Shown: positions 1 through 64,000 of the stretch, piece after piece
Position numbering within the stretch: the stretch's first letter is position 1
Layout of the letters: each line of letters opens with the position of its first letter
NCBI RefSeq assembly: GCF_049554935.1
Contig: NZ_CP186926.1
Coordinates: 960,001-1,024,000, forward strand
Origin: Methanocaldococcus indicus
GTDB lineage: Archaea > AGJL01 > Methanococci > Methanococcales > Methanocaldococcaceae
Length of the DNA stretch: 64,000 nt
Direction: 5' to 3'
The notes under the pieces: generated by a model
Seen by the model: the letters and a program-made list of their open reading frames with translations, nothing else
What the model was told of the DNA's origin: nothing
Database searches by the model: none
Made by a program: the position numbers and the translations under genes

Positions 1-1194
1 GAAGGAGGAACTGTAAAATTAAAAGAAGAAGTATTTGACTGGAATAAATTGCCTAAGATATTGGATGAGTTAAAAGAAAATAAAAAAGGAGATAAAATCT
101 GTATAATGTGTGGAGGTAAGTATAAAAAAAGTTATACATTAAAGCAGGCGATTTATCCATTTGTAACAAAAAATAAAAGTTTAAGTGGGATTAGAACTAT
201 TAAATCACTTCCAGAGTATCATAAAAACTTGTGTTTAATGTGCTATTTGTTGGGGGTTTTGGAATGGACTGATGAGGGGCTAATATATTACACATTAAAA
301 GAAAAGAAAACATTTTTATTCCTTCCAATATTTGAGAACTTAATAGAACTTAACAAGTTTAAGGAAGAGACATTAAACGCAGGAATTTTAAAAGTATCAG
401 AAAGGTATGGAAATTTACTTAAAAAACCAAATTCCAATGACATTGAAGAAATTTTTGGGGAATATACAACCTTATTAGCATTTTATGAGAAATTCATTGT
501 TAATGTAAAAGAAAGTGAAGTATTATGCAATAAGTGGGGAGTTTTGCACATCCCATTGGGTAAAGTTAAAAATATCAAGTTTGAGACCATAAATGTTGAT
601 AAAGGAATTTTGGAGGTGATAAGTAAGTTAATAGAAGATAGCTACTTAATATATAATGATATGGTAAAAGGAATATATTTCAAAAAGAAAACCAGCAAAG
701 GATTTGTTACTGATTGGGATATTACCACTGAAATTAAAGAAAATTTGGCAAAATCATTATTAATAGACGATTTCAGAACCTTTTCAAAGCAGTTGATGCC
801 AAGAAAAGGAGGCTTTGTTATTTTATCATCAGATGCCTATGAAATTTTAGATGAACTTATCTATCTATGGAGGTTGGTAAATATGGGAATTCCTAAGGAG
901 AAATTACACACAATAAAAAGTGTTGGAAACATTATTGCGAAAATATCCCTTGGAAATTCTTCCCTACTATATAAACTTGATAAAGTTAGGACTATTGATG
1001 AGTTTTGGAGTGTTTTAAGAGAAATATCAAGAAAAATGGATGGAATGGAGAAAGATGAACTTAGAGAGATAAAACCGACTGCAATAGATGAACTTGTAAT
1101 TATGGTTAAAGAACATGAGAAAATTTGGAAAGAGATTAGAGATTTATTAGTTATCTACTCATCCATTTATCTTGCCATTAAAAAAATTAAATGA
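1..1194 (+). CDS. cas8: Type I-B (Cst1/Cas8-type) Cascade large subunit, 5'-truncated by window edge
   Basis: Frame open from base 1; CxxC...CxxC (CIMCG, CLMCY) as in Cst1/CXXC-CXXC proteins; directly upstream of cas7-cas5-cas3. Confidence 0.8.
   Translation, partial: EGGTVKLKEEVFDWNKLPKILDELKENKKGDKICIMCGGKYKKSYTLKQAIYPFVTKNKSLSGIRTIKSLPEYHKNLCLMCYLLGVLEWTDEGLIYYTLKEKKTFLFLPIFENLIELNKFKEETLNAGILKVSERYGNLLKKPNSNDIEEIFGEYTTLLAFYEKFIVNVKESEVLCNKWGVLHIPLGKVKNIKFETINVDKGILEVISKLIEDSYLIYNDMVKGIYFKKKTSKGFVTDWDITTEIKENLAKSLLIDDFRTFSKQLMPRKGGFVILSSDAYEILDELIYLWRLVNMGIPKEKLHTIKSVGNIIAKISLGNSSLLYKLDKVRTIDEFWSVLREISRKMDGMEKDELREIKPTAIDELVIMVKEHEKIWKEIRDLLVIYSSIYLAIKKIK
883..1194 (+). CDS. Putative Cas11 small subunit from an internal in-frame start in cas8 (103 aa)
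   Basis: GGAGGT at 869-874 then in-frame ATG at 883 (MGIPKEKL...), helical C-terminal domain. Confidence 0.5.
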   Translation: MGIPKEKLHTIKSVGNIIAKISLGNSSLLYKLDKVRTIDEFWSVLREISRKMDGMEKDELREIKPTAIDELVIMVKEHEKIWKEIRDLLVIYSSIYLAIKKIK

Positions 1195-1210
1195 AGAAAG
1201 GGGGGATTAG

Positions 1211-2116
1211 ATGAAAGGTATAGAGATAGTTTGGTTATCAAAAACTGATCTAACAAACCTTAACTCTGGTGAAGGAGAGAGTAACTTTATTGATGTTAAG
1301 AAATTTAAGAAAAATGGTGTTGAATATCCTTACGTTTCGGGGCAGGCGATGAGATATTATATAAAAGAGGCAATTAGAAGGAATTTAGATGAAAATGAGT
1401 TTATGTGTGTTCCAGATGATAAAGGGGAGACATGTGGAAATATAAAAGACTGTATAGGATGTGACCTCTTTGGATTCATGAAGCCAGAGAAAAATGTTGG
1501 AGCAAGGACAAGAATCTCTCCAGTAAAAGTGTCTCCAGCAATAGGATTATTGCCATTTGATGAAAACTCAGCAGTTGATTTTTTAACAAGAAAATATAGA
1601 GGGGGAGAAAAGGCAGAGGGGGATATAGTAAATGTAGAGATTGGAGTTAATATCTATAAGGTAGGTGTAGCAATCGATGTTAAAAGGGTTGGAGGCGAAG
1701 AAAAGATTGAAAATGGAGCTGTTAAAATTGATTATGCTATAGATGAAGATGAACGTAAAAATAGGATTTCAAAGGTTATTGAATCCTTGAGATATTTATC
1801 AGATTATTCAAAGCAGGCAAGATTGCTAACCGATTTTACACCAGATTTTATAATAATTGCATTCCAAGAGATATACTCTCATAGATTACAAAAGGCAATA
1901 GATTTGAAAGATAACAGGATAAATATTGGTGTATTAAAGATAATTCTTGAAGATGTTTCAGAATATTCACCAAAAATATTTGTTGGGCTTGTTCCAAACT
2001 TCTTTGAAAATGAAGAAGAAGTTAAAAATCTATTTAAAGATTTAAATATAGAAGTTAAAGCTCCTCATGTGGCAATAAAAGATGCATTGAGCTATTTAGA
2101 TGAAATTAACTTATAA
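1211..2116 (+). CDS. cas7: Cas7 (Cst2/DevR family)
   Basis: [31 protein letters not shown] motifs. Confidence 0.93.
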
Positions 2117-2131
2117 ATTATTGGTGTTTCT

Positions 2132-2908
2132 ATGTGGGGGTTAAAGTTTAGAGTTGAAGGAATTTACTTTGTAAGTTTTAGGAAACCAGTTACAACCTCT
2201 TTATCTTTAACCTATAAGTTACCACCTTTTACAGCAATTAGGGGGATGATAGGAAACGCTTTAGGAATGCCAAGAGATTCATTTGAGATTCAAAATTGGT
2301 TTAAAATTGGAATGAGAATTGAAGGCAAAATAGAGATTGGCAAGGAGATGGCTAAATTCTTAAAGATGATTTCAAGAAAATCATGTTATAGATGTAAGAG
2401 TTGTGGATTTGAGAAAATATCTGACTCAAAGCCAAAAAAATGTCCAAACTGTGGAGAAGGGAATATTATAAAAGTAGAGAAGGTGATTTATGATAGGGAG
2501 TTTCCATCTTCACCAATGCATAGAGAGTTTCTAATAATGCCAAAGTATTGGATTTATCTTGTAGGGGAAGAGAAGAAAATAAAAAAGAGTTATAATGCCT
2601 TAAAAAATCCAAAAAGACCATTGTATCTTGGAACATCTGATGATTTGGTAGATATTGAGGTATTTGAGCCAGTTATAGTAAAAGAAGTGGAAGAAAATAA
2701 AATATATAGTATCTTAGATGGGGTTTATGAAAAATGCATACTTGAAAAATTGCCATATAAATTTATCCCAATAAAAGACAGAAAAGGCAAGTTAAAAGAG
2801 GTTTATTCTGAATATAAACTTGTCTCTATCCCAACAAAGTTTCCATATTCAACTGAAAAGCCTTTAAAAGTTTGGGATTTTGGAGATGAGTTTATTAGGG
2901 TGTTTTAA
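2132..2908 (+). CDS. cas5: Cas5 with inserted Zn-ribbon
   Basis: SFRKP..TYKLPPFTAIRGMIGNALG and PLYLGTSDDLV motifs. Confidence 0.93.
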   Translation: MWGLKFRVEGIYFVSFRKPVTTSLSLTYKLPPFTAIRGMIGNALGMPRDSFEIQNWFKIGMRIEGKIEIGKEMAKFLKMISRKSCYRCKSCGFEKISDSKPKKCPNCGEGNIIKVEKVIYDREFPSSPMHREFLIMPKYWIYLVGEEKKIKKSYNALKNPKRPLYLGTSDDLVDIEVFEPVIVKEVEENKIYSILDGVYEKCILEKLPYKFIPIKDRKGKLKEVYSEYKLVSIPTKFPYSTEKPLKVWDFGDEFIRVF

Positions 2909-5271
2909 TGATTCTTGCTAAAAAGGAAGGAAAAGCATTTCAAACATTAAAAGGACATACTTATGACGCATTAAAAATCTACAAAGAATATTTGAGAAGA
3001 AATTTTGATGTAGTTGATGATTTTTGCAATAGGTGGGAAATTCCCACTGAAAAATTTATAAAAAATACTTTTTTCACTATTTATTTACATGATATTGGAA
3101 AAATAACAAAAGAATTCCAAAACAACATTAAAAAAGGAAATAGAAGCAATAAACATCCCCATCCACTTTATGCCCTTTCAATTATAAACAACATTGAGTT
3201 TGATTATTTGCTTGATGTTCCAATTGAGGTTTTTGCTATTTTGTCTCATCATACACAACTTTATGATAACTTATATGCTGATTATCAACAATACAAAAAA
3301 GGAACTTTTTTAGTGGATGAAATTAAAGATTTTATAAAAAATACTGAAGATGCTTATAATACCCTTGGATTTTCGAAATTTTTTGAATTTAAAGAACTAA
3401 AGATACATGAAATTCCAAAGGATGCAAAACCTTTAAAATTATACAAACTGAGAAGAGACCTTTGGATAATAACAAAAAAATATATAAATTCATTAAGCTT
3501 TAATGAAAAAATAAAAATAAAATCAATATTTTCGTTTTTATTTTCCATTCTTCAATTATGTGATGATTTTGCAAGTTTAAACTTTAGTGAATATGCAAAG
3601 AATAAAGAAGGAACTTTTGATGATATTTTGGAAAATTCAGAGATTTATGTTCCAACCTTGAATATTAAAAGTCCATTATTGTTTATCTTAAAAGATTATA
3701 AGCCATACAAATTCCAAAAAGAGCTTTATAACACAAAAAATAAGTTTGTGATGTTATTTGCCCCTTGTGGAAGGGGAAAGACAGAAGGGGCGTTACTTTG
3801 GGCATTAAATGCATTAAAAAACTTTAAAAGAAATAAAATCATCTTAGCAATGCCTACGCAAGTAACAAGCAATGCAATGTATGATAGATTGGTAAAGATT
3901 TTTGGAGAGGAAAATGTTGGTTTGTTTCATGGAAAGAGTTTTATTAAATTGAAGGATTCAAAAGATATAGAGGATGAAGAGGACTTAGAAGAGATTAGGG
4001 ATGAAAATTTTAAAGGAAACGTATTCTTTAAACCAATAACAATAACAACCATTGACCACGTTATATATTCTTTTGTTCATGGATTTTCTCATGCAGATTT
4101 TGCTTTAGGGAATATTCAGAGTTCAGTTATAATCTTCGATGAAGTCCATTACTATGAAAAATTCACATTAGAGCATTTATTAACACTTTTTGATATTTTA
4201 AGGAAAATGGATATTCCCCACTTACTTATGAGTGGGACACTGCCAAGCTTTTTAATTAACTGTTTTGAAGGTTATGAGATTATAGTTGATGAAGAGGGAT
4301 TAAATTACAAACCTTTTAAACTTGAATATTCAGAAAATCATTTAATTTGTAAAGAAGGAGATAAATGGAAAGTTAATGGAGACATAATCAATGAAATAAT
4401 AGACAACTACAAAAAAGGACTTTCCCAAGCGATTATTTTAAATACTGTTGAAAGGGCAAAAGAATTTTATAAGGCAATTAGAGATAAAGTCCCAGCAATC
4501 CTTTATCATTCCCAGTTTGCTTATAAGGATAGAGTTAATAAAGAAAAAGAAATTTTTAACTTAGAAAAAATGAGAAACAGACAAAACAAGCCTTATGTTA
4601 TAGTTGCTACACAAGTCATTGAAATTTCTCTTGATATGTCCGTTGATATTATGTATTCTGAGTTATCACCACCAGATGCCCTTGGACAGAGAGCTGGAAG
4701 ATTACATAGAAAAGGAAGAGATTGGAAAGAAAATGGAAAAGAGTATAAGCTAAAAATATTCTTGCCATATAAACACTTGCCATATAGTAAAGAACTGATA
4801 GAAAAAACACTAGACTATATAAAATTTTATGAAAAACCTTTGAATTATAGAGATATTAAGGATTTTGTTGATGATGTTTATAAAGATTATAATTTGAGTA
4901 TTCCAAGTGATTTAAAGTTATTTTTTGATGAGGCAATATTATTTGGAAGGCATTGGACAGATTTAGCAACGATAGATGATGAAGGAAAATTCTTTAAAGT
5001 TAGAGATGATAAATTTATGAAGATTGAGGTAGTTCCAAAAGTTTATTTTGATGAGTTGGGAGAGAATGCATTGAGAGCAGAATATATGGCAAAAATCCCA
5101 GTCTATTTAATTTTAAATGAAATAAAAAATGAGGAGGGGTTGATTCATTTTTATCCTTATGAAAAAAGAATTGGTAAAAGAACCAGAAGATATTTAATTT
5201 GTCTATTTAAATATACTTATGAAATAGGGTTTGACTACAGAGAGGAAGAAGAGTTTGAAGACATCTTATAG
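2908..5271 (+). CDS. cas3: Cas3 HD nuclease-helicase
   Basis: YLHDIGK, SHH, APCGRGKT, FDEVH, VATQVIEISLD, QRAGRLHR. Confidence 0.96.
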   Translation: MILAKKEGKAFQTLKGHTYDALKIYKEYLRRNFDVVDDFCNRWEIPTEKFIKNTFFTIYLHDIGKITKEFQNNIKKGNRSNKHPHPLYALSIINNIEFDYLLDVPIEVFAILSHHTQLYDNLYADYQQYKKGTFLVDEIKDFIKNTEDAYNTLGFSKFFEFKELKIHEIPKDAKPLKLYKLRRDLWIITKKYINSLSFNEKIKIKSIFSFLFSILQLCDDFASLNFSEYAKNKEGTFDDILENSEIYVPTLNIKSPLLFILKDYKPYKFQKELYNTKNKFVMLFAPCGRGKTEGALLWALNALKNFKRNKIILAMPTQVTSNAMYDRLVKIFGEENVGLFHGKSFIKLKDSKDIEDEEDLEEIRDENFKGNVFFKPITITTIDHVIYSFVHGFSHADFALGNIQSSVIIFDEVHYYEKFTLEHLLTLFDILRKMDIPHLLMSGTLPSFLINCFEGYEIIVDEEGLNYKPFKLEYSENHLICKEGDKWKVNGDIINEIIDNYKKGLSQAIILNTVERAKEFYKAIRDKVPAILYHSQFAYKDRVNKEKEIFNLEKMRNRQNKPYVIVATQVIEISLDMSVDIMYSELSPPDALGQRAGRLHRKGRDWKENGKEYKLKIFLPYKHLPYSKELIEKTLDYIKFYEKPLNYRDIKDFVDDVYKDYNLSIPSDLKLFFDEAILFGRHWTDLATIDDEGKFFKVRDDKFMKIEVVPKVYFDELGENALRAEYMAKIPVYLILNEIKNEEGLIHFYPYEKRIGKRTRRYLICLFKYTYEIGFDYREEEEFEDIL

Positions 5272-5280
5272 AGTGGAATT

Positions 5281-5776
5281 ATGGATAATTATTTAGAAGA
5301 TGAGCTTATAATTAGAGGAATTGAGATAAATTATCTCTATGTATGCAAAACAAAGCTATTTTATTTTATAAAAGGTATAACAATGGAACAAGAGAGTGAT
5401 TTTGTTGATTTAGGAAAATTTTTGCATAGAAAAAGTTACTTTGGAGAAGAAAAAGAAGTTCAAATAGGTAGTATAAAGATAGATTTTATTAGAAATTCAA
5501 ATGGAATTATTGAGATACATGAAATTAAAAAAAGTAAATCAATGGAAAAAGCTCATATTATGCAAGCTCTTTACTATATTTACTATTTAAAAAAATTAGG
5601 TTTAGAATCAATAGCAGTAATAAATTATCCAAAACTTAAAGAAAAGAAGATAGTAGAATTAACTCAAAAAGATATTTTAGAGTTAGAAAAGGCTTTAAAT
5701 GAAATTAATAAAATAAAATCAATGAAAGAACCACCAAATCCAGAATATAAAAAAATTTGTAAGAATTGTGCATACT

Positions 5777-5796
<20 letters not shown>
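5281..5796 (+). CDS. cas4: Cas4 exonuclease
   Basis: YVCKTKL, KIDFI..EIHEIKKS, QALYY, CKNCAYYELC. Confidence 0.95.
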
Positions 5797-7105
<1,309 letters not shown>

Positions 7106-7163
7106 AAAATCATCTTTTTATCATAGTTATCGATAAATTAAAAGAAAATCTTAAAAAAATTGA

Positions 7164-7328
7164 ATTTCCATACCGGGACGGTCTTATTTTAACAGGAGGC
7201 ACATTTTCAATCTGGCAGATAATAACGAGCATCATAAGAACAATGACGGTCTTATTTTAACAAAACATTTATTTATGTGCATACTTCAATATTATAGATC
7301 ATAAGAACAATGACGGTCTTATTTTAAC
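7164..7328 (-). CRISPR. Mini CRISPR array: 1 canonical and 2 chimeric repeats
   Basis: Canonical atttccataccgggacggtcttattttaac 7164-7193; atcataagaacaatgacggtcttattttaac at 7231-7261 and 7298-7328; leader to the right. Confidence 0.9.
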
Positions 7329-7713
7329 AGGAGGCACATTTTAGACATAATAATATAGCAACATAATATAGCAACGTTCTCATATATAAGCTTTTCGGGA
7401 CAAAAATTTTCGGAGGGTAGGTTTCCCTATTCATTTATATACCTTCGAACTTTTATAAAAATCTTTCTATTTAGTATTATTCCACTAAAAACCGTCTATT
7501 CTTAAAAACTAAACTAATTTATCAGGGATTAACCTAAAACTCATAAAAATCTCAGTAAATTATATAATCAAAATATATAAAATATTCAAAATATAAACCC
7601 CCTATGAATTTCTCTAAAAATCCTTTAAATTGAAAATAATCTTCTAAGACACTATAAAATCAAAAAATAAAAATTTTTAGCGTGATAATTATCATCTGAA
7701 TATATAAACTTAT
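7329..7713 (-). promoter_or_regulatory. CRISPR leader 1 with BRE/TATA
   Basis: Homologous along its length to 44860-45251; minus strand cgaaaagcttatatatg at ~7381-7397; 13-bp tandem duplication 7350-7375. Confidence 0.85.
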
Positions 7714-7783
7714 GCAATAAACTAAATAACATTCAACAAAAAACGATACTTTTTTATAACTTTACAAGGAATACTACTTAAAT

Positions 7784-8488
7784 GTGAGATATATGGATAA
7801 AGTTGTTAGATATATTTTAGGAGATATAGTTCTTTCAGATAATCCTGGAAATGCAATGAAAAAATGGAGAAAACTTTTTAATATTCAACAGAATGAGTTA
7901 TCTAAACATATGGATATAACTCCTTCTGTAATTAGTGACTATGAAAGTGGAAGGAGAAAAAATCCAGGAGTTAGTATAGTAAAAAAATATGTTCTATCTC
8001 TAATTGATATAGACAAAGAAAAAGGAGGGAAAACTGTTAATGCTTTAAAAAGGTTGTTAGATAGAAGTCCTAATATGGATGCTATCCTCTCAATTAAAGA
8101 ATATCCTAAACCTATTCCAATTGATAAGTTTATAGAGTGTATTGATGGAGAGCTAATTGTTGGTAACATAAATGGTGAAATCTATGGGCACACTGTTGTT
8201 GATAGTATAAAAGCTATTTTGGAGATGAGTGGAGAAGATTTCTATAACCTTTATGGATGGACTACTGAGAGAGCTCTAATTTTTACAAATGTCTCATCTG
8301 GTAGGAGTCCATTAGTTGCTATAAGAGTTAGTTTATTAAAACCTAAAATTGTTGTTTTACAGGGATTAAGAAGAATAGATAAATTAGCTATAAAATTGGC
8401 TGAAGTTGATGGCATTCCAGTTATAAAGACAGAGTTAGAAGTTGATGAACTAATAAATAGATTAAATAATTTGGTGGAAAAATGGTAG
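7784..8488 (+). CDS. XRE-type HTH transcriptional regulator with DRTGG-like C-terminus
   Basis: [30 protein letters not shown]; [21 protein letters not shown]. Confidence 0.8.
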
Positions 8489-9519
8489 GAATTGTAGGTT
8501 ATGGTGCTTATATCCCAAGATATAGAATAAAAGTTGAAGAGATTGCAAGAGTTTGGAATAAAGACCCTGAGGCAATAAAAAAAGGATTGTTAGTTTATGA
8601 AAAAGCTGTAGCTGGTTTAGATGAAGATACTGCAACAATAGCAGTTGAAGCTGCAAAAAATGCATTAAAAAGAGCTGAAATAGATAGTAAAGATATAGGA
8701 GCTGTTTATGTAGGGAGTGAAAGTCATCCTTATGCAGTTAAGCCAACAGCTACAATAGTTGCAGAGGCAATAGATGCTACTCCAAACTTAACAGCTGCTG
8801 ATTTAGAATTTGCATGTAAAGCAGGGACAGCTGGTATTCAGATATGTTTAGGATTAGTTAAAAGTGGAATGGTCAAATATGGTTTAGCTATTGGAGCAGA
8901 TACTGCTCAAGGTGCTCCAGGAGATGCATTAGAATTTACAGCAGCTTCTGGAGGAGCTGCCTATATTATAGGAAATAAGGATGTTATAGCCCATATAAAT
9001 GATACATTTAGTTATACAACAGACACACCTGACTTTTGGAGGAGAGAAGGAAAACCTTACCCAAGACATGGAGGAAGATTCACTGGTGAGCCAGCATATT
9101 TTAAACATGTTATTAATGCAGCTAAGGGACTGATGGAAAAGGTAGGAACAAAGCCAGAAGATTATGATTATTGTGTCTTTCATCAACCAAATGGAAAATT
9201 CTACATTAGAGTTGCTAAAATATTAGGATTTAAAGAAGAGCAATATAAATATGGATTATTAACTCCATATATAGGAAATACTTATTCAGGTGCTGTTCCT
9301 TTGGGATTATCAAATATATTAGATAAATGTGAAGGTGGAGAGAAAATATTAGCTGTCTCCTATGGTAGTGGTGCAGGTAGTGATGCTTTTGATATAATTG
9401 TAGATGAAAAAATTAAAAAAGTTAAGGATAGAGCTAAAAAAACTAAGGAATATATTGAAGAGAAAGAGTATATAGATTATGCAATTTATGCCAAATTTAG
9501 GAAAAAGATTAAAATGTGA
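8482..9519 (+). CDS. hmgS: Hydroxymethylglutaryl-CoA synthase
   Basis: [30 protein letters not shown]. Confidence 0.93.
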
Positions 9520-9525
9520 CTAAAA

Positions 9526-9901
9526 ATGCTTAATGAAGTTAAAAAAGATTTTGAAGAATTTAAGGATAAAGTTTTTGGTGTATTGATTTATGGTTCTTAT
9601 ATAAAAAATGAACACACAAAAAGAAGTGATATAGATATATGTTTAATTAAAGTGGATAAAGATACATATTTTAAAATTTTAGGAAAGTTAGGAAACAAAT
9701 ATGATATAAAAATCTTTGAAGAACTCCCTCTGTATATAAAAATAGACATTATTAATAATCATAAAGTAATTTTTGGGGATGAGTTAGAGATTTCAGAATA
9801 CTTTTACAAATTTAGGAAAATTTGGAAAGATATGGAAAAGAGAATTAAAGAAAATCAATTCAATAGTGTCAAAGAAAAGGTTATGTTGAGGAGAAGATTT
9901 A

Positions 9902-9930
<29 letters not shown>
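9526..9930 (+). CDS. Minimal nucleotidyltransferase (MNT antitoxin)
   Basis: YGSY...SDIDIC; overlaps downstream HEPN gene. Confidence 0.88.
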
Positions 9931-11429
<1,499 letters not shown>

Positions 11430-11452
11430 AAAAATTAAATTAAGTGAGAATC

Positions 11453-11623
11453 ATGTGCAACTTCAACCTCTACTATAAAGGAGAAAAAATTATGGAAGAT
11501 GTTGTATTAATTGAAAAAAAAGATAATAAAGTTATAGCTATTGATTTATTTGGAGAAAGGAAAGAATTAGAAGGAGAAATTAAAAAAGTTGATGTAAATA
11601 ACAACAAAATTGAGGTTGAATAG
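11453..11623 (+). CDS. CooT-family small nickel-binding protein (56 aa, not in ORF track)
   Basis: MCNFNLYYKGEKIMEDVVLIE...IDLFGERKELEGEIKKVD; Cys2 and IMEDV/DLFGE pattern. Confidence 0.75.
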   Translation: MCNFNLYYKGEKIMEDVVLIEKKDNKVIAIDLFGERKELEGEIKKVDVNNNKIEVE

Positions 11624-11625
11624 AT

Positions 11626-12021
11626 ATGGAAGTTGTAAGAAGTTGGAGACATATAAAAGAGAGATACAACTTAATAGGAGTTAAATGTCTAAACTGTGGA
11701 ACTATATACTTCCCCTCAAGAGTAATATGTCCAAAATGTAGAAGAAAGACTAAATTTGAAAAAATAAAGTTGAGTGGGAGAGGAAAAATATATTCCTATT
11801 CAGTTGTTCATGTTCCACCTAAGGACTTTGAAAAATTAGCTCCTTATGTTATAGCAATAGTTGAATTAGAAGAAGGTACAAAAATAACAGCTCAAATTGA
11901 CTGTAAGCCAGAAGATGTATATATAGGAATGCCAGTTGAAGTAGTATTTAGAAGAATAAAAGAAGATGGAGATGATGGAGTTATTGTTTATGGATATAAG
12001 TTTAAACCTGTTAAAAACTAA
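11626..12021 (+). CDS. DUF35 Zn-ribbon/OB-fold scaffold of the thiolase-HMGS complex
   Basis: CLNCG..FPSRVICPKC, GKIYSYSVVH, YGYKF; clustered with thiolase. Confidence 0.9.
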   Translation: MEVVRSWRHIKERYNLIGVKCLNCGTIYFPSRVICPKCRRKTKFEKIKLSGRGKIYSYSVVHVPPKDFEKLAPYVIAIVELEEGTKITAQIDCKPEDVYIGMPVEVVFRRIKEDGDDGVIVYGYKFKPVKN

Positions 12022-12051
12022 GTAAAAATTAATAAAAAAATTTAATTTTTT

Positions 12052-13296
12052 TTACATAATCTCTTCTTCTGGATATGCTGGCATTTTGTGCTCAGCTAAA
12101 TCTAATCCTTTTAGCTCTTCTTCTTCACTAACTCTTAATCCCATTATCATATCTACTATTTTAGCTAAGATAAATCCTAATCCAGTTCCATAAACAATAC
12201 AGAATATTGATGCAATTATTTGGTCTATTAAACTAACTCCTCCAGCTCCTCCAAACATTTTCATTCCAAAGATTCCTGCCAATATTGCACCAACAACTCC
12301 TGCAGTTCCATGAACTGGAACAACTCCACAGACATCATCTAATCCAGCTTTTTCAACCAATCTATAAACAATTGGGACTTGTAATCCAGCTGCTAAACCA
12401 ATTAATAACCCTCCAATAGGACTTACAACATCTGTTCCTGAACAGATAGCAACTAAACCAGCAACTATTCCATTAGCTGTAAAGAGAACATCATTTTTAG
12501 AAGCTATTAATGCTCCAATTCCTCCCCCAGCCATTGCCATTGTTGTTGTTGCACAAACTAACCCAGAAATATCTCCTAAAGCTAATGAACTTCCTACGTT
12601 GAATCCATACCATCCAATAGCTAATGCAAAAGCCCCAAAAACAGCCATTGGTATATTATGTCCTAATATTGGAACTGGTTTTCCATTAACAAACCTTCCA
12701 ATTCTTGGACCTAATGCTAATATTGCCCCTAAAGCTAAAAATCCTCCTAAACCATGGACAACTAAACTTCCTGCATAGTCATGCCATGGAACAATTGAAG
12801 CTCCCCAAGGACCTAAATATACAAACAATGGATATAAAAATGCAGTAATTATTAAAGAAATAATAACATAAGCACTGAATTTAATTCTTTCTGCAACTCC
12901 TCCAGATACTATTGTTGCTGCTGTTGCACAGAAGACAAGTCCAAAGAACCAGCTTGCTAAATCTAAACCATTATTTGGCCAATTTGAACCTAATATTTTA
13001 TGCCACCAATCAATATATGCTGAAATATCAAAACCAGAAGATGCTAATATACCACCAATAAACAACCAAGAAACACAACCAATAAGCCAATCAACCATAT
13101 TTTTCATCATAACATTATTAACATTTTTCTTTCTAACTTGACCTCCCTCAAGCATTGCAAAGCCCCACTGCATCATGAAGACAAGAACACCCATAACAAC
13201 AAGGAAAAATACATCTGAAGCATTTGCTAAATGCACCAATGCCTGAACAATGGAATGAATATTGTTTGCATTTGCAAATAAATCTGCTGTTGCCAT
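12052..13296 (-). CDS. amt: Ammonium transporter
   Basis: FMMQWGFAMLEGG, DYAGSLVVH, GWYGFN, DDVCGVVPVHG. Confidence 0.95.
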   Translation of the reverse strand: MATADLFANANNIHSIVQALVHLANASDVFFLVVMGVLVFMMQWGFAMLEGGQVRKKNVNNVMMKNMVDWLIGCVSWLFIGGILASSGFDISAYIDWWHKILGSNWPNNGLDLASWFFGLVFCATAATIVSGGVAERIKFSAYVIISLIITAFLYPLFVYLGPWGASIVPWHDYAGSLVVHGLGGFLALGAILALGPRIGRFVNGKPVPILGHNIPMAVFGAFALAIGWYGFNVGSSLALGDISGLVCATTTMAMAGGGIGALIASKNDVLFTANGIVAGLVAICSGTDVVSPIGGLLIGLAAGLQVPIVYRLVEKAGLDDVCGVVPVHGTAGVVGAILAGIFGMKMFGGAGGVSLIDQIIASIFCIVYGTGLGFILAKIVDMIMGLRVSEEEELKGLDLAEHKMPAYPEEEIM

Positions 13297-13315
13297 TTGT
13301 TTTCACCTCTTCTTA

Positions 13316-13760
<445 letters not shown>

Positions 13761-13761
<1 letters not shown>

Positions 13762-14384
13762 TACATTTTAAAAATATATTTGAATTCTTTAAATATTTTG
13801 TTTTTGTCTTTCTCTAAAAGTTTATCTAAGATGTATATATTACAATTTTTTGAGATTTCTTCTTTATCTAAGTTCCATTTAAATTTTTTAGTTGTTGCAA
13901 TAACTCCATTTTTTATATTTAGTAGGTTCATAACTCCAAGAAGTTTTAAAAGAGTATTAGAGCCAACAAATTTATTTTTGCACTCAAAAATTATTATTTT
14001 GTTGTTATACTCTACTAATAAATCAATTTCTGTTAATCCACTATCTTTGTATTTAACATCTAAGTTTCTTACTACTTTAACATCTTTTTTAGATTCTCTA
14101 AAAAACTCTAAGACAGTGTAATACAACCAAAATTCAAATATCATTCCTGGATTTAAATTAGGTTTTTTACAAAAATGTAAATCAAGAATATTTTTTAATT
14201 TATTTATATATTCACATTCTTCTAAGGTTAAAAGGACTTTTCTATAACTAACCTTATTTAATGATTGATTAAACAATTCATTTAATGTATTTTGAAATTT
14301 CTCACAGGAGTATCCTCTTAATAGATAGTTATTAATTTTTATTTTAACTTCTTTTTCATCCTTTAATCTTAATGAGTTTAACAT
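13761..14384 (-). CDS. PD-(D/E)XK restriction-endonuclease-like protein
   Basis: GMIFE...EIDLLV...IFECK. Confidence 0.65.
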
Positions 14385-14460
14385 TGTTATAACTCCACAT
14401 AATAATTTTATATTAATAAGTTAGTTGTTCATTAAATAAAAAAATTTTGAGGAGATATGT

Positions 14461-15366
14461 ATGTTAAATATTGAGCTTTGTGGAGTCAAGTTTAAAAATC
14501 CTGTATTTTTGGCAAGTGGAATAATGGGCTCAACAGGAAAATCTTTATTAAAAATGGCTAAATGTGGTGCTGGGGCAGTTACTACAAAATCAATATCTCT
14601 AAATGAAAGAGAAGGTCACAAGAATCCAACAATTGTAGAGTTAGATGATAGTTTATTAAATGCTATTGGATTATGTAGTCCTGGAGTAGATGAATTTTTA
14701 GAAGAAATAAAAGAAATAAAAAGTTATCTAAATAAGATGAATACTAAGTTAATTGTATCTATTTTTGGAGAAAATGAGGAAGAATTTAAAGAAATTGCTA
14801 AAAAAGTTGAACATCTTGCAGATATTATTGAGTTAAATATTTCTTGTCCTCATGCAAAAGGAGTAAATAAAATTATAGGGCAGAATCCTGATTTAACTTA
14901 TTCAATATGTAAGGAAGTAAAAAAATCTGTTAAAGTTCCTGTTTTTGTTAAATTAACTCCAAATGTAACTGATGTGATAGAAATTGCCTCAGCTGCAAAT
15001 GATGCTAAAATTGATGGATTTACAGCAATAAACACTGTTAGAGGTCTCGCAATAGATATAAAAGCTAAAAAACCAATATTGGCAAATAAATTTGGGGGAT
15101 TGAGTGGAAAGGCAATAAAACCTATTGGATTAAGAGTAGTTTATGAACTTTATGAAAACTTCAATAAGCCAATTATAGGAGTGGGAGGTATCTTTTCTGG
15201 ATATGATGCTATTGAATATTTCTTAGCAGGAGCTTCAGCTGTGCAAGTAGGAACAGCTGTATTAAAAGATTATGAAATTTTTAAAAAAATAAACAAAGAA
15301 ATAGAAGAGTATTTGTTAGAAGAAAATTTAACTTTAAAAGATATTGTAGGATTAGCTCATGAATAA
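14461..15366 (+). CDS. pyrD: Dihydroorotate dehydrogenase family 1
   Basis: NPVFLASG, ELNISCPH, KLTPN, GGLSG. Confidence 0.95.
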   Translation: MLNIELCGVKFKNPVFLASGIMGSTGKSLLKMAKCGAGAVTTKSISLNEREGHKNPTIVELDDSLLNAIGLCSPGVDEFLEEIKEIKSYLNKMNTKLIVSIFGENEEEFKEIAKKVEHLADIIELNISCPHAKGVNKIIGQNPDLTYSICKEVKKSVKVPVFVKLTPNVTDVIEIASAANDAKIDGFTAINTVRGLAIDIKAKKPILANKFGGLSGKAIKPIGLRVVYELYENFNKPIIGVGGIFSGYDAIEYFLAGASAVQVGTAVLKDYEIFKKINKEIEEYLLEENLTLKDIVGLAHE

Positions 15367-15383
15367 AAAAAAAGTTTTTTGAT

Positions 15384-15692
15384 TTATCCAAATAAAGCTG
15401 CCAATCCTGCAGCTGCAGCTCCAACATCTTCCTCTTTCTTCTCTTCTTTCTTCTCTTCTTCTTTTTTCTCCTCTTCTGCTGGTGCAGGAGCAGCAGCTGG
15501 AGCAGCTGCAACTGGCATTGCTGCATTTGCTATTGCTTCTTCAATATCTACTCCTTCTAATCCAGCAACTAATGCCTTAACTCTTGCTTCATCTACTTCT
15601 ACACCTGCTGCAGATAAAACTGCTTTTAAGTTTTCTTCATTTATTTCTTTTCCAGCTGCATGTAATAATAATGCTGCATATATGTATTCCAT
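15384..15692 (-). CDS. rpl12: Ribosomal protein L12 (aP1)
   Basis: [10 protein letters not shown]...GLAALFG. Confidence 0.97.
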
Positions 15693-15799
15693 TTTTTACA
15701 CCTCCAAAGTTGTATTATGTGTTTTTATATTTTTCAAACCTAAATAGAAAAAATGTTTAAGGAGTTTATATATTTTAAATAGTTATAAATAATTTTCGG

Positions 15800-16816
15800 T
15801 TAGAACAAGAAAGCCAAACCAGCTGCGGCAGTTTCTTCTTCTTTCTTCTCTTCTTCTTTTTTCTCCTCTTCTTTTGGTGTTTCTTCTTTTTTCTCTTCTA
15901 CAACTGGTTGTGAAGATAATTTTTCTTTAATTTCTTCATCTAATGCTTCATCTGGAAGTTTAGATGCTAATGCTAATGCTTGTGCATAAGCTTTTGCTAA
16001 GATATCTGGAGCAGTATCTTTACTTACATAGCAAGCTTCAATAGCAACAGCTTTTGCATTGATAAATGCTTTTTGTAAGAGGAGTGGTAAAACTTCCTTA
16101 GCTGGATATGCTATATTAAATGCTAAGTTCATTGCTTGTTGATAAGCCAACTGAATATCATTGTATAATTTTTCTTCATCAACTTTTAAAGTATCTGGTG
16201 TATAAATAATTCCATCTTCATAAACAGCTAATATATCTAAACCAACTTTAATAGGCTTTATACCCAATTTGTTTAATACATTAGCAACTTCTTGAGAAAC
16301 TACTTCTCCTTTTTTAACAACAACTTTGTCCTCTTTTATAGCAATTTTACCTTTTTCTATTGCTGCTGGAATTCCTACTCTTTTTAATTCAGATAAGAAA
16401 GGCCCTGGAGGAATTCCAGTAGAACCTTTTTCAACTTTTATATCACAAGGAGCAATTTGTCCTGCTTTAACAGGAGCAGGACTTTTATTTTCTTCTAACA
16501 TTTTGTAGAGTTTGAAAGGATTCATATCAGTAACTAAGATAGCTGCCCCTCTTTCTATATAATTAGCTAATTCAGCTAATTTTGGATTGTTCAATTCTTG
16601 AGCAGCTTCTTTTAAAGCTCTCTCTATTAAAGTGTTTCTTGACATTCTTAATTTAACTTTATCTCTTATTTTGTCTCTTATTTCTTGTAATTGAGGGGCT
16701 GGAACATCCATCATATCTACTAATGCAACAACAGGCTTACTTTTAATTAGCCCCTTTAATGTTTTTACTTCCTCAAACTTCCAAGGGGCTACATGAGCTT
16801 TAACTTTTGTCTCCAT
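15800..16816 (-). CDS. rpl10: Ribosomal protein L10 (P0)
   Basis: HVAPWK, SRNTL, TGIPPGP, acidic tail. Confidence 0.97.
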
Positions 16817-16830
16817 AAATTATCCCCTAT

Positions 16831-17496
16831 TTATTTTTTCTTTTTCTTATCTTTGTCTTTTTCTATTTTTATAGCTGGTCCCATTGTTAATTTTACATAA
16901 GCATCTTTTATATGGTAGAGTCCTTTTTCATACTTTTGTGCAACAACATTTAAAACAGCTTCAATATTATCAACTATCTGCTCATCAGTCATTTTTTCAT
17001 TTCCTACTAATACTTGGAAGTAAGGTTTATCTCTTGTGTTTATAACAACTGTCTTTTTTAATCTTTCAACTAATGGTTTTATATTTGCATTTGCTGGAAC
17101 TGGCTTAGGCATTTTACCTCTTGGACCTAAAATAACTCCCCAATATCTACCAATTAGAGGCATTAAATCTGCCTGAGCAATAAAGAAGTCATGAGCTTTT
17201 GCTAATTTTCTTAATTCTCTTTTATTTTTACCAAGTTCTTCAATTTGTTCCTTTCTAATAGCAGTTAATCCTAATTCTTCTGCCTGTTTTATTAAATCTC
17301 CTGTACCAATAACAGCTATTCTTGCTGGTTTTCCTCTACCATGAGGTAAGACAACTTCTGCTTTTATTCTGTTTTCAGGTTTTCTCATATCAATTTCTTT
17401 TAATGTAGCAATAAATTCAAAGGATTGTGTGAAGTTTCTCGGCTTCGCCTTTTGGCGAGCCTCCTTCACTGCTTGTAAAATTGCTTCTCTGTCCAT
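16831..17496 (-). CDS. rpl1: Ribosomal protein L1
   Basis: [24 protein letters not shown]; ATG 17496 after GGGAGG. Confidence 0.96.
17429..17469 (-). promoter_or_regulatory. L1 autoregulatory mRNA structure inside rpl1
   Basis: GC-rich gtgaag-gag-gct-cgcc-aaaa-ggcg-aagcc-gagaaa-cttcac ~28 nt after ATG; position matches the known Methanococcales L1-operon binding site. Confidence 0.75.
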
Positions 17497-17736
17497 AGAT
17501 TCCTCCCTGTTTATTTTTTGTTTCAAGAAAAGAGAAAACAAATATTTGCTAAGATTCTATTATCTTAGATTTTATGTAGTAAAAAGCACACACTATATAT
17601 AAAACTTTCTATAATTAATATTTGTGGTAATTTATATAATGAAATATACAAATATTAGGTAAGTTATAACCCATTATATTCAATATATTCTTAAATTCTT
17701 ATTCAAAATTGAAATTATGGAAAAAATAAAAAAATT

Positions 17737-18169
<433 letters not shown>

Positions 18170-18251
18170 AGCGCAACGTTGTTAGGGACTCAGGATACCC
18201 CAAAGATGGTTAGCGTTGCGCCCACCCCAATTCACTATAAATTATAACAAC

Positions 18252-18268
18252 AATATAAAAATTTTGCG
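18252..18268 (-). promoter_or_regulatory. Putative BRE-TATA promoter of the small RNA
   Basis: cgcaaaat-ttttatatt about 25 nt before the GC-rich segment; AT-rich context limits certainty. Confidence 0.5.
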
Positions 18269-18424
18269 ATTTTAATTTACTAATTTAGATATAAAAATTA
18301 AAGTTAATTTTAAATATAATAAAACTAATTTTAATATTGATTATTAAATAATGATAATAAATTATAAATATTAGTTATTACATGATATTATTTACAACTT
18401 GAATTGTATTACTACGGTGATAAT

Positions 18425-18613
18425 ATGGATGAGATAGATAGAAAAGCCGTATCCATATTATTAAATGCTCCAACAGTAAATGAGCAAGAACTAAAAATTA
18501 TATTAAGAGAATTAAGGAACTTAGCTAAATATAAAAGAAAAAAAGAAAATTTATCAAAACATGTTAATGAAATTTTGGATTATTGGGCATCTATTGCTTA
18601 TAAGATGTGTTAA
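18425..18613 (+). CDS. Small hypothetical protein
   Basis: GGTGA RBS then ATG 18425. Confidence 0.65.
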   Translation: MDEIDRKAVSILLNAPTVNEQELKIILRELRNLAKYKRKKENLSKHVNEILDYWASIAYKMC

Positions 18614-18628
18614 ATTTTTAAATATTCC

Positions 18629-19207
18629 TTATTGTTGTTTTTCTTCTTCTTTTGCTTTTTTGTAAGATTCTTCTAATTTTTTAATAGCTAACCTAACTCC
18701 TTCTTCTATTTCTGCATGGAAGATATTTCCTAAATTGATTAATACAATAACAGCCCAGATAACAATTAATATTAAAACAATTCCAGCAATAACTGGAGCT
18801 ATTCCTGCTAATATTGGCAATGCAAATATATAGGCAATTATTACAACTATTAAGTATGCTAATCCTCTAAAACCTCTTCTATACTTTTTTAATTTTTCAT
18901 CAGTTATTCTTTCTCCTGCAATTATTGCTGCTATAATATCAGCAATACCATCCATTAATTCTCCAAAATCTTTTGCTATTCTTAAAAATATAAACAACAA
19001 AGCTAAACCTATAATTATAGAAATTATAGGTTTTAGAGCAGTTAATCCAAATAAATAAGGATTGCCTAACATATCAGCCAATGGAATAAATACCAAAACC
19101 CCAAATAACCAAATTAAAGCAGCTACTACTAAACTTACTATTATTTGTGGAGCATTTTCTTTTAATTTTAAAATTCCTTCTTCATATACTTTTTCAGCAA
19201 TCTTCAT
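18629..19207 (-). CDS. Hypothetical membrane protein (about 4 TM)
   Basis: Four hydrophobic segments; GAGGTG RBS. Confidence 0.8.
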   Translation of the reverse strand: MKIAEKVYEEGILKLKENAPQIIVSLVVAALIWLFGVLVFIPLADMLGNPYLFGLTALKPIISIIIGLALLFIFLRIAKDFGELMDGIADIIAAIIAGERITDEKLKKYRRGFRGLAYLIVVIIAYIFALPILAGIAPVIAGIVLILIVIWAVIVLINLGNIFHAEIEEGVRLAIKKLEESYKKAKEEEKQQ

Positions 19208-19459
19208 GAATAACACCTCTTATATTTTTTTTATATTTATATTCTTATTTTTTAATGTCAATTTCTAATCAATCTAATATATATAATTTACTGCAAATGA
19301 ATTCATATAAATATTAAACAGAATATAAAAATATAATGATTCAATAGTATATAATAAATAATTGAAATAAATAATTTAATGAGGATATCTAACATTTAAA
19401 TAGCTTTAATAATAATTTAGGAATAATGAAATAATAATATAAATAATTTTGGTGAAAAT

Positions 19460-19903
19460 ATGTATAAGAAAATAGTTATTCCTACTGATGGCTCAGATGT
19501 TTCTAATGAAGCACTTAAGCATGGATATTATATAGCAAAAAAGATGGATGCAGAAGTTTATGTTATATATGTTGTTGATATCTCACCATTTGTAGGTTTG
19601 CCTGCTGAGGGTACTTGGGAAATGATTGAACAGATGTTAAAAGAAGAAGGAGAAGAAATTCTAAAAAAATCTAAAGAAATTGCCAATGAATATGACTTAG
19701 ATGTTAAAACTGAACTTTTAGAAGGAATTCCTGCTAAAGAGATTGTAGAATTTGCTGAAAAGATTAAGGCAGATTTAATAGTTATGGGAACAACTGGAAA
19801 AACAGGTTTAGAAAGAATTTTATTAGGAAGTGTAGCTGAAAGAGTAATTAAGAATTCCCACTGTCCTGTTTTAGTTGTAAAAAAACCAAAAAAAGAAGAA
19901 TAA
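19460..19903 (+). CDS. Universal stress protein
   Basis: IVIPTDGS, DLIVMGTTG...LLGSVAERV. Confidence 0.93.
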   Translation: MYKKIVIPTDGSDVSNEALKHGYYIAKKMDAEVYVIYVVDISPFVGLPAEGTWEMIEQMLKEEGEEILKKSKEIANEYDLDVKTELLEGIPAKEIVEFAEKIKADLIVMGTTGKTGLERILLGSVAERVIKNSHCPVLVVKKPKKEE

Positions 19904-21076
19904 TTAAATTAAATCTTTAAAGTATTTTAATAATTTTGGTTTTACTATAATTTTTTTAATAAACTTTTTTAAATCAATATCATCTAACTTCTCTCCTAAG
20001 GTTTTAGCTAATTCATCTAACTCTTCATCATCCATTTTTTCTAAGATTTTTCTATATTTTAAATGAGATATTAGATAATTGTAATGTCTCTCTTTCCATC
20101 TATCCTCATAAACTTTGAGATATTCTTCCGACCAATTTTTATTTTTAATGGCTTCTCCAGCCACTTCACCAGCTATAAATCCACAATCCATAGCTAAATA
20201 TATCCCTCCACCAGTAAGAGGACTTATTTGTCCAGCTGCATCTCCAACTACCAAAACTCCATCAGTATATGTCTTCTCTATTGGCCCAGAAACTGGAGCT
20301 CCTCCAACTTTAAACTCTATTGGGGTAGCCTTATCTAATCTATCTTTAACTAAGTTATACTCTAAAAATTCATAAAGATAATCTATTGCTTTTTTCTTTT
20401 TGTCTCTAACACCTAAACCAACATTTGCTGTTTCTCCCTTAGGAAATATCCAAGCATAACCTTTTGGAGCAATATCATTTCCAAAATAAAACTCCATCAT
20501 CTCATTGTTTATAAATTTAACATTAACCATCTCAAACTCTGCACATGAACAAACTTCTAATGGTTTCTTTTTACATTTTAAACCAGCATACTCTGCTATA
20601 TTACTCTCAACCCCATCAGCTGCTATAACTATCTTACTTCTAACTTCATACTCATCTCCTAAGTATTCAACTACAACAATCCACTCATCTCCATCTCTTT
20701 CCAATCTTAGAGCTGTTGATTTTATAGAACATTTAGCTCCAGCTTTTACTGCTCTTATTGCAAGATATTTATCAAAAATTTTCCTTTCTACAACATAACC
20801 TTGTGCTTTGTCTTGTCTAATCTCTATTCTATACCCTGATGGAGAAAATAAATATCCTCCAACTATTTTGTTTCTTATAAATTCTTCTTTTGGTTCAATA
20901 CCAAAATCTTCTAAAAAAGGAATTGCCTCTGCACATCTTACAGGTTCTCCTATCTCTTGGCTTTTTTCAATTAAAAGTGTTTTAGCACCTTTCTTAGCTG
21001 ATGAGTATGCTGCACAACTACCTCCAGGTCCTGCTCCAACTACAACTACATCATAACTCTCTTTAAGCTCTTTCAT
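19904..21076 (-). CDS. Geranylgeranyl reductase family (DGGGPL reductase)
   Basis: [37 protein letters not shown]. Confidence 0.9.
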
Positions 21077-21245
21077 TATCTCCCTCTAATGCATTTAAAG
21101 GACATATAATTACACAAGATAAGCAGTTGTTACACTTATTTTTATCAATAATTATTGTTTCTTCAATTAGTTGGATAGCTAATCTTTCACAAACTCCTAC
21201 ACAAGCTCCACAATGGCCACATCTTAGAAAATTAAATTTAACCAT
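21063..21245 (-). CDS. 2[4Fe-4S] ferredoxin
   Basis: [11 protein letters not shown] and [12 protein letters not shown]. Confidence 0.9.
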
Positions 21246-21756
21246 AATCTCCCTCTAAGAAGTATTTTATATCAATTAAAGAGTTATTTTCATCTAATAA
21301 ACAAAGCAATAATTTTTTGTATGGTTTATTAGGAACAGGTATTTCTAAGGTTATTGTTCTTTCTTCATTTGGTTTAAGAGTTATAAAATCTGACTCTTTT
21401 GGATTATATACATATCCATTTCCTATATCAAATGTAGCATAAACCTTAAACTTTCCTGTTCTATTTCCAAAGTTTTTTATTTTGAATACAAACTTTACAA
21501 ACTTATAATTTCTCTCTGTATATAAATAAGCTTTACAGTCCCAGACATAAAGAGGTTTATTATATGATATAACAAAAATTTTAGATTTTTTGTTTAAATA
21601 TTCTTCTGGAATATCTCCAATCTTCCAACCTTGTGATGTTGTTTCAATATAGTAGTAGTGTTTATTGTTATAAGAATAATAATATCCAGGAGAATTGTTT
21701 AAAGCTATTCCTACTGTAATATGGTTATTAAACTCTATCAAAGCTACATCATAACC
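21238..21756 (-). pseudogene. 5'-truncated transglutaminase-like protein with Ig-like C-terminus
   Basis: Frame begins after a stop with GYDVALIEFNNHITVG..YYYIETT..WKIG; N-terminal catalytic-Cys region missing. Confidence 0.55.
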
Positions 21757-21840
21757 CTATGTTATTAAGAAATTATTCCACAACATTTATAAACTTAGTT
21801 ATTATTATACTAACTGAAATAAAATTATAATGGTGATTGA

Positions 21841-22653
21841 ATGTCTTTATTGTATAAAGAAATCCAAAAATATGAGTCTATACTCAATGAAATAAAAAAG
21901 TTCCCTGGAATACTAAATATTGATGTTATAGATAAAGATACAGGAGAGCCTGTACTTTCACATAATTATAATAGTGAAAGATTGCATATAATTCCTCTAT
22001 TAAATAGTTTAGTATCTGACATGTTAAATAAAGAACTATGTAGTACTGACGAAATAGTAATAAAAAATAAGGATAAAAAGTATTTAATTAAACCATTAAA
22101 TAATACAATAATCATTATTGAGTATTTATTGGAATTTGAATCTGAAGTTTTTAATATTATTAAAAAATTTGAAGGTATTATAAATAAAATTGACAAATTA
22201 ACATATAAAAATTTATCAGTTATTCCTCTAAAATCTATTTTAGATAATTCAAAGAAAAAAAAGGTATCTGTAGCATTATTCAGATTATTTAGATTTGTTG
22301 ATTTTGATAAGTATTTTAATATTTCCAATGAGAAGATAATGTTTTATTTTGGAAAAGAAATTATAAGTTCTCTAAATTTAAGAAAATTTGAGGATTTTGT
22401 AGAATTTTTCAAAGAGTATGATATTGGAAAGATAGATATAACTAATAAAAACCCAATAACTGTAGATGTATATGATTGTATATCATGCTCAGGTATTGGT
22501 AATATAAATAGGACCCTATGTTACTTTGAAGCAGGACTAATTTCAGGATTTTTTGAAGAACAAAAAAATATAAAATTTGATATAACAGAAGTAAAGTGTT
22601 GTGGTTTAGGAGATAATTTTTGTAGATTTTTATTAACTTCCAAAAAAATTTAA
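21841..22653 (+). CDS. Roadblock/longin-like plus V4R domain protein
   Basis: VYDCISC..LCYFEAGLISG..EVKCCGLGDNFCRF V4R motif. Confidence 0.8.
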   Translation: MSLLYKEIQKYESILNEIKKFPGILNIDVIDKDTGEPVLSHNYNSERLHIIPLLNSLVSDMLNKELCSTDEIVIKNKDKKYLIKPLNNTIIIIEYLLEFESEVFNIIKKFEGIINKIDKLTYKNLSVIPLKSILDNSKKKKVSVALFRLFRFVDFDKYFNISNEKIMFYFGKEIISSLNLRKFEDFVEFFKEYDIGKIDITNKNPITVDVYDCISCSGIGNINRTLCYFEAGLISGFFEEQKNIKFDITEVKCCGLGDNFCRFLLTSKKI

Positions 22654-22674
22654 AATATTTTTTGGTGTTGTAAA

Positions 22675-25600
22675 TTGTTAAAGAGAATTGTATTAAAAAA
22701 TTTTAAGTCATTTAAGAATTTAGAGTTAGAGATTCCAGAAGGTTTTACAGCAATTGTAGGACCAAATGGCTCTGGAAAAAGTAATATTGTAGATGCTATT
22801 TTATTTGTTTTAGGAAGAAGTTCTGCAAAAAAACTTAGGGCTGATAGATTTAAGAATCTAATAACTTATCATAATGGTAGAAGAGCAGACTATGCAGAAG
22901 TTGCTATTTTCCTAAAAAATGATAAAATTAAAGATTTACCAGAAGAATTTGGTATTTTGAGAAGAATAAAAAAATCTGGTGAGACTGATTATTATTTAAT
23001 CTTAGAAGATAAAAGAAAGAAATTAACAAAAACTGAAATAATTGATATATTCAGAAAAATGAATTTATTGAATAATAATGTTATCTCTCAAGGAGATTTA
23101 GCAAAAATAATAAATATTTCTCCAATAGAAAGGAGAAAAATTATAGATGAAATTAGTGGAATTGCTGAATTTGATGAGAAAAAAAAGAAAGCAGAAGAAG
23201 AGTTAAAAAAGGCAAGGGAATTAATTGAGATGATAGATATAAGGATTAGTGAAGTTAAAAATCAACTTAATAGATTAAAGAAAGAGAAAGAAGATGCTGA
23301 AAAATATTTAAAATTAAAAGATTTATTAAATAGAGCAAGATACACACTATATTTAAAAAAAGTTGAATATTTAAGAGAAGTAATTAACAATATAAACAAC
23401 AATATAACTCATCTAAAAGAAAAAAAAGAGAAGTTAAATAAGGATATTAAAATTATTGAAGAAGAAATTTCTAAGAAAAATAATGAATTAAAAAATATTT
23501 TAAGCAAATTAGAGGATAAAGAAGTTATATCATTATATAAAGAAATAAAAGAGTTGGAGTTAGAGATAGAGAATGACAAAAAACTTTTATCTAAACTTAA
23601 AGATGAAGCTAAGAATATAAATAAGGATATAATTAAAAAGAATGAAGAGCTAAAAGATACTATAAAAAAATTGGAAGAATACAAGGAAATAATAAAAAAT
23701 AAAGAAAAGATTTTAGAGGATATTAATAAAAAACTTTATGATTTAACAAAATTAAGAGATGATTTAATAAATAAAATTAAAGATATTAATGAAGAAATAA
23801 ATTCTTTAAAGGAGAAAGAGAATATTCTTAATAGAAAGATTAATGAGAAACAAAATCTATTATATAGCTATAAAGAAAATCTAAGTCAGATTGAGCTAAA
23901 AATAAACCAATTAAACTATGAGCTAAAAAGAAACATTGAAACAATAAAAAAACTAAAAGATGAAATTGACAACATCAAAGAATATGATACAAAAGAACTA
24001 TATTTAAAATTAGAAAACATAAAAGTAGAGATAGAATTTAAGAAAAAGCAAATTAAAGAATTAGAAGAAAAAGAAAAGGAGATTAGAGAAAAACTAAATA
24101 AGTTATATGTAGAATATACAAAGGAAGAAACTAAGATTAAGGCATTGAAAGAACTTGAAGATATACATTTAGATAGAGCAATAAAAGAAGTTTTAAAACT
24201 TCCAGGAGTTATTGATGTTGTAGGTAACTTAGGTAAGACAAAGAAAGAGTATAAATTAGCTATTGAAGTAGCTGGTGGTAATAGATTAAATTATGTTGTT
24301 ACTGAGGATATTGATTCAGCTATAAATGCCATAAACTATTTAAAAAAACACAAATTAGGAAGAGTTACATTTTTACCATTAGATAAGGTTAAAGGTAGAA
24401 AAGCTAAGAATATTTATGAAGATGGAGTTATTGGTAATGCTATTGATTTAGTTGATTTTGATGAGAAATATAGGAATATATTTGAGTTTGTATTTGGAGA
24501 TACTGTTATTGTTGAGAATATTGAGATAGCAAAAGAACTCTCTAAGAAATATAATGTTAGATTTGTTACATTAGAGGGAGAGGTAATTGAAAGTTCAGGA
24601 GCTTTAATTGGTGGAACTTTTAAAAGTAGAGCTAAAATTATGATAGATGTTGATGAAAATAAAATTAAATCAATAGCTAATAAAATTAAAGAGTTAGATA
24701 AAGAATTAGAGAAAATTAAAAATGAATTATCTAATAACAACAAATCTCTAAAAGAACTATTAGCAAAGAAAATAGAATTAGAGAACAAATTAGAATTCAT
24801 TAAAAAAGAAAATTTAAGATTAGAGAAGCTAAAAGAGACAAATAAAAAGAAGATTAATGAGCTAAACTTTATTAATAAAGAACTTAATTTGAAACTTGAA
24901 AATCTTAATAAAGAGAGAAACGATTTAGTTGAAAAGATTAAAGAATTGGAAGATGAGATAAAAACATTAGTTAAAGAAAGGGATGAAATTTTAGCTCAAT
25001 TAAAACAATATGAAAATAGAGAAGAATTTATAAAATTAAAAGATATTGAAAATGAGATAAATGAGCTTTCTATTAAGAAGAACACTATACTTAATGAAAT
25101 TAACAAATATAAAACTTTGGTTGATGAAATTTTAAACCAGAAAATTGAAGAATTAACTTTAAAAATAGAGGAACTAAATAAAAAATTATTCTCCATTAAT
25201 GAAAATATAAAAATATATGAAGAAAATATAAATAAAAACTTAGAGATATTAAAAGAGAAAAAAGATAAGTATGAAAAAATATCAAAAGATTTAAAGGAAC
25301 TAAATAATAAAAAGATTCAAATAGAGTCTGAAATAAGTTCCCTAAAATCTAAAAAATCTGATTTATGGAATGAAATAAATAAGATAGAGAATGAAATAAC
25401 TAAACTTCTATTAGATAAGACAAAATTTGAGACAAAACTTGAAGAAGAAGAGAGAAATCTATATTTATGTGAGATTAAGGAAGTTGATAAAGAACTTTTA
25501 CAAAAACCAATTAAAGATATAGAACTAACAATATACAAAATTGAAGAAGAAATTAGACAATTAGAGCCAGTAAATATGAAGGCAATTGAAGACTATAATT

Positions 25601-26142
25601 TTATTTATGAAAGATTTAATGAACTAATAAAAAAGAGAGAAATTTATGAAATAGATGAAAAGAAATATTTAGAAATGTTAAGAGAGATTGAAAAAAAGAA
25701 AAAAGAAGTATTTTTAGATACATTCAATAAAATTGCTAAGAACTTTGAGGAAGTTTATAAACAAATTGGAGGAATTGGAAAACTTAGGTTAGAGAACAAA
25801 AATAATCCATTTGAAGGAGGATTGTTGATAGATGCATCTCCAAAAGGTAAAAAACTTATTAGCTTAGAAAGTATGAGTGGGGGAGAAAAAGCTTTAACTT
25901 CATTAGCATTTTTATTTGCAATTCAAAAATTAAATCCTTCCTTATTCTATGTGTTAGATGAAGTAGATGCTCCATTAGATGTAAAAAATGTCTCATTAAT
26001 TGCTGAAATGATTAAAAATCAGTCAAAACAAAGTCAGTTTATTGTTATTAGCCATAGAGAACAGATGATTAATAAGGCTGATACAGTTTATGGAGTATAT
26101 ATGGAAAATGGATTAAGTAAAGTTGTAGGAATTAAATTATAA
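22675..26142 (+). CDS. smc: Chromosome segregation protein SMC
   Basis: GPNGSGKSN, coiled coils, hinge, MSGGEK, LDEVDA. Confidence 0.97.
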   Translation: MLKRIVLKNFKSFKNLELEIPEGFTAIVGPNGSGKSNIVDAILFVLGRSSAKKLRADRFKNLITYHNGRRADYAEVAIFLKNDKIKDLPEEFGILRRIKKSGETDYYLILEDKRKKLTKTEIIDIFRKMNLLNNNVISQGDLAKIINISPIERRKIIDEISGIAEFDEKKKKAEEELKKARELIEMIDIRISEVKNQLNRLKKEKEDAEKYLKLKDLLNRARYTLYLKKVEYLREVINNINNNITHLKEKKEKLNKDIKIIEEEISKKNNELKNILSKLEDKEVISLYKEIKELELEIENDKKLLSKLKDEAKNINKDIIKKNEELKDTIKKLEEYKEIIKNKEKILEDINKKLYDLTKLRDDLINKIKDINEEINSLKEKENILNRKINEKQNLLYSYKENLSQIELKINQLNYELKRNIETIKKLKDEIDNIKEYDTKELYLKLENIKVEIEFKKKQIKELEEKEKEIREKLNKLYVEYTKEETKIKALKELEDIHLDRAIKEVLKLPGVIDVVGNLGKTKKEYKLAIEVAGGNRLNYVVTEDIDSAINAINYLKKHKLGRVTFLPLDKVKGRKAKNIYEDGVIGNAIDLVDFDEKYRNIFEFVFGDTVIVENIEIAKELSKKYNVRFVTLEGEVIESSGALIGGTFKSRAKIMIDVDENKIKSIANKIKELDKELEKIKNELSNNNKSLKELLAKKIELENKLEFIKKENLRLEKLKETNKKKINELNFINKELNLKLENLNKERNDLVEKIKELEDEIKTLVKERDEILAQLKQYENREEFIKLKDIENEINELSIKKNTILNEINKYKTLVDEILNQKIEELTLKIEELNKKLFSINENIKIYEENINKNLEILKEKKDKYEKISKDLKELNNKKIQIESEISSLKSKKSDLWNEINKIENEITKLLLDKTKFETKLEEEERNLYLCEIKEVDKELLQKPIKDIELTIYKIEEEIRQLEPVNMKAIEDYNFIYERFNELIKKREIYEIDEKKYLEMLREIEKKKKEVFLDTFNKIAKNFEEVYKQIGGIGKLRLENKNNPFEGGLLIDASPKGKKLISLESMSGGEKALTSLAFLFAIQKLNPSLFYVLDEVDAPLDVKNVSLIAEMIKNQSKQSQFIVISHREQMINKADTVYGVYMENGLSKVVGIKL

Positions 26143-27285
26143 TTTTTCTATTATCTCCCAACATATCTTTTTTTCTAATTCAACTGCTGGCTGGTTAAAA
26201 GCATCTACATTGTAAAGTTCTCCCATAAATCCAACTTGATACATATACATATATAGTAATTTACCTAAGTTTTTCTCATCTATCTTATTTAGTTCAATTT
26301 TTAAGTTAGGAATATTGTTAATTGTTAATGCCTTTTCTGTTGCTAATTGCTCAGATTTTATAATATCTGAGAGATATAGCTCTTTTCCATTTAATACAAC
26401 TTTGTCATCTTCTCCATATTCTTTAACACTTAGAAAAGTTACTATTTTATCTTTCTTTCCATCTAAATACAGTTGTAAAATGGAATGTTGGTCCTTAGCT
26501 CCTAAGGATATTAAAGGAGTTATTCCCTTCCCATCTTTTCCTAAACTTTCAGCTAACAACTGTTTATACCACTCTCCAAAATATTTTAATCTTTCAATAT
26601 AAATAAATAGAACTGAAATATCAAAACCTTTCAAATCATTTAGGTAGTGAATAACACCATTTAAAACAGCTGGATTTTTATAATCTTTTTGAATTTCTTT
26701 ATCTATCTCAATAGCTCCTTTTAATATTTTTTTAATATTTACATTTAAAGCACTTAAAGGAGCTAATCCAACAGAGGTAAATACAGAATATCTTCCAGGA
26801 ACATTTTCAGGAATATTTAATATTGGATAATTCTCTTTTTTTGCAATTTCTTTAAGTTTTCCACCATTTGTTATAAAAATAAACTTTGGATTTTTACATT
26901 TTCTTTTTATATATTGGTAATTTACTAATGTCTCTAATGTATTTCCTGACTTACTAACAACAAAAATTAATGTGTCATCATCTATCTCTTTAATAATTTT
27001 CAAAGTTTTTTCAGGGTCAGAGTTATCTATAAAATAACTACCTTCCAAATTTAAAGAGTGATATAGTGTCATAGTTCCTAAGATAGAGCCTCCCATTCCC
27101 ACAACAACTATCTTGTTGGATGAAAAATCATAACTATAATCATTATAGATAGATTCTCTAATTCCAACATCATTTTTTAGCTTTTTCTCAAAAGAATCTA
27201 TATACTTTTTAAAATCAAAGTTATTGAATTCTTCATGCACATATATTAATGAATTTTCATAAAAAAAATCCATAATCTCAACCAT
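26137..27285 (-). CDS. pgi: Glucose-6-phosphate isomerase
   Basis: GMGGS, SKSGNTLET, GRYSV, QLLAESLGK, DQHS, NQPAVELEK. Confidence 0.93.
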   Translation of the reverse strand: MVEIMDFFYENSLIYVHEEFNNFDFKKYIDSFEKKLKNDVGIRESIYNDYSYDFSSNKIVVVGMGGSILGTMTLYHSLNLEGSYFIDNSDPEKTLKIIKEIDDDTLIFVVSKSGNTLETLVNYQYIKRKCKNPKFIFITNGGKLKEIAKKENYPILNIPENVPGRYSVFTSVGLAPLSALNVNIKKILKGAIEIDKEIQKDYKNPAVLNGVIHYLNDLKGFDISVLFIYIERLKYFGEWYKQLLAESLGKDGKGITPLISLGAKDQHSILQLYLDGKKDKIVTFLSVKEYGEDDKVVLNGKELYLSDIIKSEQLATEKALTINNIPNLKIELNKIDEKNLGKLLYMYMYQVGFMGELYNVDAFNQPAVELEKKICWEIIEKL

Positions 27286-28512
27286 TTATGTCTCTATTTT
27301 ATGAATCTTTAATATTCTATTAACATCTTTTTCTTTAGCTCTAAATGTTATTATATGTTTATCATTTTCCTCTATATCTTCTAATATTTCTGTGTTCTCA
27401 TATAAATATGATATAAGTTTTGGATTATCAGTTTCAATAGTGCCAATTGATAGATTTAGGTTATCTAAAATCATTTTCTTTAATTTTTCAATATTTATAT
27501 TGTATTTAGCAGATACAAATATTGGATTTATTAAATATCTATCTAACTCGTTCAAAATTTCTAATTTTTTCTTCTCATCAATTTTATCAACTTTGTTTAA
27601 AACTGTTATAATTTGGGACTTACAATTAATTTTCTCTAAAATTTCATGATTAACTATAAGTTTTCTCTCAATTTCTTTTATATCTTCTGAGGCATCTACA
27701 ACTAATAAAATTAGGTCATTATTAGCACTTTCCTCAATTGTTGATAAAAATGCCTCAATCATAAAAGGAGGTAAGTCATCCATAAATCCAACTGTATCAG
27801 TTATTAATATCTTTCTTTTAATTCCTCTAATTCTCCTTGTTGTTGTAGTTAATGTAGTAAAAACTTGATTTTTAGCTTCTTTATTTTCTCCAGTTAATGC
27901 ATTTAATAAACTTGTTTTACCTGCATTTGTATATCCAACTAAACCAACAGAGTCATATTTTTCTCTCCTTTTTCTTAAAATTTTTCTATGCTCTTTTAAT
28001 TTTTCAAGCTTGTTTTTTATACTTTTAATTTCTCTTTTTATTTTTTGGTAGTATTTTTCAACTTCATAATCTCCATATCCACCAAATCCAGGCTGTTCTC
28101 CTTGCTTGGCTAATCTAACTTTTTCTTTTGCTCTTGGGAGTTCATATTGTAACTCTGCTAATTTGACTTGTAGTTGAGCTTCCTTAGTTTTAGCATGCTT
28201 ACTGAAAATTCTTAAAACTAATTCAATCTTATCAATAACTTCAACTTTAAACTCTTTAGCTAAATTATACTTTTGAGTAGGTGTTAAAGTATTACCAAAA
28301 ATAACAATGTCTATATTTTTATCTTTAACAATTTTAGAAAGTTTTTTTACAAAACCTTCTCCAATTTGATACTTACTATCTGGCTTTCTAATTTGAATAT
28401 ATGTTCCTTCAACCTCATACAGAACTTCAGCCAATTCTTTTAACTCTTCAATACTTTTTCTATCTTTTTTATTGTCCTTTCTTAATACTAATAAAGCTTT
28501 TATTAATATCAC
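27286..28512 (-). CDS. hflX: GTPase HflX
   Basis: GYTNAGKTS, FTTL, DTVGF, NKVD. Confidence 0.95.
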   Translation of the reverse strand: MILIKALLVLRKDNKKDRKSIEELKELAEVLYEVEGTYIQIRKPDSKYQIGEGFVKKLSKIVKDKNIDIVIFGNTLTPTQKYNLAKEFKVEVIDKIELVLRIFSKHAKTKEAQLQVKLAELQYELPRAKEKVRLAKQGEQPGFGGYGDYEVEKYYQKIKREIKSIKNKLEKLKEHRKILRKRREKYDSVGLVGYTNAGKTSLLNALTGENKEAKNQVFTTLTTTTRRIRGIKRKILITDTVGFMDDLPPFMIEAFLSTIEESANNDLILLVVDASEDIKEIERKLIVNHEILEKINCKSQIITVLNKVDKIDEKKKLEILNELDRYLINPIFVSAKYNINIEKLKKMILDNLNLSIGTIETDNPKLISYLYENTEILEDIEENDKHIITFRAKEKDVNRILKIHKIET

Positions 28513-28604
28513 CCAAAAATCTTATCAATTATATGGTTATTTAACACAATCTATATTAAATAAAAATAATCATAAAATAAGTTTATAGTTAATTATATTT
28601 AAAA

Positions 28605-29027
28605 TTATTTTAACTGTTCTAAAATAATAGCAGGGCAAATTTTCTTTACACCTTCTATTTTTCCTAACTTATTAAATATTAAGTCAGAGAACTCTTTACC
28701 ATCTTTTGCCCAAATTTCTGCCATAATCATATGGTCTCCTGTAGATGTAAAAACTTTTTTAACTTCATCAAATTTGCATAACTCCTTAGCAACATATAAA
28801 AATTTATCAGGTTCAGTATCAAATCCTGTTAATGCAACTACATTATATCCTAATTTAGATGGATCAATAATAACACTATATCCTTTAATAATTCCTTCTT
28901 CTTCCATCTTTTTTACTCTTTTTCTAATTGAGCTCTCACTTGTATTTAACTTTTTAGCTATTTCAGTATATGACATCCTACCATTTTCCATTAAAATTTT
29001 TAGTATTTTTAAATCTTTCTCATCCAT
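28605..29027 (-). CDS. Lrp/AsnC regulator (Ptr2-like)
   Basis: [29 protein letters not shown]. Confidence 0.9.
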
Positions 29028-29185
29028 AAATATCACATATAGTTTTTGATTTATTTGATATTTTAATTAAAGATATTTAAAGGTATATAATTTTAAAATA
29101 TTTTTCGTTAATTGTCGTATTTTAAAAATGTTTTTATAGTAATAATAAAATTTATAATGATTAATAATGACAAATTGGGAGGAGT

Positions 29186-29725
29186 ATGATAGAAGTAAGA
29201 TTTCATGGTAGAGGAGGACAAGGTGTTGTTACAGCGGCTCAACTGTTAGCTTATGCAGCTTTTTATGATGGAAAATATTCTCAAACATTCCCTTTTTTTG
29301 GAGTTGAAAGGAGAGGGGCTCCTGTTATGGCATTTACAAGAATAGATAAAGAAAAAATATTATTGAGATGTCAAGTTTATGAGCCTGATTATGTTGTTGT
29401 TCAAGATTCATCATTATTGGGAATTGTTAATATCTTAGAGGGTTTAAAAAAGGATGGTGTTGTTGTTATAAACACTGTAAAGAAAAAAGATGAGTTAAAT
29501 TTAGATTTTGAAAATGTCTATACTATTGATGCTACAAAGATAGCATTAGATGTTTTAGGAGTTCCTATTGTTAATACTGCAATGATAGGAGCATTAGCTG
29601 GAATAACAAAAATTGTAAGTTTAGATGGAATAAAAAAAGCAATATATAACAGATTTCCAGAAAAGTTGGCTGAGAAAAACTACAAAGCTGCTGAAATAGC
29701 ATATAAAGAAGTTAGTGGTGAATAA
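29186..29725 (+). CDS. porC: Pyruvate:ferredoxin oxidoreductase gamma
   Basis: [17 protein letters not shown]. Confidence 0.92.
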
Positions 29726-29728
29726 GTT

Positions 29729-29989
29729 ATGGTAAATATTGCAGCAGTAATATTTGAACCAGGTAGTTCTGTAAGAAATAAAACAGGTGGATGGAGAGTT
29801 TTCAAGCCTATTTTAGATGTTGAAAAATGTATAAAGTGTGAGATATGCTATATTTTCTGCCCAGAACCAGCTATTTATGAGGATGAAGAAGGAAATTTTA
29901 GAATTAACTATGAGTTTTGTAAGGGATGTTTAATCTGTGAAAATGAGTGTCCAGTTAATGCAATAACACATGTAAGAGAAGAGAAATAA
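29729..29989 (+). CDS. porD: Pyruvate:ferredoxin oxidoreductase delta
   Basis: KTGGWR, two ferredoxin motifs. Confidence 0.92.
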   Translation: MVNIAAVIFEPGSSVRNKTGGWRVFKPILDVEKCIKCEICYIFCPEPAIYEDEEGNFRINYEFCKGCLICENECPVNAITHVREEK

Positions 29990-30003
29990 AAAAAGGTGAA
30001 GTT

Positions 30004-31164
30004 ATGAAAAAAATTATAACAAGAGGAACTTATGCAGCTGCTGAGGCTGTTAGATTGGCTGATGTTGATGTTGTTGCTGCTTATCCAATAACTCCCCAAA
30101 CTGAATGTGTTGAAAAGATAGCTGAATTTATTGCTAATGGAGAGTTAGATGCAGAGTATATTAGAGTTGAAAGTGAGCATTCAGCAATATCTGCATTAGT
30201 TGGTGCTTCAGCTGCAGGAGCAAGAACTTTTACAGCAACAGCATCACAAGGTTTAGCATTAATGCATGAAATACTCTATATTGCCTCTGGTTTAAGATTA
30301 CCAATAGTTATGGCTAATGTTAATAGAGCTCTGTCAGCTCCTATCAATATATGGTGTGACCATCAGGATTCTATTTCTGAGAGAGATACAGGATGGATTC
30401 AGTTTTATGCAGAAAGTTGTCAAGAAGTATTTGATTTAGTATTACAAGCTTTTAGGATAGCTGAGGATAAAGATGTTCTTCTTCCAGTTATGGTTAATTT
30501 AGATGGATTTATACTTTCACATACTTATGAGCCAATTGAAATGCCAGAAAATGATGAAGCTAAGGAATTTGTTGGAGTTTATGAGCCACCACACTATTGT
30601 TTGAATCCTGATAATCCTGTTACTGTTGGAAGTGTTGGAGTTCCTGAATGTTATATGGAAACAAGAAAACAACTAAATGATGCAATAGAAAACTCAAGAA
30701 AAGTTATAAAAAAAGTTCATAAAGAGTATGCTAATAGATTTGGAAGAGTTTATGATTTTGTTGAAACATACAACTTAGAAAATGCAGATACTGTTTTAGT
30801 GGCTATGGGTTCTGTGTGTGGAACTATAAAATATGTTATAAGCAAATTAAAAGAGAAAGGAATTGTCAATGTTGGTTTATTAAAAATTAGTTGTTATAGA
30901 CCATTTCCAAAAGAAGAAGTAAAGAAATATCTAAAAGATGTTGAAAATATTGCTGTTTTAGATAAAAATGTATGTTTTGGATTTGATATGGGTAGTTTAG
31001 GATTGGATATTACTGCAACATTAAGAAAATATGATAATAAAATATGCAACTATATTGTTGGTTTAGGTGGGAGAGATATAAAAATTGAAGATATCAATAA
31101 AATTATTGAAGATGTTCAAAAAGCAAAAGATGATAAAACAGAGTGGATTGGACTATTAGAATAA
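30004..31164 (+). CDS. porA: Pyruvate:ferredoxin oxidoreductase alpha
   Basis: [22 protein letters not shown]. Confidence 0.92.
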
Positions 31165-31183
31165 AAATTTTGGGGGATATTAT

Positions 31184-32074
31184 ATGAGATTTCCAAGAGA
31201 TGAACTATTTGCTCCTGGACATAGAGGTTGTGCTGGTTGTGGAGCATCAATGGTTGCAAGGATGGTTTTAAAAGTAGCTGGTAAAGACACAATAGTTGTC
31301 ACACCAACAGGATGTTTAGAGGTTTTTTCAACACCATATCCTGAAACTGCTTGGAGAGTTCCTTGGATTCATGTTGCTTTTGAAAATGCTGGAGCAGTAG
31401 CAAGTGGTGTTGAAGCAGCTATAAAGGCTCTAAAAAGAAAGAGAGGAAAATCTAAGGACAGAAAGATTAATATTATTGCAATTGGAGGAGATGGAGGAAC
31501 AGCAGATATTGGATTTCAATCATTGAGTGGAGCTATGGAAAGAGGGCATGATATACTATATATAATGTATGATAATGAGGCATATATGAACACAGGAGTC
31601 CAAAGAAGTTCAGAAACTCCATTATTTGCACAAACAACTACATCTCCTGCTGGAAAATGTAGTAAAGGAGAAAATAGGCCTAAAAAAGACATGGCATTTA
31701 TAATGGCAGCTCATGGCGTTCCTTATGTTGCAACAGCTTGTATATCTTATCCAGAAGATTTTATGAAGAAAGTTAAAAAAGCTCTTTCTATTGAAGGCCC
31801 TAAATTCATACATGTCCTACAACCTTGTACAGTTGGTTGGGGTTTTCCATCTAACAAAACAATTGAAATAGGTAGATTAGCAGTTGAAACAGGAGTATTT
31901 CCACTATTTGAGATAGAAAATGGAAAATTTAGATTAACTTATAAACCTTTAAAAAGAAAACCAGTTAAAGAATATATTAGAATGCAAAAGAGATACAGAC
32001 ACTTAACTGATGAGGATATTGAAATTATCCAAAAATATATTGATGAGAAATGCAAACTCTTAGGATTAGATTAA
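31184..32074 (+). CDS. porB: Pyruvate:ferredoxin oxidoreductase beta
   Basis: [22 protein letters not shown]. Confidence 0.92.
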
Positions 32075-32106
32075 AAATCAAAAAAAAAAAATTTTGAGGG
32101 ATAATA

Positions 32107-32598
32107 ATGAAGAAAATAATGATGATAAATGATTTATGTGACAACTGTGGAGTTTGTATAAGAGCATGTATGAAAAAACATAAAGTTTCAAGAATTGCAA
32201 TAATGGAAAAAAATAAAAAGTATCTTCCAATAGTTTGTCAGCACTGCACTTCAGCACCATGTAAAGATGTTTGTCCAGTTGGAGCAATATACTTCAAAAA
32301 TGGCTATGTGTATTTAGATGAGAATATTTGTATTGGTTGTGGGCTATGTGCATTAGCATGTCCATTTGGAGCCATAGTTATGGAAGATAAAGCGTACAAA
32401 TGTATTTTATGTGATGGAGAAGAGCCAGTTTGTGTTAAAGCATGTCCAAAAAAATGTTTAGATGTTGTTGATGTAAATGAACTTACATTTAAAAAAAGAG
32501 AGAAAGTTCTACCAATTTTTGAAAAAATAAAATTAGATGGAAATAAACCTTCTGATGTAATAGATAAAATAATAACTCCTGCTAAGATTAATTTATAA
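32107..32598 (+). CDS. 4Fe-4S protein of the por operon (PorE/PorF-like)
   Basis: Four Cys clusters; follows porB. Confidence 0.8.
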   Translation: MKKIMMINDLCDNCGVCIRACMKKHKVSRIAIMEKNKKYLPIVCQHCTSAPCKDVCPVGAIYFKNGYVYLDENICIGCGLCALACPFGAIVMEDKAYKCILCDGEEPVCVKACPKKCLDVVDVNELTFKKREKVLPIFEKIKLDGNKPSDVIDKIITPAKINL

Positions 32599-32627
32599 AA
32601 TTTTTTATTTTTAAAAGGTGAATTTTT

Positions 32628-33344
32628 TTGGCTATTGGAAAAGTTTATTTAGTTGGAGCTGGTCCAGGTGATAAAGAACTTATAACATTAAAAGCTATAA
32701 ATATATTAAAAAAAGCAGACGTTATTGTATATGATGCTTTAATTAACAAAGAGATACTAAACTATGCCAAAGAAGGTGCTGAACTGATATATGTTGGGAA
32801 AAGAAAGGACAAACATACCTTAAAGCAGGAAGAAATAAATAAATTATTGGTTAAGAAAGCTAAGGAAGGAAAGATTGTTGTAAGATTAAAAGGAGGAGAC
32901 CCATTTATATTTGGTAGGGGAGGAGAGGAGATTCTAGAATTAAAGAAAAACAATATTCCATATGAAGTAGTTCCAGGAGTTACATCAGCTATTGCTGTTC
33001 CTGAGGTTTTTGGTATTCCACTTACACATAGGGGAGTAGCAAAATCTTTAACAATTGTTACAGGGCATGAGATGGAAGGAGAGAATAAAGTAGATTTTAG
33101 TAAATTCCAAGCTGATACATTGGTTATATTAATGGGAATATCCAATTTAGATAAGATTGTTAATCAACTATTAAAAAGTAGGAGTGAAAATACGCCAATA
33201 GCTATTATAACAAATGCTTTCTTTGGAAATGAAAAGATTGTTAAAGGAACACTTAAAGATATTTTAGAGAAAGCTAAAAAAGAGGATATAAAACCACCAG
33301 GCATTATTGTTGTTGGTGATGTTGTTTCTCTAATGGACAGTTAG
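32628..33344 (+). CDS. cobA: Uroporphyrinogen-III C-methyltransferase
   Basis: VGAGPGD, RLKGGDPFIFGRGGEE, PGVTS. Confidence 0.95.
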   Translation: MAIGKVYLVGAGPGDKELITLKAINILKKADVIVYDALINKEILNYAKEGAELIYVGKRKDKHTLKQEEINKLLVKKAKEGKIVVRLKGGDPFIFGRGGEEILELKKNNIPYEVVPGVTSAIAVPEVFGIPLTHRGVAKSLTIVTGHEMEGENKVDFSKFQADTLVILMGISNLDKIVNQLLKSRSENTPIAIITNAFFGNEKIVKGTLKDILEKAKKEDIKPPGIIVVGDVVSLMDS

Positions 33345-33717
33345 GGCATTTTCCACAACATAAACATAATATTTTTTTATCTAATGAAGATACTCCAATA
33401 GTTATTAGCCCACAAACAACATTTTTATCTTTAAACAATTTCCTAACCTTTCTAAAACCAATACCACAAGATAGAACAATGATGTTCTTTTCTTTAATAT
33501 TTTGAGGAATGCTTTTATAGCATATACCATTAATTATTGTGTAGGAAACATTATATCCAAATTTTTTTAAAAAATTTGTTAATTGTAAAATACTATTTAT
33601 ATCTCCTGTTTTACAAATCTTAGCACAAATACCACAACTTAAAATATGAATATCCATGTCATCCAACAAATCATTTTTAATTAAATTGTAGTCTCTTTTT
33701 TTGGTTAAAACTACCAT
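33304..33717 (-). CDS. Cys-rich protein resembling the MetV N-terminal region
   Basis: SCGICAKICKTG, VLSCGIG, CLCCGKCPNCP. Confidence 0.5.
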   Translation of the reverse strand: MVVLTKKRDYNLIKNDLLDDMDIHILSCGICAKICKTGDINSILQLTNFLKKFGYNVSYTIINGICYKSIPQNIKEKNIIVLSCGIGFRKVRKLFKDKNVVCGLITIGVSSLDKKILCLCCGKCPNCPLEKQHHQQQ

Positions 33718-33723
33718 ATAACC

Positions 33724-34464
33724 TCATTTTTTTATTTCTTTTAACACAGAATCATAGGCTATATATCCAGCTTTATGTAATATTGTATCTCCAAGCTCCT
33801 TGTCTATTTTCATACTTGCTAAACATGGATAATTGTGATGTGCATTTGCTATTTCTTCTTTTACTTTTTCTATATCTAACTCCAATCCTTTTAATCTTTT
33901 AGCAATATAGTATGTTTCTCCACATGGAGATGATATAAGAACTTTAATATCTTTTATTTTGTTATCCTCTACTAATATATTTAATTTAGGTTTTCCTATT
34001 TTAAAGTAGTCAATAAATTTGTTAATATAGTTATATTCTTCTTTCTTCTCTAATGAGCAGAAAGGTTTTGGATTTGCAAACTCAATATTTAGCTTATCAC
34101 ATATCTTTTTTAGTTCTCTTCTCATTCCTAAGGATAAGTCTTCTGGACTTTCAGATGGCACTATTAAAGCTTTATATCCCTTATCTTTTAAATAGTAAGG
34201 AAGTTCATACAATAAATCTTCATGTAGCTGAGCTACACAAACATCTCCTTTTGGAATATCAGGAATATACTCCTCTGGCTCATCTATAAATTCAATATTA
34301 ACATCCTCTATAATGACTCTCTCTAAATCTTCTTTATAACTAAAATTACCTCTACAATTATAACAATCTTCACAAATTCTACAAAAATCAGGATTATTTA
34401 CAAGATGATTGTAAAACTTTTCCATTCTTTTGTTACTTTTATGATAGATAAATAGAGCTTTCAT
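33724..34464 (-). CDS. DUF166-family protein
   Basis: PKPFCSL, SSPCGETYY, HHNYPCLASM..D.ILHKAG. Confidence 0.75.
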   Translation of the reverse strand: MKALFIYHKSNKRMEKFYNHLVNNPDFCRICEDCYNCRGNFSYKEDLERVIIEDVNIEFIDEPEEYIPDIPKGDVCVAQLHEDLLYELPYYLKDKGYKALIVPSESPEDLSLGMRRELKKICDKLNIEFANPKPFCSLEKKEEYNYINKFIDYFKIGKPKLNILVEDNKIKDIKVLISSPCGETYYIAKRLKGLELDIEKVKEEIANAHHNYPCLASMKIDKELGDTILHKAGYIAYDSVLKEIKK

Positions 34465-35017
34465 TTTTTTCCCTCTTATGGTTGTGATAATAATATTCTC
34501 TTTAAAAAACTTTTTTTTATCATATTTAAGTTTAGAATAAACATAACCACTATAAAAACATTCTTTTATTGGATTTTTTGCAGTTTTCTATCCTATTCCA
34601 TCAGTTATTCATAATAAATTGGACATTGTTGTTATTGTTTTTTAATAAATTGATTATTATAATTCTATATTATAAACTTTGGAATCAAAAAAATAAAATA
34701 GTACGGATTAAATCCTATATTAATTGTGATTAAACCATTTAAATCACATTTAAAGAATTAATAGCTAATAATTTAAATACCTTAAGTATAGTCCATTTAG
34801 TAAAATTAAAAAACATAAAAATTGAAGTTTTAGGTAAAAAAGTTAAAATAGAAGATTTAAAAATGACTTCAACGAAAATAAAACTAAATTAAAGACTGTT
34901 AACCGGAGAAATTCTTATAATATCTGATAGTAAATATTCCTATAGATACAGAAAGATATTAACTTGGTCCTAACAAAAAAATATTAATAAATGAAGTATT
35001 TTAAAATGGTAATTTTT

Positions 35018-36015
35018 ATGCCTAACTATTATTTAATAGCACTTTCTAATAAAGAAAACCTAGAAATATGTAAAAAAGAATTAATGGCAGGATTTCCAAA
35101 CAGTAAAAATGGTTTTTGGGCATATTTAGAAATAAACGAGGGAGACTATGTATCTTTTTTATATGGAGCTAAAATACATAATTTGTATAAAGTATCAAAA
35201 AAAATAACATATAAAAACAAAGAAGATTCAGAAAAACCCTGGAAAAAATAGCTTTTCGGTCAGAAAAAGGAAAGAGGGAATATAATTTTCCATTTAGATT
35301 GCTTTTAGAGCAAATTAGGGAATTTGAAGAATCCTTAGTAAAGACAGAATTTATATATATTGCGGAGGATTTATTGCCTAGAGGTGGATATAAAAAAACA
35401 CATTTTCAAGCTGATGAAACAACATTAAATTATGTTTCTAAAATCGGTAAAACAAAAAATAAAATATATGACCAAAAATGGATTAAACAAAGTATAATAC
35501 CAAAAATAACATTTAATAAAAATAATATTGATCCACCATATGTATGTCTTTTTGACGAATTAATATTGCAAGTTTTAATAAAGGAATATATAGGAAATAA
35601 TTCAGGTAATGTTTTTAATAAAATTTTAAATTATTTCAATATAAATGAAAATTATTATGATTTTGAAGTTTTAAGCGAAAAAGCAATATCTTCTGGATAT
35701 ATTGACTTACTAATAAAAAGAAGACATCCTATAGGAAAAGACCATAAAATTATAATTGAAGTCAAGAAAAACAAAAGTAGAAAAAAAGACATTGAACAAT
35801 TAACAAAATATATGGAAGAATTAGAAGACTGTGTCGGAGGTATTTTAGTAGCAAATAATTTTACTAAAACATGTTTTAAACAAATTAGTAAAACTGATAA
35901 AAAAATATTATTTATCAAATATGATTTTAAAAACTTAGATAAAACAAAAGATTATGTTTTTCAAGATCTATTTAATATGCTAAATTTGAATATTGGATAT
36001 CAATTGTTTTTATGA
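35018..36015 (+). pseudogene. EVE-like domain fused to NucS/DUF91-like PD-(D/E)XK nuclease, frameshifted at an A6 run
   Basis: One extra A at 35243-35248 joins ..EINEGDYVSFLY..PWKK to IAFRS..FPFRLLLE; later GYIDLL..IIEVKK..IEQLTKY..GILVA. Confidence 0.7.
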
Positions 36016-36202
36016 GGTCTCAATGATTAAAAACATTTTATGTAAATATATCGTGATTCATTGTTAAAAGTTGTTGTCATTATAGCTGACATGCTGAAAT
36101 TATGTTATTATATTATTGCCAATCGTATCTTTTCCGTAAATAGTTTTTTACTTTTCCCTATTATGTTTTTTGACAAACCTAGTTACTTATAATTTACAAA
36201 AT

Positions 36203-38719
36203 TTATTTATTTTTCCCTCTTATAAACTCTAAAACTTTTTTATGCAACTCTAAAATCATTTTTCTTTTATCTGCCATGAATATGACATCTGATGAGGCCA
36301 TAACAATTAAGTTGAATGAGAATGGTGATGGGCTTGGAAGTTCTAAATAATGGATTTTTCTATTTTTAATTAATTCATAATAGTTTAGGGCATTTTCAAT
36401 ATCTAAATAGTCCTCTAAAATTTCTCTAATAGTTTCTTTGTAAAGTGGATGATTTACCTCTTTGCAATACTCCAAAAGTGCTTCAGCATTTATTTGTTGT
36501 TTTTCAACTGATAACTTTCTATTTAAGTATCTTCTTAATATTAAAAATCCTCTTGTTGCTACATGTCTAAATCTTCTCTTTAAAATTTCACTTCTCTCAA
36601 TACTTTCCTTAACATTCTTAACTATATCTATATTGAATAACTCTAATATATCTTCCTTTTCTAATTTTATGTCTTTTGGTAGAATTAATGAAAAACCATA
36701 ATCATTTACAGTTATCCTTACATTTGTCTCTTTTTTGTTAGAGAGATAGTTGGCAAAAGCTCTTGCTAATGCTTCATTAGCTCTCCTTCCAGCTACAAAA
36801 TGGAATATGTAATATCTTCTTTTTTCCTCTATAAAGCTCTCAATTAATAAATTTTTAGTATCTGGGACAAGAGCATAGTTTTTTTGCTCTTCAATATAAT
36901 TTTTTATAGCTTTTGAAGTTTTTTCATCTATATCATACTTTTTAGATATCTCTCCAACATCTAAATCTTTTACTTCTTCTCTAAATCTTTCAACATCTAA
37001 TGCTAAATCATAAGCTAATGGTAACTGTTCAGAGAACCAAGAGGGAATTGTTGGTTTTTCATTAAATACCTCTTTGACAGTTATTATATTCCCCCTACCT
37101 CCCAAAAATTTATATGTTCTTCCTCCTAAAACAAATATGTCTCCTTTCATTAACCTCTCAGCAAAGTCTTCCTCTACTTCTCCAACATACTTTCCTTCTT
37201 CATTTACAACTAAAATAGCTGTTTCATCAGGAATTGTTCCAACATTCATAAAGTATATTACTCTTGCTCTTCCTTTTTTTCCAAATTTGTTATCTTCAAA
37301 CCATATTTTAGCATAAACTTTCCTATCTTCAATACTTCCAGAGAGATATTTTATAACACTTAAAAAATCTTCTTTACTTAAATCTTTGTAAGGATATGCT
37401 TTCTTAACTAACTCATAAGCTTCATCCACATCCCACACTTTTTCCAAAGCCATTCCAATTATGTGTTGAGCTAAGACATCTAAACAATTTTTTGGGATAT
37501 GGACTCTATCTATCTTCCCAATTTTGGCATCATAAGCTAAAACAACATCCTCAACTAAATCATCTCTATCAAATGGGATAATTATTCCTTTACTCTTTTC
37601 ATCCAATCTATGCCCACTCCTACCAATTCTTTGTAGAGCTCTTGCTACACTCTTTGGAGAACCAAGAAGAACAACTAAATCAATACTTCCAATATCTATC
37701 CCCAACTCTAAGGATGTGGAACTAACACAACAAGAAAGTTCTCCTCTTTTTAGTTTATTTTCTACCTCTAACCTATGCTCTCTACTTAAAGAAGAATGAT
37801 GTGCCTCTATCCTATCAATTCCTAACCTTTTTAAATGGAAAACTACTCTTTCAGTTGCACCTCTTGTATTAGTGAAAATTAAAACTGTCTTATGCTCTTT
37901 GATAAGTTTATACAACAGTTTATACAATCTTTCTGTTATAACTTCTGTTGGAGTGTATATAAAATCATCAACAGGAGAAATTACTTTAATCTCTATCTCC
38001 TTTTTATATGAGACATCAACAATATAGCACTCTCTACCAACACCAACCAAAAACTTAGCTATCTCTTCTAATGGTGAAATAGTAGCTGACAATCCAATTC
38101 TTGTAAAGTTTGCTACTCTATTTAATCTCTCCAAAGATAGTGAGAGATGAACTCCTCTTTTATTAGTTAAGGCATGTATCTCATCAACTATAACATACTT
38201 AACATCTTCTAAAAGTTTGGAAAATTTAGGGGAATTTAGAGAGATAGCCAAAGATTCAGGAGTAGTTATTAATATGTGAGGTGGTTTTTTTAGCATCTTC
38301 TGTTTTTGGTAACTTGTGGTATCACTTGTTCTCACAGCTACTCTAATCTCATCTAACTCAATATCTAACTCCTTAGCTACTTCATAAATCTCTTTTAATG
38401 GTGTTTTTAAATTTTTCTCTATGTCATTATTTAGAGCTCTTAATGGAGAGACATAAATAATATATATTTTATCTTCTAACTTTTTTTCCATAGATAATTT
38501 TACTAACTCATTAATTCCTGCTAAGAAAGCAGATAATGTTTTTCCACTACCTGTAGGAGAGCAAATTAATACATTTTTTTTATTATGTATTTCTTTAATT
38601 GCATATCTTTGAGGAGGTGTAAATGTTTTATACTTTCTTTTAAACCATTCTTTTACTGGCTTTTCTAAAATAGAATAAATTTCCTCATCAGAATATTCTT
38701 TATTTAAATATTTTATCAT
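36203..38719 (-). CDS. lhr: Lhr-core ATP-dependent helicase
   Basis: SPTGSGKT, SPLRALNND, DEIH, SLELGID, QRIGRSGH. Confidence 0.92.
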   Translation of the reverse strand: MIKYLNKEYSDEEIYSILEKPVKEWFKRKYKTFTPPQRYAIKEIHNKKNVLICSPTGSGKTLSAFLAGINELVKLSMEKKLEDKIYIIYVSPLRALNNDIEKNLKTPLKEIYEVAKELDIELDEIRVAVRTSDTTSYQKQKMLKKPPHILITTPESLAISLNSPKFSKLLEDVKYVIVDEIHALTNKRGVHLSLSLERLNRVANFTRIGLSATISPLEEIAKFLVGVGRECYIVDVSYKKEIEIKVISPVDDFIYTPTEVITERLYKLLYKLIKEHKTVLIFTNTRGATERVVFHLKRLGIDRIEAHHSSLSREHRLEVENKLKRGELSCCVSSTSLELGIDIGSIDLVVLLGSPKSVARALQRIGRSGHRLDEKSKGIIIPFDRDDLVEDVVLAYDAKIGKIDRVHIPKNCLDVLAQHIIGMALEKVWDVDEAYELVKKAYPYKDLSKEDFLSVIKYLSGSIEDRKVYAKIWFEDNKFGKKGRARVIYFMNVGTIPDETAILVVNEEGKYVGEVEEDFAERLMKGDIFVLGGRTYKFLGGRGNIITVKEVFNEKPTIPSWFSEQLPLAYDLALDVERFREEVKDLDVGEISKKYDIDEKTSKAIKNYIEEQKNYALVPDTKNLLIESFIEEKRRYYIFHFVAGRRANEALARAFANYLSNKKETNVRITVNDYGFSLILPKDIKLEKEDILELFNIDIVKNVKESIERSEILKRRFRHVATRGFLILRRYLNRKLSVEKQQINAEALLEYCKEVNHPLYKETIREILEDYLDIENALNYYELIKNRKIHYLELPSPSPFSFNLIVMASSDVIFMADKRKMILELHKKVLEFIRGKNK

Positions 38720-38868
38720 TCTATCTCCTTAATTAATATGGCATTATTAATTTATAGTTTATAGACTATAAAAGCTATTTTTAATATTTTTAATGAATAT
38801 CTAATTTAAAAGATTTAATCTAACCTTTGGTTTTATTATAAATTAAATATATGTGTTTTGGTGATTTA

Positions 38869-39522
38869 ATGATTATCTTTGGATTATTTGGTAAAACAGG
38901 TTGTGGAAAAACTGAAATTTTAAGAAAATTAAAAAAATATCATCCTGTTATAGATATTGAAGAATGTGCAAATACAAGAGGTAGTGTATTAGGTAACTTA
39001 TACCACCTAAAACAAAGGAACCAGGAGGAGTTTGAAAAAGAGCTATATAAACAAATAAAAGAAGCTGAAAAAAGAGGATACTGTATTGTTGAATATGAAG
39101 GAAGGTTTATAGGTGGAGTAAAAAGATTAAAAATTCCTGAATTATTAGCAAATTTAGGCAATTACACATATAAGATATTGATAGAATGTCCTTATGAATG
39201 TCAAATAAAAAGGTTAGTAAGACAATACACTCCAAAAAATGAAAAAGAAAAAAGAATTTTAATTTCAAGGTTTAAATTACTAAAAAAATCATTAAAAAAA
39301 GAGGAAATTTTAAAAGCAATAGATGAAGCTATAAAACTAATTGAAAATGATGATTACTACAATGCAGCTATGTTAATAGAAGAAAAACTTTACAGATTTC
39401 ATTATTTAAGAACTTTAAAAAAAATACAGCCAGATTTAGTAGTATATATTGAAGATAATAATTTAGATAAATATGTGAAAATTATTGATGACTTTATAAA
39501 ATCTAAATTATTAGGCAGGTGA
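38869..39522 (+). CDS. tRNA 2-selenouridine synthase, P-loop subunit
   Basis: [31 protein letters not shown] as in the SelU C-domain. Confidence 0.8.
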
Positions 39523-39526
39523 AATT

Positions 39527-40189
39527 TTGGATGAAGAAATTTTAGCAAGATTACTAACTTTTAAAGGAGATAGTGGTGTTGTTTTATCAATTGTATTGAA
39601 TGATGGTAGAAAAATGATTACTGATGGAAAAAAAATTCTTGCTGGAAAAATTAGTGGTGAGTTGGCATCATTTATTTTAAATAAATCAAGAGAAATTATT
39701 AAAAATAAAAAAATTGAAGTAGCTGAATTTAACCAATATAAAATTTATTTTGAACCAATAAATATCAAAAGGTTTTTAGATAGCATAGGAAAAGAGCTAA
39801 CAGATGAGTTAATAACAGTGGATGAATTAGAAAAAATAAAAGACAATGTTATTATTGTTGATGTTAGGTCTCCAAAAGAGTATAAAAATGGAACTATACC
39901 AAATGCTATAAATATACCTTTATTTTTAGATAATGAGTATGAGCTTATAGGTAAGATTTATAAAAATGAAGGTAAAGATAAAGCTTTAGAATTAGCTGCA
40001 AGAATTGTTGAAAGTAGTATAAGTAGAATTATGAGAGAAGTAACAAAGTTAGATAAAAGTAAAACAATTGTGGTCTTTTGTGCAAAAGGTGGTATTAGAA
40101 GCCAGGCTGTCTCTTTAATACTAAGACTTTTAGGCTTTAATGTTAAAAGATTAATTGGAGGCTTTAAAGCTTATAAACAATGTTTATAA
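39527..40189 (+). CDS. tRNA 2-selenouridine synthase, rhodanese subunit
   Basis: [40 protein letters not shown]. Confidence 0.8.
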
Positions 40190-40287
40190 TAAATAGATAT
40201 ATAGTTTTTGGTAATATTATTACAAAAATAAAAAAATAAAAAATTTTGGACTGTTAAAACAAAATATTTAAATATATAGGTGGAGAT

Positions 40288-41736
40288 ATGGAGAGTTATA
40301 ATAAAGTTATGATTTTTGGCTCTGGTCCAATAGTTATAGGACAAGCAGCTGAGTTTGACTTTTCTGGCTCTCAGGCATGTAAAGCCCTAAGAGAGGAAGG
40401 AATATATACAATTTTAGTAAATTCAAATCCAGCAACTATTCAGACAGATATTGAAATGGCAGACAAGGTTTATTTAGAGCCCTTACATCCCAATATAGTT
40501 GGGAAGATAATTGAAAAAGAGAGACCTGATGCAATATTACCAACAATGGGAGGACAAACAGGACTAAACTTAGCTTTGGAATTACATAGAAGAGGAATAT
40601 TGGATAAATATGGAATTAAGTTGTTAGGTTCATCTATAAAAACAATTGAAACAGCAGAAGATAGGGAGTTATTTAGAAAAGCTATGGAAGAAATTAATGA
40701 ACCAGTAACGAAATCAAAGGCTGTTAATTCAGTTGAAGAAGCATTAGAATTTGTTGAAAAAGTAGGATATCCAGTTATAGTAAGGCCAGCTTTTACCTTA
40801 GGAGGTACTGGAGGAGGAGTAGCTCATAATAGAGAGGAGTTAATAGACATAGTTGAGAAAGGTCTTAAACTTTCAATAATCAACCAGGTTTTAATTGATG
40901 AGAGTGTTCTTGGCTGGAAAGAGTTTGAGTTAGAGGTTATGAGAGATAAAAAAGACACATGTATTATAGTCTGTGGTATGGAAAATATAGACCCTATGGG
41001 AATACATACAGGAGAGAGTATTGTAGTTGCTCCTATACAAACACTTCCAGATGAGTTTTATCAAAAACTAAGAGATTCAGCTATTAAGGTTATTAGACAT
41101 CTGAAAGTAGAAGGAGGTTGTAATATACAATTTGCTGTTAATAAAGATTTAACTGAATATAGGATTATAGAGGTAAATCCAAGAGTTTCAAGAAGTTCTG
41201 CCTTAGCAAGTAAAGCAACAGGATATCCAATAGCAAGAGTAGCTGCTAAAATAGCAATTGGTAAGACATTAGATGAGATTATTAATGATGTTACTAAAAA
41301 AACTCCTGCAAGTTTTGAGCCAACAATTGATTATGTAGTTGTTAAGATTCCAAGATGGCCATTTGATAAATTTAAAGAGGTGGATAAAAGATTAACCACA
41401 TTTATGAAATCTACAGGAGAAGTTATGGCAATTGGTAGAAGCTTTGAAGAAGCTCTTCAAAAAGCTGTTAGAAGTTTAGATATTGGAAGATTTGGGCTAA
41501 TTGGAGATGGGAAGGATAAAGATTATTCTGATGAAGAAATAGAGGATATTTTAAAGAATCCAACAGATGAAAGAATCTTTGTTATAGCTAAGGCATTAGA
41601 AAAAGGTTGGAGTGTTGAGAAAATTGTTGAATTTACTAATATAGATGAGTTCTTTATTAAAAAGATTAAGAATATAGTTGATATGAAAAAAGAATTAGAA
41701 AGCTTAAAAAATGAAATAAAAAAATTAAATGCTTAA
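40288..41736 (+). CDS. carB: Carbamoyl-phosphate synthase large chain, N-terminal half (split gene)
   Basis: [33 protein letters not shown]; 482 aa only. Confidence 0.93.
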
Positions 41737-41753
41737 ATTAGTTTTTAAAATTT

Positions 41754-43424
41754 TTATTTCAAAACAGCTCCTTCATCAGCAGATGATACTAATCTTGCAT
41801 ATCTATATAGATATCCTTTTTTAACCTTTAACTCTGGCTTTTTCCATTTTGATAATCTTTCTTTTATTTCTTCTTCATCTAAATCTAAATCTAATCTTTT
41901 ATTAATCATATCTATTTTTATTATATCTCCATCCTCAACTATTGCTATTGGTCCTCCTGCCATAGCCTCTGGGGAGATATGTCCTATACAAGGTCCTCTA
42001 CTACCACCTGAAAATCTTCCATCAGTTATTAAAGCTACTTTATCATCTAATCCCATTCCACATATAGCTGATGTAGGAGCCAACATCTCTCTCATTCCTG
42101 GACCTCCGGCTGGTCCTTCATATCTTATAACTACTACCTCTCCTCCTTCAATTTCTCCATTTAATATAGCTTTAACAGCTTCTTCCTCAGAGTCATAAAC
42201 CTTAGCATAACCTTCAAATTTATACATACTCTCTTTAACAGCTGATATTTTTACAACAGCCCCATTTGGAGCAAGATTACCTCTTAAAATTCTAATTCCA
42301 GCTGTTTTGTGAATAGGATTGCCTATTGGTCTAATTATATTGTAATCTATATATTTTACTTCTTTAATTATTTCTCCAACAGTTTTTCCACTAACAGTAA
42401 GACAATTTTTTCTAATTTTTTCTTCTAAAACTTTTAAAACAGCTGGAATTCCTCCTGCTTTATGTAAATCAATTATAAAATTCTCTCCTCCAGGTCTTAA
42501 AGAGGCAATGTGAGGAACTTCTTCACTCAATCTATCAAAGTCATCCAAAGTTATAAATTTTGGCTTAATTTCATAAGCTATTGCAGGAATATGTAGAGTG
42601 GTGTTAGTTGAACCACCTAAAGCTAAATCTACTAATATAGCATTTTCAAATGATTCCTTTGTTAAGATTTTATCAGGAGTTATATTGTTCTTCACTAATT
42701 CCACAATTCTCATACCACTTCTTTTAGCAATTCTTATTTTTTCTGCTGTATTTGCATGTGAAGTAGCACAGTAAGGGAGAGATAATCCCAAAGCCTCTGT
42801 TATACATGCCATAGTATTGGCTGTGAATAAACCTGCACAACTTCCAGCTCCTGGACATGCATTGTTTTCAAGCTCTTTTAACTCTTCTTCAGAAATTTTC
42901 CCAGCTTTATACTCCCCAATACCCTCAAATACAGATATTAAATCTACTCTCTTCCCTTTACATTCTCCTGGGAACATTGCTCCTCCTGTAACAACTATAA
43001 AAGGCAATCCTGTCCTTATAGCTCCCATTATCATTCCAGGGACTATCTTATCACAACATGGAATTAAAACTAATCCATCAAATCCATGAGCCTTTGCCAT
43101 ACTTTCTACAGTATCAGCTATAATCTCTCTTGATGGGAGTGAGTATCTCATTCCTTCATGTCCCATTGCTATTCCATCACATATAGCCATAGTGTTGAAT
43201 TCAAAAGCTGTCCCTCCACTTGCATATATTCCTTTTTTAACAGCTTCTGCAATCTCTCTAAGATGAATATGTCCTGGAACTACTTCAGTAAAGCTATTTA
43301 CAACACCAATGAATGGCTTTTCAAGTTCTTCATCTGTATATCCACATGCTTTTAACAAACTTCTATGTGGAGCCCTCTCAATCCCTTTCTTTACTCTATC
43401 ACTTATCATTAATTTCCCCTCCAA
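41754..43424 (-). CDS. ilvD: Dihydroxy-acid dehydratase
   Basis: [27 protein letters not shown]. Confidence 0.96.
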
Positions 43425-43564
43425 ATTGATAATTTTAAAAGATATGTAAGTTAATATTATTAAATACTATGTTCATAGTTGTGTTACAAATTTTCACAAA
43501 ATAGTAAATTTTATATACCAAATGAGTATTAAGTAGAAATTAGAAAGAAAAAAGGTGAAAATAT

Positions 43565-43981
43565 ATGGTTAGTGAAATAATCAAATTAATTGAAGAAGGA
43601 AAAATAGAGGAAGTGTTAAAGAAAATAGATGAAATAAAAGGAGATGCAAATTTAGAAATTGTAGCTTTAAGTTTAGTAGAGAAAGGATACTTAGATGAAG
43701 CTTTAAAAGTAGCTGAAAATATAAAATCAAGTGGTTTAAGAGATGAAGTTTTAAGAAAAATAGCTATTGCATACATTGAAAAAGGAGACATTGAAAAAGC
43801 TTTAGCCATATCTGAGAAAATTAGAACTGAGACAGACTTAGAAAAAATAGCTATGAAATTAGCAGATGTTAAGAAATATAGAGCTGCATTAAAAGTAGCT
43901 GAGAAAATTAGAAGTAGAGCTATAAAAGAAGAAATATTAATGTATATTATTAACAAATTGTTAGATGAACTTAACTACTAA
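43565..43981 (+). CDS. Helical TPR-like repeat protein
   Basis: Three repeats of L..IA....G..EAL.VAE.I. Confidence 0.75.
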   Translation: MVSEIIKLIEEGKIEEVLKKIDEIKGDANLEIVALSLVEKGYLDEALKVAENIKSSGLRDEVLRKIAIAYIEKGDIEKALAISEKIRTETDLEKIAMKLADVKKYRAALKVAEKIRSRAIKEEILMYIINKLLDELNY

Positions 43982-44081
43982 AATTATTTTTTATTTTTTT
44001 TATTTTCTTTATTTGTCTATTTAAATATTTTGACTTTCTGAGTAAAAAATTAAATTATTTACTTTTTTAAAAAAATAGAGA

Positions 44082-44859
44082 ATTTCAATTCCGAGACGGT
44101 CTTATTTTAACAAACTGCCATGTCATATTCTATGCACAGCCTATCCAATATTTCCATACCGGGACGGTCTTATTTTAACTTATTATTAAAAACCCACACA
44201 TCTCGTAGATTTAACCCATTTCCATACCGGGACGGTCTTATTTTAACTTATTATTAAAAACCCACACATCTCGTAGATTTAACCCATTTCCATACCGGGA
44301 CGGTCTTATTTTAACTTATTCTTTGGAAACCTCCCAGCTAAGCCATTTGATTTATCAAACAGTATTTCCATACCGGGACGGTCTTATTTTAACGAGGGGT
44401 GCCTCCCTGGCATTGAATTTGAATTGAGATTTCCATACCGGGACGGTCTTATTTTAACTAGTGATTACACTCCCCAAATTACTGTTGATGATGTCCAAAT
44501 TTCCATACCGGGACGGTCTTATTTTAACAATGTCTGGATGCAAAAAAATAGGGCTTAAAAATGCAATTTCCATACCGGGACGGTCTTATTTTAACTTAGG
44601 TTTAGCAACACCAGATACACTTGACATACCTAATTTCCATACCGGGACGGTCTTATTTTAACCATGACTGTGAAGAATGTAAAAAACTATATGTCATTTC
44701 CATACCGGGACGGTCTTATTTTAACGCTCTGGAAAAGGCTGGTGGATATACTAACACATATCTATTTCCATACCGGGACGGTCTTATTTTAACTGAACTA
44801 ATTAAAAAAGTAAATTCTGAAATTATCAAATTTCCATACCGGGACGGTCTTATTTTAAC
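44082..44859 (-). CRISPR. CRISPR array: 12 repeats (30 bp), 11 spacers (33-48 bp)
   Basis: atttccataccgggacggtcttattttaac x11 plus divergent distal repeat at 44082; leader on the right. Confidence 0.98.
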
Positions 44860-45251
44860 AGGAGGCACATTTTAGACATAATAATATAGCAACGTTCCCA
44901 TATATAAGCTTTTTGGTGCTAAAATTTTCGAAGGGTAGGTTTCCCTATTCATTTATATACCATCGAACTTTTATAAAAATCTTTCTATTCCATATTTTTC
45001 AATTAAAAACTTTTTATATCTAAAAACTAAACCAATTTATCAGGGATTTTTAAATATTAAAAGAAACAACAAAAAACTTCAAAAAATCTCAGTAAATTAT
45101 ATAATCAAAATATATAGAATATTAAAAATATAGACCCCCTCTGAATTTCCCTAAAAATCCTCTAAATTAAAAATATCCTTCTAAAATCCAATAAAATCAA
45201 AAAATAAAAATTTTTAGCGTGATAATTGTCATCTGAATATTTAAATTAATG
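44860..45251 (-). promoter_or_regulatory. CRISPR leader 2
   Basis: Homologous to 7329-7713; TATA-like gcttatatatg on minus strand. Confidence 0.85.
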
Positions 45252-45321
45252 AAATCGTTAAGTTTTTATTAAAAATCTTTTAGATACACAAATAAAAAAA
45301 TAACGAATTGTGTGAAAAATT

Positions 45322-46101
45322 ATGGAGTTTGCAATATCATCATTAGTTTTTTTGCCAGAAAGGTTGGAATCATCTATAGAGAAGATTGTAGAGAATAACT
45401 TTAAATATTGGGAAGTAGTTTGTGAAGGACACCACTACCTTACCCCAAAAAATATAAAGACACTTTTAAGATTTAGAGATGAGTATAATATTTCATATAC
45501 TGTCCATGCTCCATTCTCTGACCTAAATCCTGCATCAATGAATGAAAAAGTTAGGAAGTTGGTTATAGAATGTATTAGTGATGCTATTGAAGGAGCTTAT
45601 GAATTAGATGCCAATATTGTGGTTATACATCCTGGCTATATTCCAGAACTTTGGAAAGATTTTAAAGATGATATCTTAGATAACAACTTTACAACAATTT
45701 TAAAAATTGTTGAAATTGCAGAGGATTATGATATAATTTTAGGTTTAGAAAATATGCCAAATTTTAGAGGAGTACTTTGCCAAAAGTTAGAGGATGTTTT
45801 AGAAATCATTAGAGAAATTGACTCAAAACATCTAAAAATGACTTTGGATGTAGGTCATGCTAATACAGTTGGTGATGTAAAAGATTTTATAAATAAGGAG
45901 ATTGTCCATATTCATATCCATGATAATAATGGAGTGGAGGATGAACATCTTCCTGTTGGAGAAGGTAATATTAACTTTGAAGAATTCTTTAAAGAGTTGA
46001 AAAAGATAAATTATAAAGGAATACTAACATTAGAAAATAAAAATATAAGAGATGCCATAAAAAGTAGAAAAAACATAATGGATATTCTTAAAAAAATTTA
46101 A
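45322..46101 (+). CDS. Sugar-phosphate isomerase/AP-endonuclease-2 TIM barrel protein
   Basis: VHAPFSDLN, IHPG, LENM, DVGHA, HIHDN..DEHL. Confidence 0.85.
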   Translation: MEFAISSLVFLPERLESSIEKIVENNFKYWEVVCEGHHYLTPKNIKTLLRFRDEYNISYTVHAPFSDLNPASMNEKVRKLVIECISDAIEGAYELDANIVVIHPGYIPELWKDFKDDILDNNFTTILKIVEIAEDYDIILGLENMPNFRGVLCQKLEDVLEIIREIDSKHLKMTLDVGHANTVGDVKDFINKEIVHIHIHDNNGVEDEHLPVGEGNINFEEFFKELKKINYKGILTLENKNIRDAIKSRKNIMDILKKI

Positions 46102-46117
46102 AAAATTTAGTGAGAAT

Positions 46118-47333
46118 ATGCAGAGACCAAAAGGAACAAGAGATTTTCTTCCTGAGGAGATGAAAAAAAAGGAGATATATAGAAAAAAAATTAAGAGAAG
46201 TTTTTGAAAGTTATGGTTATGAAGAAATATTAACTCCAACTTTTGAACACTTTGAATTAATAGCTAAAAAAACTGGAGAGGAGATAAGAAAACAACTATA
46301 TGTCTTTAAAGATTATGGAGGCAGAGAACTTGCTTTAAGACCTGAACTAACTTCTCCTGTGGCAAGATTGTATTTAAATGAACTAAGATACTTACAAAAA
46401 CCACTTAGATTGTATTATTTTGCAAACTGTTTTAGGTATGAGAATCCTCAGCATGGAAGATATAGAGAGTTTTGGCAGATGGGTTGTGAGTTGATTGGCT
46501 CAAAAAGCCCTTTAGCAGATAGTGAAGTTATTAACTTAGCTATGGATGGTTTAGAAAAAATAAAATTAGATTATGATATCCACATAAGTCATTTAGGTAT
46601 CTTAAAAGGAATATTTAAGAAATTTAATATTTCAGAAGAAGATGAAATAAAAATAAGGAGATTGATGGATAAGGAAGATTATGAAAATTTAGATAAATAT
46701 TTATCTACTATCTTAGATGATGATAAGAAAAATTTAATATTTGATATATTGAATCTAAAAGGAAAGGATGTATTAGATGAATTAAAAGAGATGTTAAAAG
46801 ATTTTGAAGATTCTTTAAAAGCTATTGAAAATTTAGAAGAGATTTTAAGCTATCTATATTATGATAACTATACAATAAACTTAGGAATAGCAAGAGGTTT
46901 AGATTACTATACTGGGATGGTTTTTGAAATATACTGTAAGGGAAAGCAGATATGTGGTGGAGGAAGATATGACAACTTAATAGAAACATTTGGGAATGAA
47001 AGTGTTCCAGCTGTAGGATTTGCTTATGGATTTGATAGAATTATGTTATATGTTGATGTAGATATAGAGGAAGAAAGATACTTAATAGTTCCTCTAAAAA
47101 AAGAATTAATAAAAGAAGCTTTGGAAATTGCTAAACTGTTGAGAGAGAAGGGAAAAATTGTTGAGTTTGAAGTTATGAACAGAAAGTTAAAAAAAGCCCT
47201 TGACTATGCAAACAATAAAGGAATATCAAAGGTTATAATTGTTGGAGAAAGAGAAATAAAAGAAAATAAAGTAACTATAAAAGATTTAAGAACAGGAGAA
47301 CAGAAAACAGTTTCTATTGAGGAGATTGAATGA
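46118..47333 (+). CDS. hisS: Histidyl-tRNA synthetase, apparent +1 frameshift in A8 run
   Basis: [12 protein letters not shown] at 46118; removing one A at 46163-46170 joins it to [25 protein letters not shown]. Confidence 0.92.
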
Positions 47334-48178
47334 TAGTAATTTTATCTCCTGAGGGAAAAAGTGAAACAATATATAGAATTAAAAGAGAAGTAAATAAATT
47401 AGGTGAGAAATGTAATATTTTTTTGTTAAATAGTAATAACTATATTTTAGACTTAGATTTTAATATAGAGTGCGATTTAATACATCCAAGATGTGGAATA
47501 GGATTTTATAATAATAGAATAACTCTTTACTCCTGGCAGTTTATGAACTCTTTGGATTGTAAGTTTATAAATCCTTTAGATATAGTATATTTAACATCTG
47601 ACAAATTCAAGACATTAAAGATTTTAAAAAAAAAGGTTTTAGTTCCTAAGACAGCATTAGTTAGAGATTTTGAAGATGCTATTAAATTTATGGAAAAGAA
47701 TAATCTAAATTTTCCAATTGTTGTCAAGAGCAATTTTTCAAAATGTGGAGAAACTGTTTTTAAAGCAAATAATTTAGAAGAGCTCAAAAATCTAACAAAA
47801 AATGCTCTTTGGGATTCTATATTAGTTCAGGAATATATTGATTTCAAATCAAATGGAGTATTTAAAGATATTAGAGTTTTAGTATTGGATGGAGAGATTG
47901 TTGGAGCTTATAGTAGAGTTAGTAAGGATTTTAGAACTAATTTATATTTAGGGAATAAAGTTGAAAATGTAGAATTAAATAAAGATATTGAGGATATAGT
48001 TGAAAAATGTTATTCTTTAGTTGAAGCTCCAATTTTAGGAATAGATATTCTACCTACAAAAGATGGCTATTATGTTTTAGAGCTAAATTCTGCACCAGGG
48101 ACTAAGGGATTTAGAGAGTTGAATAAAAATGTTGATAAAGAGATAGCCAAACTTTTAGTAGAATATGCCAAAAAATAG
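47330..48178 (+). CDS. RimK-like ATP-grasp ligase (probably CofF-type glutamate ligase)
   Basis: [24 protein letters not shown]. Confidence 0.75.
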
Positions 48179-48194
48179 AAGTTAGGTTTTATTT

Positions 48195-49130
48195 ATGATT
48201 GAGCATGTTTTAAGGCATGGGATTGAGTTGGCTTATGATATAAAGGCAGATGGAGTTATGCTATTCACAGAGACAGGAATGTCTTATGAACTTTTATTAA
48301 AATATTTAGATAATAAACCTAAAAAAAAGCTAAAACTTCCAATAATTGAGAAAATATTTAACAATTCATTTAAAATAATTGTAGCCACTTCAAATGAAAA
48401 CTTATATAAAAAAGTTTTAAAGGAATCATCAAATATTATCCCTCTATATATAAAATACTCTGAAGATACTAAACACCTTATTATATCAGCAGGAATCTTA
48501 AAAGCCTTAGAAAAAAAAATTATAAAGTCAGATAGTATTTTAGTTGCTATATTAGGAAAGCCAAAAGTTGAAGGTAGATTAGATACAATAACTGTTGTTT
48601 TTGTTAAAGAATATATTGATAATATTAAATTATATGAATTTTTCAATTTGCTTAATGAAAAACTTAAAAAAACTGTTAAAGAAGTTTTAAAGTTGGCTAT
48701 TGAATTAGGTAGAGAAGGTAGAGAAGGAAAAAAAGTAGGAACAATATTCATTATTGGTGATTCTTTAAATGTGATGTCTAAATCTAAACCTTTAATATTA
48801 AATCCTTTTGCAGGACATAAAGCATCTATATTTGATGATAATGTTAAAGGAACAGTAAAAGAACTTTCCTCAATTGATGGAGCTTTTATTATTACAGATG
48901 ATGGAAAAGTTATATCTGCTGGGAGGTTTTTAGAAAGTAAAGGAAATGTATCCATTCCACAAGGATTAGGTGCAAGACATGTAGCAGCTGCAAGTATAAC
49001 AAAAGAGACAGATGCAATAGCTATAACTGTATCTGAATCTGGGGGAGTAGTTAGAATATTTAAAGATGGTAAAATAGTTGCTGAGATAGACCCAATTGAT
49101 AGAATCTTTATCTTAGAGGATGAGGAATAG
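48195..49130 (+). CDS. dacZ: Diadenylate cyclase, DacZ type
   Basis: PK_C-like N-terminus; GREG..VGT, IDGA, GLGARH.AA, VSESGG. Confidence 0.85.
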   Translation: MIEHVLRHGIELAYDIKADGVMLFTETGMSYELLLKYLDNKPKKKLKLPIIEKIFNNSFKIIVATSNENLYKKVLKESSNIIPLYIKYSEDTKHLIISAGILKALEKKIIKSDSILVAILGKPKVEGRLDTITVVFVKEYIDNIKLYEFFNLLNEKLKKTVKEVLKLAIELGREGREGKKVGTIFIIGDSLNVMSKSKPLILNPFAGHKASIFDDNVKGTVKELSSIDGAFIITDDGKVISAGRFLESKGNVSIPQGLGARHVAAASITKETDAIAITVSESGGVVRIFKDGKIVAEIDPIDRIFILEDEE

Positions 49131-49133
49131 GTG

Positions 49134-49542
49134 ATGACTTATAATATATATTGTTCCAGATACAAACTTTTTAATCTACACTTTTAAGCACAAAATTAAC
49201 TTAGATTATGAAATAGAGAGAGCTATAAATACAAAATATAAGATTATTATTTTAGATAAAGTTAAAGATGAATTGGAGTATCTCCTAAAAAATAAAGATT
49301 TAAAAGGTAAAGAAAAATTAGCTATAAAGTTAGCATTAAATAAAATTAAAAACTATGAATTAGTAGAGACAGATATTGATGGAGAGGCTGATATAGCAAT
49401 ATTGGAATTTGCTAAAAAACATAAGGATAGAGTTATTGTTGCAACAAATGATAAAGAACTAAAAAATAAACTTTTGGAAGAGAATATACCTATAATGGTG
49501 GTTAGACAAAAAAAATATTTTGAAGTTTTTGGTATGGTATAA
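49134..49542 (+). CDS. PIN-domain protein (Fcf1/Utp24-like), start region irregular
   Basis: IVPDTNFL from 49150 in frame with EADIAI..VATNDKELK; ATG 49134 is out of frame. Confidence 0.75.
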
Positions 49543-49622
49543 AAGTATGATAGTAAAAACTTATATTTAAAATAATAAGGTTTTTATTTTATTCTTAACA
49601 TTGAAAATCAAAAGGTGAGAGC

Positions 49623-50621
49623 TTGCATAAAATTTGTGTTATTGAAGGAGATGGTATTGGTAAAGAGGTAGTTCCTGCTGCTATTAGGGTTTTAGAAGCT
49701 ACTGGAATACCTTTTGAGTTTGTATATGCAGAGGCAGGGGATGAAGTTTATGAAAAATTAGGTGTAGCTCTTCCAGAGGAGACAATTGAGACAGCATTAG
49801 AATGTGAAGCTGTATTATTTGGAGCTGCTGGAGAGACAGCTGCTGATGTCATTGTTAAGTTAAGACACATTTTAGATACTTATGCAAATGTTAGACCAGT
49901 TAAAGCTTATAAAGGAGTTAAATGTCTAAGAGAGGACATTGATTATATAATAGTTAGAGAAAATACAGAAGGACTATATAAGGGAATAGAGGCAGAGATT
50001 GATGAAGGAATAACAACAGCAACAAGAGTTATAACTGAAAAAGCATCTGAGAGAATATTTAAATTTGCATATGAATTGGCAAAAGATAGAAAAAAAGAAG
50101 GTAAAGAAGGAAAAGTAACCTGTGCTCATAAAGCTAATGTTCTAAAAATAACTGATGGGTTATTTAAGAGAGTATTTTATAAAGTAGCTGAAAACTATAA
50201 AGATATAAAAGCTGAAGATGTCTATATTGATGCTATGAACATGTATATAATAACAAGACCTCAAACATTTGATGTTGTTGTTACATCTAATTTATTTGGA
50301 GATATTCTTTCTGATGGAGCTGCTGGGACTGTTGGAGGTTTAGGTTTAGCTCCTTCTGCAAATATTGGTGATGAGCATGGTTTATTTGAACCAGTTCATG
50401 GTTCTGCTCCTGATATAGCTGGAAAAGGAATTGCTAATCCAACAGCTACTATTTTATCAGCAGTCTTAATGTTAAGATATTTAGGAGAGTATGAAGCAGC
50501 TAACAAAATAGAAAAAGCTTTAGAAGAAGTTTTATCCTTAGGACTAACAACTCCTGATTTAGGTGGTAATTTAACTACTATGCAAATGGCTGAAGAAATA
50601 GCTAAAAGAGTTGAATTATAA
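49623..50621 (+). CDS. leuB: 3-isopropylmalate dehydrogenase family
   Basis: GDGIG.EV, RENTEG, NLFGDILSD, EPVHGSAPDI. Confidence 0.8.
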   Translation: MHKICVIEGDGIGKEVVPAAIRVLEATGIPFEFVYAEAGDEVYEKLGVALPEETIETALECEAVLFGAAGETAADVIVKLRHILDTYANVRPVKAYKGVKCLREDIDYIIVRENTEGLYKGIEAEIDEGITTATRVITEKASERIFKFAYELAKDRKKEGKEGKVTCAHKANVLKITDGLFKRVFYKVAENYKDIKAEDVYIDAMNMYIITRPQTFDVVVTSNLFGDILSDGAAGTVGGLGLAPSANIGDEHGLFEPVHGSAPDIAGKGIANPTATILSAVLMLRYLGEYEAANKIEKALEEVLSLGLTTPDLGGNLTTMQMAEEIAKRVEL

Positions 50622-51266
50622 AAATCCACTCTTTTTTAACATATCTTTATCTCTTTCTATATAGATATGCATAGAAACAGCATGATGAAGATAACTTTTA
50701 AATTTAGTATTTGTTTTTTTAGCTACTAAATGTCCCAACTCTATTAAACCCAAAGCATTTGCTGGAAATGCTAAAAAAGCATCATTACTCCTAAAAAGGA
50801 CTGTCATATATAGATTATTATTCCTAATTAAAAATTGTATATACTGTAAACAGGGAACAGAACCTCTTTCATCTTTACTAACTTCAATGTCTATTTTTGG
50901 ATTCCATGTTATTGCTAAAGCTCTTCTACTATTTTTTTGTTGATTCAATTTATTAATTATATATTCTATCTGGTTAATTTCTTCATCTTTGTAAGGATAT
51001 TTAAATAATCTTTGATGGTAGTCATAACTAAATTCATTTTTTGAGCCATAGAGTAGATGATTAATATAGTCATCAACTGCTTTCTTACCTAATGGATATT
51101 TTTCAGGAACTTTCTTTAAGTTTGGATTTGTTATCTCTATTATTGTATTTCTTATTTCTTTTGTAGGCTCTCCAAATTCTGTCTCAACATCATCTCCTTC
51201 ATTTAGTATTTTGTATATAAGTTCATCAAAAACTGAATAAACAGATGGCTTTTTTATATATAGCAA
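50616..51266 (-). CDS. Archaeal thymidylate synthase-like protein
   Basis: SRRA..WNP, PCL, FRSND..FPAN, SMHIY. Confidence 0.85.
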   Translation of the reverse strand: MLYIKKPSVYSVFDELIYKILNEGDDVETEFGEPTKEIRNTIIEITNPNLKKVPEKYPLGKKAVDDYINHLLYGSKNEFSYDYHQRLFKYPYKDEEINQIEYIINKLNQQKNSRRALAITWNPKIDIEVSKDERGSVPCLQYIQFLIRNNNLYMTVLFRSNDAFLAFPANALGLIELGHLVAKKTNTKFKSYLHHAVSMHIYIERDKDMLKKSGFL

Positions 51267-51277
51267 AACATCACCAT

Positions 51278-52351
51278 TTAATTTTTATTTAGTTGTTTAT
51301 ATTTTTTAAATTTGTCCCAATCTAATTTTGGATTTAAATTTAGTTCTAATATTCTATCAACTACATCATCTAAATTGGCAGTTTTTGGATTACCCACACC
51401 TTTTACAACTCTTGGATAATTTTTAGGAATAACTGTTGCTATATTACTGCATCCTGCAAATAAAGAGAACTGAATTAACTCTGGATGAATAGTTGGAGAT
51501 GGTGAAGTTATTCTTATATTTGGAAAGAGTAATCTTGTGATAGCAATAGTTTTTGCTTGCTCTAATGAAGAACATCTTTTAACATTTTCCATAGGAGTGC
51601 CTTTATATGGATTAAATCCCATTATTGGTATTTCATCAACATCTAACTCCTTTAAAAAGAACAGATGATTTACTCTATCTTCATAACTTTCTCCGACCCC
51701 CAACAACAATCCAGAAGATAACTCTATTCCATACTTTTTAACTAACTTACATACTCTTATTCTATCCTCTAATTCTTCTCCTGGTTTTATCTCTTTAAAA
51801 AGTTTTTCATTTATAGTTTCTAAGTTACAGCATATGGTATCTACATTATACTTTTTTAGTTCTTTTATAGCTTCTTCATCTAAATCAGCACCTGCATTAA
51901 CTAAAACTTCTAAATTTGTATGTTTTTTAACAATTTTCAAAGCTCTTATTACTTCTTTCCCCCTATATCCATGAGCTGATGAACAACTAACTCTTTTTAT
52001 TCCACTCTTTTCAATTGCTAATGCACATTTCTTAATCTCTTCATCAGACAATCTAAAACTTTCATAATAACCTTCCTTAGATGTTCCAGCAGCAAATCCA
52101 CAGTATTTACATTTAGGATTTATATGACAAATATTTGTAATGTGGATTGTTGAAGTTATCTCTATATATTTTTTAAAATAATCTCTAACTTCAGAGGATA
52201 TTGAGAACAGCTTTAAATAATCTCTCCAATTATTAATATTAAAAAGTTTTAAAGCCTCTTCTTCATCAATTAATCCAGTTTTTAGATAATAAGGGTTTTC
52301 TTTACATTCTTCAAATCTTTCAACAATTGCTAATAAGTCCATAATAACCAC
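51278..52351 (-). CDS. hcgA: HcgA (HmdB) radical SAM enzyme, FeGP cofactor synthesis
   Basis: BioB-like with the atypical CX5CX2C motif CHINPKCKYC. Confidence 0.85.
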   Translation of the reverse strand: MVIMDLLAIVERFEECKENPYYLKTGLIDEEEALKLFNINNWRDYLKLFSISSEVRDYFKKYIEITSTIHITNICHINPKCKYCGFAAGTSKEGYYESFRLSDEEIKKCALAIEKSGIKRVSCSSAHGYRGKEVIRALKIVKKHTNLEVLVNAGADLDEEAIKELKKYNVDTICCNLETINEKLFKEIKPGEELEDRIRVCKLVKKYGIELSSGLLLGVGESYEDRVNHLFFLKELDVDEIPIMGFNPYKGTPMENVKRCSSLEQAKTIAITRLLFPNIRITSPSPTIHPELIQFSLFAGCSNIATVIPKNYPRVVKGVGNPKTANLDDVVDRILELNLNPKLDWDKFKKYKQLNKN

Positions 52352-52463
52352 ATAATTATTAATTTTCTAAATATAGGGAATATTAAGTATATACTTAACA
52401 AAAAATTATATACTTTATCAAATTTATATACTGTATAAAAAAAGAGATAATATGGGATAATTT

Positions 52464-53186
52464 ATGAATATTTTAGAAACAAAAAATTTAAAAGTTATTA
52501 GAGGAGGAAAAGAAATATTAAAAAATGTAAATCTTAATGTAAAAGAAAATGAAATTCATGCAATTGTTGGACCAAATGGAGCTGGAAAATCAACATTAGC
52601 ATATACTCTAATGGGTGTATCAGGCTATACTCCAAGTGGTGGGGAAATTATCTTTAAAGGAGAAGTAATAAATAACTTCCCAATTTATGAAAGAGCAAGG
52701 AAGGGATTAACATTAGCTTGGCAAGAACCTGCAAGATTTGAAGGTATTAGAGTTAAGACATATTTAAAATTAGGAATGAAGGAGAAAAATCCTGACAAAG
52801 CTAATGACAAAATAATTAAAGCATTAAGGTTAGTTAATTTAGACCCAGATAAGTATTTAAATAGATATGTTGATGAAACATTAAGTGGTGGAGAAAGAAA
52901 GAGGATAGAGTTGGCATCAATTATATGTATGGAGCCAGATTTAGCAATATTAGATGAGCCAGATAGTGGAATTGATATAGTTTCCTTTGATGAAATTAAG
53001 AGAGTTTTTGATTATTTAAAAGAGAATGGAACTTCTTTATTGGTTATTACTCATAGAGAAGAATTAGCTGAGCATGCAGATAGAGCTTCTCTATTATGTA
53101 ATGGAGAAATTATAAAAACTGGAAATCCAAAAGAAGTAGGAAAATTCTACAAAGAAAGATGTGGAAAGTGCTATAAATTGGGATAA
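52464..53186 (+). CDS. sufC: SufC-like ABC ATPase
   Basis: GPNGAGKS, LSGGERKR, DEPDSG, C-terminal CxxC. Confidence 0.85.
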   Translation: MNILETKNLKVIRGGKEILKNVNLNVKENEIHAIVGPNGAGKSTLAYTLMGVSGYTPSGGEIIFKGEVINNFPIYERARKGLTLAWQEPARFEGIRVKTYLKLGMKEKNPDKANDKIIKALRLVNLDPDKYLNRYVDETLSGGERKRIELASIICMEPDLAILDEPDSGIDIVSFDEIKRVFDYLKENGTSLLVITHREELAEHADRASLLCNGEIIKTGNPKEVGKFYKERCGKCYKLG

Positions 53187-53187
53187 T

Positions 53188-54138
53188 ATGAGTGTTAAAG
53201 AAGAAATATTAGAAATATTAGAAGCATTAAAATACACATCTGAAAAACCAGAAAAAATTGTTCATGGAAAAGGACCAAGGATTATAGTTAAAGAATGTAA
53301 AATAGTAGATGTTAAAGATGCAGAAGGTTTAATAATTGAAGGAAAAACAGAAGGTAACAAAATATATGCTAAAATAACTGTAAAAGAAGGTTATAAGTTT
53401 AAAGAACCAATACATATGTGTTTTGGAGTAACTCAGAAAGATGTTATTCAAGAGATTCATACAGATATAATTTTAGAGGATAATTCTGAGATTACTCTAA
53501 TGTCTCATTGCTCATTTTTAAAGGGAAATGTAAAACATATTATGTATGGGAATATAAAAATTGGTAAAAATGCTAAATTTAGTTACAAAGAAGTGCATTA
53601 TCATGGAAAAGAAGGAGATATATTAGTTAAACCAAATGTAAAAGTTGTTGTAGATGAAGGGGGAATATATATATCTGAATTTAATCTTACAAAGGGTAGA
53701 GTTGGAAAATTAGAAATATTCCAAGAGATTGATGCAAAATCTAACTCAATAGTAGATATAATGACAAAAACATATGCTATTGAAGATGACATTATAAATA
53801 TTGATGAGATTGTTAAACTAAATGGTAAAGAAGCTAAGGCAATGTTAAGAAGTAAAGGAGCTGCAAAAGATAATGCCAAATTAACATTAAAATTAAAAAT
53901 AGAAGGTAATGCTGAATATTGTAAAGGACATATTGACTGTACAGAGATTATAAAAGGAAATGCAAGAGTAGAATCTATACCAATAGTTGTAGTTAATAAT
54001 GAGAAGGCAAGAATAACACATGAGGCAGCTATTGGTAGTGTAGATAAAAAACAATTAGAGACTTTAATGGCAAAAGGTTTAGATGAAGAAGAAGCAACAG
54101 AACTTATTGTAAAAGGGTTATTAGGAGAGGATTTATAA
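53188..54138 (+). CDS. sufB: SufB/D-like Fe-S scaffold
   Basis: GHIDCTE, THEAAIG; follows sufC. Confidence 0.85.
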   Translation: MSVKEEILEILEALKYTSEKPEKIVHGKGPRIIVKECKIVDVKDAEGLIIEGKTEGNKIYAKITVKEGYKFKEPIHMCFGVTQKDVIQEIHTDIILEDNSEITLMSHCSFLKGNVKHIMYGNIKIGKNAKFSYKEVHYHGKEGDILVKPNVKVVVDEGGIYISEFNLTKGRVGKLEIFQEIDAKSNSIVDIMTKTYAIEDDIINIDEIVKLNGKEAKAMLRSKGAAKDNAKLTLKLKIEGNAEYCKGHIDCTEIIKGNARVESIPIVVVNNEKARITHEAAIGSVDKKQLETLMAKGLDEEEATELIVKGLLGEDL

Positions 54139-54348
54139 AGCTTTTACATTGACTTCTCTCAAACAACTAATAACTTTGTCAATTTTTTCAGTTAATTCTA
54201 ATGCTCTTTTATAATCTTCTTCATTTGCAACATATTTTAACTCTTTTATTGTTTTTACATTATATTTTTTAAATAATTTATTTAGCTCATTCTCAAGCTC
54301 TCTCAATTCTTCTTCAAAAACTTTTTTCATAATTTTCTCAACTTTCAT
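54133..54348 (-). CDS. Small hypothetical protein
   Basis: Overlaps the trpD stop; helical. Confidence 0.65.
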
Positions 54349-55336
54349 AAAACTCCCTTAATTCATACAATTTTTTTAATGCCTTTCCAGAGTCTATTGA
54401 TTTCTCAGAAAGTTTTATTCCTTCATCTATATTCTTAGCTACTCCTGAAATATATAAAGCATAAGCTGCATTTAAAATAACTATATCTCTTTTAGCTCCT
54501 GTTTCCTCACCATTTAATATATCTAAAATTATTTTAGCATTCTCTTTTTTATTCCCTCCTTTCAATTCTGATATATCAACTTTTTTAAATCCAAAATCTT
54601 CTGGCTCTATACTATAAATATTTACTTCTCCATCTTTTAGCTCAGCTATTTTTGTTTTTCCTGTTAATGTTATCTCATCCATTCCAGAGCCATGAACAAC
54701 AAGAGCTCCATCTAAACCAAGATTTTTTAATACATATATTAACTTATCTACTAAATTTTCACTATAAACTCCTAAAAGCTGATAGTTTGCATTAGCTGGG
54801 TTAGTTAATGGACCAAGTATATTAAAGACTGTTCTAATTTTTAAATCTCTTCTAATAGGAGCTACATATTTCATAGCTTTGTGGTAAATAGGGGCAAAGA
54901 GAAAGCCTATATTTATCTTTTCAATACTTTCCTTAACCCTTTCAGGTGGAACATTTAAATTTATCCCTAACTCTTCTAAAACATCAGCACTACCACTTTT
55001 ACTACTAACTGCTCTATTCCCATGTTTAGCAACAGCTATATATGGAGAAATAACAAATGTAACTGTTGTGCTTATATTAAATGTATTTAACTTATCTCCA
55101 CCAGTCCCACAGACATCAATAAGTTTATCTACATTAGGGTAAATTTTTATAGCTTTTTCTCTCATAACTTCTGCAAAAGCTGTTATTTCATCTATGGTTT
55201 CTCCTTTCATTCTTAGAGCTGTTAATATAGCAGCTATCTCAGTATCTTTCAGCTTTCCAGACATTATATTATTCATTAAATTTTTAGCTTCTTCAATATT
55301 CAAATCTTTAAAATTAACTAATTTCTCTAATATCAT
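54338..55336 (-). CDS. trpD: Anthranilate phosphoribosyltransferase
   Basis: [27 protein letters not shown]. Confidence 0.96.
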
Positions 55337-55398
55337 CTTATCATGCCCCTAATAGAACATTATAAAAAACAGTAATTAATATAATTTAGTAATAAAAA

Positions 55399-55522
55399 TA
55401 ATGTCCCTACCCTTGGAAAACCTATAAACTTCATCGTTAGCATTACGCCAACTCAGCCAGGCCGCCTTGTGGGTAGGGTTTATAAAAAGGGTGGGTTCAT
55501 TCCTAACATAGGTTACCCACCC
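55399..55522 (-). ncRNA. Probable H/ACA guide RNA
   Basis: ccctaccc/gggtaggg basal stem followed by ACA; pocket acaaggcgg/ttttccaa; K-turn ctga/gatga; 5' hairpin gggtgggt/acccaccc. Confidence 0.7.
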
Positions 55523-55583
55523 AAAAAAACATAATAGATATTTATATTATAAATGAAGTAAAATATATATTTTGTGGTAGAAA

Positions 55584-57011
55584 ATGGATGCCAGTAATTT
55601 AATAAAAATAGCTAATGAATTTTTAGACAATATAAAAATAATGGATAAATTAAAAAATATTGGAAATCTTAAAGATGAAGATTTAAATATATTAATTAAT
55701 GAACTTATGGAGAATATAAACTTTTTACAAGATTTAAAAAATAAGATGGAATTTTTAGAATTTGATGCTCCATATAAAAATGTTGGTAAATTAAAAGGCA
55801 CTTTAATAGATTTGCAAGATATTGCCGAATATTCATCATATATAAGGAGAATAGCAACAGAAAAAAAAGGAGTTTTAGATAGAGTAAAGTATAGTTTAGC
55901 AGCACATAAATTGGCATTAGGGCATTTAGTAGAAGATATTGGAAATAAAGATATTGTTCCACACTTACCATTAGATGGAGCTTATAAAAAGATGCTTACT
56001 GAATTACCAAAAAATTTAATAAACACATATAAAGAAATTTTAAGTCTTCTAAATCCTGATAAAAAGGTTTTTTCCTCTTATACTGTAACTTTTTTAACAT
56101 TTAAAGGAGGAAAAAAAGAATTAAAAAAAGAAAAAGTTAGTGACAAAAATTTTGAAGAATATTTAAGAGAAAAATATGGAAATGTTATTATTACATCATT
56201 CAAAAAGAACTATATTAAGAAGAAGTTAATAGATGACCAATATGTTAGAAAAACTTTAACTGTCTCTTATTTAAAAGCCTATGAAAATGACATATATAAA
56301 AAAATTGAAGAGAGATTAGATAAAACATTAACTAAGAGACAGAAAGAACTTCTAAAAAAATATTTAGATATATCTTCAAAATACAATAATAATGTTGATT
56401 TTTATGGAGGTATTGTTGATGTTAGAAATTTGGAAGAGAAGATTTTAAAAGAGATGGAACTTAAAGAAATTTTAGAAAATGAAGGTCTATATTATAGAGG
56501 ACAACCAATAGATGAGTTGAGAATAGCTTTAGAGATAAAAGATAGGATATCAAAAGAAGTAAGTAGGAACTTTATAATAGAAAAGCTTTCAGAGGATTTA
56601 TTTAAATTCTATTTATACAAAACTCCTGATGAAAGAACAAGGAGTTATATGTTTCCTTCAATAGTTGTAACTCCTGAAAAAGAAGTTTTAACTTGGATGA
56701 AAGTAGATAATATAAATGTTCCAGAAGTTTTAGATATTAAGTTTAAGTTAGAGGATATACTTCCAAAATATAACATTCCATTAAAAAATCTTGGTGGAGT
56801 TGCTTTATATTTAGTTCATGATTGGGATGTTGTTGAAAAATACAATTTTAATAAAGAAGAGATTGAAGAATTATTAAAAAAGATATCTCTAATAGAGCCT
56901 GTAAAAGAACTCTTAAAGAACAACAATATAGATATTAAAAAACTTGAAAAATATGGAAAAGTTAAGAAAGAAAAAACTAAAAAGTTCTTAAATTTACTAA
57001 AATCACTTTAA
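55584..57011 (+). CDS. Conserved hypothetical protein (DUF530-like)
   Basis: LDRVKYSLAAHKLALG, HLPLDG.Y, MFPSI; long clean ORF. Confidence 0.7.
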   Translation: MDASNLIKIANEFLDNIKIMDKLKNIGNLKDEDLNILINELMENINFLQDLKNKMEFLEFDAPYKNVGKLKGTLIDLQDIAEYSSYIRRIATEKKGVLDRVKYSLAAHKLALGHLVEDIGNKDIVPHLPLDGAYKKMLTELPKNLINTYKEILSLLNPDKKVFSSYTVTFLTFKGGKKELKKEKVSDKNFEEYLREKYGNVIITSFKKNYIKKKLIDDQYVRKTLTVSYLKAYENDIYKKIEERLDKTLTKRQKELLKKYLDISSKYNNNVDFYGGIVDVRNLEEKILKEMELKEILENEGLYYRGQPIDELRIALEIKDRISKEVSRNFIIEKLSEDLFKFYLYKTPDERTRSYMFPSIVVTPEKEVLTWMKVDNINVPEVLDIKFKLEDILPKYNIPLKNLGGVALYLVHDWDVVEKYNFNKEEIEELLKKISLIEPVKELLKNNNIDIKKLEKYGKVKKEKTKKFLNLLKSL

Positions 57012-57524
57012 TTCAGAGACTTTAACTAATGGAACTAACTCTATTCCCAAATTTTTTAAGTTTTCATAAGCTCCTTCTTCTCTATCCACAACTACATACA
57101 CTTTTTCTACATTAGCTCCAACAGCTTTTATTTCATTTATTGCCTTTATTACACTATTTCCTGTTGTTGTTACATCCTCAACAACTATAACTTTATCTCC
57201 TTCATTTAGTTCTCCTTCAATTTTGCTCTTAGTTCCATAATCTTTTGCCTTTTTTCTAACTATTATAAGTGGTTTCTGAGAGAGTATTGAGACAGCAGTA
57301 GCAATAGGAACAGAGCCCAACTCAATTCCTACAACTTTGACATCTTTATCTTTTATATCCTCACTAATTATCTCCCCTATCAACTTTAAAATCTCTGGAT
57401 TTGTTGTTGCTTTCTTTATATCTACATAGTAAGAACTCTTTTTCCCAGAAGATAATATAAATTCTCCAAATTTAATACACTCTACTTTTTTTAATAACTC
57501 TATTAATTTATCTTTCTTCTCCAT
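57003..57524 (-). CDS. pyrE: Orotate phosphoribosyltransferase
   Basis: FILSSGKKSSYY, RKKAKDYG, VEDVTTTG. Confidence 0.95.
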   Translation of the reverse strand: MEKKDKLIELLKKVECIKFGEFILSSGKKSSYYVDIKKATTNPEILKLIGEIISEDIKDKDVKVVGIELGSVPIATAVSILSQKPLIIVRKKAKDYGTKSKIEGELNEGDKVIVVEDVTTTGNSVIKAINEIKAVGANVEKVYVVVDREEGAYENLKNLGIELVPLVKVSELK

Positions 57525-58206
57525 TTTTATCCATCTTTATTGTTATTTTTATAGTTTTTGGATTATTGACACCTTTTAAGGATGTTATTAATCCTAAAAT
57601 TGTATTTGTAACTATTTTTGATACAAATGGAACTGTTGGAATAATTTTGTCATCAACCACAATCCTTATATTATTTGATAATACACAGTCATTCCATTTA
57701 ACTTCATTTTTTGCAAGTGCTTTTACAAATCTATAACAGTTGTATCCACAATGCCCACAGTTTAAGTTCATTGTTGGAATAATTGCTTTCTCTTCAATAA
57801 TTTTTAAAACTTCATTGATATCATAGTTGTAATCTTCAATTACATAAACAGTATGGTCATCTATAAGTTCATTCCCCTCTTTATTTATTAACATAACTAT
57901 TTTTGGAATATTTAGTTTTGTTAGTTCTTCTTTAAATCCTTCTATCAAAACAAAATCTAAATTGTAATTTAGTAAAAGAGATAATATATTTTCCAATTTT
58001 TTAGGTTTTGTGAATATTGTTGTTTTTTCATCGCTTGATAAAATAGTTACTTCTGCCCCTGAATTAAAAAATCTTTGGGTATCTCCCTTATCCTCTACAT
58101 GAGAATGCTTTACAACTCCTATTTTATAATTTGAATTTTTTAATATATTTTCTATTAGTGTTGTTTTTCCACTGTTTTTATATCCAATTATTCCAATAAC
58201 TCTCAT
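57508..58206 (-). CDS. mobB: MobB molybdopterin-guanine dinucleotide biosynthesis protein with FeS domain
   Basis: GYKNSGKTT, VKH, LIEGFK, NCGHCGYNC. Confidence 0.88.
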   Translation of the reverse strand: MRVIGIIGYKNSGKTTLIENILKNSNYKIGVVKHSHVEDKGDTQRFFNSGAEVTILSSDEKTTIFTKPKKLENILSLLLNYNLDFVLIEGFKEELTKLNIPKIVMLINKEGNELIDDHTVYVIEDYNYDINEVLKIIEEKAIIPTMNLNCGHCGYNCYRFVKALAKNEVKWNDCVLSNNIRIVVDDKIIPTVPFVSKIVTNTILGLITSLKGVNNPKTIKITIKMDKNGEER

Positions 58207-58262
58207 TTAATTCACCAAAAAAGATAAAAAATTATAATAGAATAAGATTAAAAATTTAATAT

Positions 58263-59570
58263 TTAAAGATATTCCTTAACTTTCTTTTTAATTCTTTTTA
58301 ATATTTCTCTGTCTGGTAGTACTCCTTCTGGTGGGTCAATAACTTTCTTTAAATCTAATGGGACTCCATCCATTCTATAAGCGGTTCCATCACACTCTAC
58401 TCCTGCTAATGCAGGAGGTAAAATAATATTTGCCAATTCAGTTGTTGGTGTTTTGTGAGGTTCTATACATATCAATGGTATTTTTGCAATATGTTCTAAA
58501 GCTTTTTGTGGGAAATGAGCTCCTGGGTCAGATGCAATATTTAGCATTGCATCAACTAATCCTCTTGTTAATAAATCTATTGCAGAGGTTTCTCCTGGAT
58601 TATAAACTGGATAACCTTTTGAGAAATCAACAGCATAAGCATATCCTGTTAGCCATGTACAAACTTGGTTGAAGCCATTAACGTTGTAGTGTCCTCTCAT
58701 TGGTGTTAAAATGAATTTAGTATATTTGTTTAAGTCAATAACCAATCTAATAGCATTGTCTATGTTTCTATGCTTACCTCTTGTCATTGTTAGACCCATA
58801 CCAAAGAAGAGAGCCCCATATTGAGCATTTTTACATAATTCAACAGTATCATAGATTAAATCAACTGGAACACCAGCTACTCTATCAACATTTAACTCTA
58901 AACCATTTAATACAGCTCTCATAGCTGCAACTAATTCATAATCTTTGTGCTGTTCAACTTTTAAATGGATGTCTGCAATTCTTGTAGTTGCTGTTTCTCT
59001 TGGGTCTACAACAACTAATGTTCTGTCTTTTCTACCTCTTTCTCTCCAATATCCTCTTGGAAATACTGGATATCTTGACATGTGTCTGGGGTGGGCGTGA
59101 ATTGGATTACATGCCCAATATATAACTAAATCAGCTCTATGGGTAGCCTCAGCTAATGTAGCAACGGGGTATCCTGAGTCCTGAACAGCCAATAATGAAG
59201 GTCCGTGTCATATAGTTGCTGTGTTGTCAATAACAGCTCCTAATAACTCAGCTAACTCTACTCCAACAATTTGTGCATGTGTTTCTGTAGAACTCCAACC
59301 ATATAAAAGAGGTCTTGTAGCTTCTGCCAATATTCTTGCTGTTTCATCTATTGCAGTGTCCCAATCAACTTTTTTAAAATCATCTCTTTTGTCTTCTCTC
59401 ATTAATGGCTCTGTATATCTAACAGCTCCTTCAAAATGCATAAATTTTGCATTTCCTATTCTACATGCATTTCTTGTTCCTACTATATGATTGTTTTCCA
59501 CTAAAATCTCTAGGTCATCACAAAGACAACCACAAAATGGACATACTACATTTTTTACAATTTTAACCAT
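58263..59570 (-). CDS. fwdB: Formylmethanofuran dehydrogenase subunit B, selenocysteine form
   Basis: [10 protein letters not shown]; in-frame TGA at 59210-59208 in DNTATI-U-HGPS (Cys position of the CHGPS motif) joins the two track ORFs. Confidence 0.95.
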
Positions 59571-59776
59571 ATTTGCCACCTTGAATAATTAAATTTTATA
59601 ATATATGTGATGGACTAAACTATTTGGATGTTATTGTATTTATCCTCAATTTTTTTATATATAATTTAGCATTAGCTCCATAAATATATGATATTAGAAT
59701 CTTAAATAATATGCTATAACTATAAATAATCTAAACTATAATTTTAATTGAATAAAATTATGTAATGAGGTTTTAG

Positions 59777-60550
<774 letters not shown>

Positions 60551-60552
60551 TT

Positions 60553-60858
60553 ATGAATCCTAAAAAAGTTTGGAGAGAGTTGTTGGAGATTGCTAAGGAG
60601 TATTATGATGAGGATAAAATTTTTTATTCTAAAACTAAAAGAGGAATTTATAGAATTGAATATTTTAATAAAGATAAAATAGTTATAAAACTATTAAAAG
60701 GAAAAAGTGAAGAAGTTTTAGGAAAAAAGAGATTTTTAGATAATTTTGATAATCTTGTCTATGGAGTTGATTGGAATGTTTCACCTGCAATTAAATCTTT
60801 TTTAAAATTACATCCTAAAATAGAAGAGAAGGATGGAGTTCTAATTCTAAGATATTAA
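60553..60858 (+). CDS. Hypothetical protein
   Basis: Clean ORF coupled to thi4. Confidence 0.7.
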
Positions 60859-60995
60859 TTTTTAAATAAATGTTTATGTGCTTTATTAACATGTTTTGTG
60901 TAGCTTTTAGCATTTTTAAATAATCTTCCACATCTTGGGCATCTTAAAAAGGTATCTCCATACTTGTTAGTTATTTTTTCTGCTTTTAATCTCAA
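60855..60995 (-). CDS. Small C2H2 zinc-finger protein (46 aa, not in ORF track)
   Basis: GGTGA RBS, TTG start; [25 protein letters not shown]. Confidence 0.85.
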
Positions 60996-61046
60996 AGTTT
61001 CACCTCCCAACAAATTTTTTTATTATTATATTGTAAATAAATGTTT

Positions 61047-61343
61047 TTATTGTTCATTTAATATTTTGTTTATATCCTCTTCCAACATATGACCTTCAAC
61101 TTTAACCTCAACTTTTTTAACGCCATCTAATGACTTAACAACATCCTTAGCTTGCATTGCCATACCTAAAATACTCATACAGGCTGGATTTGTTGGGATA
61201 ATTTTAAATGATACATTTCCTTCTTCATCAACTTCAACATCCTTAACTAATCCCATATCTACAATACTAATTCCCATGTGTGGGTCAGCTACTTTTTTTA
61301 AAGCATTTATAACCTCATCCTTACTAACCAAATTATTCACCAA
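61047..61343 (-). CDS. DUF59 Fe-S assembly protein
   Basis: LKKVADP..ISIVDMGLV, PTNPAC. Confidence 0.88.
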   Translation of the reverse strand: MVNNLVSKDEVINALKKVADPHMGISIVDMGLVKDVEVDEEGNVSFKIIPTNPACMSILGMAMQAKDVVKSLDGVKKVEVKVEGHMLEEDINKILNEQ

Positions 61344-61356
61344 ATAATAACTAATT

Positions 61357-61746
61357 TTAGTAAATTAATCTTTTATTTACATAAGAGAAGAGACTTTCTA
61401 TATCTCTAATACCACTACCAGTATAAATAAATATCTCTCTCCTAATTTTGGTATTTACTTTTATACCTCTATGTCTAAACTCTTCAACAATAGCTTTAGC
61501 TAAAAGTTTTCCTCTTCTATCAAAATCTGTCATTAAGATAACTTCCTTAATTCTTCTTTTAATCAGTTCATCAGCAATAATATAGACTGGTAGCTTTCCA
61601 ATTATTATATATTCTCCTTCAACTCCTAATTTTTCTAAGCTTTCAACATCTTTTTTACCTTCCACAATTATTGGCTTATCCTCAGCTTCAATTTTTAGCT
61701 CTTCTATAACCTCCAAAAGTTTTTCAAATAGTTCATCTCTCAACAT
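61357..61746 (-). CDS. Small Toprim-domain protein
   Basis: IIVEGKKD, MTDFDRRG. Confidence 0.88.
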   Translation of the reverse strand: MLRDELFEKLLEVIEELKIEAEDKPIIVEGKKDVESLEKLGVEGEYIIIGKLPVYIIADELIKRRIKEVILMTDFDRRGKLLAKAIVEEFRHRGIKVNTKIRREIFIYTGSGIRDIESLFSYVNKRLIY

Positions 61747-61773
61747 ATTTATTTTACACCAAAAAATATTTTT

Positions 61774-63810
61774 TTAATATTTTAATATTGGTTCAAGTAT
61801 TTTGTATTCATCTTTTGCAATATTTTTTAATATCTTTTTTGTTAAAATTTTCTCTTCATTTGATAAATATGGAAACTTCATAGCTAATATATATATAAAT
61901 TCATTTAATAAATCAGGATTTTTTCTACTTATGTAGTGTAGAATCTCTAATGTATATTTTCTTTTATCTGAATTTAAGAATTCTTCTAACATTCTTAGAT
62001 AGTTAGGATATTTTTCTAAAGTTTTATATATAATTTCTAAAATATCATTTTTTTCTCCAAATTTTAGTTCAGATATTAAAATTGGTAAAATTATTGGAGA
62101 TTGATAATTTTTGAAGAACTTTATAATTCTCTTTCTAATGTCTCTATTATTGGATGATAATAGCTCAGCCATCTTAGGAACTAAAAGCTCTAAATCATCA
62201 TTATTTAAGATATTTTCAGAATAAAATCTTTCAATTGCATTTACAAATGCTAAATTTGAATAATATCCATTAGCCAACTCTATAATCTCTCCAAGTTTTT
62301 CAGTTAAATTTAACATAGCATATATATTTATCTTACTTGCATTTAATATGTCTGTATTTTCAATTTTAATATTGTCAATTATATTAAGAACTTTATTTAT
62401 ATATTTATAATCAAGATTTTTTATAAGTTTATCTAAGAAGTATATAAGTTCTCCATTTTTCTTTAATTCATCCAAAAATTTATCTACATCAATTAAATTA
62501 ATATTTTTCTCTCCAATTAAAGATATTGTTACATATAAGTCATAGCCTAACTTTTCTTTTATATTTAAAGATTCATAATGAATATTGTTTTCTAAGCATA
62601 TCTTAGCAATTATTTCCTCAATAAGATTTAAAATTGTATTACATTTTTTTATTTCATCTTCAATATATAGCATATGTCTAAATCCACCTAAGAATTTCTC
62701 TTCTTCCAATTTATCAATATATTTGCTTGTTTTTTTATGCTTTTCTATTAAGAAAGGTAGCATATCTTTGTTACAAAATTCTTTTAATATTCTTAATGAA
62801 GATATATTTATAGTGGGATTTACAGTTTTAGCATGTTTATATGCTCTATTTAATATATAGTCCAACAATTTCTTATCTTCCCTCCCAATCTTCTTTAATT
62901 CATTTATTGCAGCAGTTTTTGCTTTTCCATTTCCAATAGTTAAAAACTTAAATAACAAATCTATTTTAAATTTTGAATTATCTAATAAGGATATTAACTT
63001 AACTCCAACAAATTGAGTATTTTCATCAAAAACATATAAAAATTTTTTTAAAAATCCCTCCTTATAAAATTCAATTGTTATTTTAATTTCTTTTCTTTCA
63101 ATTATTTTTAATGCTCTTTTTTCATCTTTATTTAATAATTCTATTATTTTTTTCTCATCTAACTCAGTATTAATATTTAATTTTTCAAATAATTCACATA
63201 ATTTTTTATACATATATTTAGAGCTATCTCCCAACAATAAAATATCTAAATTTTCTCTAAGATAATTTTTATCCAATTTATCCAAATATTTTAATATAAT
63301 GTTTATAGCTAATTTTCTTTCAGATAGGTCATTAGAATAAAGTTTTTTCAATAAAGCTTTTGTTATTTGATTTGGATATTCATCCAATAGATTTTTAATA
63401 GCTTTATCAAAACTGTCATTATCTTTTAAAAGAGCTTTATAGAATATATTTTCTGGCTTAGCATATAATAAATAATAATAAACAATATATCCAGATTTAT
63501 AGGAAGTTAATTTCAATATTGCTCTTTCATCATTTTCCTCTTTTGTTAATCTTTTAATAGTTGCCAATGATTCTCTATATATAAATTTATTTTTATAGTT
63601 TAGTCCTTCTAAAACATATTTTATATATCTTAAAACAATTTCATCATCCAACCTTTTTAACAAAGTTAGAGCTCTTCTAAAATCATCTATATTGTCTGAT
63701 AAAAATAAGGTTTCTAAATATTTTGAAAGATTTTTATTCTTTTTTATTTCTTTTGCTAATTTGTAGTAATTTCCTGAATATAACAAATTAAAGAATTCAT
63801 ATTCATTCAT
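61774..63810 (-). CDS. HEAT/ARM-like helical repeat protein
   Basis: Recurrent L.S....R..A...L helical units over 678 aa. Confidence 0.7.
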   Translation of the reverse strand: MNEYEFFNLLYSGNYYKLAKEIKKNKNLSKYLETLFLSDNIDDFRRALTLLKRLDDEIVLRYIKYVLEGLNYKNKFIYRESLATIKRLTKEENDERAILKLTSYKSGYIVYYYLLYAKPENIFYKALLKDNDSFDKAIKNLLDEYPNQITKALLKKLYSNDLSERKLAINIILKYLDKLDKNYLRENLDILLLGDSSKYMYKKLCELFEKLNINTELDEKKIIELLNKDEKRALKIIERKEIKITIEFYKEGFLKKFLYVFDENTQFVGVKLISLLDNSKFKIDLLFKFLTIGNGKAKTAAINELKKIGREDKKLLDYILNRAYKHAKTVNPTINISSLRILKEFCNKDMLPFLIEKHKKTSKYIDKLEEEKFLGGFRHMLYIEDEIKKCNTILNLIEEIIAKICLENNIHYESLNIKEKLGYDLYVTISLIGEKNINLIDVDKFLDELKKNGELIYFLDKLIKNLDYKYINKVLNIIDNIKIENTDILNASKINIYAMLNLTEKLGEIIELANGYYSNLAFVNAIERFYSENILNNDDLELLVPKMAELLSSNNRDIRKRIIKFFKNYQSPIILPILISELKFGEKNDILEIIYKTLEKYPNYLRMLEEFLNSDKRKYTLEILHYISRKNPDLLNEFIYILAMKFPYLSNEEKILTKKILKNIAKDEYKILEPILKY

Positions 63811-63818
63811 AAAAATCC

Positions 63819-64000
63819 CTATATTTTGTAAATATATTTATTTTTGGAATATTCTTCTTTAATTAAACCACAAAAAACTAACTTATATAGCTCTTCATTA
63901 AATTCTTTTGTTGTTAATCCAGAATCTTTTGCTAATTCTAAAAATCTACCTTTTCCTTCAATAATTTTGAATTCATTAATTATTCTTAATACTTCACTTG
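63819..64000 (-). CDS. C-terminal fragment of a hypothetical protein, cut by window edge
   Basis: ..SEVLRIINEF..FNEELYKLVFCGLIKEE..KI stop. Confidence 0.6.
   Translation of the reverse strand, partial: SEVLRIINEFKIIEGKGRFLELAKDSGLTTKEFNEELYKLVFCGLIKEEYSKNKYIYKI

Follow-up and report, generated by a model that had tools for sequence, protein, structure and literature searches.

Does the small CRISPR array beside the cas genes of Methanocaldococcus indicus record an integration site that was moved by a change in its leader? The window, i.e. the whole stretch of 64,000 nucleotides that was analysed, contains a mini-array at 7164-7328 (array B), which adjoins cas2 and lies next to a leader of ~380 bp (leader 1). 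Part of this array is off register with respect to the repeat, and leader 1 contains a 13-bp tandem duplication. In an earlier note on this DNA it was proposed that the integration site is measured from a distal leader element and had been displaced by the additional 13 bp. The way in which archaeal integrases recognise the first repeat has begun to emerge only recently, from studies of histone-guided integration in Pyrococcus, and the genome analysed here contains natural experiments in a system related to it.

The type I-B locus and the layout of array B

On the basis of NCBIfam profile matches the cas genes of the window are assigned to type I-B, the subtype under which the locus had already been described. 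Cas7, Cas5b, Cas3, Cas4 and Cas1b are encoded by an operon on the + strand, with Cas2 on the - strand. Profile matches were obtained for Cas1b (TIGR03641), Cas2, Cas4 (TIGR00372, E 3.3e-20), Cas3, Cas5b and Cas7 (Cst2/DevR), while no NCBIfam model matched the 397-aa ORF at 1-1194 that occupies the Cas8b position. The cas1 gene is single in the genome, with one match to TIGR00287 in a whole-genome profile search. The cas2 gene (6842-7105) is located on the strand opposite to cas1, and the leader promoter may drive transcription through the mini-array into cas2.

Twelve arrays in the genome have a common leader of ~400 bp, and the terminal repeats at their far ends are degenerate. The degenerate repeat at the low-coordinate end of array C, the second array of the window, indicates that arrays B and C are read on the - strand, leader first; their leaders (leaders 1 and 2) can be aligned over ~400 columns. 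The spacers in the genome are mostly 32-41 nt long. The repeats belong to two families with a shared leader. Their sequences agree in the first 8 nt and in a few nt at the end, and the middle parts are unrelated. Since a single cas1 serves two families that are alike only at these ends, the mid-repeat sequence is not the main guide for integration. One spacer of array C (~44459-44498, 40 nt, first repeat family) is also present in array H (~935.4k, 38 nt, second family), showing that both families were fed from one target.

Further irregularities are observed in several arrays. Identical neighbouring spacer-repeat units occur in array C (44180-44285, 38-nt spacers) and in array F (~441.97-442.1k, 36-nt spacers), and reflect duplication of units by recombination or slippage. 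In array A (299409-300316) three substitutions distinguish the 11 newest repeats from the 3 oldest, and the variant carried by the newest is the terminal repeat of array C (44082-44111).

The distal repeat of array B, which in + strand order consists of 13 nt (7164-7176) and 17 nt (7177-7193), is identical to 11 of the 12 repeats of array C. As the earlier note had pointed out, it is followed by a 14-nt stretch of leader (7194-7207), which corresponds to the leader end and is identical to 7329-7342 and 44860-44873 in the two leaders (three matches to this 14-mer, compared with 0.07 expected by chance). Then follow 23 nt (7208-7230), 14 nt (7231-7244) and an isolated 17-nt part of the repeat at 7245-7261, again as had been noticed. 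The 37 bp in between, however, are not unique as had been thought, because their last 14 nt recur at 7298-7311, preceded by 36 nt (7262-7297), and the 17-nt repeat part is present once more at 7312-7328. The array thus contains two interlocked exact duplications, one of 31 nt (7177-7207 and 7312-7342) and one of 32 nt (7231-7262 and 7298-7329), where none is expected by chance (Table 1).

Table 1. Features of array B, its leader and the comparison array, in window coordinates; entries labelled reconstruction are putative.
Feature	Position	Strand	Remarks
cas1 (Cas1b, type I-B)	5856..6845	+	TIGR03641, E 1.1e-134
cas2	6842..7105	-	TIGR01573, E 4.8e-14; directly downstream of the mini-array in the direction of transcription of the leader
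Canonical 30-nt repeat	7164..7193	-	0 mismatches to the repeat of the second array (array C)
Target duplication 1, distal copy, 31 bp	7177..7207	-	100% identical to 7312-7342; reconstruction
Spacer of event 1, 37 nt, older insertion	7208..7244	-	reconstruction
Target duplication 2, distal copy, 31 bp (32 with 7262)	7231..7261	-	100% identical to 7298-7328/9
Spacer of event 2, 36 or 35 nt, newer insertion	7262..7297	-	reconstruction; both variants fit
Target duplication 2, proximal copy; now the leader-adjacent pseudo-repeat	7298..7328	-
Target duplication 1, proximal copy	7312..7342	-	spans the true leader-repeat junction 7328|7329
Leader 1 (leader B), ~380 bp	7329..7710	-	conserved across the 12 leaders of the genome
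Exact 2 x 13-bp tandem duplication	7350..7362 + 7363..7375	-	-22 to -47 from the junction
Array C, 12 repeats, comparison array	44082..44859	-	11/11 spacers in register
Leader 2	44860..45250	-	single copy of the 13-bp unit

The odd units of array B are no assembly error. Both 7178-7260 and 7233-7327 are spanned, with zero differences, by contigs of run X1, although X1 may be the source data of the assembly and is then not independent; run X2, from another study, covers 7228-7315 at a depth of ~80. A contig joining 7207 to 7363 and a contig with a gap of 13 were set aside, being best explained by paralogous leaders; short contigs cannot link the array to its leader. That short contigs from two runs carry the odd units also bears on the idea that these units are an assembly artefact or a diverged repeat variant of an old array, in which the leader-like 14 nt were captured or arose by chance. 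Repeat variants do exist in this genome, as is evident from the switch in array A and from the degenerate terminal repeats, but the 14-nt 3' part of the odd units is confined to array B in the genome and resembles neither repeat family, and the match of the 14 nt to the leader is exact. This explanation is therefore regarded as extremely improbable.

Reconstruction of two putative successive insertions

The history of array B was reconstructed on the - strand from window coordinates, with a leader, one canonical repeat and its flank as the starting point. Cuts at -14 and +17 with an insert of 37 nt, followed by cuts at 0 and +31 with an insert of 36 nt, yield exactly the observed 361 nt. A variant of the second step with cuts at -1 and +31 and a 35-nt insert is equally exact. 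In a brute-force decomposition, with duplication sizes of 26-35 and inserts of 30-41, the first event was off register in all solutions, with a leader-side cut at -14 to -10 and a far cut at +17 or less, and the second event lay within -1 to +5 of the junction. Cuts for event 1 at exactly -13 and +17, with a 30-bp duplication and a 38-nt spacer, also reproduce the sequence; this variant is allowed because one flanking base can match by chance. The sequence can be rebuilt only if the first event made a target duplication of ~31 bp shifted 13-14 bp into the leader, as had been suggested before. The shifted duplication is real, but it is not the only one, and its second copy is located at 7312-7342, abutting the leader, and not at 7245; the third unit (7298-7328) and the inner duplication had been missed.

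Deletion of both inserts and both duplications restores the canonical leader-repeat junction. The inserts of 37 and 36 nt fit the spacer sizes of the genome and their sequences are found nowhere else in it, apart from the 14 nt of the event 1 spacer that are re-duplicated by event 2. These properties leave little room for an origin without integrase, i.e. by replication slippage, unequal recombination or gene conversion between junctions of different arrays. Recombination does duplicate units in this genome, as indicated by the identical neighbouring spacer-repeats in arrays C and F and by the tandem duplications in two leaders, but it leaves unexplained why two 31-bp, repeat-length duplications each flank a unique insert of spacer length, why the inserted sequences do not occur elsewhere in the genome, and why their removal restores the canonical junction. 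Such an origin is considered very unlikely. Array B is instead probably the fossil of two successive non-canonical integrations by the sole type I-B Cas1-Cas2 integrase of the genome; the duplications themselves are observed, and the integrase is their most plausible author.

The ancestral state would have been a leader followed by one repeat. In event 1 the staggered cuts would have been made upstream of the normal sites, by 14 bp on the leader side and by 13 bp on the far side, placing the 37-nt spacer between 31-bp duplicates that each combine the 14-nt end of the leader with the initial 17 nt of the repeat. At the true junction both of these parts, the conserved leader head and the start of the repeat, were then still in place, and it is here that the leader-side cut of event 2 would have been made. 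The far cut of this event would have fallen 31 bp downstream, within spacer 1, so that target duplication 2 consists of the first 17 nt of the repeat and the first 14 nt of spacer 1. Since this 31-bp duplication holds only 17 nt of repeat, the far cut was placed by length, independently of the 3' half of the repeat. In the two new units the terminal 13 nt of the repeat, normally the source of the crRNA handle, are missing. The absence of this end from the units suggests that array B is probably non-functional, and its leader is probably decaying.

No protospacer of spacer 1 was found in the genome itself, and a 20-mer across the middle of this spacer gave 0 matches in viral contigs. The phage collection returned two chance-level matches, to phages of unrelated bacteria, and the plasmid collection nothing credible (E 0.04-0.5 across the phage and plasmid searches). 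Without a protospacer, the extent of spacer 1 lacks independent confirmation. The 104-nt stretch between the outer copies, compared with 17 genomes of the family, gave matches to the repeat core only, and a 21-nt junction pattern had 0 matches in metagenome contigs. A search of the metagenome contigs for Cas1 yielded 80 loci, with a best identity of 83% and no strain of this species among them; of the 20 loci that were examined, 3 carry an array behind cas1, in each case a normal one belonging to another species.

The 13-bp leader duplication and off-register events elsewhere

Leader 1 is the most divergent of the 12 leaders, with 83% identity to leader 2 compared with 85-93% for the others. 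The tandem copy of 13 bp that had been reported to distinguish it from leader 2 is indeed present, but it is not the only difference, as a private 19-bp deletion and substitutions further separate the two leaders, which have a mean column identity of 87%. The 13-bp unit occurs in two copies in this leader and in a single copy in leader 2 and the 10 others. It is located between a TATA-like box, which visual inspection places at -48 to -41 of normal leaders, and the head of the leader, i.e. the 14 nt directly upstream of the junction that are conserved across the genus. Leader 1 contains the sole proximal indel of more than 1 nt among the 12 leaders of the genome and the 46 leaders that were aligned from 6 relatives; the leaders of the relatives have no proximal indel that could serve as a test of a leader ruler.

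A self-comparison of all 12 arrays, which detects exact runs only, revealed three further duplications of 31 bp, one in array F and two in array K, each enclosing an insert of 34-38 nt. In array F, which has a normal leader, the duplicated segment comprises 23 nt of spacer and the first 8 nt of the repeat, corresponding to a shift of -23. In array K (400.9-401.4k) the leader-repeat junction is mutated and the repeats begin with GCT instead of GTT. One event in this array duplicated the last 15 nt of the repeat together with 16 nt of spacer (shift +15), and another duplicated 31 nt of leader ending one base before the first repeat (~-32). The internal site in array K reads CCT|C and the -14 site in array B reads TCT|A, both of which are similar to the normal junction CCT|G. 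A resemblance of the shifted site in array B to the repeat start (TAAAAT) was also considered and rejected, as the offset would then be 17 and not 14. The genome thus holds four off-register events, in addition to event 2, among ~89 inserts. All five aberrant duplications measure 31 bp at full extent, compared with 30 bp for the repeat, and the 3' half of the repeat may normally shorten the measured length by one base. That another integrase, with a stagger of 31 bp, was at work was considered and rejected, the genome having a single cas1.

Among the leader matches listed for relatives, 52 leader loci in 9 complete genomes of the genus were compared, with fragmentary genomes and 711 further matches left out. 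Arrays were present at 50 of the 52 loci, with ~689 spacers. Within these listed loci the same scan gave one comparable case, L079 (genome G016), in which a 30-bp unit that retains no more of the repeat than its first 7 nt has been duplicated from the true junction around a 34-nt insert. The foreign 23 nt of its pseudo-repeat resemble a ribosome-binding site and a start codon. The load of mis-registered units in the present genome is unusually high: the off-register rate is 4/89 here against 1/689 in the relatives (Fisher's p = 7e-4, for related genomes that are not independent and for exact runs only). Taken with event 2 (31 bp with 17 nt of repeat), L079 (30 bp with 7 nt) indicates that the far cut is measured, falling ~31 bp away irrespective of sequence, as judged from the two units. 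For the leader-side cut the leader head suffices together with the initial 7-17 nt of the repeat.

Another type of repeat alteration was observed in genome G005, in which an element of ~80 bp with internal palindromes is inserted inside the CRISPR repeat in at least six arrays (L052, L053, L056, L057, L058 and L059). The element splits the repeat at one constant point and looks like a small repeat-targeting mobile element.

If the distance to the integration site were counted from something bound within the duplicated unit or upstream of it, such as a promoter complex or a histone tetramer in a fixed position, an insertion of 13 bp would move both cuts 13 bp into the leader. The sizes agree in this single case, with a duplication of 13 bp and shifts of 13 or 14 bp on the leader side and 13 bp on the far side, and the decomposition with cuts at -13 and +17 is exact; relative to a cut at -13, the distal copy of the unit occupies the usual position (-22 to -34). 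If shifts were spread over -35 to +20, the chance of a shift within 1 of 13 would be ~5%. The private position of the indel in leader 1 points in the same direction, and in array K a mutated junction is accompanied by two off-register events, so that a lesion in cis and mis-registration co-occur twice. In addition, histone tetramers of P. furiosus occupy ~60 bp at the proximal end of the leader, extending into the repeat, and make integration more site-specific (PMC13748974), and the present genome encodes three histone-fold proteins.

On the other hand, the newer insertion, event 2, was made under the same leader at -1 to +5 and is thus unshifted, which counts against displacement provided that the leader duplication predates event 1, as measurement from the leader needs. 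The order of the leader duplication and event 1 can only be presumed, since one genome cannot reveal the order of events. The -23 event of array F occurred despite a normal leader. Leaders H and C2 (~11.2k) are 3 nt shorter within the last 14 nt, the head, yet all of their spacers, 7 and 5 respectively, are in register, and leader H (~935.8k), in which 11 bp are duplicated in tandem ~105 bp ahead of the repeat, likewise belongs to an array in register. In the second repeat family the region from -22 to -34 of the leaders contains 1 additional nt, and the cut is still at CCT|G. For leaders H and C2 and for the second family, the age of the length changes relative to the spacers is presumed. Furthermore, the maximal duplication gives -14 instead of -13, at a junction-like site (TCT|A). 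Leader B is the most decayed of the leaders (83% identity, 19-bp deletion), and in an array that had already lost its function an indel would come as no surprise. Positions -20 to -30 are dispensable in P. furiosus (PMC13748974). The simple form of the proposal, displacement of the site by the 13-bp duplication, is thus partly contradicted by a later event at the normal junction, by shifted events in arrays F and K without such a duplication, and by the in-register arrays of leaders H and C2, and it is considered unlikely. Two outcomes had been named in the earlier note as speaking against displacement. An integration position independent of the duplication is seen in part, in event 2 and in arrays F and K, whereas shifted events at leader 2 itself are not, with none among the 11 spacers of array C.

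A refined form can accommodate event 2. The proximal copy of the unit keeps the normal spacing and the distal copy lies 13 bp further out, so that registers 0 and -13 would both be available and both have been used. It is possible, but doubtful, that the tandem copy in this way gave two positions 13 bp apart and that one integration was recorded in each. The broader notion, that the cut site is set partly by distance from a leader-bound complex, for example a histone tetramer over the 13-bp unit, and not by the junction sequence alone, is likewise held only tentatively, as improbable on balance.

The favoured reason for the misplacement of event 1, although the matter is not settled, is occasional mis-docking. 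An error-prone integrase would have docked at the junction-like site TCT|A in place of CCT|G, with a pyrimidine at -3, and the 13-bp duplication of the leader would be an independent slippage event. Local mimicry alone does not suffice, since the junction-like -14 site is present in nearly all 12 leaders and was used only at array B, and occasional mis-docking leaves the agreement between the 13-bp duplication and the 13/14-bp shift as a coincidence. The link between duplication and shift is an attractive coincidence that is unproven, and a causal connection has a rather low probability. The size match of event 1 with the leader insertion nevertheless provides a cheap and precise testable hypothesis on the spacing of histones and leader, and, if measurement from the leader is true, array B constitutes a natural insertion experiment for a leader-anchored type I-B ruler.

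Comparison with known integration systems

Among the closest known systems is that of Haloarcula hispanica, which is also of subtype I-B with a 30-bp repeat. In H. hispanica the cut on the leader side is always made at the junction, whereas the position of the far cut is measured and does not depend on sequence (Wang et al. 2016, PMC4872114). Altered repeats gave aberrant duplications of 29-33 bp, and two mid-repeat motifs (11-15 and 18-22) are needed, from the second of which the ruler starts (PMC4872114). In contrast to what is stated there, the 31-bp duplication in array B was made with repeat positions 18-30 replaced, in L079 only 7 nt of the repeat were left, and one integrase serves two repeat families with different middles. 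The evidence in PMC4872114 comes from assays, whereas that of array B is a natural fossil.

The integrase of Pyrococcus furiosus is a closely related type I-B enzyme, and the repeat start GTT is similar. In this system a pyrimidine is required at -3 and positions -4 to -19 are needed for histone-aided integration, and the proximal histone site extends 7-10 bp into the repeat (Patel et al. 2026, PMC13748974). The proximal leader motif of P. furiosus resembles one in leaders of Methanococcales (PMC13748974). Off-target full-site integration by P. furiosus Cas1-Cas2 at non-repeat DNA, with cuts ~30 bp apart, is reported by Grainy et al. (2019, PMC6698737). The P. furiosus work consists of in vitro or plasmid assays, whereas the present genome is a natural record. 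In the available parts of these studies (PMC13748974, PMC6698737) no leader motif displaced by an insertion was checked for a shifted site.

Rulers are also described for E. coli type I-E (Goren et al. 2016, PMC5039180). With a non-cognate integrase in this system, the new repeat gained 2 nt of leader and lost 2 nt at the far end (Diez-Villasenor et al. 2013, PMC3737337, as discussed in PMC4872114). As in that case, event 1 slid the whole stagger and kept its length, but the shift of 2 nt described there arose from an engineered mismatch of Cas proteins and array, whereas the shift of 13-14 nt in event 1 is native.

Array B is a natural example of the known non-canonical integration by Cas1-Cas2. 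Nivala and co-workers reportedly described in 2018 neo-CRISPR units, in which non-canonical integration in genomes duplicates repeat-length non-repeat DNA around an insert of spacer length. Such units are mostly found far from arrays, whereas the events in array B overlap the leader-repeat junction and internal repeats, and as a consequence they report on the choice of the true integration site.

Follow-up and report, generated by a model that had tools for sequence, protein, structure and literature searches.

An ectopic spacer-sized insert between cas4 and cas1 of a Methanocaldococcus genome, probably a PAM-trimmed prespacer integrated at the wrong target

Introduction

Non-canonical spacer integration, named 'neo-CRISPR', was reportedly observed by Nivala, Shipman and Church in 2018 in E. 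coli with a type I-E system in which Cas1-Cas2 was overproduced. A citing preprint describes the evidence for natural off-target integration as circumstantial and as coming from two other species. In vitro, P. furiosus Cas1-Cas2 uses paired non-CRISPR integration sites that are separated by 30 bp, and it favours G1/T2/T3 and C at position -3 (PMC6698737). The conserved T2/M6 leader motif, which adjoins the first repeat in Thermococcales and Methanococcales, is needed for integration, as stated in PMC13748974. For the type I-B system of P. furiosus, the same work describes AGG as the PAM strand and Cas4 as the factor that fixes PAM and orientation; Cas4 holds the AGG-bearing strand, which is integrated on the spacer side after trimming, and the non-PAM end is integrated first, on the leader side. 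A pyrimidine at -3 is reported there as a necessity in P. furiosus when integration does not depend on histone, and Shiimori et al. 2018 and others are cited for Cas4-dependent PAM selection and orientation. Ectopic acquisition within arrays is described for the type II-A systems of Streptococcus thermophilus and S. mutans in PMC7999890, PMC5338259 and PMC8265633.

Off-target integration has thus far been known mostly from Cas1-Cas2-overproducing E. coli and from test-tube reactions. The insertion described here, from a Methanocaldococcus genome, belongs with the off-target Cas1-Cas2 integrations that have been reported in E. coli overproducers and in vitro for P. furiosus, and it is natural, fixed and archaeal. 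Its new features are the natural setting in an archaeon, a position within the operon that encodes the integrase, a control in the form of the empty site, a duplication of 33 bp and a putative sibling spacer that preserves the PAM. As in the E. coli neo-CRISPR, a spacer-sized insert lies off the array and is flanked by a duplication of about repeat length, apparently made by Cas1-Cas2. Unlike in E. coli, no overexpression was involved, the system is an archaeal type I-B with Cas4, the insert is within the cas operon, the duplication measures 33 bp against a repeat of 30 bp, and an array spacer appears to record the PAM. The off-target sites described in PMC6698737 resemble the leader-repeat junction, to which the site here has a partial likeness, and in both cases the integrase's architecture would determine where the paired attacks fall. 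Here, however, the maximal duplication is 33 bp long and starts with A, position -3 is A, and the event took place in vivo and is fixed in a genome. As in the Streptococcus cases, the new spacer lies away from the leader-proximal repeat; the targets there were genuine internal array repeats, whereas here the target was non-repeat DNA. G000, the genome examined here, also shows an off-register event within an array, at C1:441345.

Results and discussion

The insertion at the cas4-cas1 junction

The window, i.e. the whole stretch of DNA analysed (64,000 nt), belongs to genome G000. The genome was placed in Methanocaldococcus (Methanococcales) because the second contig of a relative (G002) was 100% identical to a Methanocaldococcus fervens plasmid. 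The CRISPR-Cas system was classified as type I-B with NCBIfam, based on the Cas1b model listed below and on TIGR02585 (153.2, cut-off 72.75). The Cas5b models scored under their cut-offs, and the Cas3 core and HD were present. A 517-aa open reading frame at the expected place of Cas8b had no NCBIfam match, and its 397-aa part within the window had no Pfam match. The genes cas1, cas2 and cas4 matched their models without internal stops and are intact. The features of the junction are as follows.

5281-5796, + strand: cas4 (Pfam PF01930, E = 1.6e-54), the sole cas4 match in the whole genome
5767-5776, + strand: leader-like motif TGTGCATACT, adjoining the duplication and coding for part of the Cas4 C-terminus
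5777-5809, + strand: target-site duplication, copy 1, 33 bp (longest direct repeat 33 nt, period 72)
5810-5848, + strand taken as sense: ectopic spacer-sized insert, 39 nt (from reading the sequence)
5849-5881, + strand: target-site duplication, copy 2, 33 bp (from direct-repeat comparison)
5877-6845, + strand: cas1 (type I-B Cas1b; TIGR03641, 448.9 bits, cut-off 304.1), the sole cas1 match in the genome
6842-7105, - strand: cas2, convergent with cas1 (Pfam PF09827, E = 1.5e-22)

The two 33-bp copies were identical (0 mismatches) and enclosed 39 nt, a length within the range of the genome's spacers, most of which were 32-48 nt long (one was 24 nt). The duplication was close in length to the 30-nt CRISPR repeat, although not equal to it. 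A second copy of the insert was not found in the genome with up to 7 mismatches allowed. Copy 1 contains the final codons and the stop of cas4 and, as a decoy, a duplicate of the ribosome site and start of cas1, the working versions of which are in copy 2. The cas1 start at 5877 was derived from the junctions of relatives (the list of open reading frames gives 5856). From the sequence, the start codon in copy 1 now opens a frame of 15 codons through the insert. The duplication accounts for the tolerance of the insertion, in that cas4 retains its stop in copy 1 and cas1 its ribosome site and start in copy 2; the case shows how duplication of the target can spare two essential adaptation genes from an insertion that falls between them.

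The maximal duplication was 33 bp, and it was accompanied by two further footprints of 31-32 bp in the genome. A shorter true duplication of 29-30 bp is possible, starting from GTTA (duplication positions 5-8), which equals the first four bases of the repeat itself. The insert would then be 3-4 nt longer at its 3' end, the leader-like motif would no longer be directly adjacent, and the last 3-4 bases of the insert would repeat the preceding target bases by coincidence (chance 1/64 to 1/256). The 5' boundary at 5810 is the PAM-side edge with either duplication length. With the maximal duplication, the pseudo-leader has a purine (A) at -3. Taken at their maximal extent, these footprints show how long the duplications of non-repeat DNA are in vivo, namely 31-33 bp compared with 30 bp.

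The two further footprints also have the form duplication-insert-duplication, are aberrant, and lie at non-canonical sites (duplications of 31-32 bp).

Empty site in relatives and public contigs

The cas4-cas1 junction was present in 14 of 16 genomes of the same genus, and BLAST gave no match to the interval 5810-5848 in any of the 14. Ten of these genomes had no larger insertion there, and in them the BLAST pieces from the two flanks overlapped in the subject by about 20-37 nt, which is the pattern expected of a single-copy site. Three sequencing runs of one other study (X2, X3 and X4) each yielded one contig that joins 5776 to 5849. These contigs skip exactly 72 nt (39 + 33), the 33 nt fitting either side, and differ from the window by 0-3 positions per listed piece. 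In run X1, which may be the source of the G000 assembly, a 99-nt contig crossed the insert at a depth of 29 (flanks 23-28), and no contig skipping the insert was found. The insert is not an assembly artefact, since the X1 contig covers it at a depth like that of the flanks. The event is strain-specific, and the perfect duplication suggests that it was recent. That the insert is a genuine off-array integration product is supported by the 33-bp duplication and by the empty site, which was seen both in relatives and in three public contigs. The empty-site allele offers a concrete substrate for integration assays.

Leader-like motif and orientation

Most of the array leaders listed in G000 end in TGTGCCTCCT right before the first repeat. 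The 10-mer TGTGCATACT, which adjoins the duplication, is identical to this leader end at 8 of 10 positions, and its coding sequence is conserved in relatives. Sites with at most 2 mismatches to the leader-end 10-mer occurred at 766 of 2,872,924 positions on both strands (2.7e-4 per position); the probability that a leader-end-like site would directly adjoin the insertion, on one side or the other, is about 5e-4. The likeness of the target to a leader-repeat junction was partial, in that the start of the duplication was not repeat-like and position -3 was a purine. Compared with the T2/M6 motif of PMC13748974, the ectopic site copies 8 of the last 10 leader positions of G000, whereas the remainder of the leader is missing and position -3 is a purine. 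The other flank, an A/T run, showed no resemblance to the leader.

Because the leader-like motif adjoins the duplication on that side, the + strand was taken as the sense of the insert. Spacers of type I systems have their PAM-side end toward the leader. It follows from the + sense that the 5810 end of the insert is the predicted PAM end.

Overlap with an array spacer

The window also contains the array to which the insert was compared.

44082-44859, - strand: CRISPR array with 12 repeats (30-nt unit), 11 exact and the leader-distal one with 3 mismatches
44860-44924, - strand: leader end of the array (65 nt compared), from leader comparison
44726-44763, - strand: genuine 38-nt spacer, putative sibling of the insert, second from the leader; overlap at 44726-44735
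44736-44738, - strand: CCT (AGG on the + strand), candidate PAM of the insert's protospacer, the three spacer bases preceding the overlap

The leader lies to the right of 44859 and the crRNA sense is the minus strand. The sibling spacer is flanked by exact repeats (44696-44725 and 44764-44793), and the first spacer from the leader is 44794-44829. On the + strand the sibling spacer begins with GCTCTGGAAA, and in crRNA sense it ends with TTTCCAGAGC. The insert begins with TTTCCAGAGC on the + strand, i.e. 5810-5819 equals the last 10 nt of the spacer in crRNA sense. The match cannot be extended in either direction: upstream, the insert is preceded by G (the last base of the duplication) and the spacer has T; downstream, the spacer is followed by G (the first base of the repeat) and the insert has A. 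The initial annotation had reported this 10-nt overlap ending at both element boundaries, and direct reading of the sequences agreed with it in every detail, including the rank of the spacer as second from the leader and the CCT preceding the insert in the merged protospacer. It had also stated that the merged 67 nt read open. They do so in three of six frames, which is uninformative, since 17% of random 67-nt concatenations of spacers have at least three open frames; the open frame was dropped as evidence of contiguity for lack of discriminating power. The G+C content was 42% for the spacer (fifth of 80) and 51% for the insert, against a spacer mean of 29%.

A 9-nt inverted match between the insert and spacer 44726-44763 was also observed; it does not discriminate between the models considered below.

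PAM of the repeat family

In total, 82 spacers were extracted from the genome, 80 of them unique, from two repeat families with one leader type in common. A second set of 362 spacers was taken from CRISPR loci of relatives with the same repeat superfamily; these loci were obtained by querying 40 genomes with the whole array as DNA, a search in which other CRISPR arrays dominated and no protospacers appeared. The relatives' spacers were compared with G000 and with 18 loci covering the small replicons of relatives. With thresholds of at least 80% coverage and at least 90% identity, 23 spacers had a protospacer, 20 of them from a single array of G014 matching the 27-kb replicon of G014 itself.

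CC was found at -3/-2 in 18 of the 23 protospacers, against a CC background of 3.3% in the main target replicon. Position -1 was A in 13 of the 23, T in a further 9 and C in the remaining one, and the 18 had the form 5'-CC(A/T). The five exceptions were TCT, GCC, TCA, GCA and CAT; GCC becomes CCT if the spacer start is shifted one base later. A CCN PAM, on which the initial annotation had staked its reading, therefore held for this family. The precedent it drew from Thermococcales agrees in the CCN motif and serves as an analogy, the host being a Methanocaldococcus with a type I-B system. The 5'-CC(A/T) PAM derived here for repeats of Methanocaldococcus can help to link viruses with their hosts in metagenomes from vents.

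None of the spacers of G000 mapped to a protospacer in its own genome or in the small replicons of relatives, nor did the whole array match phages. An apparent self-target of spacer 44459-44498 at C1:935499-935538 proved to be another occurrence of this spacer, within a second array that has another repeat family, and gave no PAM.

Within the spacers of G000, CCN occurred at 2.7% of positions. In the sibling spacer it occurs at four of 36 positions, each time as CC(A/T), and the likelihood ratio contributed by the CCT alone is accordingly only about 10-fold. The CCT is supplied for exactly the 5810 end of the insert, and this agrees with the earlier proposal that the insert is PAM-trimmed: the triplet lies on the PAM side predicted by the orientation to the pseudo-leader and has the form of the family PAM. 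The sibling spacer would in this way record which three bases stood before the misplaced spacer in the DNA from which it came. This resembles Cas4-coupled processing as outlined in PMC13748974, in that the insert starts directly after CC(A/T) with that end toward the pseudo-leader. G000 has one cas4, whereas P. furiosus has two, and the processing here is read solely from its footprint.

Searches for the invader

The insert and the sibling spacer had no protospacer in their own genome with up to 7 mismatches. In 40 Methanococcales genomes searched with up to 3 mismatches, matches were confined to G000 itself, with nothing in the 39 others. Exact scans of viral, metagenome and genome contigs returned no invader sequence, and blastn against phages and plasmids gave partial matches at chance level (best E-values 0.4 to 7). 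When the 82 spacers and the insert were compared with the 18 loci (small replicons of relatives and the genome's own C2), no full-length match was obtained, and the best match was 20 nt with 1 mismatch. The 67-nt join and its three open translations matched only themselves in the genome and the 18 loci. With regard to a foreign origin, the insert thus had no copy elsewhere in its own genome or in 39 relatives, and no donor in the collections searched.

Origin of the insert

We consider it probable that the insert and spacer 44726-44763 share an origin, and that the insert was a PAM-trimmed, correctly oriented prespacer that reached the wrong target. A single type I-B Cas1-Cas2(-Cas4) integrase, which we infer to be the agent of the insertion, would have placed one fully processed prespacer at the junction between the cas4 stop and the cas1 start, where the Cas4 coding sequence resembles the leader end. 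Attacks staggered by about 33 bp, with subsequent repair of the gaps, would have duplicated the target, both genes surviving through the cas4 stop in copy 1 and the cas1 start in copy 2. The prespacer would come from the same invader stretch and the same strand as the second-newest spacer of the array, starting 28 nt further along. It would begin directly after CCT, i.e. it would have been selected by its PAM, trimmed of it and placed with the PAM end toward the pseudo-leader, and the choice of the target site may have been the only step that went wrong. It is unlikely that four things coincide by chance, namely the overlap, the geometry on one strand, a PAM where it is predicted and a partner among the newest spacers, and in addition both pieces are placed in the G+C-rich tail of the spacers. 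Judged by sequence, a common origin of insert and spacer in one invader stretch is therefore the likely reading; the initial annotation had proposed such a common locus, and of this proposal the part that stands is that the overlap is improbable as chance, the mapping searches having found no invader. The locus would separate two steps of adaptation: selection, trimming and orientation of the substrate would have been right, and target choice would have failed, apparently through a ten-base mimicry of the leader in Cas4.

Type I-B systems can prime, and, in line with the term 'priming-like' used in the initial annotation, the two elements may stem from a primed response in which the crRNA of spacer 44726-44763 bound its target, Cas3 processing made prespacers nearby and one of these was mis-integrated. 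The predicted protospacers lie on one strand at an offset of 28 nt, far closer than expected if a replicon were sampled at random, and this proximity is the sole sign of priming. In G014, a run of 26 spacers includes more than 20 with matches in the 27-kb replicon of G014 itself, about half of them within about 4.5 kb, which indicates that the repeat family acquires spacers in clustered bursts. Two elements are too few for statistics on strand bias or gradient, and either may have been acquired first; a single naive burst at a hot spot fits the same pattern, and the two acquisitions may also have been independent. The insert cannot itself have primed because it is without real repeats. Priming is thus possible, although we regard it as doubtful.

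Alternatively, the insert could be a true off-target spacer unrelated to spacer 44726-44763, with the 10-nt match and the CCT both coincidental. The match was spotted after the fact, in an open-ended scan for anything notable, and no invader locus was found that would prove contiguity. Overlaps of at least 10 nt do occur in AT-rich sets: random 39-mers of the 28% G+C genome gave them in 28 of 4000 draws (8 of these at least 16 nt), and the 354 unique spacers of relatives in 2 of 62,481 pairs. The matching 10-mer, however, has 50% G+C, and composition-matched shuffles of the insert reached at least 10 nt in 1 of 4000 trials against the 80 unique spacers and in 0 of 3000 against 54 unique spacers. 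When all 81 elements (80 unique spacers and the insert) were paired end to end, only two overlaps exceeded 8 nt, namely the one between insert and sibling spacer (10 nt) and a spacer common to two arrays (38 nt). The chance of a 10-nt overlap alone is roughly 1e-4 to 3e-3, and an overlap of insert and spacer by chance is unlikely. Against coincidence also stand the same-strand geometry relative to the pseudo-leader, the family PAM at its predicted place, the partner among the newest spacers and the unusual G+C content of both pieces, and we hold this alternative to be improbable as a whole.

A more specific form of the common origin, to which we give little credence, is that spacer and insert arose as twins when a single molecule of invader DNA was processed in one event. 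A staggered break would produce 3' overhangs of 10 nt, each fragment keeping one strand of the shared 10 nt, and both fragments would be loaded on integrase complexes in the same burst, one going to the array and the other into the operon of the integrase. In that case the overlap of 10 nt would reflect the geometry that prespacers have in vivo in a type I-B system with Cas4, and, with the two off-register footprints of 31-32 bp, the lineage would have a relaxed choice of target sites that provides raw material for new arrays.

The common origin in the orientation given above would change if the sense of the insert were the minus strand; the protospacers would then lie on opposite strands with their PAM-distal ends overlapping, and the CCT would be coincidental. 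The orientation is predicted from the 8/10 resemblance to the leader, or alternatively from GTTA at duplication positions 5-8, and the P. furiosus integrase often puts the PAM strand on the wrong side in vitro, as described in PMC13748974. The A/T run on the other flank, without leader resemblance, and the CCT exactly where the + sense predicts it make this orientation very unlikely.

It is scarcely credible that the insert is a non-integrase product, either an assembly artefact, at odds with the X1 contig that covers it at flank depth, or a remnant of a small element at the same junction in four relatives (G011, G012, G016 and G004, among the 14), where duplication of the junction around larger inserts indicates that it attracts other insertions, since the relatives' copies are diverged and 152-439 nt apart, against a perfect 33-bp repeat around 39 nt here, and local alignments of the insert and the spacer with the four relatives' inserts scored no better than the best of 200 shuffles in 16 of 16 comparisons. 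Homology of the insert or the spacer to these junction elements was accordingly rejected, as no similarity went beyond the shuffled controls. The four junction loci had no Rfam match, and their insertions are larger and older than the 39-nt insert.

The cas4/cas1 junction in relatives

The cas4/cas1 junction, where a 39-nt off-array insert of spacer size (window 5810–5848) lies between 33-bp duplications in Methanocaldococcus indicus, is a recurrent insertion site. In four of 14 relatives, the end of cas4 and the start of cas1 were duplicated around larger inserts (G011, locus L054; G012, L056; G016, L057; and G004, L059), and the junction copies in these genomes were diverged and separated by 152–439 nt. 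G012 and G004 shared a conserved insert core, and a piece of approximately 50 nt recurred at C1:1054135–1054202 on the M. indicus contig containing the window, as well as elsewhere. A comparison with Rfam yielded no match for the four junction loci of the relatives.

The 39-nt insert and the spacer at window 44726–44763, which the initial annotation had merged over a 10-nt overlap into a joint source, shared a 9-nt inverted match (insert 5835–5843, spacer 44743–44751; TGGATATAC and its complement). This match would give the inferred 67-nt source a 9-bp inverted repeat whose arms are 33 nt apart.

Interrupted leader and off-register integration

Short inserts between direct repeats were found at the following loci:

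Window 7164–7341 (C1:967164–967341): interrupted leader, adjoining cas2
C1:441345–441440, outside the window: off-register integration inside an array

At the locus adjoining cas2, a complete repeat was followed by the first 14 bases of the leader, 22 unrelated nt and then two copies of a hybrid unit enclosing a 35-nt insert. The hybrid unit, a direct repeat of 32 nt, consisted of 17 nt of repeat and 14–15 nt of other sequence. Beyond its second copy, the same 14 leader bases occurred once more, followed by the remainder of the leader. This arrangement resembles the outcome of an integration event that targeted a half-repeat and duplicated 31–32 bp. In the public sequencing run X2, a contig joined window positions 7207 and 7363, and many different spacers adjoined the repeat of this locus; related populations therefore have an ordinary array here. 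Within the array at C1:441345–441440, a 34-nt insert was located between copies of a 31-nt direct repeat, in which the final 23 nt of a spacer precede the initial 8 nt of the CRISPR repeat.

Spacer content and targets

Tandem identical spacers were present at window 44180–44217 and 44248–44285 and at C1:441798 and C1:441864. Both pairs are duplicated spacer–repeat units. Separately, one protospacer was stored twice, at window 44459–44498 and C1:935501–935538, in arrays of different repeat families. Its leader-side ends were identical, and the far end extended 2 nt further in the window's array (40 vs. 38 nt).

Two sites outside the window matched spacers of other genomes: C1:899427–899459 was identical (100%) to a spacer of G038, a member of another genus, and had a CCT flank, and C1:1076006–1076045 matched a G011 spacer at 95%. 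These sites may be integrated elements.

In one array of the relative G014 (L011 vs. L039 and L050), more than 20 spacers in a run of 26 matched the organism's own 27-kb second contig with 100% identity, about half of them within approximately 4.5 kb of that contig. The array targets the 27-kb replicon, yet the replicon coexists with it.

A small CRISPR array was also present on the 22-kb second contig of M. indicus (C2:10793–11141); its repeats belong to the second family, and its leader is a copy of the one on the chromosome. A short distance upstream of the window, cas6 and the presumed cas8 are separated by an IS6-family transposase gene (L071:8842–9486) in opposite orientation.

Follow-up and report, generated by a model that had tools for sequence, protein, structure and literature searches.

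The canonical archaeal SECIS is an element of the 3′-UTR, as reportedly described by Wilting et al. in 1997, and to our knowledge every known natural SECIS acts in cis. Base pairing in trans is used by other RNAs, such as trans-encoded sRNAs and sRNAs derived from 3′-UTRs, and box C/D guide RNAs unite an antisense guide with a protein-binding kink-turn module. We know of no RNA that joins an antisense guide to stop-codon recoding.

In structure, the canonical archaeal 3′-UTR SECIS is marked by a GAA/A kink-turn-like motif (Peiter et al. 2022 and 2025). The bacterial SECIS, as outlined in a review, lies immediately 3′ of the UGA and is bound by SelB. The arrangement closest to the one reported here is the 5′-UTR SECIS of fdhA1 in Methanococcales, whose two flanks are complementary to the open reading frame 43 nt 3′ of the UGA. 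Its conservation is order-wide, and thermophiles have the longer complements (Peiter et al. 2025, RNA Biol, PMC11881835). According to the main text of that paper, the flanks did not significantly change reporter activity (405 vs 385 mU/mg) and lowered the mRNA about threefold, and the 5′-UTR SECIS worked without docking. Finally, the text of Mariotti et al. (2016, PMC4989117) proposes for Lokiarchaeal HdrA-VhuD that one SECIS serves the Sec codons of more than one gene.

The literature that we searched holds no report of a natural trans-acting SECIS or of docking on fwuB or hdrA. The main text of PMC11881835 describes no docking for these two genes ('hdrA' has 0 occurrences in it); its supplements (Table S3, Fig. 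S1) may list such flanks. The phrase 'SECIS RNA in trans' in PMC3834832 turned out to be a reference title ('...in translational control').

The genome studied here, that of Methanocaldococcus indicus (G000), encodes tRNA-Sec and has seven Sec genes but six SECIS elements. Five of these adjoin the hesB-like gene, fruA, selD, vhuD and vhuU; the sixth is an orphan. The only two Sec genes without a canonical SECIS are fwdB and hdrA. Both are single-copy, fwdB giving one tblastn match in the genome, so docking by a SECIS would have to work in trans. On the fwdB strand, a scan from 55000 to 60200 found no SECIS-like hairpin even with very relaxed settings, while it detected its positive control. 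Coordinates below refer to the window, the whole 64,000-nt stretch of DNA that was analysed.

58263–59579, minus strand: fwdB (fwuB), coding for subunit B of the tungsten formylmethanofuran dehydrogenase; in-frame TGA (Sec) at 59210–59208
18127–18236, minus strand: putative free-standing SECIS RNA, about 105–110 nt between its presumed ends; leader, SECIS hairpin, then an oligo-T run
18133–18170, minus strand: canonical archaeal SECIS hairpin, UGUGAGAGGG / GAA / CCCC-AACUAU-GGGG / A / CCCUCUCACG
18126–18132, minus strand: run of seven T directly 3′ of the SECIS, a likely archaeal terminator
18252–18259, minus strand: TATA-like box TTTATATT, a candidate promoter about 31 nt upstream of the leader GGGG

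Both halves of fwdB match TIGR03129, at profile positions 1–112 and 119–421 of 421. The orphan hairpin (18170–18133) has the structural features of an archaeal, methanococcal SECIS: it combines a basal helix with the GAA/A asymmetric loop and GC clamps, and a 6-nt loop closes its apical stem of 4 bp. Strict and relaxed pattern scans alike gave just six matches in the whole genome, of which this is one, and six pairs of its basal helix show compensatory changes in an alignment of 15 homologues. While it resembles the canonical archaeal SECIS in structure, it differs in lying in the UTR of no selenoprotein gene; the neighbours of the locus are a P-II gene, which is the next gene downstream and has no UGA, and a small divergent ORF.

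Upstream of the hairpin, the RNA (18236–18127) carries a sequence-conserved leader of about 45 nt. The whole folds at −44.2 kcal/mol (z −2.93), with its 5′ 14 nt unpaired. Archaeal RNA polymerase terminates at oligo-T, and a TATA-like box is also present at two other loci of this kind in the genus (G008 and G015), about 22–26 nt before the GGGG. We infer from these elements that the SECIS RNA is transcribed as a separate RNA, with its own promoter and terminator. Rfam gave 0 matches at the gathering threshold in the whole window, and chance-level ones only at E up to 10; a promoter and terminator scan limited to bacterial types returned 0 terminators despite the run of seven T. A leader stem in G000, GCGCAACG/CGUUGCGC, was set aside as a single-sequence prediction, since none of the leader helices proposed by RNAalifold shows a compensatory change.

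By sequence, the SECIS RNA is a detached homologue of the fwdB 3′-UTR SECIS element of the genus. Homologues were found in 14 of 16 relatives. In 10 genomes of the genus the element starts about 52–68 nt 3′ of the end of the fwdB match, hence in a UTR beside the selenoprotein gene that it serves. It is away from fwdB in G000, G008, G015 and G003, and in these four no SECIS-like hairpin lies within 1.5 kb 3′ of fwdB. In G000, 41 kb lie between this locus and fwdB, and about 880 kb between it and hdrA. The genes that flank the element differ at each of the four detached loci.

The leader is complementary to fwdB at two sites and to hdrA; positions on the fwdB mRNA are counted from the U of the UGA at 59210, taken as +1.

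18186–18201, minus strand: guide for fwdB site A, the 16-mer GGGGUAUCCUGAGUCC, whose first GGGG is common to the hdrA guide
18198–18220, minus strand: hdrA guide CGCAACGCUAACCAUCUUUGGGG, antisense to hdrA mRNA +10..+33, with 23 nt matching exactly and 24 bp when one G.U is counted
18219–18231, minus strand: leader 5′ tail AUUGGGGUGGGCG, pairing with fwdB site B or, alternatively, with the hdrA distal pad CCACCCCAAU (+36..+45)
59165–59181, minus strand: site A, fwdB mRNA +30..+46, GGACUCAGGAUACCCCG (Asp-Ser-Gly-Tyr-Pro), pairing with 17 leader nt that include the 16-mer
59086–59097, minus strand: site B, fwdB mRNA +114..+125, CGCCCACCCCAG, codons His-Ala-His-Pro-Arg
59097–59105, minus strand: alternative 9-nt register (CCAAUUCAC on the mRNA); it may lie upstream of the transcription start
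G000:C1:96125-96147, outside the window: hdrA target of the leader, hdrA mRNA +10..+33

The guides for site A and hdrA overlap in the GGGG, so that fwdB and hdrA cannot be bound simultaneously. As the initial annotation had it, the two fwdB sites are co-linear and antiparallel with their guides; the SECIS is 3′ of both guides in the RNA and thus faces the UGA.

At site A, the 16-mer places 59166–59181 opposite 18201–18186. The pairing is order-wide: it occurs in 14/14 genomes of the genus and in 12/12 Sec-type fwuB 3′-UTRs of other genera, with 11 bp in genus g2 and 14–25 bp in most other genera. Compensatory changes fall at the Asp, Val/Ser/Arg, Tyr and Pro codons. Thus GAC UCA faces GAGUC in G000 and GAU UCA faces GAAUC in G008; GAC GUA pairs with UACGUC in G003 and G039, and CCA with UGGG in G005 and G009; in a paralogue of G037, AGA GGA UAU CCA is matched by UGGAUAUCCUCU. 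These changes indicate that the pairing at site A is under selection. Compensation continued after the detachment common to G000 and G008: the fwdB-mobB junction is identical in the two genomes, yet their sites A differ by a compensated pair. A matrix of duplex energies with own and foreign targets ranked the own target first in only 7 of 26 cases at site A; it was dropped in favour of explicit duplex displays because most relatives share identical targets. The 3′-flank pairings seen in other genera are AT-rich and inconsistent.

A second target had escaped the initial annotation. Just 3′ of its UGA, the hdrA mRNA pairs with the leader over 22–24 bp (+10..+33), plus 7–13 bp at +36..+48. Here too the two partners change together: AGC becomes AAC with a leader C to U change in G013, CCG and GUC accompany two leader changes in G003, and GCG goes with CGCAAC in G000 and G008. 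By these covariations, the pairing at hdrA is under selection as well. Docking appears to be a common habit in these archaea, and hdrA has a form of its own. Exactly four genomes of the genus keep a canonical SECIS in the hdrA 3′-UTR, and in these same four that SECIS has a complement of 27–29 nt to hdrA +39..+67; in other genera, own complements of 10–25 nt accompany the hdrA SECIS in 5 of 12 genomes. A point against docking in trans is that, by analogy with the Lokiarchaeota proposal, hdrA of G000 might be served by the SECIS of vhuD, some 1.95 kb further downstream, provided that both genes are co-transcribed.

Site B was proposed by the initial annotation from an 11/11 match. The match is present, TGGGGTGGGCG at 18229–18219 of the minus strand equalling 59087–59097 of the plus strand, antisense to the fwdB mRNA; with one more position the 5′ tail UUGGGGUGGGCG forms 11 Watson-Crick pairs plus 1 G.U. 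Allowing at most one mismatch, the 11-mer occurs twice in the window against 0.01 expected, and at least two occurrences were seen in 0 of 100 shuffles. Genome-wide it is found only at the RNA locus, in fwdB and at a GC-rich non-coding locus; a 12-nt match to the tail at this last, RNA-like locus (G000:C1:712311-712322) is taken as chance. We then held the FwdB protein fixed and redrew its synonymous codons in 20,000 trials, scoring the complement to the 22-nt tail. A complement of at least 11 nt arose in 0/20,000 trials with genome codon usage and in 12/20,000 with fwdB's own.

The codons of both sites were said to be atypical, and they are. Genome-wide, GCC makes up 5.1% of Ala codons, CAC 16.9% of His, CCC 2.6% of Pro, TAC 16.5% of Tyr and GAC 12.8% of Asp. 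The single GCC of fwdB (1/40 Ala) is inside site B. The gene has no more than two CCC (2/25 Pro), and sites A and B contain one each. Across the genus, 10–14 contiguous bp form at +110..+125, at the same mRNA position in 14/14 genomes, where the codons are CAC in 13/14, GCC in 14/14 and CAC in 14/14. An alignment of 14 Sec-type fwdB genes was scanned for synonymous diversity in 419 five-codon windows. Its minimum is at site B, 0.036 against a gene mean of 0.359, and the two lowest windows start at +35 (site B) and +9 (site A). Of the claimed nucleotide-level selection for RNA-RNA pairing, the constraint is therefore real at both fwdB sites. The guide model draws support from the covariation seen with hdrA and at site A. 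For site B itself no clear-cut double change of the compensatory kind was observed, its variation being confined to helix ends and one G.U in G016.

The tail is also not a guide for fwdB only, as had been assumed. It forms the distal part of the longer hdrA duplex: its core GGGGUGG, common to both targets, pairs with hdrA +36..+45 in G000, and up to 13 nt do so in G004 and G006. Site B might then be a by-product, the tail being kept for the hdrA pad (CCACCCC) alone, the Ala-His-Pro codons of fwdB being similar by chance and fwdB being docked by site A only. The CCACCC core of site B is that of the hdrA pad, so part of the match does follow from similar His-Pro codons. Other genera carry a GGGUGGUU motif complementary to the same pad upstream of hdrA's own SECIS, and they dock on fwuB by site A only. 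Cys-type fwdB paralogues, which need no SECIS, retain the GCC in 3/4 cases and the second CAC in 4/4, which counts against site B; around the site, one of these paralogues or more hardly differs from the Sec-type sister. Since the genus is one clade, fixation of CAC GCC CAC may moreover have been a single event.

Against the by-product view stands the leader triplet GCG, invariant in 15/15 leaders: it is left unpaired in an internal loop of the hdrA duplex and is complementary to the CGC of fwdB. Read as its reverse complement, the leader of the relatives is GUUGCA-CGC-CCACCCC; its outer parts suit hdrA, and the central CGC has a counterpart in fwdB alone. Pairing with hdrA cannot explain why site B is the most constrained window of fwdB, with a codon of 5% usage in 14/14 genomes, nor do the resampling results (0 to 12 trials in 20,000) suit similarity by chance. 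Outside the genus, where the tail is missing, 0/12 3′-UTRs pair at site B, and its codons are ordinary there: CAT in 11/12, GCT or GCA in 7/12. We consider the by-product explanation unlikely. Site B is most likely a genuine second place of pairing, and the docking system to which it belongs probably operates in trans.

These other genera, whose 3′-UTRs are without the tail, are the informative codon contrast. The initial annotation had instead opposed fwdB genes with and without a cis SECIS, taking equally common codons as evidence against pairing. As worded, that comparison goes against it: in the 10 genomes of the genus whose SECIS is in cis, the codons are likewise CAC GCC CAC. The reason is that the cis element carries the same complementary leader; the pairing thus dates back to the ancestor of the genus and did not arise in adaptation to the trans state.

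Two lesser claims did not hold as functional features. The alternative 9/9 register exists (GTGAATTGG at 18235–18227, equal to 59097–59105) and is not beyond chance: 2 matches against 0.32 expected, at least 2 in 4/100 shuffles, and a resampling probability of 0.10–0.24 for 9 nt or more. Likewise, gcaac is present at 59161–59165, abutting the 16-mer at 59166–59181, with a frequency near chance, and it is absent from all relatives. No relative has matching nucleotides 5′ of the GGGG. Both extensions were rejected because they occur in G000 only and near chance; the 9-nt register is probably not functional.

The reading that we hold to be somewhat better than even is that site B is a conserved, genus-wide part of a detached fwdB 3′-UTR SECIS, whose antisense leader docks on fwdB and hdrA in trans. 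In this lineage the fwdB 3′-UTR element has come to lie 41 kb away from fwdB, apparently with an oligo-T terminator and a TATA-like box of its own. The leader, about 45 nt long, would be a docking module with three targets: fwdB site A, fwdB site B and hdrA +10..+48. The 11-nt match would be the G000 version of site B, holding the 5′ tail on the fwdB mRNA about 110 nt past the Sec codon. Docking would set the intact SECIS hairpin just downstream of the ribosome waiting at the UGA, mimicking the position of a bacterial SECIS, and would promote Sec insertion in trans at the UGA of fwdB and of hdrA. In a predicted cofold at 80 °C, sites A and B form together with the SECIS intact at a ΔΔG of −24.6 kcal/mol, similar to the −26.6 kcal/mol of the hdrA duplex. 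In this hyperthermophilic genus, binding to fwdB is thus predicted to become about twice as strong in energy through the second anchor; these ViennaRNA energies at 80 °C are extrapolations. The sequences directly show the matches and their conservation, the compensatory changes at site A and in hdrA, the synonymous constraint, the number of SECIS elements and the detachment; we infer from them the formation of the duplexes in the cell and a promoting effect of docking on Sec insertion.

It is possible, if rather improbable, that the duplexes are real and merely regulatory: the leader would be an antisense RNA acting on the translation or stability of the fwdB and hdrA mRNAs, for instance by tying the two to one another or to the availability of selenium, with no SECIS delivery. 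Duplexes of 22–24 bp that begin 10 nt past the UGA could block ribosomes, and the published fdhA1 reporter lost mRNA, without a significant change of activity, when complementary flanks were present (PMC11881835, main text). The same reporter data nonetheless amount to about twofold higher activity per mRNA with flanks. Another point in favour of regulation, which counts against a simple delivery role, is that hdrA is still targeted by the leader in the four genomes where it has its own docked SECIS. However, in fwuB (26/26 genes examined), hdrA and the published fdhA1, the guides are always physically attached to a SECIS and directed at a stretch shortly past a Sec codon, and the targets in G000 are exactly the two Sec genes that have no canonical SECIS of their own. 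A third explanation, by which the similarity serves no function today and is either chance or a relic of the element's relocation by rearrangement, can draw on the chance-level 9-mer and gcaac matches and on the rearranged lineage with its four detached loci, but it is already disfavoured and, we think, very improbable given an 11-mer far beyond chance, its constant mRNA position in 14/14 genomes, and compensatory changes at site A and hdrA that speak for continuing selection, one of them after detachment.

Set beside the known systems, the docking SECIS RNA comes closest to fdhA1. In both, a methanococcal SECIS lies far from the UGA and adjoins sequence complementary to the ORF tens of nucleotides 3′ of the UGA, with conservation in Methanococcales. 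Unlike fdhA1, where both flanks (7 + 10 nt) meet one target on the same mRNA, the SECIS RNA has all its guides 5′ of the SECIS, aimed at two different mRNAs, and its 3′ flank is the oligo-T. Its guides are longer, 17 + 12 nt for fwdB and 24 + 10 nt for hdrA, and in G000 it occupies a separate locus, on neither the fwdB nor the hdrA transcript. The docked hairpin would resemble the bacterial SECIS in sitting within tens of nucleotides 3′ of the UGA, at the entrance of the paused ribosome; it differs in lying outside the coding sequence and in its unrelated structure, and the archaeal SECIS-binding factor is given as unknown in a review. As in the Lokiarchaeal HdrA-VhuD case, one SECIS would serve several genes including hdrA. 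There the sharing is polycistronic and in cis, whereas the G000 targets are unlinked and would be picked by base pairing. This logic is that of the guide RNAs, with an antisense guide that picks the target and a kink-turn-like module that recruits the machinery, and the RNA shares a 3′-UTR origin with 3′-UTR-derived sRNAs. Unlike in those RNAs, the recruited function would be stop-codon recoding, and not repression, decay or RNA modification.

A wider reading, to which we give even chances, is that of a natural trans-acting SECIS whose programmable leader brings one hairpin to the UGAs of the unlinked, essential methanogenesis mRNAs of fwdB (at two sites) and hdrA. In the relatives that keep it in the fwdB 3′-UTR, the element would already act in trans on hdrA, and docking would be a general answer of Methanococcales to long UGA-to-SECIS distances. 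At selD, fruA, the hesB-like gene and vhuD of G000, a search for docking gave only short AT-rich or G.U-containing runs, and docking at these genes was rejected; that selD shows none, with a UGA-to-SECIS distance of 1075 nt, counts against the docking reading.

The recently published complementarity of the fdhA1 flanks is extended here to fwuB and hdrA. The many compensatory changes in these two cases make long-range communication between SECIS and ribosome directly testable by compensatory mutagenesis. Judging from the conserved complementarity, the SECIS RNA may be the first natural case of a SECIS that works from a separate RNA molecule. If this is true, the prediction of selenoprotein genes would be affected, as fwdB and hdrA would be called SECIS-less and the RNA an orphan SECIS. 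Stop-codon recoding would then be targetable in trans by a guide, and there would be a straightforward rule by which selenocysteine could be directed to codons of choice in archaea.

The M. indicus genome (G000; other G numbers are genomes of the same order, L numbers extracted loci) encodes tRNA-Sec and six SECIS elements, by strict and relaxed scans alike. Five lie directly 3' of hesB-like, fruA, selD, vhuD and vhuU; the sixth is an orphan, the SECIS RNA. The features concerned are the following.

58263-59579, minus strand: fwdB (fwuB), with an in-frame TGA at 59210-59208
~18236-18127, minus strand: SECIS RNA element, GC-rich (genome GC 28%)
18170-18133, minus strand: perfect archaeal SECIS by pattern scan, UGUGAGAGGG/GAA/CCCC-AACUAU-GGGG/A/CCCUCUCACG
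G000:C1:96113-96147, outside the window (L070, L112): hdrA target, antisense to the leader, codons Ala-Pro-Lys-Met-Val-Ser-Val-Ala-Asn-His-Pro directly 3' of the UGA
G000:C1 ~94640-94727, outside the window: hdrA-vhuD spacer hairpin, at the same position in L071, L072, L077, L080 and L081

Each half of fwdB matches the formylmethanofuran dehydrogenase subunit B family, TIGR03129. When its strand was scanned over 55000-60200 with very relaxed settings, no SECIS turned up, and the control was detected. The fwdB 3' spacer, 58207-58262 (-), is 56 nt long and A/T-rich, includes several runs of T and closes with GGUGAAUU, the mobB ribosome-binding site; its likeness to the GUGAAUU that starts the SECIS RNA locus is probably a coincidence. 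In the hdrA 3'UTR of G000 a short hairpin lacking the GAA/A loop stands between AGAUGA and CUGAUGA, flanks reminiscent of box C/D or kink-turn motifs. The SECIS is reduced to such a hairpin in 6/12 genomes examined, and G014, G001, G005 and G002 have a canonical one at this position. Both fwdB and hdrA are single-copy in G000, without a Cys paralogue, and a SECIS would have to act in trans on the two genes there.

In the SECIS RNA element a TATA-like box ~31 nt upstream is followed by a 5' tail that is single-stranded, the leader, the SECIS and seven T; its nearest downstream neighbour is a P-II protein gene. No Rfam family matched it. Its hairpin has the canonical archaeal structure but not the canonical location.

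Searched at the DNA level, 40 genomes of the order yielded the element in the genus of M. indicus only, where 14 of 16 relatives carry it; the two genomes without it are 86% complete. In ten relatives it begins ~52-68 nt past the end of the fwdB match and is the fwdB 3'UTR SECIS; the G010 copy shares a contig with fwdB and follows it at 213 nt. The copies of G000 (41 kb), G008 (another contig), G015 (~448 kb) and G003 (3.8 kb) are detached from fwdB and have four different sets of neighbouring genes, and in none of these four genomes was a SECIS-like hairpin seen in the 1.5 kb that follow fwdB. G000 and G008 share the fwdB-mobB junction. A thiazole-synthase-like gene, divergent beside the 5' end of fwdB in G000 (59780-60550, +), is the immediate downstream neighbour of the detached element in G008 (L002); this looks like a trace left when rearrangements parted the element from fwdB. 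At cis-type loci (L004-L006, L008, L009, L011-L013, L015) an A/T-rich box, AAAAAUAUAAAUAUU, is kept ~33 nt upstream of the leader GGGG, in the spacer after the fwdB stop codon. Since this distance equals that of the TATA-like boxes at detached loci, the element might be transcribed independently even where fwdB precedes it.

The leader is nearly invariant in 15/15 copies, GGGGUGGGCG(UG)CAACGCUAACCAUCUUUGGGGUAUCCUnnnUCC, followed by a variable spacer and the SECIS. The basal helix of the SECIS comprises six pairs with compensatory changes; the leader showed no supported intramolecular covariation among the 15 copies. Its three predicted targets lie on mRNAs (positions count from the U of the UGA as +1). 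At site A, fwdB +25..+46, it can form 13-22 contiguous pairs in 14/14 genomes; at site B, fwdB +110..+125, 10-14 pairs in 14/14. The longest target, missed by the initial annotation, is hdrA, with 22-24 pairs at +10..+33 in 13/13 genomes and 7-13 more at +36..+48, beyond a small internal loop. Ranked by length of exact non-self match to the leader, hdrA (23 nt) comes first genome-wide in G000 and site A (16 nt) second.

Compensatory changes occur across the genus in hdrA: an AGC>AAC amino-acid change is matched by leader C>U in G013, CCG and GUC by two leader changes in G003, and GCG (codon usage 0.9%) by CGCAAC in G000 and G008. At site A, too, mRNA and leader change in step.

Site A sequences, mRNA / leader.
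G000: GAC UCA / GAGUC
G008: GAU UCA / GAAUC
G003, G039: GAC GUA / UACGUC
G015: AGAUGUA / UACAUCU
G005, G009: CCA / UGGG
G039: CCG G / CCGG
G037, divergent paralogue: AGA GGA UAU CCA GUU / AACUGGAUAUCCUCU
G025: AGG GGA UAU CCA / UGGAUAUCCCC

Because G000 and G008 share the detachment yet differ by a compensated pair, selection for pairing persisted in trans. Outside the genus, 12/12 Sec-type fwuB 3'UTRs from four other genera (L082-L087, L091-L093, L098, L099, L104) carry the site A docking sequence (GGUAUCCUAC...) immediately 5' of the SECIS, over 9-25 bp (11 bp in genus g2, 14-25 bp in most others). G037 has two Sec-type fwuB paralogues, each with its own matched guide.

All matches listed by the initial annotation were exact on re-examination: the 16-mer (18201-18186 with 59166-59181), the site B 11/11 (18229-18219 with 59087-59097), an alternative 9/9 register (18235-18227 with 59097-59105) and gcaac at 59161-59165. 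With at most one mismatch allowed, the window holds two copies of the 11-mer, where 0.01 would be expected. Genome-wide, the tail 11-/12-mer is found only at the SECIS RNA locus, in fwdB and at one GC-rich non-coding locus; the exact 12-nt copy there (TTGGGGTGGGCG, G000:C1:712311-712322, outside the window), in a region without an open frame that resembles a structured RNA gene, was taken as chance. With the FwdB protein fixed and synonymous codons redrawn (20,000 trials per codon-usage model), a complement to the tail of at least 11 nt arose in 0/20,000 trials under genome usage and 12/20,000 under fwdB's own. The 9-mer is near chance, as complements of at least 9 nt arose in 10-24% of trials; neither it nor gcaac adds to the case. 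The claim of rare codons holds: genome-wide, GCC makes up 5.1% of Ala, CAC 16.9% of His and CCC 2.6% of Pro codons, and the sole GCC of fwdB and its only two CCC all fall within sites A and B.

The proposed nucleotide-level constraint is borne out by synonymous diversity in 419 five-codon windows of fwdB (mean 0.359), the two lowest of which coincide with site B (from +35, 0.036) and site A (from +9, 0.101). Sec-type genes of the genus have CAC 13/14, GCC 14/14 and CAC 14/14 at site B, and CAU replaces the first CAC in G016, giving a G.U pair. In other genera the 3'UTRs have no 5' extension of the leader, pairing at +110..+125 was found in 0/12, and codons at this position are ordinary (first His CAU 11/12; Ala GCU 6, GCC 4, GCA 1, one Gly). 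Cofolding the RNA with fwdB +1..+151 at 80 °C formed A and B together with the SECIS intact, at an extrapolated ddG of -24.6 kcal/mol; hdrA gave a similar, likewise extrapolated -26.6.

The genus is a single clade, however, and site B showed no clean compensatory double change. Among four Cys-type fwdB paralogues, site B has GCC in 3/4, the second CAC in 4/4, CAU in 2/4 and GCU in 1/4, and site A has GUU GGU UAU in 2/4. The site B core CCACCC is also common to the hdrA pad. The reverse-complemented leader reads GUUGCA-CGC-CCACCCC, hdrA GUUGCA-AA-CCACCCC and fwdB UGCA-CGC-CCACCC; as the three agree on the flanks, the leader flanks fit both mRNAs, and the invariant middle triplet fits fwdB only, being looped out against hdrA. 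Judged from sequence, the tail that pairs with site B is thus shared with hdrA, and the original reading stands in part, for site B as a second fwdB anchor but not for a tail devoted to it. We favour, with some reserve, a real second anchor at site B, specific to the genus.

Docking is predicted for other SECIS as well. A canonical hdrA hairpin persists in four genomes (L073, L074, L078, L079, from G014, G001, G005, G002), and exactly these carry, ~20 nt upstream of it, a perfect 27-29 nt complement to hdrA +39..+67, with one compensated change (UAU GCC with GGCAUAGG in G005, UAC GCC with GGCGUAGG in the others). Genomes lacking the canonical SECIS lack this perfect complement too, G004 retaining 12 nt. 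In other genera hdrA 3'UTRs hold complements of 25, 22, 21, 15 and 10 nt in 5/12 genomes, the remainder being short or ambiguous. No docking was found for selD in G000 (UGA-to-SECIS distance 1075 nt). The main text of Peiter et al. 2025 (PMC11881835) describes 7 + 10 nt flanks that bring the fdhA1 5'UTR SECIS to a position 43 nt past the UGA; with them, activity in its reporter did not rise significantly, mRNA fell threefold and activity per mRNA was about twofold higher. The leader guides resemble these flanks but are one-sided, longer, dual-target and, in G000, on another molecule. Neither a natural trans-acting SECIS nor docking on fwuB or hdrA was found described in the main texts of the literature searched.

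As hdrA's own SECIS, hdrA 3'UTRs of other genera and fdhA1 also carry complements, docking may be a general habit, and comparison across genomes lends good support to the picture of an antisense-docked SECIS that probably became a free-standing, dual-target RNA.
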